Assembly: GCA_004431415.1 (NCBI GenBank)
Contig: QPMI01000597.1
Span: forward strand, 34,131 to 98,130
Reading direction: 5' to 3'
DNA: 64,000 nt
Source of the DNA: Cyanophora paradoxa CCMP329
Taxonomy: Eukaryota > Plantae > Glaucophyta
Below, piece after piece: positions 1 to 64,000 of this stretch. Below the pieces are notes generated by a model, which made no database searches, was not told the DNA's origin, and saw only the letters and a list, made by a program, of their open reading frames with translations. The translations under genes and the position numbers were made by a program. The number at the start of each line of letters is the position of its first letter. Position 1 is the stretch's first letter.

Positions 1-2885
1 CTCGCCGAGCTGCGCGACTCGCCGCGGACGCTGCGCTGCGCGCTGGGGCCGCTGGAGGCGCTGGAGGCGCGGGGCTTCGTGGCGCACCTGACGGGGGCGG
101 CCGTCGAGGGCGTCCCCGCCTGGCTCGCCTCCGAGCTCGCCGAGCGCTCCCGCGGCAACCCCTTCCTCCTCCAGGAGATGGCCCGCCACGCCCGCCCCCG
201 CCCCCGCCCCCCCCCCTCTCACGCCGCACCCGCCCCCGCCGCGCAGGTGGCGCTCCTGAAGGCGCGGCGGGTGATCGCGGTGGGGGTGGCGGGGCGGCTG
301 CTGGTGCTGGACGAGGCGGGGGCGGTGCTGCCGGAGGGCCAGCGGCGGGAGGCGCTCCCCGTGCCGGTCTCGCTCGAGCGCCTCGTCCTCTCCCGCCTCG
401 ACCGCCTGCCCCCCGACGCCGCCCTCCTCCTCAAGCTCGCCTCCGCCCTGGGCGCCCGCTTCGAGCTCGGCACCGCCCTCGCCGTCCTCGCCCCGGAGCT
501 CGGCTCCCCCGCCATCGCCCGCTCCCTCGCCGCCCTCGAGGCCCACGGCCTGCTCCTGCGCGAGGGCGCCGGGACCCCCGCCGGCGCCCCCGCTGCCTCC
601 GAGTTCCGCTTCGCCCAGGCCGCCGTCTGCGAGATCCTCTACTCCGTGCGCCCCCCCCGCCCGCCCCGCCCGCCGCGCCCCTCACCGCGCTTGCCGGCAG
701 CTGCTCTCGGAGGGGGACCGGCGGCGGCTGCACTGGCGTGCGGCGCTGGACCTGGAGGCGCGGCCCGGGGCGCTCGGGCTGGGCCCCTCCTCGCTCGCCC
801 ACCACTGCGAGCGCGCGGGGGCGCCCCTCGCCGCCGTCGGTGCGCCCCGCGCGCACGCCTCGCCCCCCTCCTCACACCCCGCCGGCCCCGCAGCCTACCT
901 GGACGCGGCGGCGGCGGAGGCGATGGCGGCGGGGGCCTACGGGGAGGCCTCGAGCTCGCCCAGCGCGCCATCGCCCTCGCCGGCGCCCGGCCCCGCGACG
1001 ACCCCGTACCCCAGCCCGGCCTCTCCCCGCTCAAGGGCTCCCCCGTGGGGCGGGCGGCGCTGGCGTCGGCGGCGGGGCGGGCGGGCGGTGGGAGCTGGCG
1101 GCGCGGGCGCTCTTCTCGCTGGGGAGCGTGGCGGAGGCGGAGGGGCGCTGGAGCACGCGCTGCGGCTGCTCGGGGTGCCCTCTGCCGCGAGGCCCCCGTC
1201 CTGACCGGCCTTGTCGCCTCCCTCGTCAAGGCCCGCCCGCCCGCCCCCCCCCCCCCCCCCCACCCTCCCCCCCCCCCACCCCCCCCCACCCACCCCCCTC
1301 CCCCTGCGGCGGGCAGCCTTTGACCGCTCCCTTGCCCCGCAGGCCCTTATGAAGGGCCCCGCCGCCACGCCCCCGGCCAAGCCGGCGGGCGGGGCAGCAA
1401 GGGCGGGGAGGCGGCGGAGGAGGCGGCGGCGGGCGGCGGTGCGCGTCGGGGGCCCTCTCGCTCTACACGCACGTGCTGGCGCACCGCGGGGAGACCCTCG
1501 CCGGCATGTTCTACGCCCTCCGCAACGCCCTCGTCCGCCCCCGCCCCGCCCCGCCCCGCCCCGCCCCGCCGGCGGCGGCGGCGCTGAGGGGGCGGCAGCT
1601 GTCGGGGGAGGAGCCGGAGACGGCGGGCTACGTGGACGCGTGCGCGTTCATGTACACGACGCTGACGATCCTCGGGATGCACGCCAAGGCCGACGCCTTC
1701 CGCGCCCGCGCCCGCGAGCTCCTCCGCCTGCCCCGCCTCGCCCACGCCGCCGGCTACCTCCTCGTCCACGAGGCCCGCCCCTTCGCCCCGCCCCGCCCCG
1801 CCCCGCCCCGCCCCCGCGTGAGCCGCGCGCCGCGCAGGTGAGCATCGCGATCCTGCTGGGGCGGCTGCGGGAGGGGGAGGAGACGGGGGCGAGGGCGGCG
1901 CTGGAGCTGGAGGGGGCGGGGGACCTGCGGGCGGCGGCCGAGCTCCGCCTCAACGCCGGCTTCGCGGCCTCCATGCGCGGCCGCTTCGCCGCCTCCGACG
2001 ACTTCTACCTCGCCCTCGTGCCCCCGCCCCCGCCCCCGCGCACCGCCCTCGCCCCTCACGCGCCGCCCGCCCCGCAGGCGCGGGACGCGCGGCGGACGTC
2101 GAACGCGCTGCGGCTGCACTGGGCGCTGACGGCGTGGGTGACGGCGTGCGCGATGCGGGGGTGGCCGGCGGGGCCCTGGGGGAGACCCCGGCGGCGCCGC
2201 CGCCCCCGCACACCCTCGCTCAGGCCGACGCCGCCCTCTCCGAGGCGCGCCAGCCCCCGCCCCGCCCCCCTCCCCCCCGCCTGACGCCCCGGCAGGCGGC
2301 GCGGGCCTTCGACGACGGGGCGTTCGTGACGGACCGGGTGCGGCGGCTGTGCGCGGCGGCGCACGTGCGGCTGCTGCAGGGCGCGCTGGCGGCCGCCGGG
2401 GAGGAGGCGCTGGAGGCGGTGGCGTGGGTGGGGCGGCACCGGGCGCGCCCGCTGGTCGGGCCCGTCTACGTCTTCCAGATGATCGGGCCCTCCCTCTTCC
2501 TCCTCGCCGACACCCTCGCCGCCCTCCTCGCCCGCCCCCCGCCCCGCCGCCCCCGCGCCCCGCCCCCCGCGGGCCCCTCGCCTCCGCCCTCCGCCGCGTC
2601 CTGCGCGTCCTCGACAAGGGCGGCGCGAGCTTCCCGATGATGCGCCCGCCCGCCGCCCTCGCCCGCGGGCGGTGGCACGCGCTGCGGGGCGCCCCGAAGA
2701 GGGCGGCGGAGTGCTGGCGGGAGGCGGCGGCGAGCGCGGGGGCGATGGAGGCGAAGTACTTCCAGGCGCGGGCCCTCCAGCTCCTCGCCTTCTGCCCGGC
2801 CGCCGCCCCCGCCGAGCGCGCCGAGGCAGCGCAGCACTTCCCCGCCCTCTTCCGCTCCATGGGGGCCCACCCCCCGCCCATCTAG
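1..2885 (+). CDS. 3' part of a STAND NTPase/TPR protein resembling the soluble adenylyl cyclase (ADCY10)/AAA_16 cyclase C-terminus; multi-exon, 5' end outside the window
   Basis: Spliced translation gives LGPL...ERSRGNPFLLQEM (GxP motif) and VPVSLERLVLSRLDRLPPDAALLLKLASALGARF...EFRFAQAAVCEILYS, followed by helical TPR-like exons ending at TAG ~2885. No cyclase domain is visible in the window. Confidence 0.75.
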
Positions 2886-4539
2886 CACTCCACGCCGCAC
2901 GCGCCCGCCTCTGCCTCCGCCCTCCACGTCAGCTTATGAATTAGCTAGCGCTTGAGCTTCCTCCTGGTGCCATCGCAGATCTAGATCTCCTCATTGCGAA
3001 GATCGACATTTTTATGCTTGAATTCAGGTTTAGTTAGCGCGCTAGAATCTTAGGACAGATCGTTTGTCATTCGTAAACTGCAATTTGCCGCAGTTCCATG
3101 CATGCGTATATACGTATGTTATGCATGATGTGCATTTGAAATTTTATGCCTAGACTCTGAGAAACTTTTGAAAAATCGGAAATTCATGCAGTTCGCGCCG
3201 CGCCGCGGCGCGCGGCGCGCCGGCGCGCTGCCGCAGCCTGAGGCACGGCGCAGTGCCACTGGGTCACTCATTGACTGATTATGATCAAGATCATGATCAT
3301 GAGCCTGCCAGGCTGCAACATATATCAGTCCGATGAGCTCGAGATCCCCGACTCGGCGATATCGATCCCCGCCGCCTGCATGTGCAAGCCGCATGCATAT
3401 GCGCACTGTACGGTATATACACCGCAGCCTGGCAGGCGCGCGCGCGCAAATGCATGCGCGGCGCACGTGCAGGTGCACGTGGCGTTTCCTCGTGTCACAG
3501 ACTCATGCTCACAGTGTAGAACGGCACCGTTCAACGGTCAATGTTGCGCATGCATGCCCGGCCATGGCCATGATGCCGCGCATGCGTGATGATGCCGCAT
3601 TTCAAAAGTTTGATCATGCCATGATCATCGGATGCGTCGCGTCGCGTCGATCGCGACGACAGCGACTCGGCGAGCGGGTCGGAGACTCGGAGCGGTCAGC
3701 TTGCGAGGATTTTGGGAACTTCGAATTAATTCGAATTCGGAATGCGATTGCACCATGAACACTGTACCCCGGTTCCCGATCGCCTCAATGAGCTTTTCTC
3801 GCATTTGGCTTGGGAGTCGTTGCAATTGCAATTGGGACCTTCACTGATGAGTCAAGGCTTTGAGGGCAATATGCAAGCCTGCAGGCAAGCAACTTGCAAT
3901 AGCAACGGCCAAGCTCGACATCTATAGCTATCGCCGAGTCCATCGCATGGCATGCATGTGGCATGTGCTTATGCCGCAGTGCTATATGCAGCCGAGCGGT
4001 CCGACGCGTACGTACGGTCGCGGCGGCTTCGAGCGCTCCTGCGGATGCCCATCCAGTGGCATCCACCGTGATCCACGCGCATCTGAGTCGATGTGACACA
4101 TCGGCGGCGATTCGGCGCGTGCAGTGACTCTCAGGCGAGTCTCAGCACGTGAGTGCCACTGACCCTTTCTCGCCTCCATGCGCCTGGATGGCCAGCCGCT
4201 GACTCAGTGAGCACTCGCGGTTTTTCATGATCACCGAGCAGGTCGACGTCCGACTGTCCAAGCTCGATCGCGAGAAACTAGCAACTCTTGAACTCCAAGT
4301 CTCCAACTTGAATTGCCTCCACGATCTGCGAGACCGACGTCGACCGTCCGACGGTCGGACGTTGCCCGCTCGCGGTCGTCGCCAAGCTTCAGCTCAGCGG
4401 CCGCGCGCCGCCGCGCGCTGCTCTCCAGCAGCAGGCTGCCAGCTGGCCGCATCGTCGACGTCTCCGCTCCATACCCGGTGACCGTGACCTAGCTAGCGCT
4501 AGCCTAGGGTCGTGGGCCGTCGCGGCCGGCGCACTCGTC

Positions 4540-5773
4540 ATGTCAGCTGCATGCACAGCGGCGCGACCTTCTCCACGGATGAGGATCATCCAGCGCATTC
4601 GCGCCTCGCTAAGCATGGACGCCGCGTACGCGTCCTCCTCCGATCACGCGTCGAGGCGCCTCTCAACATCCGCCGGCGTCGGCGTCGTCGCCCAAGTGAA
4701 CAGAGCCTCCGAGCGCGACGCGCCAACCGCGCCGACGTTGAACGATCTCGTGTCACCGGCATCCCCGGGCACTGAACGGGCGCCGTCTTCGCCGTCACCC
4801 CCGACGCCGCCCAAGACGCCCCGCCTCCCCCGGGCGGCCGCGGCGGCCCCTCCCGCGCACGTCTCCACGGGCGTCGCCTCGACGTCGTCGCACAGCGCCG
4901 CTGCGTCGGAGGCCTCCTCGTCGCTGTACCTCGGCGCTTCCTGCGAGATGATTCTCAACGAGGTGCCGTTGCCCCATTCCCGAGGTTGCGCGCTTCGCAT
5001 CGCCTAATCGCGAGTGCCCCTGCAGTTCTTCAGCGCTCTGTCCCCCGACGGCGCGGCAATCCAGTTCAGCACGTACCAGCGTCTCCACACGTGCCTGTTT
5101 CGCGCGGTTCGCCCCCTCCCGGCCGGCCAGCGGCGATGCGGCGCCGTCGCCGACGCCCTCCGCGCAGCTGCGATGCCAGTTCGACGAGAAGGTCGCGCTG
5201 GCGGTGGCGGAGGGCGACTGGGCCGCCGACTCGCAGGGGCGCGGCTCAATGGGCCGCGATCAGCTCTACGCCTCGCTCGCCTCGCTGGCCGCCAAGTGCG
5301 TCCTGCCGGCGAGCGGCGATGAGGCGACGGCCGAATTGCTTGCCACCCTCTACTCGCTCCTCTGCGACGACCACGAGCGGAGCTCGGGGCGCCCCGCCCT
5401 CCGCCACTGGCGCAACGTGCCCCTCGGCGGCGCCCTCCAGGCCATCGCCCGCATCCGGCGCAGTGCCGCACCGGCCCCGGCCCCGGCCCCGCTCCCCGCG
5501 GCGGCGCTCTCGCCCTTGGCGCCGCGGCCGCTCCGCGCGGGGCCGGTGGCGGCGGCCTCGGAGCGTGCCTCGGAGGGCGAGGAGAAGGAGGAGGAGTCGG
5601 GCGGCTCGAGGCGGCGCGGGCGGCGCAGCTGGTCGTCGGACTCGTCCCTCGCCCTCCGCCGCTTCGCCGCCGCCAACGCCTACGCCCGCCGCCGCCACTC
5701 CGCCGGCTCCCTCCCCGACGCCCCCTCCGACACCCGCCAGACCCGCGGCCTCTGCCCCGCCCTCGGCGCGTAG
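4540..5773 (+). CDS. hypothetical protein, at least 3 exons
   Basis: Exons MILNE|FFSALSPDGAAIQFSTYQRLHTCLFRA|LRCQFDEKVALAVAEGDWAADSQG join in frame across two GT-AG introns. Start codon uncertain. Confidence 0.55.
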
Positions 5774-6023
5774 GCCGTAACTATTTAATGTAGTTTCGTG
5801 TAGTACTTGATACGTTGTATAGTACCATCAGCAGATTGTTTGTGTGTAGTTTATACTCGTAAGCAGAGTTGTCAAGCACGATTTCATGAAGTCCTTCCTC
5901 CGCAGCTCAGACTGCGTCATGTAGCGATTTTCAGTGTTATCGTTTTATCATTCCGCGATCGTGATCATGATCGATTGTCATGATCCTGTTTCAAGATGCA
6001 GACTCTGAGATTAATATTGACCC

Positions 6024-7736
6024 CAACGTTGAATAGTGCATTCAGTGATTCCCTGTGACCGATCTTTGTGAATTCCGTGCTCGAATCATGCTCGAATCAA
6101 ATAAGCCTTTTCATATTGAATCAGATCGAGAACCGGGCTCCGTGATGCCCTCGGGTGGCGCTGTTTGGAGGCAAGGTATAAGGGGACAGGGGTAGCAGCA
6201 TTGGCCCGGAGTCAGGTGGAGCGCCGAACTTCCCCGAAGTCAGGCATGGGGAGCAGTAATAGTGGTGTAAGATCAAGAAATGTGATATGTGATACATTGA
6301 ACAAACTGATCATGTATAGCTATATGGCGCGGCGGGTCCCGCGGCCACCCGATCGCAAAGCCCTGCGGCTGGCTGCGGGGTGACCGAGCGCGACCGAGCT
6401 ACCTGGGGGCAGTTCGATCAGAGCTCGTCGACACTAGACGGAGGGCGTGCCGCCGGCTCACGGCTCACTTGGAACAGCGAGAAACTGGCGCGGCGGGCCC
6501 CGCCGCCCGAAGCCCTGCGGCCGGCAAGCGCGCGCCCCCGAGCAACCTGCGCGCAGTTCGATCAGAGCTTGTCGGCAATAGACGGAGGGCGTGCCGCCGG
6601 CTCACGGCTCACCTGGAACAGCGAGCGAGATCTGGCGCCGCGGGTCTCGCCGCCCGAAGCCCTGCGGCCAGCGAGCGCGCGCGACCGAGCGACCTGCGCG
6701 CAGTTCGATCAGAGCTCGTTGGCAATAGACGGAGGGCGTGCCGCCGGCTCACGGCTCACCTGGAACAGCGAGCGAGATCTGGCGCAGCGGGTCCCGCCGC
6801 CCGAAGCCCTGCGGCCGGCGAGCGAGCGACCTGCGCGCAGTTCGATCAGAGCTCGTCAGCACTAGACGGAGGGCGTGCCGCCGGCTCACGGCTCACCTGG
6901 AACAGCGAGAAACTGGCGCAGCGGGTCCCGCCGCCCGAAGCCCTGCGGCCGGCGAGCGAGCGCGACCGAGCGACCTGCGGGCAGTTCGATCAGAGCTCGT
7001 CAGCAATAGACGGAAGGCGTGCCGCCGGCTCCCGGCTCACCTGGAACAGCGAGCGAGAAACTGGCACCGGGGTCCCGCCGCCCGAAGCCCTGCGGCCGGC
7101 GAGCGAGCGCGACCGAGCGATCTGCGCGCAGTTCGATCAGAGCTCGTCGGCACTAGACGGAAGGCGTGCCGCCGGCTCACGGCTCACCTGGAACAGCGAG
7201 CGAGATCTGGCGCCGCGGGTCTCGCCGCCCGAAGCCCTGCGGCCGAAAAGCGAAAGCGCTAGCGTGCGAAGAGCGAGCCGAAGCGTTCAGAAGCTTCAGT
7301 TCTCTGCATCTGCTGCAGCCGCCGAGCTGTTTCGACCGTTTGCAATCAACGGGGGTATACGTACGCTTAGCCCTTTTCGGCCTTTTTTTGGCCGCGCAAA
7401 CGGGCGAGGGCGATCTCAGCTGCTGCCGCTCGTTAAGGGCCGCCGCTCGAGAATTCACTTCGTATAGTGCTCATAGTCATTTCCGGCGCCCAGGCAGCGC
7501 TCCGCGACCGCCCGGAAGCGAGTGTATGTCGATATGCAATCCCGAGGTCGCTTAGGACGCATCTTTCAGCGGCGCTGGTCGGGGCTATGAGGTCCTTAGA
7601 CTTGGGGCTATCCGGAAACTGGCGCCGTTACTCGGGCGTTGATGTCTCCGTCTCAGGAAGTTGGGTTCCGTTAGAAAAAAAACCGAGAACCCAGCGAAAA
7701 CTAGAAAAAGTCATCGGATCCGAGACTATTATATTG
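6024..7736. mobile_element. candidate non-autonomous DNA element carrying the tandem array
   Basis: The 9-bp direct repeat TATTGACCC at 6015-6023 and 7737-7745 flanks a segment starting CAACGTTGAATAGT and ending ACTATTATATTG (imperfect inverted ends). Could be chance. Confidence 0.35.
6324..7245. repeat. tandem array of ~6.3 copies of a 137-147 bp unit
   Basis: GTTCGATCAGAGC recurs at 6412, 6556, 6703, 6840, 6984 and 7131, with near-identical intervening sequence. Confidence 0.95.
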
Positions 7737-8208
7737 TATTGACCCGGCCGCGGGTGACCCCATCATGGCGTGGGGCTGGCCGCCGGGCCATAAATATAAA
7801 GCGCCCTAAGAATTGCAGCAGCCGAGTCGCGAGCTGCAGCTGGCCATGGAGGCGCCCTAGACCTGAATTTTTCGAACTTCCAATTGCAATATGTTCGGAA
7901 TTCGAAAATTCGAAGCCGCTCAGCGGCTGCTGAGCCTCACTGAGTCAGGCTTGTCGTGATCACTCTGGTCGATTTGGCTGGATAAAATAATGGGAAGCGA
8001 TTGGCGAGAAACTGAAGCGTTTAATACTAGCTAGTATGCATCTTGATGCTAGAATAAGGCTCATTTTCGTGCGGATCCGGTACGAAATTTTCCTACTAGG
8101 CTAGATGTATGGCCATACAAAGGCGACGAGGAAAAGGCCAGTTTCGCGGCGAGCTAGCCGAGCTAGCAGCGCGCCCGGCCGGCGTCTTATTGCTCCAGCG
8201 TTCGAGTC

Positions 8209-8314
8209 CCGGGAAGGGCAGTTGGGGGGAGCGGGGGGGCCTGGGCGGGCCTTGAGCTGCTGCCGGGAAGGGCAGTTGGGGGGAGCGGGGGGGCCTGGGC
8301 GGGCCTTGAGCTGC
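8209..8314. repeat. two-copy direct repeat, 52-bp unit, 54-bp period, G-tract rich
   Basis: CCGGGAAGGGCAGTTGGGGGGAGCGGGGGGGCCTGGGCGGGCCTTGAGCTGC occurs at 8209 and 8263. Confidence 0.9.
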
Positions 8315-8891
8315 CTTGCGCTGTCGAGGGCTGAAGAGGGGGCCGGGGCGCAGCGACCCCCGAGGCCAACTTCTGCACGGCGAGACATTGGCGCGAAACC
8401 AAAAATTTCCCTGCTCTAGATTGCTCTAAACTGCACTTCTGACGTGCTCAGTTTCGCGCCAATCGTTCGCTGTGCTCCGCTAGAATTTCGGCTGGACATG
8501 TATGGCGAGTATGCGGCCGCGGCCGCGGCCGCGCGCGCGCGGGGCGCCGCGCCCGGCCGCGGCGGCTCAGCGGCTAGCCAAGTCAGATATCGATGATGGA
8601 GGGCATGCGCAATTGCGGAGTCAAACGTTTCTTCTAGATATCACAGCGGTACGCTCCCATCAGGCATAGTAAAGAACTCCAGGGCAACTTGCAAAAGGAG
8701 CCGAGTCTAGGAGCCAGACAACGCCCGCGTCGCGATCGGTCCGTCTGTCGCGGCTTGGAGAATTTCGAAGTTGGGAGTCCTGGCATGGGTACTCAGATTC
8801 AGCCGGGCGGCTACTGGGCCATCTAGGCGATAGTCGAGCCTCGGAGCGTGAGCCCGTTGCCCGGCAGCCCGAGCCCCGCGTCGCCAGCGAG

Positions 8892-11198
8892 ATGTCGGGG
8901 CGTAGGAGCGAGAGCCGATTGCTCGAGAGCCCGGCGGGCGTTCGGCGGATCGTGGCCAAGTGCGTTCTCAACGGGGTGATGCCTTCGCTGAGATACGCAC
9001 GATCTAGAGTATACCTACTCGCCTCCAGCGGTTCAGCATGCTGTGGGATGCGCCCCTAGCGGATTAGCATGCTGTTGGACCAGACCCGGCGCTCCTGATG
9101 GGATGCGCCACAGTTACAGGTGTTCAAGCTACCTGAACCTCTCGTTCACGGTCCCCGTTGTGGTGGTGCGCGTTCACCCGAACAAGAAGACGTACATCGC
9201 CATCGACTTGGACATGGACGAGAACCCGACCTGTCGCGCAGGCATCTGTGGTCGTGCTTGCGCGGACCTGGGAGACCGCGTGCGATCAGCGCCTTCAGCT
9301 ATGGCTCCTCATCCTGGTCGCCGAGCAAGCGGCGACCCTGCCGCTCAGGTGCCCCCTCGCCCCGTGCCCCCACCCACCTCCCCCCCGCCCCCGCGCCCCC
9401 GCCCTCCCCCCGGCCCCGCCGCCGAGGCTACCCCGAAGCGCGCCCTGAGCCGCTGAGCCGCCCGTTTAGGTGGTGGATTCATAGGAGCCTTCCTGCGGTC
9501 CGCTAGCGCTCCCCTCCCCGCCTGCTGGACCCACCCGACCCACCTGGCCGGATTTCGCTCAGGTTCACGGCGAATTCTCGATGCTATTCGCAATCAACCG
9601 CCTCCGGCACATCCAGATGTCCGTTCCCTTTAGGGCCTCAAGAATCCTCCGCTTCACACTGATGGCCTGGTGGGGCTCATCCCCCGCCCCGGGCGGCCGG
9701 CCGCGAGAGCGCCGGCTCACGGGGCGGTAGGGGCATTGTGGGCTGCGCCCTAGTGTTCGAGAGCAAGACGTGCCGGGAGACGAGCCCGCACCTTTACACC
9801 CTCTGCTGTGCGCTGACGCGCCCCGCCTCGCCGCGCGATCGCGCGTTGAGGGCGGGGGCGCCGCTGCAGTCGCGCTCTGCCTCATCTTCCTGGTGGTGGT
9901 GTCGCTGCTGCTGCTCTACTCGTGCTGCTACGTCTCATGCCTGTGCACGGCGCGGGCCCTCACCCGCTGGCATCGCCGCGTCAACCTCACCTCCCTCGAG
10001 CTCGCCGCCCGCCCCGGCCTCGGCCCCCTCGCCACCCCCACCGGCACCCCCCAGTCCGACATCGACAGCCTGCCCACCGTGCGCCGCCCCGCCGCGCCGG
10101 CCGCCTCCGCGGGGCGGGGCGGCTGAGGGTGGGCAGCTGCTGTACCGGGCGGAGGGCGGACTGGAGGGGGGCCTGCTGGGCGGGCCCTGGAAGGTGGACA
10201 CGCAGTGCGCCATCTGCCTCTGCGAGTGCGCCCGACGGCCCCGACGCCGCCCCCCACCCCCCGCCCCCCGCCCTCCCCTCAGCGCCCGGCCCCAGGTACG
10301 AGGCCGGCGAGGAGCTCCGAGTCCTCCCCTGCCGCCACTCCTTCCGCGCGCCCCGCCACGCCGCCCCGCACCGCCCCGCCCCGCTGACGCCCCGCAGACG
10401 ACGCCTGCATCGTCCCCTGGCTGCAGCGCTCGACCTGCTGCCCGCTCTGCAAGAAGAGCCTCGTGCCCGGCGCCCCCGAGGAGGAGCCCCCCCGGCCCGT
10501 CGTCATGCGCACCTCAGCCGGCGCTGCGGCGGAGGGCCGCGCCGGCCCGCCTGCGCCGGTGGAGGGCGAGAGACCGGCGGGGCGCGCCGAAGACGCCGCG
10601 GTGGAAGCGGCAGTGGGGGAGGTCGCGGCGGCGGCGGCGGCGGCGGCCGAGGGCCTCTGGGGGACACGCCGCCCCCGGCCCCGAGGGCGGCCGCGGGCCG
10701 TGGGCGAGGCGCTCGCCGCACGCAGCGCGGGCCTTTGCCTCGGAGGGCGCCGGGGCGCAGGAGGAGGGCGAGGAGGCTCCGGCGGCGCGCGGCGGCGCGG
10801 AGGAGGAGGGCGAGCGCGTGGAGCCGCTGGCGGAGCGGGCGGCGGCCCCGGCCCCGGCGCGGCTGGAGGGACGAGCGCCGAGGAGCCGGCGAGGGCAGCC
10901 GCGATCGTGCTGGAGGCCGACAGGGCGGGGAGGATTCCACCGGCAGCCGAGGGCGCGCGCCGGGGGCGACCCGCCGGGGGCCGCCGAGGCCGAGCGGCCC
11001 CTGCCGCAGTCGCCCCACGTTCCGGAGGCCGCGGAGCCGGGGCGTGGGGCCGAGCCGGCCGCGGAGCGCGGCACGAGCCCGCGCCAGGGCCCGGCCCGCG
11101 CCATCGACTTCGACGCGGTCCCCACGACCCCGGAGGCTGCCGAGCATGCCCCCCCAGCGCGCCCTGCTGGCGCTTCCGAAAGTTCTGATCTAGCCTGA
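8892..11198 (+). CDS. multi-pass transmembrane RING-H2 E3 ubiquitin ligase
   Basis: Spliced TM region (TWETACDQRLQLWLLIL; CRETSPHLYTLC; LIFLVVVSLLLLYSCC) is followed by RING-H2 CAICLCE|YEAGEELRVLPCRHSF|HDACIVPWLQRSTCCPLCK. The frame of the 3' tail is uncertain. Confidence 0.88.
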
Positions 11199-11368
11199 GT
11201 CCATCGTAGCATATTACCGTAGTTTATGCTTGCGTTTGAAGTGTTCTCCTCCAAGATGCCGTGGTGGCCTTCACAGTCGCATACCCCCCCTTGACCAGCC
11301 GGGCCGGGCCGGCAGCTGCAGAAACGGAAGCCGCCGCGACGACGTCCCCGGGGCCAGCCGCCGCGAAG

Positions 11369-13722
11369 ATGACGGGCGGCGGGAGCTCCGGCGGCCAGTC
11401 GACGTCCGGATTTCATTTCAAGGATCGCAACTTCGCCGACTTAGATCTTCCAAGGTGCCGGGCCCTGCGCCGTGTTTGCGCGAGCTTTATGTTCTAAGAG
11501 CGGCCGACGCGTGTGGCACCGCAATCGCCACTCGAGCACGCCGCACCCGTGGAACGCAAGCGCGTCTCAGCTCGCGTTGCACGTCCGCTTCTAGAGGACA
11601 CATTTGGCCGTTTCCTTAGCGCGATGTGCGGTGCCGCGCCCTCGCCGGGATCCGCCGAGACGGCCGGTCGACTCCGCGTCATCTCCGCCGCCGCCGCGCG
11701 GCGGTGGCGACGCGTACATGTCCTAGATTCTAGTTGTGGATCTGAACTCCAAACGAGCGCCGTCTGCGGCGCGCCTGCGACTGGCCAGTCACGCTGATGG
11801 CGCAAGCGCGGCCACCGCGCTGCGTTGACCGGGGAACACCAGCAATCGCATTCTATCCGCGATCTATCTCGAGATCTTCCTCCTCCGGGCTTAGCTAGGC
11901 CCCGAGTTTTCCCCGGTGCAAGATTCGGGGGTCCCTGACGCCCGACCCCCGCAGGTTCTTCGGATACGGCGCCCTCGCGTCCCTGGCGCTCGACGTGGTT
12001 CGCCCTCTGCCCCGCCCCGCGCCCCCTCCGCCAGTCGTGCCTCGCCGATCTGATCGCCCCCCGCCAGTTCACCTTCCCCCTCTCCCTCGTCAAGACAAGG
12101 CTGCAGACTCAGAGAAGCTTAGGTGAGGCGGACGGCGGCCCCGCGCGTCTCTGCCGCCCGCCGGCGCCGACCCTCTCGCAGACCCCCGGACGTCGACGCG
12201 GACAATCTACACAGGGACAGGGCACGCGTTCCGGACCATCCTCAAGCAGGCGCGCCGGCGGCGGGCCCCGGGGCCGTTGCGCGCCGGCTGAGCGGGGGCG
12301 ACGCGCTGCGCAGGAGGGGCTCCGCGGCTTCTACTGCGGCTTCTGGGCCGCCGCCCTCGGGTGCGCCCCCCGCCCCCCGGCCTCTTCCCCGCCCCCCGCC
12401 CCGCTCACGCCTCCCCAGGGGCTTTCCCACCGCGGTGAGGCGGGGAGGAGGGGCCGGGGCGGCGGGGCTGACGCGGGGCAGGCGGTGTACTTCTCGAGCT
12501 ACGAGGTGTCCAAGTACGTGGCGGACGGGAGCGCGGCGCTGGAGGGCGTGGCGCAGCCCGTCCGCCACCTCGCCTGCGGCGCCATCGCCGAGCTCGTCGC
12601 CGACGTCTTCTGGGTCCCCGTCGACAGCAGTCCGCCCCCCGCCACCCGCACCCCCGCCCCGCCCCTCAGAGGGGCCACCCCGCCTGAGCCGGCCCTCGCC
12701 CCGCAGTCTCGAAGCGGATGCAGACGCAGGGGCTCGAGAAGCGCTACACGGGGGCAGTGGGCGCGCCCGGGCCCTCCCCTGCCGCCGCTCGCGGGGCGGC
12801 TCACGCGGGGCCCCTCGGCAGACTGCTTCAGGAAAGTGGTCGCGCAGCACGGGCCCGTCGCCCTCTGGGCCGGCCTGGTGCGCCCCTCGCCCTCCTGCCC
12901 TCGCCCCCCGCCCCTCACGCCCTCCCGCACCGCACGCAGCCGGCGACGATCCTCACGAATGCGCGCCCGCCGGCCGGCCGCTCGCGCGCTGCCGCCGGGG
13001 CGCGCCTGACGGGGCGGGCGGGGGGGCAGGTGCCGTTCTCGGCGGTCTGGTGGGCGGCTTACGAGTACAGCAAGCGGAGCCTGCACGAGCTCGACGCCCG
13101 CTCCCAGTTCAGGGCGCGCTTCTTCGGGCCCCGCACGCCCCCGACCCGCCCCTTCGCGGCCCGCAACGGCGCCGCCCCCGCCCCGGAGGCCGCATCCGAC
13201 CAGGACCCTCTCTTCCACGTCCGCCCCGCCCTGCCCCGCCCAGCGGCTTCGCGCGCGCCGGGCCGCCCCGTCTGAGCCGCCGCCCCGCCTCAGGTCGCCT
13301 CGGGCGTCTTCGCCGGCACCGTCGGTGCCCCCGCCCCGCCGCTCCCCGCCCCGCGCAGTCCTCGCCGATCGATCGCCGCGCAGCCGCCGTGACGACCAAC
13401 CCGCTCGACGTCTGCAAGGTACACTGTACCCCCGCCTGCCATGCGTTCCCTGCGTGGAGCTCGCCGGGCGGGGGCCGACGGGGGCTGGGCGGGGCAGACG
13501 CGGCTGGTGTCGGGGCAGGGGCTCGGGGAGGGGGCGGGGGCGCGGCGGGCGGGCGCGCCCTCCTTCCAGGAGACGTTCGACCTGTTGCGGCGGATCGTGC
13601 GGGAAGAGGGCGCGCGGGCGCTGCTCAAGGGGATGGCCCCCCGCGTCATGTACACGGCGCCGGCCTCGGCCCTCACCTTCGGCTTCTACGAGCAGGTCAA
13701 GAAGTACTCCGCCAAGGACTAG
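11369..13722 (+). CDS. mitochondrial carrier family protein (SLC25A44-like)
   Basis: Three carrier repeats: FPLSLVKTRLQ, VPVDSISKRMQ and NPLDVCKTRL. Also N-terminal FADLDLPR|FFGYG across a ~500-bp first intron, VPFSAVWWAAYE, and EEGARALLKGMAPR. Confidence 0.92.
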
Positions 13723-14000
13723 CCGCCCCCGCGCCCCGGGCCCGGCAGCCCACGGGCCCGTCCACTTTCACCTCTTTTTTTCCTTTCCAGTGTCGCCCCC
13801 GCGGCCCATCGCGCGGGGCGTCTGTTTGACAGGATAGCACGGGGACAGGCAGGTAGGCAGGCAGGGGGCGGGTCTCAGTCTAGAGTGGAGGTAGCGCAGG
13901 TTGGATTCGTGGCTGTCGCTGCATGGCGACCTGCAGCAGATCTGGAGCGCGTGTAATGTGATCGTTATTCTGCATGTAATCAGTTATCGTACAGAGAAGA

Positions 14001-14198
14001 TCATCGGCTGCCTCTAGAGCCTCGGAGCGGGGAAGAGGGCGGGGAAGAGAGGGGCTCGCTGTTCGTTTCGACGGCGGCGCGGCAGGAGCTGCGGATGTGC
14101 TCCAGGAGGGCGGTCCGCTCGGGGGGCCGGTCGGCGAAGGAGACGGCGCGGGGGGCCCCCCCGGGGCCCGCGCCTGCGAGGCGCAGCTCCGAGACGGG
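14001..14198 (-). pseudogene. diverged duplicate of the 3' end of the adjacent aminotransferase gene
   Basis: PVSELRL...PRAVSFADRPPERTALLEHIRSSCRAAVETNSEPLS matches PISELRL..PRAVSFADRPPERTAALRHVRDAIFRGVEANSEPLS at ~14561-14720. Homology stops abruptly near 14198. Confidence 0.75.
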
Positions 14199-14560
14199 TG
14201 TCACAGTGTCGATATCGATGGCCACGTGCACCCAACGGGACCCGGATCTTCCGGTACACGTTTGCGGACTCCTAGGCCTAGGCCGGCGCTTGCCTTGCTA
14301 GGATCGATATCCGGCGAGAAAACCCGGGTTTTGGGAGGTCGGGGCATTTCATTTTGCAATTGGCCTAGCGTATAGCCTAGTAGGGTGGGCACCCGATCGC
14401 GAACACCCATAAGCTTAAGTGGGGGAAGGGGAAGGGGGTCCTTCCCCAATCATTCAGAAGCCTTTGCATCAAGCTCGGCCCTGAAACGTACAACGTTTGC
14501 CCAGCCTCGGGCCTCGGGCAGTTCTCGTGCAGAATTCAACATCCGCGGACATCGATGCCT

Positions 14561-16153
14561 CTAGAGCGCAGCCGATGGCGGGGGAGAGAGGGGCTCGCTG
14601 TTCGCCTCCACGCCGCGGAAGATGGCGTCGCGTACGTGCCGCAGGGCGGCGGTCCGCTCGGGGGGGCGGTCGGCGAAGGAGACGGCGCGGGGGCTCGGGA
14701 GGCGGAGCTCTGAAATGGGGAGGACGAAGCGCGAGGTAGAGGTGATGAAGCATGTGTCCCATGTCTCGGCCTCCTCCCAGCGCGGCGCCTCCAGCACCAC
14801 CTCGATGGCCGGCCGCGCCTCCCCGCAGATCCGCAGCACCATCTCCCGCATCTGGCCCCCTCCTCAGCCGCCCCCGCACGCGCCCTGCAGGCGACGCCGG
14901 CGGGCTGCGGGCCAGGCGCTGGCGCACGGTGCCCTGGAGGACGAGGTCGTCGCCGGCGGTGTACAGGGTTCCGTTTCGGAGGGCCGCGAAGTTGGAAGAC
15001 AGCCCCTGTTTGTGCGCTTGACCAGTGAGCTATTACGCACTCTTCAAAGGATTGCTGCTTCTAGGCAAACCTCGAGCAGGCGCCCGTCCGGCGTGGAGAG
15101 GAGCACCTCGTGCACCCCCGCCGGCTTCTGCTCCTCCAGCGCCTTCCGCTCCCGCACCCACGCGCTGTCCTTCGCGTTCGGGTTCTTCCTGCGGAAGGCG
15201 GGACGCGTCGGCCTAGGGTACACTGTGACAAGCGGCGCGCAGCCGGCTGCACCTCGGCATCCCGTGCACCTGCCCCAGGCGTGCCGCACGCGATCAGGAT
15301 CGGAACCGGGCGCGGTGGCGTCCCCAGGCCAGTGGAGGGGAGGGGGGGGGGGAAGAGGGAGGGGAGGGGGGGAGGAGGGGGGGGGGGGGGGCGGGGGGGC
15401 GGGGCGACCTGTGCGATGCAGGAGTCGGGGGCTTCGGGATGAGCTGCACGTGCGTGAGGAAGCGCATCGCCGTCGACTGCGCGCGGCCCCGCCCCGTGAG
15501 CATCGGAGCCGGCGGCCGGCGACGCGCAACGCCGCCGGCGCCCGCCCGGCCGCGCGCCGCGTCGGCGCTCGCGCGGGCGGCTCCCGTCCTGCACCTCGGC
15601 CTGCAGGTCCTCGCTCGTGGGGAAGACGAGGGTCGTCACCTTCAGCTCGTCCCCGGCCTCGCACGCGTGCCTCGCCTCGAACAGGCCGACCGCGTGCCGG
15701 ATCTGCCGACGCATCGGCGAGCGTTTGCGGCAGCACGAGCACGGGGCTAGCTGGGAGTTCGGCGCGTACGGTCTCGCGGAACGCTGTGCGCACACGCGCC
15801 TCGTCGCAATACGCTCGCAACCGCTCTGGCAGCGTCGGGAAGATCGACGCCACCGAGGTGGCGATGCGCGTGACCTGCAAGCGCCTGGCACGGTGCCGGA
15901 GACAGTGTGCGCGCCGGCGCAAGCGCACGTGGAAGGAGAAGTCGAAGAGCGCGGTGCGGGACCTTGCAGTGCGCGTGGTTAGACTCCAAATAAGGCCCCT
16001 CGTCTGTCTGCTGTACCTCGAAGTACGCGCCGTGGTGTACGCGCCGCGTGGGAAAGAGACGAGGAACGCGGCGGAGTCGCCGGCGAAGTCCAGCGCCCGG
16101 ACCGGAAGAGCTGCGCCGTACTCATCATACTCGGACACGGCCGCGGCCGACAT
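14561..16153 (-). CDS. class IV (D-amino acid aminotransferase-like) PLP-dependent enzyme family protein
   Basis: Motifs PRGAYTTART, RKNPNAKDSAWVRERKALE, EVLLSTPDGRLLE|GLSSNF, VLQGT|MREMVL and CFITSTSRFVLPI. Confidence 0.88.
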
Positions 16154-16253
16154 CCTCGCCCTGATGAAGGTGTACCCTCGCTTCAACTTGACTGTGAGTC
16201 TTGACACTTTGTCTTGACTGTGAGTCTTGATATTGAACTTGTCGCCGAAGCTA
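16154..16253. promoter_or_regulatory. 100-bp bidirectional promoter region containing an 18-bp direct repeat
   Basis: Divergent ATGs at 16153(-) and 16254(+); CTTGACTGTGAGTCTTGA at 16187-16204 and 16213-16230. Confidence 0.6.
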
Positions 16254-18274
16254 ATGGAGGTCCTCAATGACTTCGAAAAGGAGGCGATCGTCGAACTGAA
16301 TAGCTGTAGGAAGGTCCGCCAGCGCCAGCCGGGTGTCTCGACTCTAGACCCCGCGCAAAGTGCTTGATTTTGACAAGTTTCCCCCTCAGAATCCTAAAGA
16401 GTACGCGAAGCACTTACAGGTGAGAAGCGCACGCGGGGAGCTGAGCCTTATCCTTCCCGTCGCAACCTCGGCGTAAGCGCGGGTCGTCGAGCCTCAGCCG
16501 TAGCATCGGATCGTGTCTCTAGCTTCGAATGATCGGCTCCGCGCGCTAGAGACGCGTAGCTAGGCCGTAACCGCCTCGAGCTTGCCCCGAGTCTGACGGT
16601 CCGTCCTCTCTGACGGAGCGGCGGGAATGCGCAGGACCTTAAGAAGTGTTTCGACGGAAAAAAGTTCACGCAAGAAGGACGACTCCCTATCCTGACGCAC
16701 GAGGTGGGTTAGCTCGAGGTCTCCACGAGCGACGAGCACTGCGCCGCTCGCTCAATGAGGAGCACAGGGTGTGGCGGCGGTCGAAGACGCGATAACGGCG
16801 CTCGAGGCGGCGAAGCCTGCGCCGCCTCTCACGATCGTCAAGGCGAGCGCCGGCCACGGGCCCACAGCGCGGCCTCGCTGACGGCGTGCGCAGGGTCTCT
16901 GCTACGCGGCGAGGGACCACGCGAACGACATCGGGCCGCGGGGCGCGAACGAGCACACGGGGGAGGACGGGTCGTCGCCGTTCGACCGGATGGGGCGCTA
17001 CGGAAAGTTTAGCGGCGCGGCCGGCGAGACCATCGCCCTCGGCGAGAAGACCGGCCGCGCCTTCGTGCTCCAAATGCTCATCGACGGTCCGCCGCCCCGC
17101 CCCCCGCCCCCGGCCTGCGCGGCGCGGCGCGAGGCTCGCCGGCTCACTGGCAGCGCGCAGACGGCGTCGGCTCGCGGACGCACCGGAACAACTGCCTGAA
17201 CGCCGAATTCCACGCGGTGCGCTCCCCGAATGATGCGCCGTGGGGCGCCCGGCCGGCGGCGCCGATCGCAAGGCGCCGGGTCTAATCGAGCGCGGGGCAG
17301 GCCGGGGTGTGCGTCGGGCCCCACAAGGAGGCCATCACCGTGCGCTGATCTCGCCTGATCGCCGCTGTCCGCCCGCTGCGCCCTTGAGCTCGTCCCGTGC
17401 AGGTCATGGTGCTGGACTTTGCCGGCACCTTCGTCGACGCCGGTGCGCCCGGCCTACGCGCCCCCTTCCAAGTCCCCTCCGCCCCCTGACGCCCTCCAGT
17501 CGGCGTCTTCGCGAAGCGGCCGCCGCCCGAGCGCACGACGTACCAGGCGGTGTGCTCCCCGGCACCCTCCCTCGCCCGCTCCAGCAGCGCGTTGACGCCC
17601 GGGGCGCCGGCAGCCGCCGACGGACGAGATGGGGCGGGTGGTGATCGCCCCGGAGAAGCAGTGCGCGATCTGCCGGAAGGAGCTCTCCGGCAGCATCCTC
17701 ACCGCCGGCGACAAGAAGTACCACGCCGCCTGCTTCGTGTCCGCGCCGCCCCCGCCGCGCCCCTCCCCCCCCGCCCCAGCGCCCCCTCGGCGCCGCCTGA
17801 GCGCCGGCTCGCCGGGCGCAGGTGCCAGAAGTGCAACGCGCCGATCCGGGGCAACTTCCGCGAGGTCGGCCAGCCGCCCCGCCCCGCATGCCCCGACTGC
17901 TTCGCCGCCCACTTCGGTCCGCCCGCCCCCCCGTCCGCCGCCCCTTCGCTCCCCGGGCGACGCCGAGCGGGGCTCGGGGCGCATGCAGCGCCCAAGTGCG
18001 GGGGGTGCGAGAAGGGCGTCACGGAGGGCGCCGTCAAGGCCATGGGCAAGACCTTCCACAAGGCCTGCTTCAAGCGCGCCCCGGGCCCGAGCCTGCGCTA
18101 GCGTTTTTAACCTGCTTTGCGCCCGTGCACTAGGCCTCCTGCTGAGCCGGCGGGGCGGGGCGGCGCAGGTGCACGTTCTGCAAGAAGCTGCTGGACGGGC
18201 CCTTCGCTGTCCAGGACGACAAGCCCTACTGCTCCCCCTGCGCCAATAAGCACGCCAACGAGCCCAAGCAGTGA
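16254..18274 (+). CDS. CAP/SCP (PR-1-like) domain protein with two C-terminal LIM domains
   Basis: CAP motifs ELNSCRK|NPKEYAKHL, THE|GVAAVEDAI, AARDHANDIG, HTGEDGSSPFDRMGRYG and MLID|DGVGSRTHR. Then CAICRKEL..YHAACFVCQKC..CPDC and CGGCEKGV..FHKACFKCTFC..YCSPC. Confidence 0.9.
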
Positions 18275-18459
18275 GCGCAGCCGCGCCCCGGGGCCCCGCC
18301 GCCCCTCCCGGCCCCGCCTTGCAGTCGTCTTCATGTCTGCCTGTAAATGTACAGCGTCCCTAAAATCAAAGCTAAAACTCTGCCTGCGGCCTCCGCTTTC
18401 AAACTAAGCGCACCCCTCTCTGTCCCGCCCTGCCTGCTTGCGTGCCCCCGGGGCCTTGC

Positions 18460-19043
18460 CTACTTAGCCTTGTAGAACTTGCCGTCGTCGTCGCTGTCGA
18501 GCGCCTTCCACCTCGGGGCCGCCGGCTGGTTCTTGGACGCCTCGATGCTCTGAATGAGCGCCTCGTTTTTCACCCGCACCTGCGCGCATGCCCGGCGGCA
18601 ACGAGGGGTCGGCGGGCTCCGCGCTAGCGCCCCGGGCTCGGGCGCACCCGGTTCTGCACTTCCATGAGGCAGTCGCGGCCAACGAGCAGTAGGCGGTTAA
18701 TGATCTCAGGGTCGCGCTCTTCTCGCGCCTCTTCGAACTCTTTCCGCGCGTTCTGGATCAGCTTGACGCCCCTGCGCACGAGTCGGTCATCATTCGACGC
18801 TGTCGGCTGCTCGCAAGGCGCGCGCACCAAGGAACGCCGTCCTTGTCCGGCCACGTAAAGTGCCGCGCCGTCCGCACGATCTCCCTGCGCACCGCGTTCG
18901 CGGCGCAGCCTCCCGCAGCGGCGCATGGCGACAGCGGAGCGCCGCTCGCACCTGTATAGCCTGACCGCCTCTTTATTCGTTGTGGTCAGGCTAGGCACGC
19001 CCACGGCGCCTTTTACGCCCGCCTGCAAGCCGGAGAGCACCAT
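18460..19043 (-). CDS. LYR-motif (Complex1_LYR family) protein
   Basis: TTTNKEAVRLYR|EIVRTARHFTWPDKDGVPW|GVKLIQNARKEFEEAREERDPEIINRLLLVGRD. Confidence 0.9.
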
Positions 19044-19625
19044 GGAGCCAGCGGCCCAACCAGCGCGGGCGGACCGGCGCTGTGCCTCCAACCAGTTGCA
19101 AGGGAGCTCGATTTAAGCAGCTAGTTATAGCTAGAATGCCCGTGTTATCAATGCGCAGAGCTGTCAGGCAATTGACGTACCCAGACCGCCTCGCCAGCGG
19201 CACCGGCTTTTGTCGAACGGGGCTGCTTTGAGTGCGGGAAAACGGTAGTGACGAAGCTCACCGCCTCATACATCGATTCATAGATAGAAAAGGATGGTGC
19301 GGCGAAAGGAGCGCACCACCGGATCGTGGATCGTTGCTGATTGACTCGAGTGCGTGTTTCGGAGATTTTCCTGTTTGTGCTTCGATCCCGCCAGTTCCGC
19401 GACTGCACCAACGATGACCTGCACGACCTGACTTGCTGCATTGCGCAGGATGAGCTGAATTGAGTGAGTGAACGGAACTTCGCACTTCGGGACCATGAAT
19501 TCGGGGTTCGAAGCTCTCTTCATCGCGGTGCGCGCCCGTATCGCTTCTTCCTCTTGCACATGTCTCGTTTCTTGCTCTTCTTTCTTCTCTCTCTTTTCGC
19601 TGACATACCAGTCGCTTCTCCGCAG

Positions 19626-22600
19626 ATGGAACACGCTCCTGTAGTTCAGTCGGACACGCCAGGCTCAGGCAGCGCAGAGTCCAGCCACGGTGCAGATCCC
19701 AGCTTCGTTGCTGAAGCAAAGCCTGTCTCCGAAATCATAAAACAAGAAACGCAACCTGGATCAATTTCTTTTTCGGCCGCGGACGCTGCAGCGGGCGGGG
19801 TTTCGTCGCAATCATCGTCTCAGTCAGCGCTCGGACCTTCTTCTGCGTTCACCAGCACCCGCGCCGCGACAGCCGGCGCGCCCGAGTCCGGCCACTCGTC
19901 CACTCCCCAAGCAATCGCTCCGCTTCCTTCGGCGGGGGCCTCTTCAGCGGCCGCACCTTTCGCCGCCAGGCCAGGAGCGGTCTTCGTCGTGAACCCCGCC
20001 GCGCCGGCGCCGCGGGCCACGGCGGCGGGGGCTGTGTTCCGGCACGCTCCGCCTCCGCACAACCCCCATCCCCCCCCTCCGCCGCCCGCGGCTCATCCAC
20101 GACCGGCTGCCCCTTCCACGCCCTACTTGCATTCTGTCGACAACGCGGGTCCCAAGCTCGCATCGCCCAGCGGAGCTGTCTCCGTGCCTGCCCCACCACC
20201 GTTTGCTTCGTCCTTGCAGCCTGCGGCCCTCTCCCCCCCACCGTTTGCCTCTGCCCCCCAGCCCTCGCTCTCTGCTGTACCACCTCCCCGCCCAGCCGCT
20301 GCTCCTTCGGCTCCCGCGTTCTCCTCCGTCCCCGCCCCTCCCGAGTCCGAGTCCACCCCTCCTCGGACCTTGCCCCCGCCGACTCCTTCTGAACATGCCT
20401 CGATCCCTCCGCAAATTTCTCCTTCTTTGGCGGAGCCGCAGCGGCCTCTGTTCGCTTCAGCGCCGCAAGAGCCGTCGGTCGCCTCCACTGCTCTCGTCCT
20501 TCTCGCGCAGCCATCCGCGCCGCCGCTTTCCGTGGCAACCTCCAACTCCACTGGCGTGGGGGCGGCGGCCGCCGGTGCGACGGCGGCAGCGGCGGGGGAG
20601 ACGAGCGGAGAGCCGGCGTTGGAGGAAGCGAAGGCGGAGGAGGCGGAGGAGGCGGAGGAGGCGGCGGCGGGGGGAGACGCAGGGAAGGGTGGGGCTGGTA
20701 TGGCGGCGCGCTGCGCGGGCGACGGAGGCGGCGAGCGCGACGGGGGCGGGGACGGGGTGGAGGAGGGCGGCGAGGAGGAGGAGGAGGAGGAGGGCGGGGC
20801 GGGGCCCAGCGATGCCGCCCCCGACTCAGCCCCCGCCTCCCCTCCCGTGCCCTCGCCGGCGCCCGGCGCTCCGGCAGCGGCCGGCGTCGTAGCGACGGCG
20901 GCGGGCAAGGCGCACGGAAAGAAGGGCGGGAACAAGACCAAGCGCAGGGCCAAGTCCAAAGGCGGCTCCAAGGCCAAGGCGCCCGCCGCCGGCCCCCCGG
21001 CAGCCGCCCCCGCGCCGGCGCCGGACGGCGCGACGGGGGCGTCCGCGGCTCCGCCTGTAGCACCCCCAGCACCGCCCGGGACCCTCCGCGGAGCCGCCTG
21101 CACCCGGAGCGAGCCTGGCTCTGCCGGCGGGAGGCCCCATGCCGTCTCCGCCTTCGTTCTCCGAGCCGCCGGCGGAGCCCGAGCCCGAGCCAGGGCCAGC
21201 AGCGCCCGAGGGCCGTCGCCGGGCACCTCGGGCCCGCCACAGGAGGCGCCTGCTGCGGCGGCCCACGCCGCGCCGCCCCACGCCCTGCCCGAGCACCCGC
21301 GGCAGCCGCAGCCGATGCCTCCGCCGGCGCCGGCGGCCGGGGGCGAGCTGCGCCGCAACACGCCCCGACAAGTCCAGTGCGCCGGCGCGGCCCCGCTGCC
21401 GGGGCCGGGGCCTGATCCCGCGTGCAGGCACAGGTTCATCAAGGGCGGGCGGGAGGGCCCCGGGGGCCAGCCGCGGGAGCGCACTCTCTCCACGGGCTCG
21501 GAGGGCAGCGACGGCGGCCTGACCGCCGCCGCGCCCCCGCCGGCAGCGCCCTCCGGCCCCGCCCCGCCCCGCGTCGATCAAGTCCACGCCCCGACCCGCC
21601 CGCGTGCGTCCCCCCGCGCCCCCGCGCCTCGGCCGGCGCGTCACGGGCGGCGCAGGGCGGGGCGCGTCTCTCTCGCCCCAGGACGGCGGGCTGCTCCTCG
21701 CGCCGCCGGCCCCGGGGCCCCTTCCCCATCTCCCTCACCCCAACAGCGGCGCGCACCACACGCGGCGCGCCGCGGCGCGCGCGGCGGCGGCGGCCGGCGG
21801 CGGGGCGGCGGCCGCGCTGTCGACGCCGTCCTCCGCCGGGGCTCCCTCGCCGCCTCCCCGTCCTCGTCGCCCCGGCCGCCCGGCCGACGGGCCCGCGTCT
21901 CCCGCTTGCGCCCCCGCCCCGCCGCCTCCCCGGCGCCCCTTCCGGCGCGAGCGCGGCCCCCGCGCCACACACGCCCGCCCCGGACCGCAGCTTGAGCTTC
22001 TCCGCCCCGGCCCTGACCCCGGCCTCCTCCCCGCCCAACTCCTCCTCCGCACCGCCCGCCCCGACGCCCTCCCCGCGCCGGCCCTCTCGCTCATCTCCCA
22101 GCTCCCCGCCGCCACGCCCTCGCCGGCGCCCCGGGGCGGCGGACCTCGGGGACAAGGGCCGCCCTCGCGCGCCAGCCTCGGGTCGACGTCGGCGTCGACG
22201 CCGCGGGCCGGCCTGCCCCTGACGCCATCGGCGCCCCTCTCCTCGCCGGCGCCCGGCGCCGTGCCTCTGCCCTCCCTGCCCGCGCGCTCGGCGGCGGCCA
22301 GCACGCCGACGAGCGTGCCGCCGCGGCCGCCGGCGAGCGGGGAGCGACGGCGGCCGCGCGGGTCGGGCCCCGACGACGCCATCATCGTCCCCTCGTACGG
22401 TGCACCGCGCCGCGCGCCGCTGTTAGGGGCGTGGCAGCTGAGGCGGGGGGCGAGCAGGCGCCGGCCGCATCGAGGTGCTGAGGCACAGGGACATCTACGT
22501 GCCCCAGTGGCGCGTCATGTCCGGCGAGGAGCGCGCCTGGTACGACCCCGCGCGCCGCCCGGCCCTCGAGAGCGCTCGCGGAACCGAGGCCTCCGCCGCC

Positions 22601-24438
22601 GCCGAGGAGAGCGAGGGCGAGGTGCGCGGCTGCAGGGGGCTGTCGGGAGAGCGGGCTCTGGGGCGGGCGGGGCGGGGCGGGGCGGGGAGTTGGGGGGGTG
22701 CCGGGCCCGGGCTCCCTCCATGCGCTCATGCGCCTCCCGCGGCCCGTCGACAGGATACGTCGGACGAGGCTTATGACAAACGGCACGAGCCGCTGTACTC
22801 TAAAGAGCGCCGTGGGCACCGCCTCACCTACAAAACCCCCGCGGTCCGTCCGTCTCTAGCGTGGGGCCGCCTGGGGCGGGGCGGGCGGCTGACGAGCGGG
22901 GGCCGGCAGGAGACGAGCGACGAGGCGTACATGGCGCGGCACCAGGGCTTCGAGCGGCAGGAGCGGGCGAGCTGGGAGGCGCGGACGGGCGGGGAGAAGA
23001 AGCGGCGGCGGCAGGCGCAGGCGACGCCGGAGCAGGCGGCGGCGGCGTCGCAGGCGTACCTGCGGAAGCTGCGGGACCTCGAGGCGCGGCTGCTCGCGGA
23101 GGCGGCGGTGGCGGCCCCCGAGGAGCCCGACGCCGCCCTCGACGCCCTCCCGGCCTCGGCGGGGTGGCGCCGCGCCCCGCCACCGCCGCCGCACCCACTC
23201 CTTCCCCGACGAGGCGCCCGCCCCGCGGCCGCCCCCGGCCGCCCCGCGGCCCCGCGGCGCCTCCGTCGGCTCCAAGGGCACCCCGGGCACCAAGAAGAAG
23301 CTCCAGGGCGCCGCCGCCGCCGCCGCCGCCGCCCGCCCCGCCCCAAGAGCCGCCCCGCCCAGCCGGCCGCCGCCCGCGCCGGACTCGACGTGCCGCACGG
23401 GGCGACGCCGGCGGGCCCCGCGGTGCAGCGGCCGCACCGGTCGACGGCGGGGTGCACCGCTCGCGGGACGCCGACTCGCCGCTGGCGCCGCGGGCGACGG
23501 CCACGGCGGGGGCCATCGCGGCGATGCGCGAGGCGCGCGCCCGCCGCGTCGCCATCGACAAGCGCAAGGCCAGCAGCCTCGCCGCCTTGCCGCCCCACCT
23601 CCAGCCCTACGAGCCGCCCCACCGGCCGCCCCCGCCGCCCCTCGAGAACTACGTCATCGTGCCTCCCCGGCCAGACGATCCCCCGTGCGCGCGCCGGCCC
23701 CGTCCGCCCTGCTTGGCGGCCGCCCTGAACGCGCACCGGCCGCAGGTTCCTCATCCGCCTCCGCAAGGTGCCGCGCCTGTATGGGGCCGGCGACGCCCCG
23801 GCGGCGACGACGGCGCTCTACGGGGCCCAGGCCTGGACGGCGTACGGGGCGTACGGGGCGGGCGAGGAGGGCGAGGAGGAGGAGAGCGAGGCGGACCTGG
23901 ACAGCGGCAGCGAGGGGGGCGGCGGGGAGGGGAGCCAGCTGCGGGCGGCCCCCGTGGTCCACGCCGCCGCCTCGGGCCCCGTCGCCGGCCGCCCCATCGC
24001 CGTGCGCATCTCGCTGCGGCCCCTCGCCGGCCCTGCGCCCCTCGCCGTGCAGGCCGCCCCGCCACCGCTCCGGCACCGGTCCCCTCGGCAGAGGGCGGTG
24101 CGGAGGGCGAGGGCGAGGGCGAGGCGGGCGGCGGGGGAGGGGGCTCCGGCACCCCCGCCGAGGTCGCCTCTGAGCCGGACCCTGGTCCCGCCCCGGCGCG
24201 CCCGGCACGCCCGACGAGGCGCCCGCCCCGCCCGAGTCCGAGCCCGACCCCGCGCCCGAGCCCGAGCCCGAGCCCGAGCCGCAGCCCCAGCCCGAGCGCG
24301 GCGCCCAGGCGGGTCTGGAGGGCCGCGCCCCAGCTGCGCCCCCCGAGCCCACCGCCGGCCCGGGAGAGGCCGCAGCACAGTGACCCCTTTCCCCCCCTAC
24401 CTGCATTAGTGGCAGCCCCGAGTTTCCTCTTTCAATAA
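19626..24438 (+). CDS. large Pro/Ala/Ser-rich protein with a PEHE domain (KANSL1/MSL1-like)
   Basis: DIYVPQWR...EESEGE|DTSDEAYDKRHE and ETSDEAYMARHQGFERQERASW fit the PEHE pattern (P.WR...E.SD..Y..RH...E..ER). Exon structure elsewhere is uncertain. Confidence 0.7.
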
Positions 24439-25234
24439 TTTCACTACGGTCTACGGCTTCCGAGTTGCAGCCTGCAGCTGCTGGCTGCAGCTGGCAGCAT
24501 GCCATGACCAGGCCGCCAGGCTTCATCCCCTCGAGGGTTGCAGTTGGCCCCCCGGGGCCCTGCGGCTTCATCCATCCGATGATCCCCTCCGAGGCTCGAG
24601 CTCAGGGCCCTGGGGCCTGCTCCCAGGCGGACTCCGAGGCTCCGAGGCTCCGGGAGAACTTGGAAGCCGCGGACTCAGTTAGCCCGACTCGGGTCGATCA
24701 TCGGATTGAAGCCTCGCGAATCGAATTCATTGATTGACGCTGACAATGCCAGCCTGACATGCATGGTCAGCTTAAGCGCTAACTCTTGAACTACTGTAGG
24801 CTAGTGTACGTAAGCCGTGGGTTCAACCGTCACGTGCACGGCGTATACGTAGGGTTCACTGATCATGAGTCAACTTGCAAGCTTCACTTCCGAAGTTCGG
24901 CAACTTGGCAATTCAAATGATTGCAAGACTCTAAGACTTCAAGACCGTCGGACCCGCAATAAATTCCGAATAGCTGCTGAGCACCGACCGTCGCCGAGTC
25001 GGTCCCATAGCCGGCCTACAAAGCTAGTAGCCTAGTAGCCTCTTAGCCAAAAATGTCAATCATCTCGTACTCGCTGATCATGAGTTCGATTTCGTGACTG
25101 ACCATGACATGACATTCGATCATTCGTCTAATACCTCACTTGCATGCGCAATTGCAGCTCGAACATTCCACACTGCAATTCAATTATTTTTTCCGGCCTC
25201 GGGAGCTTGAGACTCTGATCATGAAAGCTCGAGG

Positions 25235-26265
25235 CTAGGCAGAACTAGCGGGGGCGGCACGAGGGCTAGGGGCCCTCGCCTGCTGCGTGGGCTGCTGGGC
25301 CCGGCGGGCGGAGAGCGCCGGAGCGGGGTCCCTGGCGCGCGGGCTGCTCGCCGGGCCCCGCGGGCTCGCGCGGGTGCGGAGGCCGCGGACGGGGCCCCAG
25401 AGGCGGCGCCGGCGCTGGCTCGCCGTCATCAAGTCCAGCACCTCGTCTCCCTGCCCCGGCAGCTCCAGCGCCGGTGGACCCGCCCGCCGTACCGCCCGCA
25501 GCGGCCCCGCAGGCACCACGGGCCCCGTGGGCGGCGCGGAGGCGTCGGGGGCGGTGGGGCGAGGCGGCGCAGGGCGGCGCGCCGGTTGAGGATCTCCTCC
25601 ATGGAGACCTTCGGGAAGGGCGAGGCAACGCCCCTGGGGCGCCCCGCCCCGGGCGGGCCGGCGCCGGTGGCGCGCCCGCCTGGCCGCCGGCTGCGGGGGC
25701 GGGGCGAGCCGAGAGGGAGCCGGGGGCGGGGGAGGAGGGGGCGGGGGAGTGCCCGGGGCTCCGGTGGGGCCGGCTGTTAGGGGCGGAGGAGGGGGCGGGG
25801 GCGGCGGCGTACCAGGGGCGCCAGTAGGCCCGGCTCTCGGGGGAGGGGGAGGAGAGGGCGGGTGCCCGAGGGTGCCGGGGCTGCCGGAAGAGCCGGCTGC
25901 GGGGGGCGGCGGGGGAGGCGTGGCCCGGGGGAGATGGGCGAGGGCGGGAGGTACGGCGCGCGAATCCAGAGGCGCTGGCGTCGGCACCGCTCTCGGCAGG
26001 CAAGGTCCATTTGATGGGCTATCGCACATACACGTGCACGTGCACGACGTATCTCCAGCCCGCGCAGACTCCAGAACCTCGACACGCTGCGAGCAAAGCG
26101 TTTCAGGCTCAGGCTCAACGGCGACTTAACAAAGCGCCGTAGGAGATCGACGTATGTGCAGCGATGGGTGGACGCGCGAACCTTGAGAAGCCGACTCAAG
26201 CTCAACCGCAGCCGCCGCACGTCCTCGAGCTCTACGTCAAACCTCCAGCGCCGCGCCGCCACCAT
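25235..26265 (-). CDS. proline-rich hypothetical protein with a possible WH2-like motif
   Basis: Exon-like segments, duplicated polyproline units and SMEEILNRRAALRR; flanked by lower-GC intergenic DNA. Confidence 0.45.
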
Positions 26266-26742
26266 AGGTAGTCGCTGCTCCGAGCTGGCCGCCGCCTATC
26301 TAGCTATAGCGAGGTCCGTCGCGAATTCTAGTGAAGTCGGTGCGCAAGCGCTGCCTCGGCATCTCGCGCCCATCCTTTTCATCGTCCCGCGCGCCCGAGC
26401 TGGATCGGCGTTTTTGACAAGCGAGAAGATTGCTGTACTCCCCCGAATCTCCCCCCCACAAAGCTCGGGCCTCGTAGGCTCTCCTAGCTTCGAGCTCGCA
26501 GTTTCGACCTAAAGGGTACCTGACATAAGCTGTGCAGAAGCAGCCGAAGCAGCAAGCTTAAGGCCAGGCCGCGAACCAGCCCCGCGGCCGAACCTGCCAG
26601 GCTGCCGGACAGCTCTCGGCCCAGCCTCCAACCACCTGAAATACGCTGAAAAAGCATAATACAGTTCTAGGAAAGCGATCGAAGGGCGCCGACCCTCCCG
26701 CCGGCTTGATAGCTAAATTCCCGAGGCCCGAGCGCCGAGCGG

Positions 26743-28222
26743 ATGGAGCGGGAGCGCGAGCGGGTGCTGCTCGTCGTGGAGGGGACCGGCAACCCGGGGA
26801 CCTACCCGACGATCGCGGCGGCGTGGGGCGCGGCGAAGAGCATCGGCGCCGTCAGCGACCTCGAGGTTTACATCGTCGTGAGGGAGAACGCGGCGCGGCC
26901 GCCGGCCTCCCCGGCGGCACGTCTACCCTCCTCGCCGGCCCGCTCGCTGGCGATGAGCCCGAAGCGGCCGCCGGGGAGCCCCTTGCTGCACTCGCCGGCG
27001 CCCTCGAGCCCCGGGGCGGGGAGCCCGAAGAGGGGCGGGGCCAAGGGCGGGGCGGGGGCGGCGTGGGAGGGCCCGACCTACCTGGACCTGGGGGAGGGGG
27101 CGCGGCTCACCGTGGTAGGGGCGGGGCCCGGGGTGACGCTGCGGGCGGGCGGGGGGACGGGGACGGCTCTCTCGTGCGCCGGCCGCTCCTCCACCGTCCT
27201 CTTCCGCAATCTCCGCGTGGAGGGCAAGGCCCGCCCCGCCCCGCCCCGCCCCTCCTTGCCTCTCTGCCTGCAGCTGAGCCCGCAGCGGGGGGCAGGTGTA
27301 CCTCGACGGGCGGCAGTGCGAGTGGCGCTTCGAGGAGGTGACGATCGACGGGCGGCAGGCCTCGGGCCCCGGCGCCGCCCTCGCCGCGGCGGGGCCGGGG
27401 CGGGACGGCTCGCTGCTGCGGGTGACGGGGTGCCGGCTGCTGGGGCGGGCGCGGGGGGCGGGGACCGGCCTCGCGGGGCTCGCCTTCGCGGCGCGGGGCG
27501 GCATGCTCCTCTGCTCCGAGAGCGCCCTCGACGGCTTCGACACGGGCCTCGACGTCGCCGGGCCCTGCACCCTCGAGGCCCGCCCCCGCCCCGCCCCGCC
27601 GCTCTTCCCCGGTCCCCGTGCGACGCGGGGCGGGGGCGGGGCAGGTGACGGGGACGAAGGTGGCGCGGTGCGCGGGCCGGCGATGCGGCTGCGGGCGCCC
27701 GTGACGGGGCGCGTGGAGGCGTGCGACCTCCTCGGCAACCCCGGCGGAGGTGCGCGCCCCCGCCCCTCGCGCGCCGGCGCCCGGCCTCGCCTGAGGCCCG
27801 ACGCCGGCCGGGCGCGCAGGCGTGCGCTTCGTGGACGCTGCGGGGCTCGCCTGCGCGCCCTTCCTCGAGGTCCTCGCCTCCCCGGTCCGCCCGCGCCCTC
27901 CCGCCCCCTCACCCTCGCCCCCCGCCGAGGCCACGCACCCCGCCCCCAGACGTGCCCCAGCGTGCCGCCCTCGGAGGAAGTGGCCCCTGGCGAGGGCCCC
28001 GGCCTGCACCTGCAGGGGGCCCCCCTCGCCCGTCCCCCCGGGGACGCGCCGCACTCGCCGCGGCCGTACGAGGAGGTGGCCGTCCCCCTGCTCGCCGCCC
28101 CGCCCCACCGCCTCGCCGCCGCCGCCGCCGCCTCCGCCGGCCTTCCAGAGGGCCGCAGCGAGGCGGCGGCTATCGCCGAGCAGTGCGCCGCCCTCGCAAG
28201 CTCCCTCGGCCGCCGCGCGTAG
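26743..28222 (+). CDS. probable right-handed beta-helix (pectin-lyase-like fold) protein
   Basis: GTYPTIAAA N-cap, LTVVGAGPGVTLR, VLFRNLRVEG and repeated short beta segments (LRVTGCRL, GRVEACDL). Confidence 0.6.
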
Positions 28223-28866
28223 TCGACTTCAGTTTCCAGCTGCAGTAGAGTTTAGGCCCGAGCGCGAGTTCGGTTAGCTCATGATCATCGCAGCTAGCGC
28301 TCGCGCTAGAGCTCGAGCTGTGTGTACGTTCCGCGGCCGCGGCCGTACTGCGCATGCATGCGCAGCTGTCGCATAGGCTGGCTTTGCACGAAATTCAAAA
28401 TATTAATGGCTGATGTTGCCTAGGCATAGTGTTGATGCGATATAGCGCACGTGGGCATGCATGCTCGCGCGCATGCGCATCAGCAAAAACGCATGCGCGC
28501 GCGAAATTGATCGTGGAGCTCGAGAGTGGGGGAAAGAATCCGAGACGGGTATCGGTTCTTTCCGGCTTGTCTTCTGCGGGCGGTTCCCGGCGACCTTTCT
28601 GCGATCTCCGAACGCGAGATCACCGATTAGTGGGCCGCAGCTATCGTCCGGACCGAAGCCGCCCTGCGGGCCTCAGCGCCGATCACCGACACCCCTGGAC
28701 AAGCCAGCGAGGAGAAGCGTGGCGAGGAAAGCTTGAATACGCCGCGAGTGCCGCTCATTGCAGCGCGCACGCTCCACTCTGCGAGCCGGGCCGAGATCGC
28801 GACCACACCCAGCGCTTGAGCGCCTCTGGGAGCGAGCGAGCAGGCGACTCCGCGTGTCGCAGCGAT

Positions 28867-31800
28867 ATGGTGCGCTTAGCTCGTGTTAACGATGTGCGAT
28901 CGGTGCCCTCCTCACTCTGCATTGCGGGAGCGCAGGCGAGCTCCAAGAGCGCGGAGGCCGGGGGCAAGCCAGCGCCAGACGCAGCGGTCCCGAAGAAGGA
29001 GCGGCAGTGGCGTGGGCGGCGCCAGAAGGGTTTTATCCCGAACGCCAAGCCCGCATCGGGCGCCGACGAGAATGCAAAGCCGCAGCCGCCGGCGCCAGCC
29101 AAGGCCGCTGAGATCAAGGCTGCATCGGCACCAGCGAGCAGCGGCGCCGGCGCGGGCAGCAAGAAAGGCGGCGCGAAGAATGCGGAGCAGCCCAAGCAGG
29201 CCAAGCAGGGTCAGCCTAAGCAGCCGAAGCAGCAAGGCCAGGCCAAGCAGGAGCCACAACAGCAGGCTCAAAAGCAGGGCAGCGCGGGCCCCAAGGGGCC
29301 CAAGGAAGGCGCCAAGGGAGGCAAGGGCAGCAAGGCGGGCAAGCAAGGCAAGGGTGGCAAAGAGGCGCGCACCGCGCCCAGCGCCGCAGCGCAGCGCGCG
29401 CCTGACGGCGCCGGCGCAGAACGGGAAGCAGGGCGACGCGGGCAAGGGAGAGGGGGGCCACGCGGCCAACGCCGTCAAGGTCCGTGAGCCGCGCGCGGGG
29501 CGCCGCCGCGCGGGGCTCGACGCGCGGCGCAGGGCCCCGGCGGGGCGGGCAAGGCGCACGTTCGGTTCGAGGGCGCGGAGCCGGCGGGGGCGGGGGCGGC
29601 GGGGGCGGCGGGGCCGGGGAAGGAGGGGCCGAGGAAGGGGGGCTGGGCGGGGCTGGACAAGGAGGCGGAGCTGCTGCCGTGGTGGGAGCGGCTGCCGGAG
29701 GTGCCCCCCGCGAAGGGCGCGATCCGCCCCGAGGACGTGGCGGGCCTGCGGGGGAAGGCGGAGCGGGCGTACGAGCGCGAGGTCGAGCGGCACGACGCGC
29801 GCCTCGGCAAGGACGGCGCCCGCGAGGAGACCTGGCTCCGCACCGTCACCAAGGAGGGCACCCTCTCCGACAGGGCCCGCCCCCCCGCCCCGCCCCCGCC
29901 TGACGCAACGGGCGCGCCTGACGGGGGAGCGCGCAGGTGGCGGCGCTGACGATGACGGTGCAGAGCAGCTGCGTGCACCGGCTGGGGGCGCTGCGGCAGC
30001 TGCTGGCGGCGGCGGGGAAGAAGGGCCACCGGGAGGCCCAGACGGCCGTGAACGCGCTGAAGGAGCTGTTCCTCGAGAGCGTCCTCCCGGACCGCAAGCT
30101 GCGGTGGCTGGACCAGCAGCCGGGGCTCGGCTCGCCGCACGCGACCGAGGCGCACCTGGCGTACTGGCATTTCGAGGACCGGCTGAAGGCGGCGTACGCC
30201 GAGTTCGTGGCGGTGCTCGAGGAGGGGAGCCACAACGCCCTCAAGTTCTTCAAGGAGCTCGCCATCCGCTCCATGTGGGAGCTCCTCGCGGGGAAGCCCG
30301 AGCAGGAGAAGGTGCTCCTCGCGGCGGTGGTGAACAAGCTGGGGGACCCGGAGCGGGCGGTGGCGGCCAAGGTGGCGTACCTGCTGGGGCAGCTGGTGCA
30401 GAAGCACCCCGCCATGAAGCGCGTCGTCGTCGGCGAGGTCGAGCACCTCCTCCTCCGCCCCAACGTCTCCCCCCGCGCCCGGTGCCCCCCGCCCCCCCTC
30501 CTCCCCCTCGCGCCCCGTGCGAGGCGCGGCGGGGCGGCGGGGGCAGGTTCTACGCGGTGACGTTCCTGAGCCAGCTGCTGCTGCTGCGCTCCGAGGGGGA
30601 CCTCGCCGCGAAGCTCGTCGACATCTACCTCGCCCTCTTCGCCGCCCTCGCCGCCCACGCCGGCGACAAGAAGCCCGGCGGCAAGAAGCCGGCCCTCGGC
30701 AAGCGCGACCGCAAGCGCGCGCTGCGGGAGGAGGCGCCGGCGAGCGCCAAGAGGCGGGCGGAGGCGGAGGCGGCGGCGCGGGCGGCCAAAGGCGGCCTCG
30801 CCGTCGAGGGGCGCATCCTGCAGGCCATCCTCGCCGGCGTCAACCGCGCCTTCCCCTTCGCCGCCGCCTCGATCGCCCCGGAGGTCTACGAGCGCCACGT
30901 CGCCGCCCTCTTCCGCATGGTCCACGCCGCTCACTTCAACGCCGCCGTCCAGGCCCGCCCCGCCCTCGCCCCCGCCTTCGCGCCCGACGCCCCGCTGACC
31001 CGGCGCGCGGCGCGGCACGCACGGGCAGGCGCTGACGCTGCTGTACCAAATCATGTCGACGCGGGGCGGGGCGACGGAGCGCTTCTACCGGGCGCTGTAC
31101 GAGGCGCTGCTGGCGCCGGAGCTGCGGCTCTCCTCGAAGCAGACGATGCTCCTGAACCTCGTCTTCCGGGCGCTCAAGCACGACCCCTCGGAGGCCCGCG
31201 CCGCCGCCTTCCTCAAGCGCCTCCTCCAGGTCGCGTGCTACGCCCCGCCGGCGCTCGCCTGCGGCCTCCTCGTGCTCGCCTCGGAGGCCCTCCGCCAGCA
31301 CCCCGCCCTCTGGCGCACCCTCCTCGACCCCGAGGCCGCCCTCGCCGCCGGCGCCGTCGCCGCCGCCGCCGCCGCCCTCAAGGCCCAGTCCGCCCGCGAG
31401 GAGCGCGCCAAGGCCGACGCCGCCGCCGCCAAGCGCAGCTGGAAGCACCGCGGCAAGCGCGCCGGCTCCGGCGACGCCGACGCGGCGGACAAGGCGGACG
31501 CTGCAGACAAGGACGAGGCGGTGCGCGCCGCCGCGAGCCGCGCGCGCACGCGCCGGGGGCTGCGGCCGACGGGGCGGGGCGGGGCCGCAGAGCGAGGCGG
31601 AGTCGCAGGGCTCCGGGGCCGGGGCCGGGGCGGCGGCGAAGGGGGCGGGGGCGGGGACGCTGCTCTCGGCGGGGGCTACGACCCGCGCAAGCGGGAGCCG
31701 CTGCACGCCAAGGCCGAGACGGCCTGCGCCTGGGAGCTCGTGCGCGCGCCCCGCCCCGCCCCGCCCCGCGCCGCCCCGCTCGCCGCGCCGCTGAGGGGCG

Positions 31801-33538
31801 GGGCAGGGGGAGCTAGCGCGGCACTACCACCCCTCGGTCGCCCGCTTCGCGCAGACGCTCCTCGCCGGCGAGCACGTCGGCTACCAGGCCCGCCCCCACG
31901 CCGCTGCCCGCAGGCGCTCTGCTCTCCCCGCTGAGGCGGGGCGCAGGGGGACCCGCTGAAGGACTTCGCCCTCTCCGCCTTCCTCGACCGCTTCGTGTAC
32001 AAGAACCCGAAGAAGTCGAGGACGGAGGAGGGCGCCCCCGCCCGCCAGCCCCTCAAGGTCCCCCGCCCCCGGCCCGCCCCCTCGCCGCCTCGCCGGGGCC
32101 GAGCGCGGGCGGGGCCAGAACGCGGGGTCGGTGACGCGGGCGGCGTACGTGGCGCGGGGGCTGGGGGAGGCGCCCGTGAACACGGCGGCGTTCCTGGAGC
32201 GGGGGGAGGGCGGGGTGGCGGAGGACGAGGTCTTCTTCCACAAGTTCTTCGCCGAGCGCCGCCGCCTCGAGGAGCTCCGCGCCCGCGGCAAGGCCCGCCG
32301 CAAGAAGAAGGGCGAGGGCGAGGGCGCCGAGGGCGACGAGGACGACGGCCTCGACGGGGTGCGACCCCGCGCGCCCCCCGGCCCCCCGCCGGCCCCGCCC
32401 GGGGCGGCGGCCGGCCGACGGGGCGGCCCCGCAGGTGGTGGACGCCGCGGTCGGCGAGGAGGACGACGACGACAGCGCCGTGCACCCCGCCCCGCCCCGC
32501 CGCCGCGCGGCCCTGGCCGATGCGCGCGCGCATGCACGGGGGCAGGACCTGGGCAGCCTGAGCAGCGACGACGACGACGGGGGCCTCGACTCGGGCTCGG
32601 ACTCGGGCTCGGAGGAGGAGGAGGAGGGCGGGGGCGGCGGCAGCGACGAGGACGAGGTGTGGTTCGAGGGGGAGGAGGACCAGGAGGTGGACGCCGCGCA
32701 GGCGCAGGCCCTCCTGAAGAAGCTCGCCGCCAAGGCCGGCGGCAAGAAGAAGAAGGGGGGCCGGGGCGGGGCGAGCGACGAGGAGGAGGCGTCGGAGATG
32801 GAGATGGGGGAGGAGGAGGCGGCGGCTTCGGAGGCCTCGGGGGACCTCGAGGTGGAGGGGGACGAGGCGATGGACGCCGCAGTCCGCGGCGACCTCCGCG
32901 GCAAGGCCCGCACCCCCTCCCCTCCCGCCCCGCCTCCCCCTTCCCCCTTGCTCTCTGAGGCGCCGCGCCGCAGATCGCCGAGCTCTTCGGCGGCGCCGTC
33001 GAGGAGGACGGCGAGGGCGAGGACGAGGAGGAGGCGGAGGAGGAGGAGGAGGAGGAGGGGCGGAAGGGGCGGGGCGGGAAGCGGCGGCGGCGGGAGGCGG
33101 GCGGGGAGGGGGCGACCTTCGCGAGCGCCGACGACTTTGCGGAGCTGCTCGAGCGCTCGGGCACCGACGAGCGCGGCGGCGCCTTCCACCCCAAGCAGGC
33201 CCGACGCCGCCCCCGCCCCGCCCCGCCCTCCCCTTCCGACTCGCCCCCGCCGCCCCGCAGATCGAGCACGAGCGGCGCGCCGAGCGGCGGGGCGGTGGCG
33301 GCCGGGGGCGGGGATGGCGCGGAGCTCCTCGCGGCGGCGGCGGCGGCAGCAGCAGCGAGGGCCGAGGAGGCGGCAACAGGGGCCGCGGCTTCGGCACCCG
33401 CGGCCGCGGCGGGGGCGGCCGCGGCGGGGGCGGGCGGGCGGGGGCGGCCGCGGCGGAGGCGGCCGGGGCAAGCGGCCCGGCTCGGGACGAGGGCGCGGAG
33501 GGCGAGGAGGCGGTGGCAAACGGGCCCGGACGTCCTAG
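28867..33538 (+). CDS. CEBPZ: CCAAT/enhancer-binding protein zeta / Mak21/Noc1 ribosome biogenesis factor
   Basis: GTLSDR|VAALT, YWHFEDRLK, KPEQEKVLLAAVVNKLGDP, KHPAMKRVV, ILAGVNRAFPF, RFYRALY, YDPRKREP, HYHPSV and FLDRFVYKNPKK; 14 introns placed. Confidence 0.96.
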
Positions 33539-33989
33539 TGTTTGGCGTATGCATTTTGACGCGACACGCGATGTCAGCTGCAGCTGGCTATGGCTAGCTT
33601 TCAACTGCTACAGAAGATCGCGTGTGCCCACGTATGCATCTCCGAGTCTTAGAGTGCGCGCGGCGCGTTCGCGTCGGGGAGTCGCCGGGGACGTCGACGC
33701 GTACGCCGGGCCGGGAGTCGGGAGTCGGGAGTCGATCAAGCTCTAGATCTAGATCTCGATCGCGAGAGTGCGCACCGCTTCGTACCGCGGCCGGCGGACC
33801 GCCGGCGGACCGGCGGCGGTACCGCTTCGGCCAGAGATGGGACGCCGCCAGCTGGCAGGGTACCGTATTATACGTACCGACGTTGCGAAATCGATTCATA
33901 TGCGCGTGATGTCACCTTCCGACCTTTGAGGGGTACACCTCGACCAGGTGCTTTGTGCGACCACCGGAACTTAGCCGCACGGCCCGCAC

Positions 33990-35273
33990 TAGGGCTGGGC
34001 CGGTGGCGGCCGGTGGCAGTGGCAACCTCCCACCGACCGACCGGGTGGAAAATCTGGCCCACCGCCATACAACGCCCGGTACCATACAAATTAAAATTCT
34101 AGGGGGGTAGGCTCGCAAAAATGTCATATTCTCGCGCGCGAAAGTTTCATATTCCGTACTCACCCAGCAAAGTGCTGCTTAGTTCATCTTCCTCCGCTCC
34201 TGCCTTGCAATCGTGAATGACGTCGGAGCCCAAGGAAGCTGACGTCGACGCCATCGATATCGATATCCCGTACCCCGCCTGAGCACCAACCACCCCGGCC
34301 TCCCCCACAACTGGCTTGAACCCGCCCCAATTGCAAAGCACTCGCTTTATAATAATTTAGATAGTAGGCGCGTAGCGCCTTGAAGCTGTGCCCTCCGGCC
34401 TTTGTTCTTGATACCGGACCGCCGCCTTTGCCTTCGTCTTCTGCTTCGCTGGTCGTATCCCGCCGGCGCCGGCGTACTTCGTCTTATAGTTTAGTTCGGT
34501 CTAGTTCGGATTCTGATCGTAGTGTTGATGCTAGAGTTAGTTTCAATACTAGCTATAGTCCTCGTGCTCGACCTGTTGTTCGCCGTCGTTTGCAAATTGC
34601 AGTTCGACTGCCCGCCTCGACCCCGGCCGGCTTTAGTGATTCCTTTGACTGTCCTTTTGCCTGCTCTTGATCCGCCTGCTCCGCCTCCTGTGTCCTCCTC
34701 GACCTCGTGCCGTAGCTCTGCCCTTTCGCGTCGTCCTGCTTCGCCTCCGCCTCCGGATCCGCGTCGTCTTGTTGTTCCTCTAGATCTTACTTGTCTGCTT
34801 CCTGTTATTTATCTTTCTCAAATTTGTCCTCCGCTTCTTAGTGATGTAATTCCTTCCGATATTGATGGTATCTCTAGCTCTGGCTCTTCTTCGTGTCAGT
34901 CATCCTCTGTCCCTAGCTAGATCTGCTCGATTTCTCGTCTCTTCTCGATCTGTCTCGAGCTCCGTGTCTTTTCTTTTTTATTGTCGATTTTGGCTCTTTG
35001 TCTTATCTTTCTTCGTGCTCTAGATCTTGTCTTAGTTATTTTGCTTTTTTGTCTTTATGCCCCCTGGGCAGCCCCCGCAGTGCTGGTGTCTAGAGACTGT
35101 GGCCGGTAATTTACCAAAAACAAAATGTGCAGAATTTAGCGTATTTCCTGTCAATTTTCACGCACTGTAGCACGTACCCCCACCTCCACCGACCGCCACC
35201 GGTGGGTAACAGTCAGCGGGCCCACCGACCCGGTGGGGGAAAACTCGGACTGTGCCCAGCCGGGCCAGCCCTA
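33990..35273. mobile_element. non-autonomous hAT-type DNA transposon (1284 bp)
   Basis: TIRs TAGGGCTGGGCCGG / CCGGGCCAGCCCTA (13/14 match). Exact 8-bp TSD GCCCGCAC at 33982-33989 and 35274-35281. Subterminal CCACCG/CGGTGG repeats at both ends. No transposase ORF. Confidence 0.92.
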
Positions 35274-35782
35274 GCCCGCACCCTGCGCGGCGCCGATCGG
35301 CCCCAGCGCAGCTTGCGCAGGGCTCCGAGCCTCCGAGGCTCGCGCGTGTGCGTGTGTGCGCGCGCAACGCGCTATCATTAGTATAGCAATCAACCGCACC
35401 CTACAGCTAGACCGGCGCTTGCAGCTGTGCACAGTTGATCTACAGCGCGCCTGTGTGCGGACTCGCCGAGTCGGGAGGGGATGCGCACCCTGCTACGAGC
35501 GTTGTGACTCTAGTGAGGTCATCAGCTGCAGAAGCTCGCTTGCTTATCAACTTGTGGAGAAGGGCTCGCCCGAAAGCCTGGCCTAGAGCCTGCAGACAGC
35601 TGCAGCCTGGCAGTCGCGTGTCAATCTCAGGCTGGCATGGTTTAGCTCAGGACTGCTTTTTGGTAGTTCGAAATCCTGGCTAGTCGCGCCTTCAACAGGA
35701 GGGGCGAACAGCAGCGTATACGTTCGGAGGTTCGCTGTCAGGGTGCCAGTTGCAGCGAGCCGGCAGCGACAAACCCGAAGTG

Positions 35783-38700
35783 ATGTCTTTCCTCAACTTC
35801 GAATTCTTTGGGGCGCTGAGCTCCAGACCTCAGGCGGCCGCGCCTCCGCCGCCGCCGACTCTGGGGACTGGAGCCGACGGCGAGGAGCTCCTCAGGGAGC
35901 TCGTCGAAGACATGCACGGAGGTGCTTCCGCGCGCGCGGTCGACCGCAGTCGAGCCACCTCGCTGACCGCGCGCATCACACCGCAGGGCTCCTGACGTTC
36001 GTGCGCGACCCGGATTACGACAGGAGGCATGACGCTTTCCTCGACGCGTGCGAGCAGCTCTGCCACCGCGTCGTGAGTTCGAATCGATTCCCGCCCCTCG
36101 GCCGGCGCCGCTGAGGCGTGGGCGGCGGGCGGCGCGGGAGCAGGAGCAGCTGGTGGACTCGAGCGTGAGCGCGTGGGAGGCGCTGCCGAGCGGGCAGTGC
36201 GGGACGGAGCTGCTCTCGTGGTGGCGGTGGCTGGACCCGCAGCTGGAGGCGCGGCGGGACGCGTACTACCGCTACGAGCTCGCCTTCCCGGGCGTCCCCG
36301 TCGAGTTCGTGCGCTCCGCCCTCTACAAGACCAACCGCGCCACCGAGTACATCCCCGTGCGCCCGCCCCCGCCGTCCCCCGCCCCCCGCCCGCCTCCGTG
36401 ACCGCTACCCGGTACGCTCCCAGGGCCTCTCGAGCTGCCGCCTCATCGAGCGTGCGCGCGCGGCGGCGCCTGTCCCGGCGCGAGGGCCGAGACGGGGCGC
36501 GCAGTGATCGAGGACCCTTCCCGCTTCCGGCGCCTCACCGTTATGCGCCACAAGCTGCAGTTCTTCAGTGCGCGCGGCTTGCGCCTGCCCGCCCCGCGGT
36601 GCCCGCCGCGTGACGCCCCGCGCGCGGCAGTGACAAAGATGGACTGCCCCGTCGTCCACATTACGAGTGCGCCGGGGGTCCGGCGGGCGCGTGGGGCGGG
36701 GGCGGGGGCTGAGGGGCGGGGGGCAGAGGACCTGGCGGGGGGGCGGTACCTGGCGGTGATGGCGGCGTGCACGGCGGCGCGGGGCGGCACGACGTGGGCC
36801 TTCGAGCCGCCCTACATGTACATGCCCCTCTCCGTCTCCGTCATCGCCCCCTCCCCGGCGGGGCCCGCCTCCACCACCCTCATCGGCATCGTCCTCCACG
36901 TCCGCCCCGCGCCCCGCGCCCCAGCGCCCCGCCCGCCCCGCCCCTCACCCCCGCCCCAGGACGAGGGCGTCGGCCGCCGCCTCGTCCCCGCTGCCCGTGC
37001 GCCCCCCGCTCTCCGCCCGCCCCGCCCCGCCGGCGTCGCGGCGGGGCCGACGGCGCCCGGACCGCGCAGTGGTGCGGCGGAGCCTGATGCGGCTCCTCTC
37101 GGGTCGGCGCTCAAGATCTGGGAGTGCGTGGCGGGGGCGCGGGGGCGCTGGGGGGTGGCTCTGGGCTGAGGGCGGGGGCGCGGGGGGCAGCCTGGTGCTC
37201 GGCGACTTCCAGCGCTCCAGGGACCTCGCCGCCCCGGCGCCCCGGCCCCTTCGCCCGCCCCCGCGCCCCGCCCCGCACCCCGCCCGCCACGTCCGCCCCG
37301 CCCCGCGCCCCGGCGCCCCGCGGGGGGGCGACGGAGGGCGCAGAAGGACTCGCTGCTCGCCGGCATCTGGGCGACCTTCCAGAGCGCCGCCAGGGTCAGC
37401 GCCCCACCCAGCCCCCCCCCCCCCCCCCCCGCTCCCCTCGCTCCGCCCCCCGACGCCCCGCAGAGCTCCTGGGAGTGGTGGCAGGGGAAGGAGGCGGGGG
37501 TGGGGCGGCCGCGCGCCCCGCCGGAGGAGGCGGACGAGGCCGACTCGATCGTGTACCGGCCCTCCGACCTGCTCCCCGCCGGGCCCTGCGTGCGCCCCGC
37601 CCCGCCCCGCCCGCCCCGCCCCGCCCCGCCCGCCCGCCCCGCCCCGCCCCGCCCCGCCCCGCCCGGCGACGCGTGCGCAGCAAACAATCGTGCGGGGGCT
37701 CTCCGGGGCGGGGGCGGCGGGGGCGCGGGCGCTGGCGCGGGCGGGGCGGTGCCGCAGGGGCGGGACGCGGACGTGGACGAGCAGTTCCGCGAGCTCGCGC
37801 TGCCCCTCGCCCGCGTCCCCGGCGTCGGGGGCACCCTCGCCGTCGTCGCCGCCCCTCCCACCGCGACCTCGCCCGCTTCGGGTGCGCCCGCCCCGCGCAG
37901 CCGCACCCCCCCCCCCCCCCCCCCCCGGCGCGCCGCCCCGCCGCCCCGGGCCCCCGCCGAGGGGCGGGCAGGGGGCAGCAGAGGCTGGTGGTGGCGCGGC
38001 GGGCGGCGGGCCCGGCGGGGAGCCTCGACGACGCCCTCGCGCGCCTCCTCGACGACATGGACCGTGCGCCCGCGCCGGCCCCGGCGCGCGCCCGGGCAGC
38101 GGCGCCCTCCCTGCCTTCTTACGGCGGGGCGCAGCGGTCCAGGACGTGGTCCTCGACCTCCTCACGCGCCGCATCGAGGCGATGGCCCTCCGCTCCGCCC
38201 TCCCCGCCCACGAGGCCCCCCGCCCCCTCCCCGGCGCCCCCACGGAGGCCGCCTCGCCGCCCCTGCCCGGCTCCTCCCGCGCCAGCGGCGACGAGGCGGC
38301 CACCGAGGGCGAGGGGGAGGGCCATGGCCCGCCGGCCCCAGCGCCAAGCGCGGCGGCCCCTCGGGCGCCCGCGCGCCACCAAGCGGGTGCGCTGGCGGGG
38401 CTGCGCGGGCGGGGGGCGGGGCCGGGGCTGAGGGGGCGGGGCGGGGCCAGGGGCGTGCGCGTCGGGGCGGGCCGACCCTCGGTGAGGTGGAGGGCGGGGC
38501 GGCGTACGAGTTCCTCGACCCGCGCGCCGCCGCCTCCCTCGCCGCCGGCACCGGCCAGCCCCTCCCGGGCGTCCAGTCCGGCACCGGCAAGGTCCGCACC
38601 CCCGCCCTGGCCCCGCCCCACCCGCCCCACCCGCGCCTCGCCGCCTCACGCGGGGCCGTTGCGCAGCTCGTGCCACCCCCGAACGCGTGGGCGCGCCCGG

Positions 38701-39941
38701 CGCTCGCCGCTCCTCGCGTGGCGCACGGGGTCTGACGGGGCGCGGCGCGCCGCAGATCCTCTTCTACCGCTCGAAGCGGCAGGAGATGGTGCAGGCGCGG
38801 CTGGAGGCGGCGCAGCGGGGCGAGGCGTCGCGGCCGGCGGAGGGGAAGACGCGGCACGGGGAGATGCTGGAGTCGATCCGGGCGGCGTGGCGGACGGCGT
38901 CGGAGGCGGAGCGGGCGCCCTTCGAGAAGATGGCGCGCGCCGCCCAGGAGGCCTTCAAGGCCGCCTTCCCCAACTACAAGGCCCGCCCCGCCCCGCCCCG
39001 CCCCGCCCCGCCCCGCCCCGCCCCGCGCCCCTCTGAGCGAGCGGGGCGCGCGGGGGCAGTTCAAGCGGATGTCGAAGCGGCAGAAGGAGGAGGCGGCGGC
39101 GCGGGAGGAGCAGGAGGCGGCGGCGCTCGCCCTGGGGCGCCCCCCGGGGGCCCTCCGCGTCCTCTCCGCCCCCGAGCTCCTCGCCGCCGCCGGCCCCGAC
39201 GGCCCCTTCTTCCCCTTCCTCCCCGCCTCCCTCCCGCCCCCGCCCCTCGTGCTCGCCCCGGGGGCCCCCCGCGAGGAGCCGCCCGAGCAGCGCAAGCGCG
39301 CCCGCACCGACGCCCTCCGGCGCGCCGCCTCGCCCCAGGCGCCGCACTCGTGGCCGGCCCTCCCCGGCCCCGGCGGAGGCGGCGCCGGGGCCCGCCCCTC
39401 GCCTCGCCCCAGCCCAGCACCTCCTCCTCCTCCGCAGCCTCCCCGCACCGCTCCGGCGCGCCCCGCACCGCTCCCGCCTCCCCCTTCCCTTCTCCCCGCA
39501 CGCCGCGCCCCGGGCGCTGCGGGGGGCCCCGGAGCCCCCGCGTCGCCGGCCTCGCCGCCGACGTCGGCGCCGGGGTCGCCGGGGGCGAGCGCCGCGCCGG
39601 GGGCGGCTTCTGGGACCTCGGCCTCGCGGGCCCCGCCCCGCTCGTCGGCCCCGCCTTCCTCCCCCCGCTCGCCCACTCCTACGGCCCCTTCGCGCAGCCG
39701 CCCGGCGGGGCCCCGGGGCCCTCTACCCGGCGCCCCCGTCCCCTTCCTCTTCAGCGCCGCCCTCGGCCCCGCCGCGCCGGCCCCCCCGCACCCCTACGCT
39801 GCAGCCGCCCGCCCGGCGGCGGCGACGGGGGCGTTCGGGGCGGGGCGGGGGCCGGGGGCGGCGGGGAGCGCGCCCCCCGTGCCGCCCTCGCTGGACGCCT
39901 GGGCGCCCCCCGAGAGCGCCCACGACCCCTTCGCAATGTGA
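35783..39941 (+). CDS. HMG-box (MATA/SOX-like) protein with an N-terminal START/SRPBCC-like domain
   Basis: HMG box: GK|LVPPPNAW|ILFYRSKR...IRAAWRTASEAERAPFEKMARAAQEAFKAAFPNYK|FKR (38667-39075). START-like pattern at ~36260-37100. No intergenic-type DNA lies between the two. Confidence 0.72.
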
Positions 39942-40447
39942 CAGCCGGCGCCGCGCCGCGCCGCCCCCCTCGAGGCGAGAGGCCTGCTGCAGCTCCCCGC
40001 CGTGTGTACTTCGATAGGCCCTCAAGCAGGCTCCGACCGCCATGCAAGCTCGCGCCCGCGCCTTCTTTCGAATGCCCTCCCAATTCCGGTTCGCAACGTC
40101 CGACGGTCGCTCTTCAGAAAGGCTTCGACCATGGGGACTTTCATGACCGCCGGCCCCGACGTCTCGACGTCGCTTCCTTCAGCTGTTGTAACGTAGTGCC
40201 ACAGCCCCGGCGCAGTCCGCCGACGCCGCGACGGTCGTAGGCTATAGCAAGTTTACTAGATTCGTCTTAGGCATGGCCATAGACCCGGGACGTCGAGCGT
40301 AAAAGCAGTTTCATTTCAGGTTCAGTTTGCTTTCAAATTTTCCTCAATTCAGTCTTGCATAGTGCGTACTAGTATGAGATCGTATGTTTTCTGCACTCAA
40401 TCGCGCTGCAGCAATCAGCTGCAGGTTTCATTGTCGATCAACGACGA

Positions 40448-42443
40448 TCAGTCGTGGAGGAGGGCAGAGACGGAGGGCTGCGGGGCGCGGGGCCCCTTGC
40501 CGCCGCTGGCAGCGGCAGCGACGGCGGCGGTTGGGTCGAAGATGCGGCGCCCGACCCCCGAGTTGAGGGGGATCTCTAGCAGCGCGTCGCGGCTCGAGCG
40601 CAGCGGCGCCTGCGGGCGGCTCCGCGGCGCCGAGGCGGGGCGGCCGCCCGCCGCCGGCGCCTCCTCGGCCGTTGCGGAGGCGGGGCGGCCCCGGGGGCTT
40701 GGCCCCGGGCGCCCGGAGGGGGCGGCGGCGCAGGAGGCGCGGAGGGCGGCCTTGGCGCGGCCGGCGGAGCGGCGGGCGCGGCTGCGGGCGGCGAGGAGCG
40801 AGGCGAGCAGCTCCTGGCTCGTCTTGGGCCCGGGGCCCGCCGAGTCCCGCCCCGCCCCGAGGCCGAGCCCGAGGCGGAGGCTGAGCCCGGGGCCGGGGCG
40901 GCGCGGCGGCGCTCGACGCGGCTCGGGCCCTCGCCGCACGTCTCCGGCGCCGGGGCCTCCCCCCGGGGGCGCCCCCGGGCCGCCTCGCCCTCGCCCTCGC
41001 CCCCGCGGCGGCCGTCGGAGGGGCGGGAGGCGAGGGCGTCGAGGGCGGCGAAGGCGTCGGAGGGGCGCGGGGCGGGGCGGCGGGGTGCTCGGGGGAGGCG
41101 AGCTGGAGGGCGGCGGCGAGCTCGCGGTCGGCCGCCACGTAGCATCGGATGAGCGACTGGATCATCCGCTGCCGCCCCGCCTCAGCGCGAGGCCCCGGGC
41201 CCGGCCCGGGGGACGGGGCGGGGGGGGACCTTAAGCTCGGCCTGGCGCTTGACGGGGAGGTTCCGCGCCGTCCCCGAGATCGAGATCAGCGGCGACGCCG
41301 GCAGCTGCCGCGCCCCGCCCCCGCCGGCCACCTCCTCCGGCGAGCCGTGCCCCGCCCCGTCGCTCGGGCGCCGCTGGGCGGGGGCGGGGCGGCGGGGAGC
41401 TTGCCCTCGCCCTGGAGCTGCCCGCGCAGCTCCTCGAAGCGGCGCTCCGCCTCCGCGAGCTCCGCCGCCACCCGCTCCGCCCACTCCGCCCGCCCCACGA
41501 TCCGCGCCGCCCCGCCGCCGACGAAGAGGCACCGCCTTGCGCCCGCGGCGTCACTGCCGTTGCCGCCGCCGGTTCCGGGGAGCCCACGGGCCGAGGGGGC
41601 GGCGGGATGGCGGCGGGACGCGAGGGCGTCGGCGGGGCGCCGCTGCCGGCACCGGCGTGCTCGGCTCAACGGGAGGGAGCTTGTGCGCAGGGACGGGGTG
41701 GGGGGAGGCGGGAGCGGTCGCCCCGCCCGCGCGGGAGACGGCGCGGGGAGCGGCGCCGGCGCCGGTTGCGGTGCAGCGTCGGGTGGCGGCGCGGGGCCGG
41801 CAAGGGGAGGGGGCGGGGGAGGGTCGGGGCCGGGGCCGGGGGAAGGCGGGGCGGGGGCGTCGGGGGCGGTGTGGAGGGAGTCGAGGCGGAAGGAGACGGA
41901 GAGGCGCTTCTTGGGCTTGCGCGCCGAGGCCGGCCCCGAGGCCCCCGAGGCACTGCTCGAGACCGACCGCGCGCTCCCCACCGACCGCTGCGACGCCGAC
42001 GCCTCCTCCCCCGCCACCGCATCCCCGCCCCCGCCCTCCGCCGCTGCCGAGCGCGCGCTCGTGTGCTCGGTCGTCGGGTCGGTGTCCTCCTCCACCGCCG
42101 AGCGCGCCGTCCTCGTCGCTGAAGGCGTCGCCAGCGCAAGCAGCGCCACGTTCCCCGTGAAGCTCAGCCGCTTCTGCACGCCAGGTCCCGGCGAGAAGAG
42201 CGACGCCGAGTCGCCCGGCCTGCCGCACGGCGCGGCTGAGCGACCCCTCGCGCAGGGAAGGAGGCAGCCGCACCTCAGCGCGCTCCCCGGTGTCTTGGGC
42301 TTGAATCCCGTGAAGACAACGCTCGGGCTCGCGCACTGCCTGCTCGCCGCGACGTGCGCGGGCGTCTTCACCGCCCCCGCAACCGTCTTCTTCGATTTCT
42401 TCCCGCGGCCCAGGAGCCGGAGAAGCTTCGACTTCAACCCCAT
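40448..42443 (-). CDS. hypothetical low-complexity protein
   Basis: MGLKSKLLRLLGRGKKSKK start, spliceable exons, a coiled segment AEWAERVAAELAEAERRFEELRGQL, and DPMIQSLIRCYVAADREL. No domain recognised. Confidence 0.55.
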
Positions 42444-42758
42444 CTCGGGGCGTGTCGCTGGAGCTGTGCGAGCGCTGCTAGGGATGCTGAGGGCTCTGGG
42501 GGAACGTAGCCGTTGGCACCGGAAGTTACCAGGTACCCCTTGATTCGGCGAAGTTGTTTTCATGCGTCGCGACGCGTGAGTCACGCAAGCGTCGCCTGCT
42601 TCTTCCGCTTCAATTCGCCAGCGTCGCCGCAGGCGTGCGTCATCCGCCAATTCTCTCGTAGTACCAGTGGCCTGGCCTAGTAGGCTAGTAGTTATACTAG
42701 TAGTAGCGCCGATCAGTCGACGTCGCGGCGCCAGCGAGATCACGAAACCGTCAACGTC

Positions 42759-44131
42759 ATGGCCGCCGAGCTACTCCTCGGGGCTCTCATCGGCCGCTTC
42801 GCCAGTAAAGGTGCTCGCCGCGTCATTCGCGCCCGGCAGCGCCGCGGCCGCGCTTCCCGGCGGCGCTGACGCGCGCGCGCGGCGGCCTCCGCAGTTTTCG
42901 AGAACGCGGTCCTCCCGCTGCTTGCCCGCGACCAGCCGCAACGGCCGCTGCGGCGCGCGATCGGAATGCTTCGGCAGGACGGCGCGTTCATCCTCGCCGG
43001 TGAGCCACGCCCGCCCGCATGCGCACGCGCACGGCCCGGCCCGCTCGTACGGCCCGCTCGCGCGGCTGCGCGCGCCCGGCCCCGGCCGGAACCAGGGCGT
43101 TGCTCGAGAATCCTCGTGGAGAACGCTCGGGCTCGCGCTGAGGCTTGGGGCGCAGGGGCGGCGGACGCGATCCTGAAGGAGGCGGACCCGTCGGGCTCCT
43201 CGGCGCGCCTCTTCGAGCTGGCGTGCCCCGAGGGCGGCCTCTACCTGCCCAGGGCCGGCCGCCACGTCGTTGCCCTGCGCTCGCTCGTCACGGGGGAGCT
43301 TCTCGCCGCGCGCCCCTGCGGCGCCGCCCTCGAGCTCGTCCCCGCCGTCGGGGAGGGCACCGTCTGGGTCTTCGAGGAGGGCACCCTCCGCTCCGCCTCG
43401 GGGCCCCAGATCGCCCTCGACTTCGTCCCCGTGCGCTCCGCCCGCCCGCCCCGCCGCCACGCCCCGCTGACGGGCGGCAGGCGGCGGCGGTGTCGGAGGG
43501 GGAGCTGGACGCGCTGCGGCGCCAGGTGGAGAGGCTGCGGCGGGAGGCGGAGCACGAGTTCGAGGCGCGCATCCAGAGCGAGGGCAAGGCGCGCGCCGCC
43601 GCGGGCCGCCTGGAGGAGGCGCTGGCCGAGGCGGAGGCGCTCGACGCCGCGCTGGAGGCGGCGCAGGCGGCGCAGCGCGAGGCGCGCGAGGAGCTCGCCG
43701 CCCTCCGGTGCACCCGCGCCGCCCGCCCCCGCGCCCCCGGCCGGCCTCCGCTGACGCCGGCGCGCAGGCACCGGGTGGCGATGGCGGAGGCGAAGCGGCA
43801 CGGGAGCTCGCGGAGCCTGCACGGGCGGGGGCCCCTCTCGCAGCACAGCTCCTCCTTCGCCGGCCTCTCCCAGCACAGCGCCTCCTCGGTGGGCGGCCTC
43901 GCCGCCGCCGCCGCCGAGGGTGACGGGGGCATCACGTCGGCCCTCTTCGACGCCAAGCGGGCCCTCGGCTACCGCATCTTCTCCGCCTCGGCCACCGGCT
44001 CGCCGGCCACGTCGGGCCGCGCCACCCCCGAGCCCATGCCCCTCGTCCCCCCGGCCTCCCCGCCGCCCCTCGGCCTCTCCCCGCGCCTCGCGCCCCTCGC
44101 CGAGACCCGCTTCCCCCTCGCCGCCAAGTGA
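42759..44131 (+). CDS. hypothetical protein with a possible fascin/beta-trefoil-like segment and a coiled coil
   Basis: MAAELLLGALIGRFASK|VFENAVLP; VALRSLVTGELLAARP...VWVFE; coiled coil ELDALRRQVERLRREAE. Confidence 0.6.
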
Positions 44132-44502
44132 GCGCCGCGGGCGTCACTGCGAACCAGATGAGTAGCCGCAGCTTTACGCAGGCCCCTTGCTTCCTCCTCC
44201 CTTCGCTTTCCCGTTTAAGCCCCGAAGGTCCTTCTGCTGCCAATAGTGTGCGCTCCTGCGCGATCATCGGATCGAGCCAGGTTTTCCGCAGCAGCAGTTC
44301 CTTTTCAGTGCATTCAGCGATTCTCTGTACAATACCAGTAGACCTTAGGCAGGCAGCCAGGCAGGCAGTTCCAATTTGCGTTCGGCGCAGTTTGACTCGC
44401 GTTTTGTTCTGCTTCGCAAACATGTGATGTACACATTCCGGTTGCGAGGGAAAAGCCAAGGAGGGAAGGGGGCGGGGAGGATGCGGAGGGGCAGCGCTAG
44501 CG

Positions 44503-46379
44503 CTAGAGGCAGCGGAGGGCCTCGGGCGGGGGCCGGGCGGGGTCGGCCGGCTCGCAGGAGGCGTCCCAGGGCCAGGCGAGGCCGAGGTCCCGCACGGCGA
44601 AGACGGAGGGCGGGCAGCAGCGCACGGAGACGTGCAGCAGCCGCAGCGCCTGCCACTGCTCCGTCCCGTTCCCGTGGAAGAGCCGCATCCCGGGGGGCGC
44701 GCCCCCGGGCCCCGCCCCCCAGCGCACGCGCACGGTCGGGAAGACGGAGAGCGGGGCCGCCCAGTCCTCGGCGAGGGCCCCCAGCTCGGTGCCGGGGTAC
44801 ACCTCCACGGTCACGTCGGCCCCGGGGGGCGGCTCGCCAGGCCCCGCGTGCACGAGGAGGTCCCCGTACCCGTCCAGCACGAAGCGGGGGTCGAGGAAGT
44901 GGTGCAGGCCGCACCGCTCCGGCAGCTCCCACGCCGCCGCGAACGGCACTGCCGGCCGGTGGCGCCCGTGAGCGGGCGGGCGGGGCCGGCGCGGGGAAGG
45001 GGGGGTGGGGCGGACGGTGGCGGCAGGGGAGGGTGGGGGCGACGAGGGCGCGGCCGGTGGCGCGGGCGAGGAGCAGGGCGTCCTTCAGCGCCGCGACCTC
45101 CTCCGCGAAGCTCGGGGATCCCTCCAGCGGCTCCACCGACAGCCGGCCCCGCCCCGCCAGCCCCTCCCGCCTGCCCGCGCCGCTTGAGGCCCCGAGCAGG
45201 GCGGGGCGGGGCGGGGCGGAGCGGGGCGCACGGGGGCAGGAACCAGAGGCCGGCGTGCTCGAGGATGAAGCGCTTGGCGTCGCGGTGGGCCCAGTTGGCG
45301 TGCACCGCGGCGGGGGCGACCCCGGCGCGCCCCGGCCCCCCCATCCAGAAGTGCTGCAGCCCGTTGGGGTACTCCAGGAGGGGCAGGACGCGGACGACGA
45401 GGGCCCCCGGCCCCGGCACGGAGCGGACGGGGTGGCCGGCGAGCTCGAGGCGGTGCGGGGCGGCCTCGAGCAGCCGGTTGAAGGCGTCCTGGTCGAGCTC
45501 CGAGCCGTTGCGGGCGCGCAGCACGGCCCGGGCGAAGGCGGCGGCGGCGCCGGCGGCGTCCTCGCGGGCGGCGAAGAAGCCGGTGTTGAGCTGGGCGCGG
45601 GGGACGGCGGCGGCGTCGAAGGCCTCGCTCATCATCTCGAGGTGCGCGCCGGGGCCGAAGTGGCCGCGGCGGCGCGGGTCCTCCAGCACCACCACGTCCG
45701 CGTCCACCACCGCCACCGCCCCCACGCGCTGCCCCCGCCCCTCAGCGCGGCACGAGAAGAGAGGCAGGGGGGCCCGGGGGGGCGGGCGCGCCTCGAGGAA
45801 GTCGGCGGCGTAGCGGAACTTCATGAAGAGGGCGTCGAGGTAGGAGAGCGGCCGCCCCGCCCAGCGCCCGTCCAGCACCACCGGCTGCCCCCGCCCCGCC
45901 AGCCACTCCGCCTGCCCCGCCTCCGTCGCCACCACCACGTACTCCCCGCCCAGGCCCGCCCTCCGCAGCCCCGCCGCCGCGTTCAGCAGCAGCTCCCGCC
46001 AGAAGTCCGCCACGTAGCTGTAGTCCGCCGTCGTCTGCAGCGGGAGGACGTAGAGCGGGCCGCCGCCCTCCCGCGCCCGCGCCTCCGCCGCCCGCGCCGC
46101 CTCCGTGAACACGTACTCCCCCTCGCCCGGCGGGCGCGTGAACTCCTCGACAGGCCACATCCCGGGGCCCGCCCCGAGGGCCCGCCCCGCGCACGCGAGG
46201 GCAGCCGCCAGGACAATGATGAAAGGGAGGGAGGGAAGGAAAAGGGGGCGGGCCCGTTCAGGGAAGGGTAGAGGACGGACTGGGGGAGGTGGATGGGATG
46301 GTGGATGGAGTGGGAAAGGGGACAGAAGCGTGGCAGGGGCGGCATCGTCGCCCGCGCATCGGAGGTACGGCCGCCGCAT
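44503..46379 (-). CDS. nucleotide-diphospho-sugar transferase (GT77 family) with C-terminal extension
   Basis: N-terminal TM anchor, VVDADVVVLEDP (DxD motif), LNTGFF, LDQDAFN, VLPLLEYPNG and AVHANW...K...GLW. Confidence 0.9.
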
Positions 46380-46935
46380 GAAGGCGCCCCGGCGATGCAC
46401 GCGGATGGCTCCGGGCGGCCTAATGCGACTGCGGCAAAGGCAGCGGGAGAGAAGGGCGGCTGCTTGCGGGCGGGTTGCCCGGAGCGGGGAGGTCGGCATC
46501 CGTATCCGGCGCGGGGTGGTTGTAGGGCACGTATCCGGCGTTGTTCGGCAGATCAGAGATGATGCACATGAGATCCAGCTTCGCGCGAGCCGGGTTCTGG
46601 CCTGTGCGGGCCGAGTACTGCGCGAGCAGACAATGCCTGCGCGGACGTGCGCTCGTTGACCGACGAGAGGCACGTGGAGGGCCCAGGCACCTCGTCAGCC
46701 CCCGCGCGGCGTCCTGCTTCCTGTCTTCGTCCTCGGTAATGGGGAAAGACATGGCCCGCAGGCGCCCGTGGTCTGGAGGTCGCAACAAGCGCGCTGGCAA
46801 GTCGCTCGGAGTCGCTCGGAGTCGCTCAAGCAAGGTGACCCTCGTCTGCCGTACCCGTCTGCGAGCCATCTCAGGCCCATCTGCTTCCACTCGCCGGAGT
46901 CTCGCGCACTCCCACCCCAGCCCAAACAACGCTGC

Positions 46936-48038
46936 ATGGCGACAGTCCAGCAGAGCGCGGGGCTCGTCCCTTCACCCGAACACTCACCCGAACTCTCGCC
47001 GCAGCCAAAGAACGCGAAGTCCGCGAAATCCTGCGCCGTGTTCAACGTAGATATGCAGTCTGGAGTTGTCCGTGGCTTCTTTCAGGCTTGGAGCAGCAAG
47101 TCGAACTGTTACGAGCTCGTAGGCGGCTCGCGAGCTCTCGTTCACCGCATCTGCATCACAGCACGGCCCCTATCGACGATCCGAATCGAAATAATCGAAG
47201 CAGACAGCCTCCAGCCCGAGACAAAGCCGTTCGCCGACTTTCCCGTCGGCAACTTGGGGCATGGTGGGCTGATACCGCGTGGTTTGGTCGCGTTCGGCAA
47301 GAAGAGCAAGGATGTGAACTTCTTTTCAGTCTCGAATGCCGACGGCAACGGCAACCCTCTGTCAGGGAAGGCCCAGGTGTTCGTCCAGCATTTCGCGGCT
47401 TTCGACAGAGTTGACCGCTGGAACCCGTTCGCCGTCGCTAACGTTGGCGATGTCGGCTCGGTGATTTTGTACTGGAAGAGCTCGCTTCTGTCCTCGTCAT
47501 CGGGCCGTCAGTTCCGGCTGCGCTTCTCATACCTCAGCTGCCCAACCTCCGCCGTGTACACTCCGGCCTTCTGCCTGTTGGGCGCCGTCGGAGGAGCAAC
47601 ACCTGTTCGCTTCAAATTTGAGCAGACTGAGCTCCTTTCGGATTTCGTGAGCCATTCTGAATGAAATTCGTTTGCGGGTTTCTGAATACGTTCGCAGCGC
47701 ATTCCTCCTGCGATCATCAAGGCAGACGGATCCGGAGAACAGCCGGAGTCACCTTTTTCTGCTGCGAGTCTCGCGGACCTTCTCGAGCTCCCTGCTTCGA
47801 TCCCCTCATCTCCGGGGTTCCTCGCGGCAGACATCTCTCACGTGGATCTCGTCGATCTCATTCGCAAGCGCGACGCCAGCAAGGTCGCTGCAGTGATGTG
47901 CCAGCTCGATTTGGATGACATTGCATTCCTTCAGGCAAGCAACCCGCCTGTCCGACTCCTCATGCATCACGTGCTGACCTCGTGTGAAAGCAGGACGCGA
48001 TCCGCAATCGCGAGAACAAGCGGCCTCGCATTGCCTGA
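46936..48038 (+). CDS. hypothetical, probably nuclear protein with a candidate beta-sandwich DNA-binding domain
   Basis: Long low-GC exon containing WKSSLLSSSSGRQFRLRFSYL...VYTPAF. Two introns (GT at ~47647, GC at ~47935) give a C-terminus NKRPRIA*. Start uncertain. Confidence 0.55.
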
Positions 48039-48415
48039 TGGATTGGCTCATGAGCGTCAGTTGCTGTCTTCAAGAGTAGAGACTCGCGCTGGTGGAGACG
48101 AAAGGTTCAGTAGAACCTTTCGCCTCCAGCAGCGCGAGTTTCCCTCTAGTTTGGATAGCAGTTGTGCTTCATCGTGCACGTAGACATAGAAGACTCGTTG
48201 TTTGCTTCTCAGTCGATTTCATGTGTTTGCTTCAGAACTACGCCCTTCCCAAAATATTTCCAGATTGATTCTCTCGGCATTAAGGGTGTTCGACTCCAAT
48301 ATTAATGCTATAGCTAGGGTCGCAAAACTGCGTTTTCGCCGGCCATGATTTTAATCTGCTTGTCTGCATGTAGCCTAGAAGCATCGATTTGTAATTGATT
48401 AAGCATATACTTTGC

Positions 48416-50988
48416 TCAGAACTTCGTCTGTGGGCAGACATGGTTCTTCGATTCGGCGTGATGCAGCCGCCGCTGGGTACGGCAGTTCCTGCCCCACCTG
48501 CGAATTCCAACGAATCGGACGGGCGCTGGGAGGGCCTTCGGGGGCCTGCGGATCCGGAGGCGGGGCGGGCGCACCAGCAGTCTTCGCGCTGGCGAATGTT
48601 CTGGGGCAGTTCGGCGGCCGGGATGGCCCGCCGCGCCTACGCGGTGGGTGTTACTCGGAGAGGGCCGGCCGTGGAGAGGCAGGGAGGGGCACGCCGCGCC
48701 GCGCCGCACCTCGTACAGGAGCTCACGGAAGACGGCGGCCGCGCACTCCCGGCAGGCCGGGCTCGCCCCGTTGGCCTCCACCTCGCCCCCGCGGGGCGCC
48801 CCCGGGGCGGCCCCCTCGGAGAACGTGACTTCGAGGCCCTGCATCCTGCCGGCGGCCACTCCTGCCGGCGGCGGGGCGTCGGCGCATGCAACCGGAGCGC
48901 AGGAGGGGCGAGGGGCGCGCTGCGCACGGAGCGAGGCCTCGCCCCGGTCGGCGCTGCCGAGGAGCTCCCGCACGAGCTCCTCCGGCGCCCGCCCCTTCTG
49001 CGCGCACCACGCCGCCAGCACGCCCCGCTCCACGCTGGCCCCGCCGTCTCGCCCGGCGCGGGGCGGTGCCGGGCGGGCGGGCGGCTCGCCTGTTTTGGTT
49101 GATGATCTCGTCGGGAAGCTGCCCGCCCAGCCGCAGCGCGTCGGGGCCCCACGGTGCGTGCTCCCTGCCCCCTCGCCGCGTCACCAAGGCGGGAAGGGCC
49201 TCCGGAGTGGGGCGCGCACCGCAGGGGCTGCAGGTGCAGGAAGCGCGGGGCGGGGCAGGCGTCGGCGGGGAAGTAGCGGTTGCAGAAGGCCGCGCGGCAG
49301 AAGGCGCCTGCGCCCCGGGAGCTCGCGGCGGCGCTCGGCCGGCACGGGCGCGCAGGCGGGAGGAGGCCGACGCACAGCGGATGGCCCGCGCCTCGCCCAC
49401 GTCGTCCCGCGCGGGGACGCACCGGACGCAATTCCTGCACCGCCTGCCCCCCGCATTGCGATTAGCCGCAGCCTCCGCCTTCGAGCGGCGCCGGCGCACA
49501 GGTGCGCCGCGTTCGGGCCGCACTGGTGTCCGTCCAGCCCTGCGGAGGCGCGCGAAGTTAGATGGGGCAGGGAGGGGACTGCGATTGGCGGGGCTGGTCC
49601 AATGCTCGCCTGGCGCTGTGCACTCCGGGCAGGGCGGCTGCGAGGGGGGGGGGGGGGGGGGGGGGAACCGGGGTCAGGCGGGGGGGGGGGGGGGCTCCTC
49701 GGGCGGCGTCGGCACCGGCTCGTCCTCCTCCTCCTCGCCGCTGTCGCCGCTGCCGCTCCCCTCCGAGCCCTCGTCCATCTGCGCGCTTCAGGCGAGGCGC
49801 GGCGGCGCCGCCGGCCCCACGCACGCCCGGCGACCTCCTCCTCCTCCGCCGGCGTGCCTGAGCCGCCGGCGTGACGCTTCAGGGGCGCGGAGGGGGGGCT
49901 GGAGGGCGGGGTGGTACCTCAGCGTTGGCGGCCGAGTCGAGGGGCCCGTCGGCGAGGCCGGCGCCGGCCTCGTCGGCCTCCTGCGGGGGCGGGGCGTCGG
50001 GGGAGGGCCAGGTCGAGCGGGGCGCGGGCGGCGGGCCTTCAGCTCGTCCGCGCTCTTCTTCGCCCCCGGGTTCGCCGCCAGGAATGCGTCTGCGGCGCAG
50101 CGGGTGAGGACCGGCCGGCTTCGGCGCCGGCGGGGGGGCCTCGAACCCGTCAGGCTCGTGAGTTTGGCGTTCGGTCGGACCTCGGTTACGAGATCGGGGC
50201 ACCTGTAGGGGCAGTTCTTGGAGCGCTGAAGCCACTCCGCGGCGCAGCCTCTGCAGAAGCTGTGCAAGCACGGAATGAAGCTGATCGGCTTGTAGAAATG
50301 CCCGTGGCAAATGCCGCAAGTGAGCTCCTCCATCATGCTCGCGTTTAGGGCGCGGCTGGCGCCGTCGGAGGGCCCCGCAGCAGGAGGCGCGGGGGCGGCT
50401 GGCGAGGAAGCCGGCGCCGGCGCAGACGGCTCTGGATCTTCTGCATCGTCCAATACCTGCGTGCACCCCCCTTCGGCGCTCGGCCTCGCGGGCTCAGCTG
50501 CCTCGAGCTGCAGCGTCCAGCTGACCCACTCTGCGATCGGGGTTACTAGTTAAGAACTGCTCTCGTCCTTGGTGCATACTGTTCTGGTCCTTGGCCTTCT
50601 CGAGGGAAGCATAACCTAACGAGAGCAGGTCTCCATCGTTGAGCTGGGTCCTCACGCCCTTCTCCAACCTTTTCGAGTTTACGTACGTGCCGTTGGACGA
50701 GAGGTCCGTCGCAGCGCTGCGACGGAACTCTGATCATGAGCGCGCAGCCTGGCACGGAGGGCCAGCTCACATGGAGCCGTTTTCGACGTCGACTCTCAGA
50801 TGCAGGCCCGACACGTGCTTCAGGTTGGCGTTCAGGCGGTAATCATCGCCCAGGCTCTCATCCCTCCCGATCGTAACACTCCCCCCATCCACCAGCACGA
50901 CGTCGCTGCATACGTGGCTGACAGCGCGGAGGCGCGGTACTGAACATGCGATTTCCGTCCGGCGGCGCTTGCTGCTCGGCTCCGCCAT
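48416..50988 (-). CDS. CHFR: E3 ubiquitin ligase CHFR (FHA, RING, Cys-rich region, PBZ)
   Basis: FHA: VTIGR..VSGLH..TDLSSNGTYVN. RING: ELTCGICHGHFYKPISFIPCLHSFCRGC. C-terminus: CRECAAAVFRELLY and WGRNCRTQRRLHHAESKNHVCPQTKF. Confidence 0.93.
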
Positions 50989-51369
50989 CGCCCGTTGCCT
51001 GTTCGGTAGGTGTACCCCCTCTCACTGCTCTCAGAATCAGCTCTCTCCGCCCAAACGAGACCATTCTTGGGCGCGCGGGTCGTGTAAAGCGTCCATAAAA
51101 GAATTAACTCGCTTTTAGCTGCGTCGGCCTCGTGCTTTTCTGGCATCGACGACCCGTGCAGTCGATGATGCGGTGGCCATGGGGGGTACTCGGCTTGTTG
51201 GCCAACACGGGTCCCAGTCCTTCGCCTTCCGCGGGCGCCGCCCCTCAAGGGGCTTGGCCAGCTTCCGACGAGCTTGAAGCCTGCAGGACGCTCCCCGCGT
51301 CCGCGCGGCGGCATCGACGGCGGTCGCGTACGTTCGAAGGAAGAAACTGGACAACAGCAGCGAACAACC

Positions 51370-53502
51370 ATGGAAGTTAATCTCTCACTCCGTGCCGAAA
51401 CGCGTTGGGGCGAATCAGTCCACGTCTCTGGAAGCACCACAAGTTTCGGGAGGTGGCAGAAGCGCATTCCTTTGATTACAACACCCGAGACGTGCGTCTT
51501 TGAGCTTGTATTATAGCGCGGACGCGCGGCATTTGCCGTCGTCTCCCGTGCAAAGTGGTTGTCGAAGACTGATACCTCCTTAGCTACCCCCTGTGGACGG
51601 GAACGATTACAGTTGCAAGCGGCGAGTCTGTGGACTACAAATATATAATCTGCACTGGCCCGAACGGCGAGAATGTTGCGCGCTGGGAGGGTTTCCCAGG
51701 TGGGGCTTTGCACGGCCGACCGTCCGCGCATCCGTCCAGCGGACTCGCGTTATTAACTGCTTCACAGGAAATCGCCTCTACGTCTTCCCTCGCGGCCGAT
51801 CCCGTCTTTTCATAGACGATGGCGACTTCGGGGCATACAGTGAGCCTGTGTTGTTCTTGGGCATGCAGGCGGCTTCGACTCTTCCTGCTGTTTAGATGCA
51901 CGCATACCGCGTCGTCGGCGGGGTTTCGGGCGCTCAATCGCCACGGCGCTCACCCCCGCCCACAGATCCACAGATCCGCCTGAAGAACCTCGAGACGATG
52001 CTCGCCGAGGCCGAGATGGACGCTCGCGTACCATCGGAATCGGACGGCCTCGGTCAGCCCGCTGTCTGCGACAAACCAGACGATGCCGGCGTCCCGGCCT
52101 GCCCCCGCATGGCCGCGGCTCCCTCCTCGCCATCCCCCGCTGCCTCGTCTTCCTCCGTCACTTCTCAGCCCTCCTCTCCGCACTCCGCTCCTCTCTCCTC
52201 CGCGACCGCGGCGGCGGTCGCAGCCTCGCGCGGCGCAGCTTTCACGAACGGGTTCGCCCTGCAGCACGCCGGAGCGAACGTCTTCGTGCCGCAGATGTCA
52301 ATGAACGGCGCCGCTACAAACGGCGTCGTCCCATACTCGAACGGCAACGGCAACGGTGTCGCGCACAGCAGCGGCAGCAGCAGCAACGGCGTGGTGCCCT
52401 GCGTCAATGGGGCGAACGGGGCCGGTCCTCCCTCCACTCCATGGGCAAAGCCGCAGCCCGTTGTTGCGTCGCCACAAAAGTTCATCTCGACCCGTGCGCT
52501 CCTCTCTCTTTCCATGTCTTCGAAAGGAATTTGATCTCTTCTCCAGCCCCCAACGGCCGGCAGCGCAATTCGCCAACGGCGCCTTCAATTTTGAAGTTCG
52601 GCAAGAAGAACGAGGTTAGCGTGCGTGGGTCATTCTCCAGTACGTCACCCGCTGATCCGCGTGCAGCCGTACTATGAGCTTTCCAACCTGGCGGAGGGCT
52701 ACCCGGTCAAGCTGGGCGGCCGCACGTGGCCCTCGGCCGAGCACTACTATCAGGCGCAGAAGTTCGGAGGCAACGAGCTCCTCATATACCGGTCCGCCTC
52801 CGCGCGGTGGCCGCGCGGTCGTGCCGCCCACGCTCGGCACAGGCTGCTCGGCCTGCCGCGGCCGCAAGACGCGGGCGAATTCGCGAAGAAGCACATCCCC
52901 GAGATCCGCAACGACTGGGAGTTCGTCAAGCCGAACGTGCGCCGCGCCGCTCGCCTCGGCAGCTCGCGGCCCCGCCCCGCCGACGCGGCGCGGCAGGCGA
53001 TGTACGCGGCGGTGAAGGCGAAGTTCGAGCAGCACGCGCCGCTGCGGGCGCTGCTGCTCGAGACCGTCGGCTCCACGCTCGTCATGCAGGCCGAGGAGGG
53101 CAACTTCCTCGGGCGCAAGGACGAGTACGGCGAGAACATGCTCGGTCCGCCGCCGCCGCGTTGCGCGCCCCGCAGCTGCGTTGCGCTGACGCCGCCGCCG
53201 CGCCAGGGCGCATCCTGATGATCGTGCGAGAGGACTTGCGGCGGGCGGAGCAGACGCAGAGCCCCTGGGAGATGCACGCTGCCTCCAACGGCGTCCACCA
53301 CCCCGCCGCCAACGGCGTCCACCACCACTACACGAACGGGGTCGCCCTGCAAGCCCAGCCGCACATCGCAAACGGCTACGCCAACGGGAGCGCCCTGCAG
53401 GGTCAGCCCCACATCGCAAACGGATTCGGCGCGCATGTGAACGGCTTCGCGCATGCTGGTCAGTACCAGCACATGAACGGAATGCATGGCAACGGGCACT
53501 GA
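51370..53502 (+). CDS. CBM20 starch-binding domain plus NADAR (YbiA-like) domain protein
   Basis: CBM20: AETRWGESVHVSGS..FGRW..T|YPLWTG..VDYKYII..RWEGFP|GNR. NADAR: FGKKNE|PYYELSNL..WPSAEHYYQAQKF..RNDWEFVK..AKFEQHAPLRALLLET..GENMLG|RILMIVRE. The junction at ~51833-51895 is inferred. Confidence 0.82.
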
Positions 53503-54238
53503 GCGTTCGGCGTGCCCTTGCGTCTTTCATTTCAACACTAGCTTTGTCAGATCGAGCTCCCTTCCTCTTTGTCGTCGCTTCTCCTTCTTGTCTACAGTCA
53601 CAGCCTCCGCAGTGCATCGTTTTCTTCTCATGATATTTTTGTCTTCCCTTGTAAAGAGCGCCTCTATCAACACAGCAGGAACTGAACACGCTTACTAGGT
53701 AGTAGTTTCCGTACGGTAGTCTACAGCTGTACGTCCTGTATCCTACACAACATTTTGTGAACAGATCATCTGGTCAATTGATTGATTGCGAGTCTTCTAG
53801 GCTTCATGATCAGCGCTAGCCGCAGCTTGGCAATGTGCCACACTGTAACAGTGCCGCGCAGTGCTTGGCCATGGCGCCGGCGGCATCGGCCCATGCGTAT
53901 GCGTGCGCGCGCACGTCAACTCTCGAAGTCCCTGACGCCATGGCCAAGCACTGCGCTGTGCCAGTGTGCACATGGTCTGACGCCGTGACGTCGACGGTCC
54001 CATTCCCAACAAACACGCGCCCTAAACTTCGGATTTTCAACGGTTCTACGGTTGCCAGTTGCAATTGCAACGCCTCGATCATCGGGTCGCGCAACCGTGA
54101 ACAGGCAAGCCGGTGTGCGTCGCGGCGCCGGCGTCGTCGGACGCTGGAGCTCGCGCCAGCAGAGTACGTGGCACGCACTACTCGTATTTTCCTCGGGCGG
54201 AGTACCGGTACAGTGAGGCGGGGGAGGGAGGGGGCCGC

Positions 54239-57200
54239 TCAGGCAGGGGCCGCCGCCGAAAGCTTCGCGAGGTCGTCCCTCAGCTCCAGGGTGCGGGCGC
54301 GGGGGTCGACAGCGGGGTACCCCTCCTGTCGGGCGCGGCCCCCGTCGGCGGCGCCACGGGGGGGGGGGGGGGGGGCGCACGTGCATGGGGAGGAATCCGT
54401 CGGCGGCGAGCTGGCGGCGCATGCGCTCCTGCTCGTCGTGCACGCGCAGCAGCTCCTTGGCGAGGCGGGAGACGCGGCCCTGCATCCCTGCGCCAGCCGG
54501 CGCTCGGCCGGCCGCGGGGCGGCGCGCTGCGGGGCGGGGCGGGCGCACGCTCGCTGCTCTGCTGCATGCGCTTCGAGTCGGAAAGGATGGAGGGGCCGTG
54601 CCTCCGCGTCGCCTTCGCCTCCGCCGCGTCCGCCGCGAACGGGTGCGGCCCGGCCGGCGCCCCGGCCGCTCCTCGGCCGGCTCCTCGCCGGCCGCCGCGT
54701 CGGGGAGGGGTCGTGGAGCGCGGGGCTGCAGGCGAGCGGGCCGCGGGCCGAGTGCTCAGTTCGACGCCGCGCCAGAGGATGCCCGCTCGCCCCCTCAAAA
54801 AACGACCCCGGCCAGACCACCTGGCGCCGCCCGCGCCCCTCCCCGGGCCGCTCCCGGGTCGTGCGGCACCGCCTCCCCGCCGCGCCCATCCTGCGCCGGC
54901 CCGTCACGCGCGCCAGGCGGGCGGGTGCGGGCCCCGCACCTGGCCGCCGGCCGACGGAGCGGCGGCGGGGGCCGAGGAGGGCCGCATGGGGGCGGGGCGG
55001 GGCGGGGAGCGGGCGGGAGGACGGTGACGGCGGGGGCTGGCGGGCGGCGCGCAGCTCGTAGGCCATCGCGGTGGCGGCGGCGCTGGGCGGGCCTTGAGGA
55101 GGCGTTCGGAGGCGGCGAGGAGGTGGCGCAGCTCGGACTCGAGCGCCGCGTGGCTCGCCGCGTAGTCCTGCCGCCGCGTCCACTCCCGCTCCAGGTCCCG
55201 CCGCGTCCGCGCCAGCTGCCGCTCGTACTCCATGCCCCGCGCCCGCGCCTCCAGCGCCGAGCGCGCCGGCGAGCCGCCCGCCCCGGCGCGGGTCGGCGAC
55301 CGCGGGCCGCCGCATCCGCGGGGTGGCCCTCGGGCGGGGCCGCCCGGCGGCTCGTCGTCGTCGGGGTGGGCTCCTGCGGGAGGGCGAGGGGGCCGGGGAG
55401 GCGGCGGCGCCCCAGGCGACCGAGGAGCGGGCGCTGGCGACGGAGGCGCGCATGTTCGCCACCGAGCCCGACGAGGCCCGCACGTTCCCGCCCCGCCCCG
55501 CCCCGCCCCGCCCACCGGCCCCGCCCGCTCCCCCTCCGCCAGCGTCTTCCGCAGCAGCGCGCTCTCCCGCTGCAGGGCGTCCTGCCCGCCCCGCCCCGGG
55601 CGGCGTCAGTCAGGGGCGCGGCGGGCGGGCGGGCGGGCGGCTCGCAGGGACGCACGGAGAGGCTGCGCTCGCGCGCGAGTCGGTCCTTCAGGTCCGCCAC
55701 CTCGGCCGCCTCCTTCCCCGACCCCGCCCCGCCCGCCGCCGCCGCCGCCGCCGCCTTGGCCTCGGCCGCCTCCTTCGCCGCCGACGCGGCCGCCTCGGCG
55801 GCGCGGGCCTCGGCGGCCGCCTCCTCGGCGCGGCGGGCGCGGCCTCGGCGGCGGCGGCGGCCTCCTGCGCGGCCTTGAGGCGCTCCTCGGCGGCGGCGGC
55901 GCGCTCCTCGGCGGCGGCGAGGGCGCCGAGCTGCTCGTCGACGGAGCGGCGGAGCTCCTCCTTCTCCTTGCGCTGCTTCTCCGCGAGGCGCGCCTGCAGC
56001 TCGCGCTCCTGCGCCGCGCGCCGCAGCCGCTCCTCGAAGTCCGCCTCCAGCCGCTGCCGCTGCTCCACCAGCTTCTCCTCCACATCCGCCGCCGACGCCC
56101 CGGCGCCGCCCGACGCCGGCGCCCTCCTTCGCCGCCGCCGCCGCCGCCGCCGCCGCGCGCTCGGCCTCGAGGGCGCGCAGGCGTTCCTCGGCGCGGGCGC
56201 GCTCCTCGGCGGCGCGGGCGCGCTCGGCGGCGGCCTCGGCGCGGGCGGCGTCGAGCTCGGCGGCGTGGCGCTTGGCGTGCTCGGCGAGCGTCTCCGCGAC
56301 CTCCTTGACCTGCTCCACGTACCCCCGCAGGCTCTTCATCGCCACCTTCACCTTGACCTTCACCTCCCCCGCCGCCTTCTCCTCGGCCTTCGCCTCCTCC
56401 CCCGCCACCTTCGGCGGGCTCGCCCGCTTCAGCGTCAGCCTGCGCCGCCCCGGCCCGTCAGAGCGCCGGGCGCGCGGGGCGGCGTGCGGCGGGGGCGTGC
56501 GGACCAGCGCTCCTCCTCGAAGTCGGCGGGGGCGCCGAGGAGGCCCCGCGAGGCGTCGCGGCTCTCGAGGAGGCCCTTGAAGTCGCTCAGCTGCGCCTCG
56601 GCGCGCCCGTGGCCCGAGACGACGACGGAGAGCGCCCGGTCCTCCGCCGCCTCGAAGAGCCACTCCGCGTCCCCCGCCCACGCCGGCGCCGCCCCTGGCA
56701 CCAGCGGCGCGCTGTACGCCCGCCGCTCCCCGCTGCACGAGACCGTGCACGTGACCTCCCCCGCCCCCGCCTCCACCCCCGACGCCCCCGTCACCTCCAC
56801 CAGCAGCACGCCGCCGCGGCGGGCGGCGGCGGCGGCCTGGGCGGCGGCGCGCTTGGCCTCCTGCTGGGCGCGGCGGAGCTTGAAGCGCTCGAGGTCGAGC
56901 TGGGCGCGGGCGACGGCGAGGTCGGCCTCGGGGTCCCCCGTCTCGGGGCCCCACTGGAAGCGGAGGCCGAGGAGGGCCTGGCCCTGCGGCTCCAGCACCA
57001 CCCAGTTCTCCGCCGCGAGGGTCGCCGAGCTGAAGGCCTCCGAGATCGGCACCTGCCGCCCCGTCCGCACCGCCGGGCCCTCCTCCTCCTCCTCCACCAG
57101 CTCCACCTGCCCCCCGCCCCGCGCCCCGTGAGCCCCGCCCCGCGCCAGGCCGGCGGGCGGCGCGCCTTCAGCTCGTCCTCCATGGCGTAGACGGGGAGGC

Positions 57201-60200
57201 GCAGCTCGAGCTCGGGCTTGTTGTTGCCCGAGGGCCACGCCGCCCGCGCCGCCTTCCCCCGCAGCGTCGCCACGCAGAAGGCTGCGCCCACGATCGCGAT
57301 CGGCGCCGGGGGTGGCGCAGGGCGGGCGCCGGGGCGGGCGGGCGCACAGGAGCCGGCGGGGAGCATCGGCAGGCCCCGCACTTCCTTGACCGTCGCCGTC
57401 AGCTCCCCGATCGCCATCGCGCCCTTCCCCGCCGCCTTTGCCGCCGGCGCGGGGGCTGGGGTCGGGGCCGGGGCGGAGCGGGCGGCCTCGGCGGCGGCCT
57501 CGGCGGCGGCGGCGGCCTGGCGGGCGGCGGCGGCGTCGCGGCGGGCGGCCTCGGCCTCGGCCTCGAGCTTGGCGGCGCGGGCCTCCGCCTCGAAGCGCGA
57601 GCGGCGCTCCGACTCGAGGCCCTCCGTGAGGTGCTTCGCCAGCTCCTTCTGCTGCGCCAGCTCCTCCCGCGCCCCCGCCGCCTCCCGCCCCGCTCCTCCG
57701 CCTCCCGCAGCCGCCCCGCCTCCTCCTTGAGCCGCGCCGCCTCCTCGCGGCCCCGGCGCGCCTCCTCGCGGGCCGCCGCCAGCTCCCCCGCAGCTCGTCC
57801 GCCTCCGCCCGCGCCGCCTTCACCGCCGCCTCGTCCGCCTTGGGGGCCGGGGCCGCCGGGGCCGCGGCGGGGGGGCGGGCGCGGGGCGTGAAGGCGAACT
57901 TGAGGAGGAGGTCCCCCTTGATGTTCTTGTCCTTGCCGCCGGCGCGCGGGGCGAGCGGGAGGGCGCGCTCGGCGGCCGCGCCGGCCTGGAGGGCGGGTAG
58001 GATGTCGGAGAGGGGCACGCGGGCCTCCCCCAGGAAGTCGTCCCTGCCCGCCCGTCAGCGAGCCCGGCGGGGCGGCGGGGGGGCGGGCGGGGGCGGGCGC
58101 GCGTGAAGCCGATGTCCTTGTCGAAGACGTGCACCACGAGCGTCGCGTCCTCCCGCAGCACGTGGCTGCCCCGCCCCGCCCCGTCAGAGCCCCCAAGGGG
58201 GAGGGGGAGGCGCGAGGAGGGCGCACAAGCTGTACGTCTCGTTCCAGACGGGGTCGAGGTTGTTGTCGACGACCTTGGTGCGGTGGCGCTGCGGCTCCAC
58301 GGCGCTGTCGCCCACCTCCTGGAGGGTGAGGACGGCGTACGGGTCGCTCTTCCCCACCGCGTCCTTGTTCGCCAGGCCCTTGGCGCCCTGCGCCGTCACC
58401 ACCAGCGTCCCCAGGCTCGCCAGCTGCATCAGCTCCTCCCGCTCCCCGCCCGCCACCTTCCTGCCCTCCTTCCCCTTCTCCTCCTTCTTCTCCTCGGGCT
58501 TGGCGGGGGCGGCGGGGGCGGCGGCGGCGGCCTCGGCGCGGATCTCGGCGCGGGTGCGCTCCTCCCACTGGGAACGGAGGCGGGCCTCGCCCTCCTCCCA
58601 CTCCTTGCGGGCCTTGGCGAGCTCCTCCTTGACCTTGCCCGTGAAGCGCTCGCGCTCCCGCTCCAGGTCCTCCTCGGCCTGCGTCTCGAACTCGTGCCGC
58701 ATGCGCGCCACCGCCGCCTCGCGCTCCTCCCGCGCCTGGCGCTCCCACGTCTTCCGCAGCCGCGCGATCCCCTCCGCCGTCGCCCCGGACCCGTCGTCCG
58801 AGCTCCGCAGCGCCCCGGCCCCCTCCCCGGGGGCCCCCGCCTTGGCGGCGGCGGCGGCGGCGGCGGCGGCCTCGAGCTCCTTGGCGCGCTCCTCGGCCTT
58901 CTTGCGGAGGGCGCGCTCCTCCTGCACCTTCTTCTCCGCCTTCTCCATGACCTCCCGCCCGTACGCCTCCTGCTGCTCCCGCCGCCCCTTCTCCCGCCGC
59001 CAGCGCCCCTCGAGCTCCCCGTACTGCTTCTCGAGGCGCGCGAAGCGCTCCTCGGGGGGCAGGCTCTCGGGGATCGCCGCGGGGCCGCCCAGCTGGCCCT
59101 CCTTGGAGGGCGACGGGCCCCCGGCCCCCAGCAGCGCCAGCGCCGACTGCGACGCCGCCGGGCTCTCCTCCCCCGGCCCCTCCCCCGACGCCCGCGCCCG
59201 CTCCCGCTCCGCCTCCCACTCGCGCCGCGCCGCCTCGACCGCCGCCCCGCGCTCCTCGCGGAGGCGCGCCTCCCGCGCGGCCGCCTCGCCGCGCTCGCGC
59301 TCGAGCGCCGCCTGCGCCTCCGCCGCCCGCCGCCGCTCCTCGGCGACCTTCTTCTCGTACGCCTCGAGCGACTGCGCCGCCCACTCGGAGCGCTCCTGGC
59401 GGAGCTTCTTCTCCTTCTCCAGCTTCTCCTCGAGCTCCTTCACCTGCTCCTCCAGCGCCTTGACCCGCGCCGCCTCCGCCCCGGGCGCGCCGGCCCCGGG
59501 GGCGGCGGCGGCGCGGCGGCGCTCCTCGGCGAGGGCGCGCTCGTGGCCCTCGCGCTCCGCGCGCAGCTGCGCCTCGAGCTCCGCCACGCGCCCCGCAGCG
59601 CCCCCGCCTCGCCCCCGCCGCCCCCGACCGGGCCCGCCCGAAGAGCGCCTCGTGCTCCTCCGGCGTCGCCAGCGCGCGCCCCACCTGCGCCGCCCCGCGT
59701 GAGCCGCGTGACGGCGGGCCGGCAGGTGGCGCCGCCGGGGTGCGGGCGGCGCGCCTCCGCAGCGCGCTCGCGGTCGACGGCCTCCGCGTGGGCCGGCAGG
59801 ACAAGGAGGGGCCCGAAGGCGCGCCCCGCCGCTTCGGCGGCCGCCTGCTTCCCGTGCTGGGCCTGCACGTAGCTCGCGAGGAAGGCCCCGACGGCCCGGA
59901 TCAGCGCCCGATTCGCCGCGGGGATCGCCTGCAGGACGGACGCCAGCGCCGCCACCCTCCCCTTCGCCTCGCGCGCGTCTGCCGCCCCGCGTCAGCTGGG
60001 CCGGGAGGGCGGGGCGGCGGTCGGCGGGCGGGGCACCGGAGGCGGCGAGGGCGTCCCTGGCGCGGGCGCCGGTGAAGGGCGGGTCGGGCAGCTCGCGCAG
60101 GTACAGCTTGAGGACCTCCGCCACGACGGGCACGTCGCTGCGGTCCAGCTCCAGCGACGCCTCCCGCTCGCCCCCGTCCAGCGCCCTCCTTAGGGCGCCC

Positions 60201-60517
60201 ACTTTCTCCGTGTTCCTCGCCTCCGCCGAGAAGAGATTCTCGACGGAGAGTGCATCTGCCGGACCGCGTTAAGCATGCTCGAGACACGCGGACCCAAGTG
60301 CGCACTTTCGTGCAGGGCGTCGAGCAGATGGTGCACGACTGCCGGGATCTCGGCCTTGTCAGCCTTCACGACATCCTCGAGGGGCTCCCCGAAGACCTTC
60401 TTGCCCCCTGTTCCCACTGCGCATGCAACGCCTTAGCTAACGGTGCAAGGGGTTCGAGGACTGCGCGAGGTCTGCGAGGCTCGAAGGGACTTAGCGAAGG
60501 CTAGCTAGAGAGGCCAT
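54239..60517 (-). CDS. RhoGAP-like domain + coiled coils + C2 domains
   Basis: RhoGAP-like: VFGEPLEDVV..IPAVV, VAEVLKLYLRELPDPPF, AFGPLL. Canonical C2: AKGLANKDAVGKSDPY..TKVVDNNLDPVWNE..VFDKD..DDFLG. Two further C2-like segments at ~56500-57420. Both ends approximate. Confidence 0.82.
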
Positions 60518-60744
60518 GGCGGGGTGCGGCGCGGGGCAAGGCACGCGAAACTATCGGACAACTCGTAACTCTTTCTTAGGACGTCCGGCGAGCTGAGCAT
60601 TGGGGACTCAACGACTAGTCCGTATTCAGCTCAGGCAAGGGCAAGACTAGCTAGGAACTGTATGCAAGATACGCACGGAAGCCGAGGAGCTTCTTCATCG
60701 AGCCCGCCGGGCTCGCGCTGACCTCACTGGTTTTCGCTTCGCAG

Positions 60745-62337
60745 TCGTCGTCGCGTACCCCCCGAAAAAAGGTCCCTTCGGTCCGACTGCTGTCGGACTG
60801 CCGTCCCTGCGAGACGAGGCCGTTCCTGCGCTTTTTGTGCGGGAAAATGCTCCCTGGGCCAGGTGCCCCCCCCCCCGCCGACGCCGGTCCCGCACATTTC
60901 TGCGTCTCCTGCGTCGGCGAACTCTTGATTCCCGCAGAGAACGGCGACGCAGCCGCTCAGGAAGCACGTCACCTCGAATTCGACGGTCTTGGTCGCGGCG
61001 CCGCGGTGCGGGACGACTCTCCGTGCCGCGACACGCGCGCAAGGGCTTCGCCGCCCTTTTTTGTTGAGAGCGATCTTGAGGAAGATGAAGGATGGGACTC
61101 GAGCGGGTTTGAGCCTGCGCCGGTCTCCAACGTGGAGCGCCTGCCCGACGAGGCCCGCGCCGCAATCAATGGCCATACCCGCGGCGCAAGCTGAAAAGCG
61201 ATCTCGCGCAGGTCCTCGCCATATGTTTCGCCAAACTGCCCTCGAGGTGCGCGGCCTGAGTGTCGCAGCGCCGCCGCGCGTTTCCCTGCGTCGTCGATTC
61301 GCGCGCGGCAGGGATCGCGCGAACGTGCGCTTGACGAGTCGGCGCTGGAACGCTGTCGGGAACACCGTCGAACGTCAGATCGCAGTCAGCATTCGGGAGG
61401 CAGCCCGGGACGCGGTGCGTGCGGCGGCGCTGTGCGGGACAGGGAGCGCTGACTGACTTCGGCGCAGCTTAAGCTGGTGTCTAGCGGGGAGCTTCGCGAG
61501 TCCGGCTTGCAGGCGCAGCGCCCAATGCACGTGGGCCTGCTGGGCGGGCTCGGCCTCGAGGTCCGCGCGCGGCCGCACTGGTCGTCCGTTTGCGATCCTC
61601 GCGCAGGCGGTGAGCGACTTCCTGGAGAAGGCGGTGGCGACTCTGTGCACGATCCAGGAGACGCAGGTGCGGGGCGCGCGGGGCGCGCGCGCCCCATCCG
61701 CCCACTTCGGACGCCGCGCAGGGCCTGGAAGAGGATTTGCGGGTTCTGGCGCGGGTCGAGCACCCGAAGTTCCTCCGCGTGTGCAGCCGCAGGAGGGCTC
61801 GCTACCAGCGCCACCGCGCTCTGTGCGCGCAGAGCGCCTCGCGTCCGGCGCTCGACTTTGACGCGCGCGGGGCGCAGTTGCACGCACCCGGAGAGCTGGG
61901 AGCTCTCCTGCGGGCGGCTCTTCGACGTGCGGAGCCCCGGGGCGTGCCGGTTCCACTTCTCGGAGTACCTGAACGGGGGCGACCTCGGCACGCTCGTCGC
62001 GCGCTGGCCCTGCTGCCAGGCCCCCACGGTGCGGCCTCTCCCGCGCCCACCCGCGTAGCCCGGCCCCGCCGCAGCGAGCGCCGGCGCAGGTCTTCACGGC
62101 GGGCTGCACCGCGGGGCCCCACGCGGAGGACCCCGCCGCGCCCGTCCCCGAGGGCTGGCGCCAGCCCCGCCGGGGCGAGCGAGAGGGCGGCGGCGCGGCG
62201 GGGCGGGGCGCCTGGAGGCGGCCCCGGCGCGGGCCTCGAGCTCGGCGGGGTCGAGCCCGCGCTTCCGCGAGGCGGACGGCCGCGCCGACGACGCCTGGTC
62301 CCACGCCGACAGCGCCAGCCCCCGCTCCCCGCGCTGA
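60745..62337 (+). CDS. F-box protein with a C-terminal Btk/CHORD-like Cys/His motif
   Basis: ERLPDE|VLAICFAKLPSR|DRANVRLTSRRWN and CRFH...RWPCCQAPT|VFTAGCTAGPH. Start not resolved. Confidence 0.72.
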
Positions 62338-63029
62338 ACTGAGCCCAGCCACGTGCGCTTGAGCTCCCGAGCGGGGCGCCCCGACCCAGGCTCCGCCCCC
62401 GACTCTGCCCGGCACCTATTTGTACATACTCTTCGTTTTTCGCTTAAGTTATTCACGATTCGTGCTCGTGGGCCGACCTGTGCACGTGCTGAACCACGTG
62501 ATTGCAATGCGCGCTGCGCATGCTGTGACGCCGTAGTCTGTTCGCGGCGCCCTAGCTGCATACGCATGCCGCGCGGCATCCGGCACGTCAATATCCCGGC
62601 CCGCGGCGCCCCGCTGTCGCGCCGGCTTTCAGCAGCATGCACTGCCGATGTCGCGCTGTGAGCGCGCCGATGAAGCGGTATCCCCCCAGCGACGCTGTGA
62701 CGCCGCTGTCACTCGTCGCTGTGACGCTGCAGCTGTCGGCGCGCTGCCTGCTCAGCCTGTTCTCCAGTTGCGAGATCGAGCCCAAACGAGCTGCGGCAAG
62801 CTGTAGAGCGCGTGCACGTGGATCCCGCCGGATTGCGCAATACGCGCGCGCGCAGCTGACGCAACACGCGCATCTTCACTGACTTGCATACTATTACTTA
62901 TACGCCGCACATCGAGCTGCAGCTGTAAGCGGTGTTGCAGAGGAGCTTGCGTACGTGGGAACTTCAGCTCGCCCGGCCCGCGCCCCGGCCGCTAGCAGCT
63001 GACGTCTCGATGCAGCTGCAGAGCTCGCC

Positions 63030-64000
63030 ATGGCGGACAACACGCATTCAATGCGAGGCGACGGCTTCTACAACAAGGTCTGCCGCCCGCTGCGCCGCTC
63101 GCGCCCAGTTCGAATTCGCGCGAGCCAAGGCGGCCCGCGCGGCTCGCAGAACTCGCTCCTGCAGCGGAACATGCTGGAGACGGCGACCGATCTGCTGGAC
63201 CAGGTCGCCGAAGCGATGGACTTCGAGGGGCGCCCCTCGGCCACCCTCGCAGACTTCGGCGCCTCGCAGGCGCGCCCCGCTCCTCCCCCGCGCGCGGCCT
63301 GCCAGCGAGCCCGCGAGCGGGGCGAGGGCGTGCAGGGCCGGAACTCGGTGGTGGCGCTGGCGGGGGCGGTGAGGGCGCTGCGGCGGCGGGCGGCGGGCCT
63401 GGCCGTCCACTGCGTCTTCAACGACCTCCCCTCGAACGACTGGAACACGCTCGCGCGGCTGCTCGCCGACCCCGCCTGCGCCCTCACCGCCCTCGGCGCC
63501 GTCTACACGACCCTCGCCCCCCGCTCCTTCTACGAGCAGGTGCAGGGCCCCGGCGCCGCCGGCCCGCCGCCTCGCGCCCCGCGAGCTCCCCGCAGGTGCT
63601 CCCGCCGGGGTCGGTGGACTGCGGCTTCTCGTTCACGGCGCTCCACTGGATGCGCCGCGTCCCCGTGGAGGCGCCCTCCGCCTTCTACCCCGACGACCTG
63701 CCCCCGCACGGTGCCCCTCCGTCCCGTGGGGCCCCGCTGGCGCTGATCGGCGGCTCCCGCAGAGCGCGCGGCGTTCGCGGAGCAGGCGGCGAAAGACTGG
63801 GAGGCCTTCCTCGTGGCGCGCCGGGCGGAGCTGCGCCCCGGCGGCCGCCTCTGCCTCGTCTTCCCCGCCCGCCGCGACGACGGCGCCTCCTGCCTCGCCG
63901 AGTGGGTCCGCCCCTACGACAGCGCCCTCCGCGCCGCCGAGGCCGTGCGCCCCCCGCCCGCCCCGCCCCCCGCCCGGCCTGGCCCCGCTGACTCGGCGGG
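63030..64000 (+). CDS. SABATH-family SAM-dependent carboxyl methyltransferase, 5' part
   Basis: MRGDGFYNK|NSLLQ, ADFGASQ|GRNS, FNDLPSNDWNTL, RSFYEQ|VLP..SFTALHW and DWEAFLVARRAELRPGG. Confidence 0.93.

Follow-up and report, generated by a model that had tools for sequence, protein, structure and literature searches.

A Cyanophora paradoxa gene that probably joins a putative START-like domain to a SOX/SRY-class HMG box

A spliced gene in an assembly with homopolymer errors

The window analysed here is a 64,000-nucleotide stretch of Cyanophora paradoxa DNA. Within it, a multi-exon protein-coding gene on the + strand runs from an ATG at 35783 to an in-frame TGA at 39939-41, and the gene limits proposed in the initial annotation (35783-39941) thus hold. 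The gene is spliced and expressed: nine introns were seen directly in spliced RNA contigs from three runs of two studies, and three further introns, two of them GC-AG introns within the HMG box, are supported by contig arithmetic (Table 1). It corresponds to the EukProt Cyanophora model tig00021293_g20015.t1 (“P0001”; 1027 aa), which contains both halves described below. As part of the overall explanation that we favor, the locus is probably a nuclear gene with some 18 exons whose product is about 970 aa long. GC content is 0.67-0.88 throughout positions 35750-40000, with troughs of 0.44-0.63 at the two ends only. Elsewhere in the window, similar troughs separate other GC-high blocks, which we read as neighboring genes.

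The peptides quoted in the initial annotation are present and its exon borders coincide with RNA joints, apart from minor errors where codons are split between exons. The correct joins at these places read ...CRLIE-L-IEDPS..., ...VHIT-K-DLAGG... and ...VPAA-L-VRRSL.... The leader encoded by exons 1-2 was modeled by AlphaFold as helices at pLDDT 50-62 and had no family match in Pfam.

Comparison of RNA with the genome indicates that the assembly lacks single bases in homopolymers at about 11 places in this locus. Ten of these deletions were seen in RNA; one more, unseen in RNA and placed between 39437 and 39860, is needed for the frame to end at the TGA. RNA editing was considered for these differences and rejected. 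All of the insertions lie in runs of G or C and DNA-run depth is zero at 7 of the 10 RNA-seen sites; therefore, errors of unpolished long reads explain the differences more simply. Because the assembly carries these deletions, parts of the public protein model are incorrect. For example, restoring the G at 37100 makes the putative C-terminal helix of the START-like domain read LVRRSLMRLLSGSALKIWDLVLGDF, whereas P0001 retains intron 8 instead of using that base. As the locus shows, unpolished one-base deletions persist in the public Cyanophora assembly where Illumina DNA coverage is nil, and a protein model corrupted in this way is relevant to all users of the Cyanophora proteome.

Table 1. Positions in the window of the gene's features and of the assembly deletions within it.
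Feature	Positions	Strand	Basis
5' untranslated leader	35368..35782	+	RNA contigs start 35368-35473; low-GC trough upstream of gene
Exons 1-2 (35783-35921, 35987-36072), aa 1-75	35783..36072	+	RNA joints; leader weakly predicted helical
GT..AG joints	35921|35987, 36072|36144, 36356|36424, 36451|36505	+	Spliced RNA contigs, runs X1, X3, X5
GT..AG joints	36567|36631, 36666|36727, 36899|36960	+	Spliced RNA contigs, runs X1, X3, X5
GT..AG joints	36996|37070, 38591|38667	+	Spliced RNA contigs, runs X1, X3, X5
Putative START-like domain, aa ~85-290	36144..37250	+	Exons 3-9 and start of exon 10 (from 37191)
START-like exons 3-6	36144-36356, 36424-36451, 36505-36567, 36631-36666	+	RNA joints
START-like exons 7-9	36727-36899, 36960-36996, 37070-37123	+	RNA joints up to 36996|37070
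One-base homopolymer deletion (extra G in RNA)	37100	+	RNA contigs
One-base deletions of the same type	37231, 37851, 38335, 38367, 39486, 39520, 39714, 39725	+	RNA contigs
One-base deletion	39386	+	RNA contigs, run X5 only
Linker exons, whole range	37191..38591	+	Splice-site scan; frame closure with RNA-seen insertions
Linker exons	37191-37394, 37464-37589, 37758-37881	+	Splice-site scan, frame closure
Linker exons	37972-38063, 38135-38386, 38451-38591	+	Joints 38386|38451 and 38591|38667 RNA-supported
HMG box, aa ~591-677 of RNA-corrected chain (P0001 651-737)	38589..39068	+	Pfam, PDB sequence search, RNA contig arithmetic
GC-AG introns inside HMG box	38691-38755, 38981-39059	+	Contig arithmetic
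C-terminal tail	39069..39941	+	RNA contigs, frame closure, comparison with P0001
Probable 3' untranslated region	39942..40474	+	Low-GC trough; RNA contigs extend to 40454-40474

The HMG box, linker and tail

The HMG box is real and complete in sequence, and it is nearest to the sequence-specific class. It is spread over three exons, which contribute K and LVPPPNAW (38589-91 and 38667-38690), the stretch at 38756-38980, and FKR from 39060. Both Pfam queries exceeded the HMG_box (PF00505) cut-off of 25.4 bits: exon 38756-38980 by itself scored 26.4 bits, and P0001:640-760 reached 28.7 bits (E 1.8e-6). When the box was searched against PDB sequences, the 23 best matches were all SRY/SOX (E 1.2e-4 to 0.076) and HMGB1 followed at E 0.68-4.6, an order that is a ranking and not a tree. 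In HMG boxes, Asn at position 10 together with Ile/Met as the hydrophobic wedge in P-x-N-A-F-[IM] marks the sequence-specific class, whereas Ser at this position marks the non-specific HMGB class. The Cyanophora box reads PPPNAWILF and thus follows the Asn-10 and Ile-wedge rule. The class named in the initial annotation is therefore supported by the Pfam score, the PDB ranking and the P-x-N-A-W-I motif. Modeled from the single sequence by AlphaFold, the region reached pLDDT 68.9 (pTM 0.32) and showed no break between helices 2 and 3, and Foldseek, given this moderately confident model, returned SOX2 (1gt0_D) as its best match at a non-significant E of 3.7.

With SRY/SOX, fungal MATA and TCF/LEF proteins, the Cyanophora protein has in common a single HMG box, a P-x-N-A-[FW]-[IM] start, the conserved Trp of helix 2 and a PNYK[YF] end. 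It differs from these factors in several respects: (i) about 14 residues, relative to SRY, are inserted between helices 1 and 2, which confirms an insert after helix 1 noticed earlier from the sequence; (ii) the similarity amounts to only about 25-30 bits, and the SOX group-specific flanks are absent; and (iii) the box is fused to a START-like domain. Within the sequence-specific class, the box may belong to the SOX, MATA or TCF subclass.

The linker between the two halves is rich in Ala/Pro/Gly and contains acidic helical patches (EEADEADSIVY, DADVDEQFRELAL and SLDDALARLLDDMDPVQDVVLDLL) as well as a basic stretch (SAKRGG..RATKR-GRARR). Exon 10 (37191-37394) is partly low complexity and may contain a hidden intron. 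We expect the linker to be long and disordered, with the acidic patches resembling activation regions and the basic stretch possibly serving nuclear targeting. We considered, and rejected, the reading that exon 16 ends in an AT-hook, since the RNA-corrected stretch is basic but has no R-G-R-P core. Beyond the HMG box, the tail begins with a basic/acidic helix (KRQKEEAAAREEQE) and continues as a Pro/Ala/Ser-rich low-complexity stretch, and five of the assembly deletions seen in RNA disrupt the frame of the tail.

The START-like domain and its proposed role

The N-terminal ~200 aa most likely adopt a START (helix-grip) fold that would bind a lipid or sterol. The one line of tool evidence for this is a language-model search: in an ESM Atlas feature search with P0001:70-260, 26 of the 30 best clusters carried START (PF01852) at scores of 0.94-0.95, on a scale where roughly 1 in 100 shuffled proteins attains 0.95 and parts of proteins are uncalibrated. 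These clusters shared 171-190 features with the query (190 at the top score of 0.95); by the tool's own calibration, agreement of 26 in 30 with this many shared features is what genuine members of a family usually show. Among the highest-scoring clusters is one that bears the name phosphatidylcholine-transfer-protein-like. As read from the sequence, the order of elements, with hydrophobic strands first and then a long amphipathic helix at the C-terminus, fits a helix-grip domain, as does the length, which is compatible with that of eukaryotic START domains (PMC13525633).

The reading that we consider probable for the locus as a whole is a single protein in which a START-like domain, a disordered linker, an HMG box of the SOX/SRY class and a tail rich in Pro would together make a ligand-responsive transcription factor. 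The HMG box would bind in the minor groove of specific sites and bend the DNA, and the START-like domain may modulate this binding by analogy with plant HD-ZIP III factors, so that the protein would respond to a small hydrophobic ligand. The architecture may have arisen when the glaucophyte lineage captured a domain. Lipid control of the factor is speculation, and so is any role in sex. The labels “independently evolved”, “lipid-responsive” and “developmental or sexual”, which the initial annotation had attached to the factor, are inference. A mating-type role was rejected; nothing at the locus points to one.

There are at least two other ways to view the N-terminal half. The domain could be START-like yet sense no ligand, acting as a dimerization, stability or localization module only, which we regard as unlikely. 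In favor of such a module, the title of a preprint on GLABRA2 (10.1101/2021.11.23.469727) names START-mediated dimerization and turnover. Work on HD-ZIP III bears on both sides: there START promotes dimerization and potency, effects that are transferable to other factors, but ligand binding leads to DNA-binding competence, and ligand-binding mutants lose this competence (PMC10226595).

Alternatively, the N-terminal half could be an alpha/beta domain that is specific to the lineage and has no relation to START, the likeness being a false lead of inspection by eye and of embeddings. All sequence-profile methods were negative, with single exons or P0001 as queries, the latter standing in for the joined protein. 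Pfam gave no match to START PF01852 or another SRPBCC family at E up to 10 (single exons, P0001 and P0001:60-330), the PDB sequence search with N-terminal pieces gave nothing relevant, and HMMER with an exons 5-8 query against 1.84 billion representatives found only the protein itself. Because self was the only hit among these representatives, conservation is unusable for this domain. A word-index protein search with P0001 region 60-320 likewise returned self only; the corresponding searches, one using the HMG exon and the other exons 5-8 with the introns left in, returned nothing, the self model of 1027 aa lying outside their length windows. Metagenome scans with exon 3 and with aa 147-258 found no relative, and exon 3 alone gave no usable match in the ESM Atlas. 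AlphaFold prediction failed as well, yielding no usable fold for P0001:30-325 without an alignment (mean pLDDT 38.7). The START pattern read by eye in the initial annotation agrees with the ESM Atlas search and is left unmatched by Pfam, the PDB sequence search and AlphaFold. Against an unrelated domain speak the convergence of the nearest clusters on one family, with its many shared features, and the fit of length and element order to the helix grip; we consider this alternative quite unlikely.

Transcript continuity and relation to known factors

Both halves are likely encoded in one transcript, a conclusion supported indirectly by frame closure, by the continuity of the GC-rich block and by the public model of the gene. 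Once the ten RNA-seen one-base insertions are included, the exons from the ATG at 35783 up to the HMG box all join in frame through consensus GTGCGC/GCGCGC..CAG sites. Open frames in sequence of 80% GC are weak evidence. That a gene predictor fused two adjacent genes, one for a START-like protein and one for an HMG-box protein, is very unlikely. In favor of such a fusion, the contigs shown from RNA break off at ~37247 and start again at ~38257, none spanning 37250-38250, RNA depth is 0 at 37324-37500, and P0001 is an Augustus prediction on an error-laden assembly. Against it, the block contains no intergenic low-GC trough, exons 12-16 are in frame through consensus sites only with the RNA-seen 37851 insertion, and the coding frame has no ATG from exon 10 to 38055. 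Moreover, the RNA gap is technical, since DNA-run depth at 37324-37500 is also nearly nil (1.84) in a region with a 19-C run and 88% GC.

Taking the single START-HMG protein as the preferred reading, the closest parallel lies in plant HD-ZIP III/IV factors (PHABULOSA, GLABRA2, PDF2), which likewise carry START, putative in our case, and a DNA-binding domain on one polypeptide. The proposed logic would also be the same, in that a hydrophobic ligand or START-driven dimerization tunes DNA binding (PMC10226595). The plant factors, however, have a homeodomain-leucine zipper where the Cyanophora protein has an HMG box, and the domain order is reversed, with the START-like domain first and the DNA-binding domain last. 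Plant START has no detectable sequence similarity to the Cyanophora domain, and the host is a glaucophyte. Pfam found no Homeobox in P0001, which makes the protein an analogue of HD-ZIP factors and not a member. Stand-alone START proteins of the PCTP/StARD2 type are similar in size (about 200 aa), and the nearest language-model clusters are START; unlike them, the Cyanophora domain gives no sequence-profile match and is part of a ~970-aa nuclear-type protein.

We found no description of a START and HMG box pairing in the literature searched. START joined to a DNA-binding domain has so far been a hallmark of plant HD-ZIP III/IV factors, in which START control of transcription was worked out only recently. 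As a tentative and rather doubtful extension, glaucophytes may have independently combined a lipid/sterol pocket of the START type with an HMG box resembling that of SOX to make a ligand-gated transcription factor. This would be a third invention of a hydrophobic-ligand sensor with a DNA-binding domain, the other two being animal nuclear receptors and plant HD-ZIP III/IV, with this gene a fast-evolving copy within a lineage-specific sensor set. If the START-HMG reading is true, a DNA-binding domain other than that of the HD-ZIP factors would have acquired the same START regulatory module on a deep branch of Archaeplastida, and Cyanophora would offer a simple unicellular system for asking which lipid the protein senses.

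Gene structure and RNA support

The gene under study (+ strand, ATG 35783 to TGA 39939-39941) encodes a candidate protein with a START-like domain and an HMG box. It occupies a block (35750-40000) in which the GC profile reads 67-88%, flanked by low-GC troughs of 44-63% (33500-35750 and 40000-40500) in a window that is overall very GC-rich eukaryotic DNA. Three-frame reading revealed short coding pieces and introns of 53-168 bases, and the splice-site scan gave GTGCGC donors and CAG acceptors. Spliced contigs were present in the public RNA runs X1, X3 and X5 (two studies); contigs of the public DNA run X9 were unspliced. Nine GT..AG joints in the RNA contigs agree with exon borders drawn beforehand, and the positions of the C-terminal contigs fit further introns (see the table); for example, the 79 record letters between 38972 and 39131 equal 8 + 71 exon bases.

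Splice joints, introns and extra bases of the gene
Feature	Position	Strand	Evidence
RNA-seen joint	35921/35987	+	RNA contigs
RNA-seen joint	36072/36144	+	RNA contigs
RNA-seen joint	36356/36424	+	RNA contigs
RNA-seen joint	36451/36505	+	RNA contigs
RNA-seen joint	36567/36631	+	RNA contigs
RNA-seen joint	36666/36727	+	RNA contigs
RNA-seen joint	36899/36960	+	RNA contigs
RNA-seen joint	36996/37070	+	RNA contigs
RNA-seen joint	38591/38667	+	RNA contigs
Intron	38387-38450	+	C-terminal RNA contig record positions fit
Intron, GC donor (GCGCGC)	38691-38755	+	C-terminal RNA contig record positions fit
Intron, GC donor (GCCCGC)	38981-39059	+	C-terminal RNA contig record positions fit
RNA-seen extra bases	37100, 37231, 37851, 38335, 38367	+	RNA contigs
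RNA-seen extra bases	39386 (X5 only), 39486, 39520, 39714, 39725	+	RNA contigs

The N-terminal contig starts in a 5' leader (35368-35473), covers exons 1-9 and ends within exon 10 at ~37247; the C-terminal contigs run from ~38257 to 39387 and then on to 40474. RNA contigs at 39848-40474 reach ~530 bases beyond the stop into the low-GC trough, the next GC-rich block starting at 40500. This RNA may represent a long 3' UTR, possibly common to a convergent neighbor.

GC donors occur in two of the 17 introns, both within the HMG box. Introns 5, 6 and 7 (36568-36630, 36667-36726 and 36900-36959) have lengths of 63, 60 and 60 bases and contain no in-frame stop, and therefore their retention would leave the frame open over exons 5-8. 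Tandem CAG/GAG acceptors (NAGNAG-like, 36139-36150) precede exon 3, with 36144 being used by the RNA contigs. Long C runs lie in intron 10 (19 bases, 37412-37430) and intron 12 (21 bases, 37906-37926). Upstream, a 48-base stretch (35214-35261) has a DNA contig depth of 220-285 versus ~30 nearby and looks like a high-copy repeat.

Likely assembly errors and probable continuity of the gene

Ten one-base insertions distinguish the RNA contigs from the window sequence, every one at a G or C run and seven at sites of zero DNA-run depth. The Cyanophora genome is an Illumina-corrected PacBio assembly annotated with BRAKER1/Augustus (PMC6704402). Given this sequence context, the missing DNA depth and the assembly method, the ten differences are likely unpolished homopolymer deletions of the long-read assembly. 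With the insertions added, frame bookkeeping joins all exons from the ATG to the last in frame at consensus sites (~970 aa); within the last exon, one further insertion, unseen in RNA, is required for the stop at the TGA. For X3 record 8 (39437-39860), five gaps are reported, four of them listed in range.

A HMMER search of 1.84 billion representatives with the stop-free stretch containing exons 5-8 returned exactly one protein, P0001 (1027 aa; EukProt EP00741_Cyanophora_paradoxa_P020735, tig00021293_g20015.t1), the public gene model for this locus. This model is identical to the RNA-supported chain at aa 1-258 and over the HMG box, and runs through introns or wrong frames at frameshifted assembly sites; 35 junk residues stand in for LVRRSLMRLLS, a segment of the putative START C-terminal helix. 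Assembly deletions have likely corrupted the model at several places.

Among the contigs shown, no RNA contig bridges 37250-38250. This gap is technical because at 37324-37500, where RNA depth is zero, DNA depth is also near nil (1.84) and a 19-C run lies in 88% GC. One gene probably holds both halves, since the GC-rich block is unbroken, exons 12-16 close in frame only with the RNA-seen insertion at 37851, no in-frame ATG occurs from exon 10 up to 38055 and the public model is a single gene.

The HMG box and the START-like domain

With the middle exon alone, Pfam HMG_box scored 26.4 bits, above its cut-off of 25.4; with P0001:640-760 the score rose to 28.7 bits. The box begins PPPNAWILF and finishes PNYKFKR. 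An Asn at box position 10 and an Ile wedge are marks of the sequence-specific HMG class. Both are present here, and SRY and SOX proteins made up the 23 best matches of the PDB sequence search (E 1.2e-4 to 0.076), HMGB1 appearing only at E 0.68-4.6; this ranking and these residues support the initial annotation, which placed the box in the sequence-specific class rather than with HMGB. The insert that the annotation described after helix 1 measures 14 residues relative to SRY. Single-sequence AlphaFold modeled the box with moderate confidence only, and Foldseek matches of the model were without significance.

The START reading of the N-terminal half, also from the initial annotation, was examined with several tools. 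Pfam gave no family on any exon, P0001 or P0001:60-330 up to E 10, and the PDB sequence search with the N-terminal START-like pieces gave no match. Large protein libraries and metagenomes yielded no relatives and therefore no alignment for AlphaFold, which reached pLDDT 38.7 for the region. The sole positive tool result was the ESM Atlas feature search, in which START (PF01852) appeared in 26 of the 30 nearest clusters to P0001 aa 70-260, one of them named phosphatidylcholine-transfer-protein-like. The best clusters scored 0.95 and had 171-190 features in common with the query, a level attained by a shuffled protein about 1 time in 100 in the tool's own calibration, which excludes parts of proteins. 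The size of ~200 aa agrees with eukaryotic START domains (PMC13525633), and we consider a START fold probable.

Proposed mode of action

Full-text searching retrieved no literature joining START and HMG boxes, the sole all-term match being an unrelated mouse-brain study; the Cyanophora genome paper names neither (PMC6704402), and HMG is unmentioned in a 2026 START review. The mode of action that we infer for a START-HMG protein takes as its model the plant HD-ZIP III factors, in which START controls dimerization and DNA-binding competence (PMC10226595). A basic stretch ahead of the HMG box resembles a nuclear-targeting signal, and acidic helical patches in the linker resemble activation motifs. 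The predicted task of the HMG box is to bind specific DNA sites and bend them, and the START-like domain would, by this analogy, adjust dimerization and DNA-binding competence upon sensing a hydrophobic ligand.
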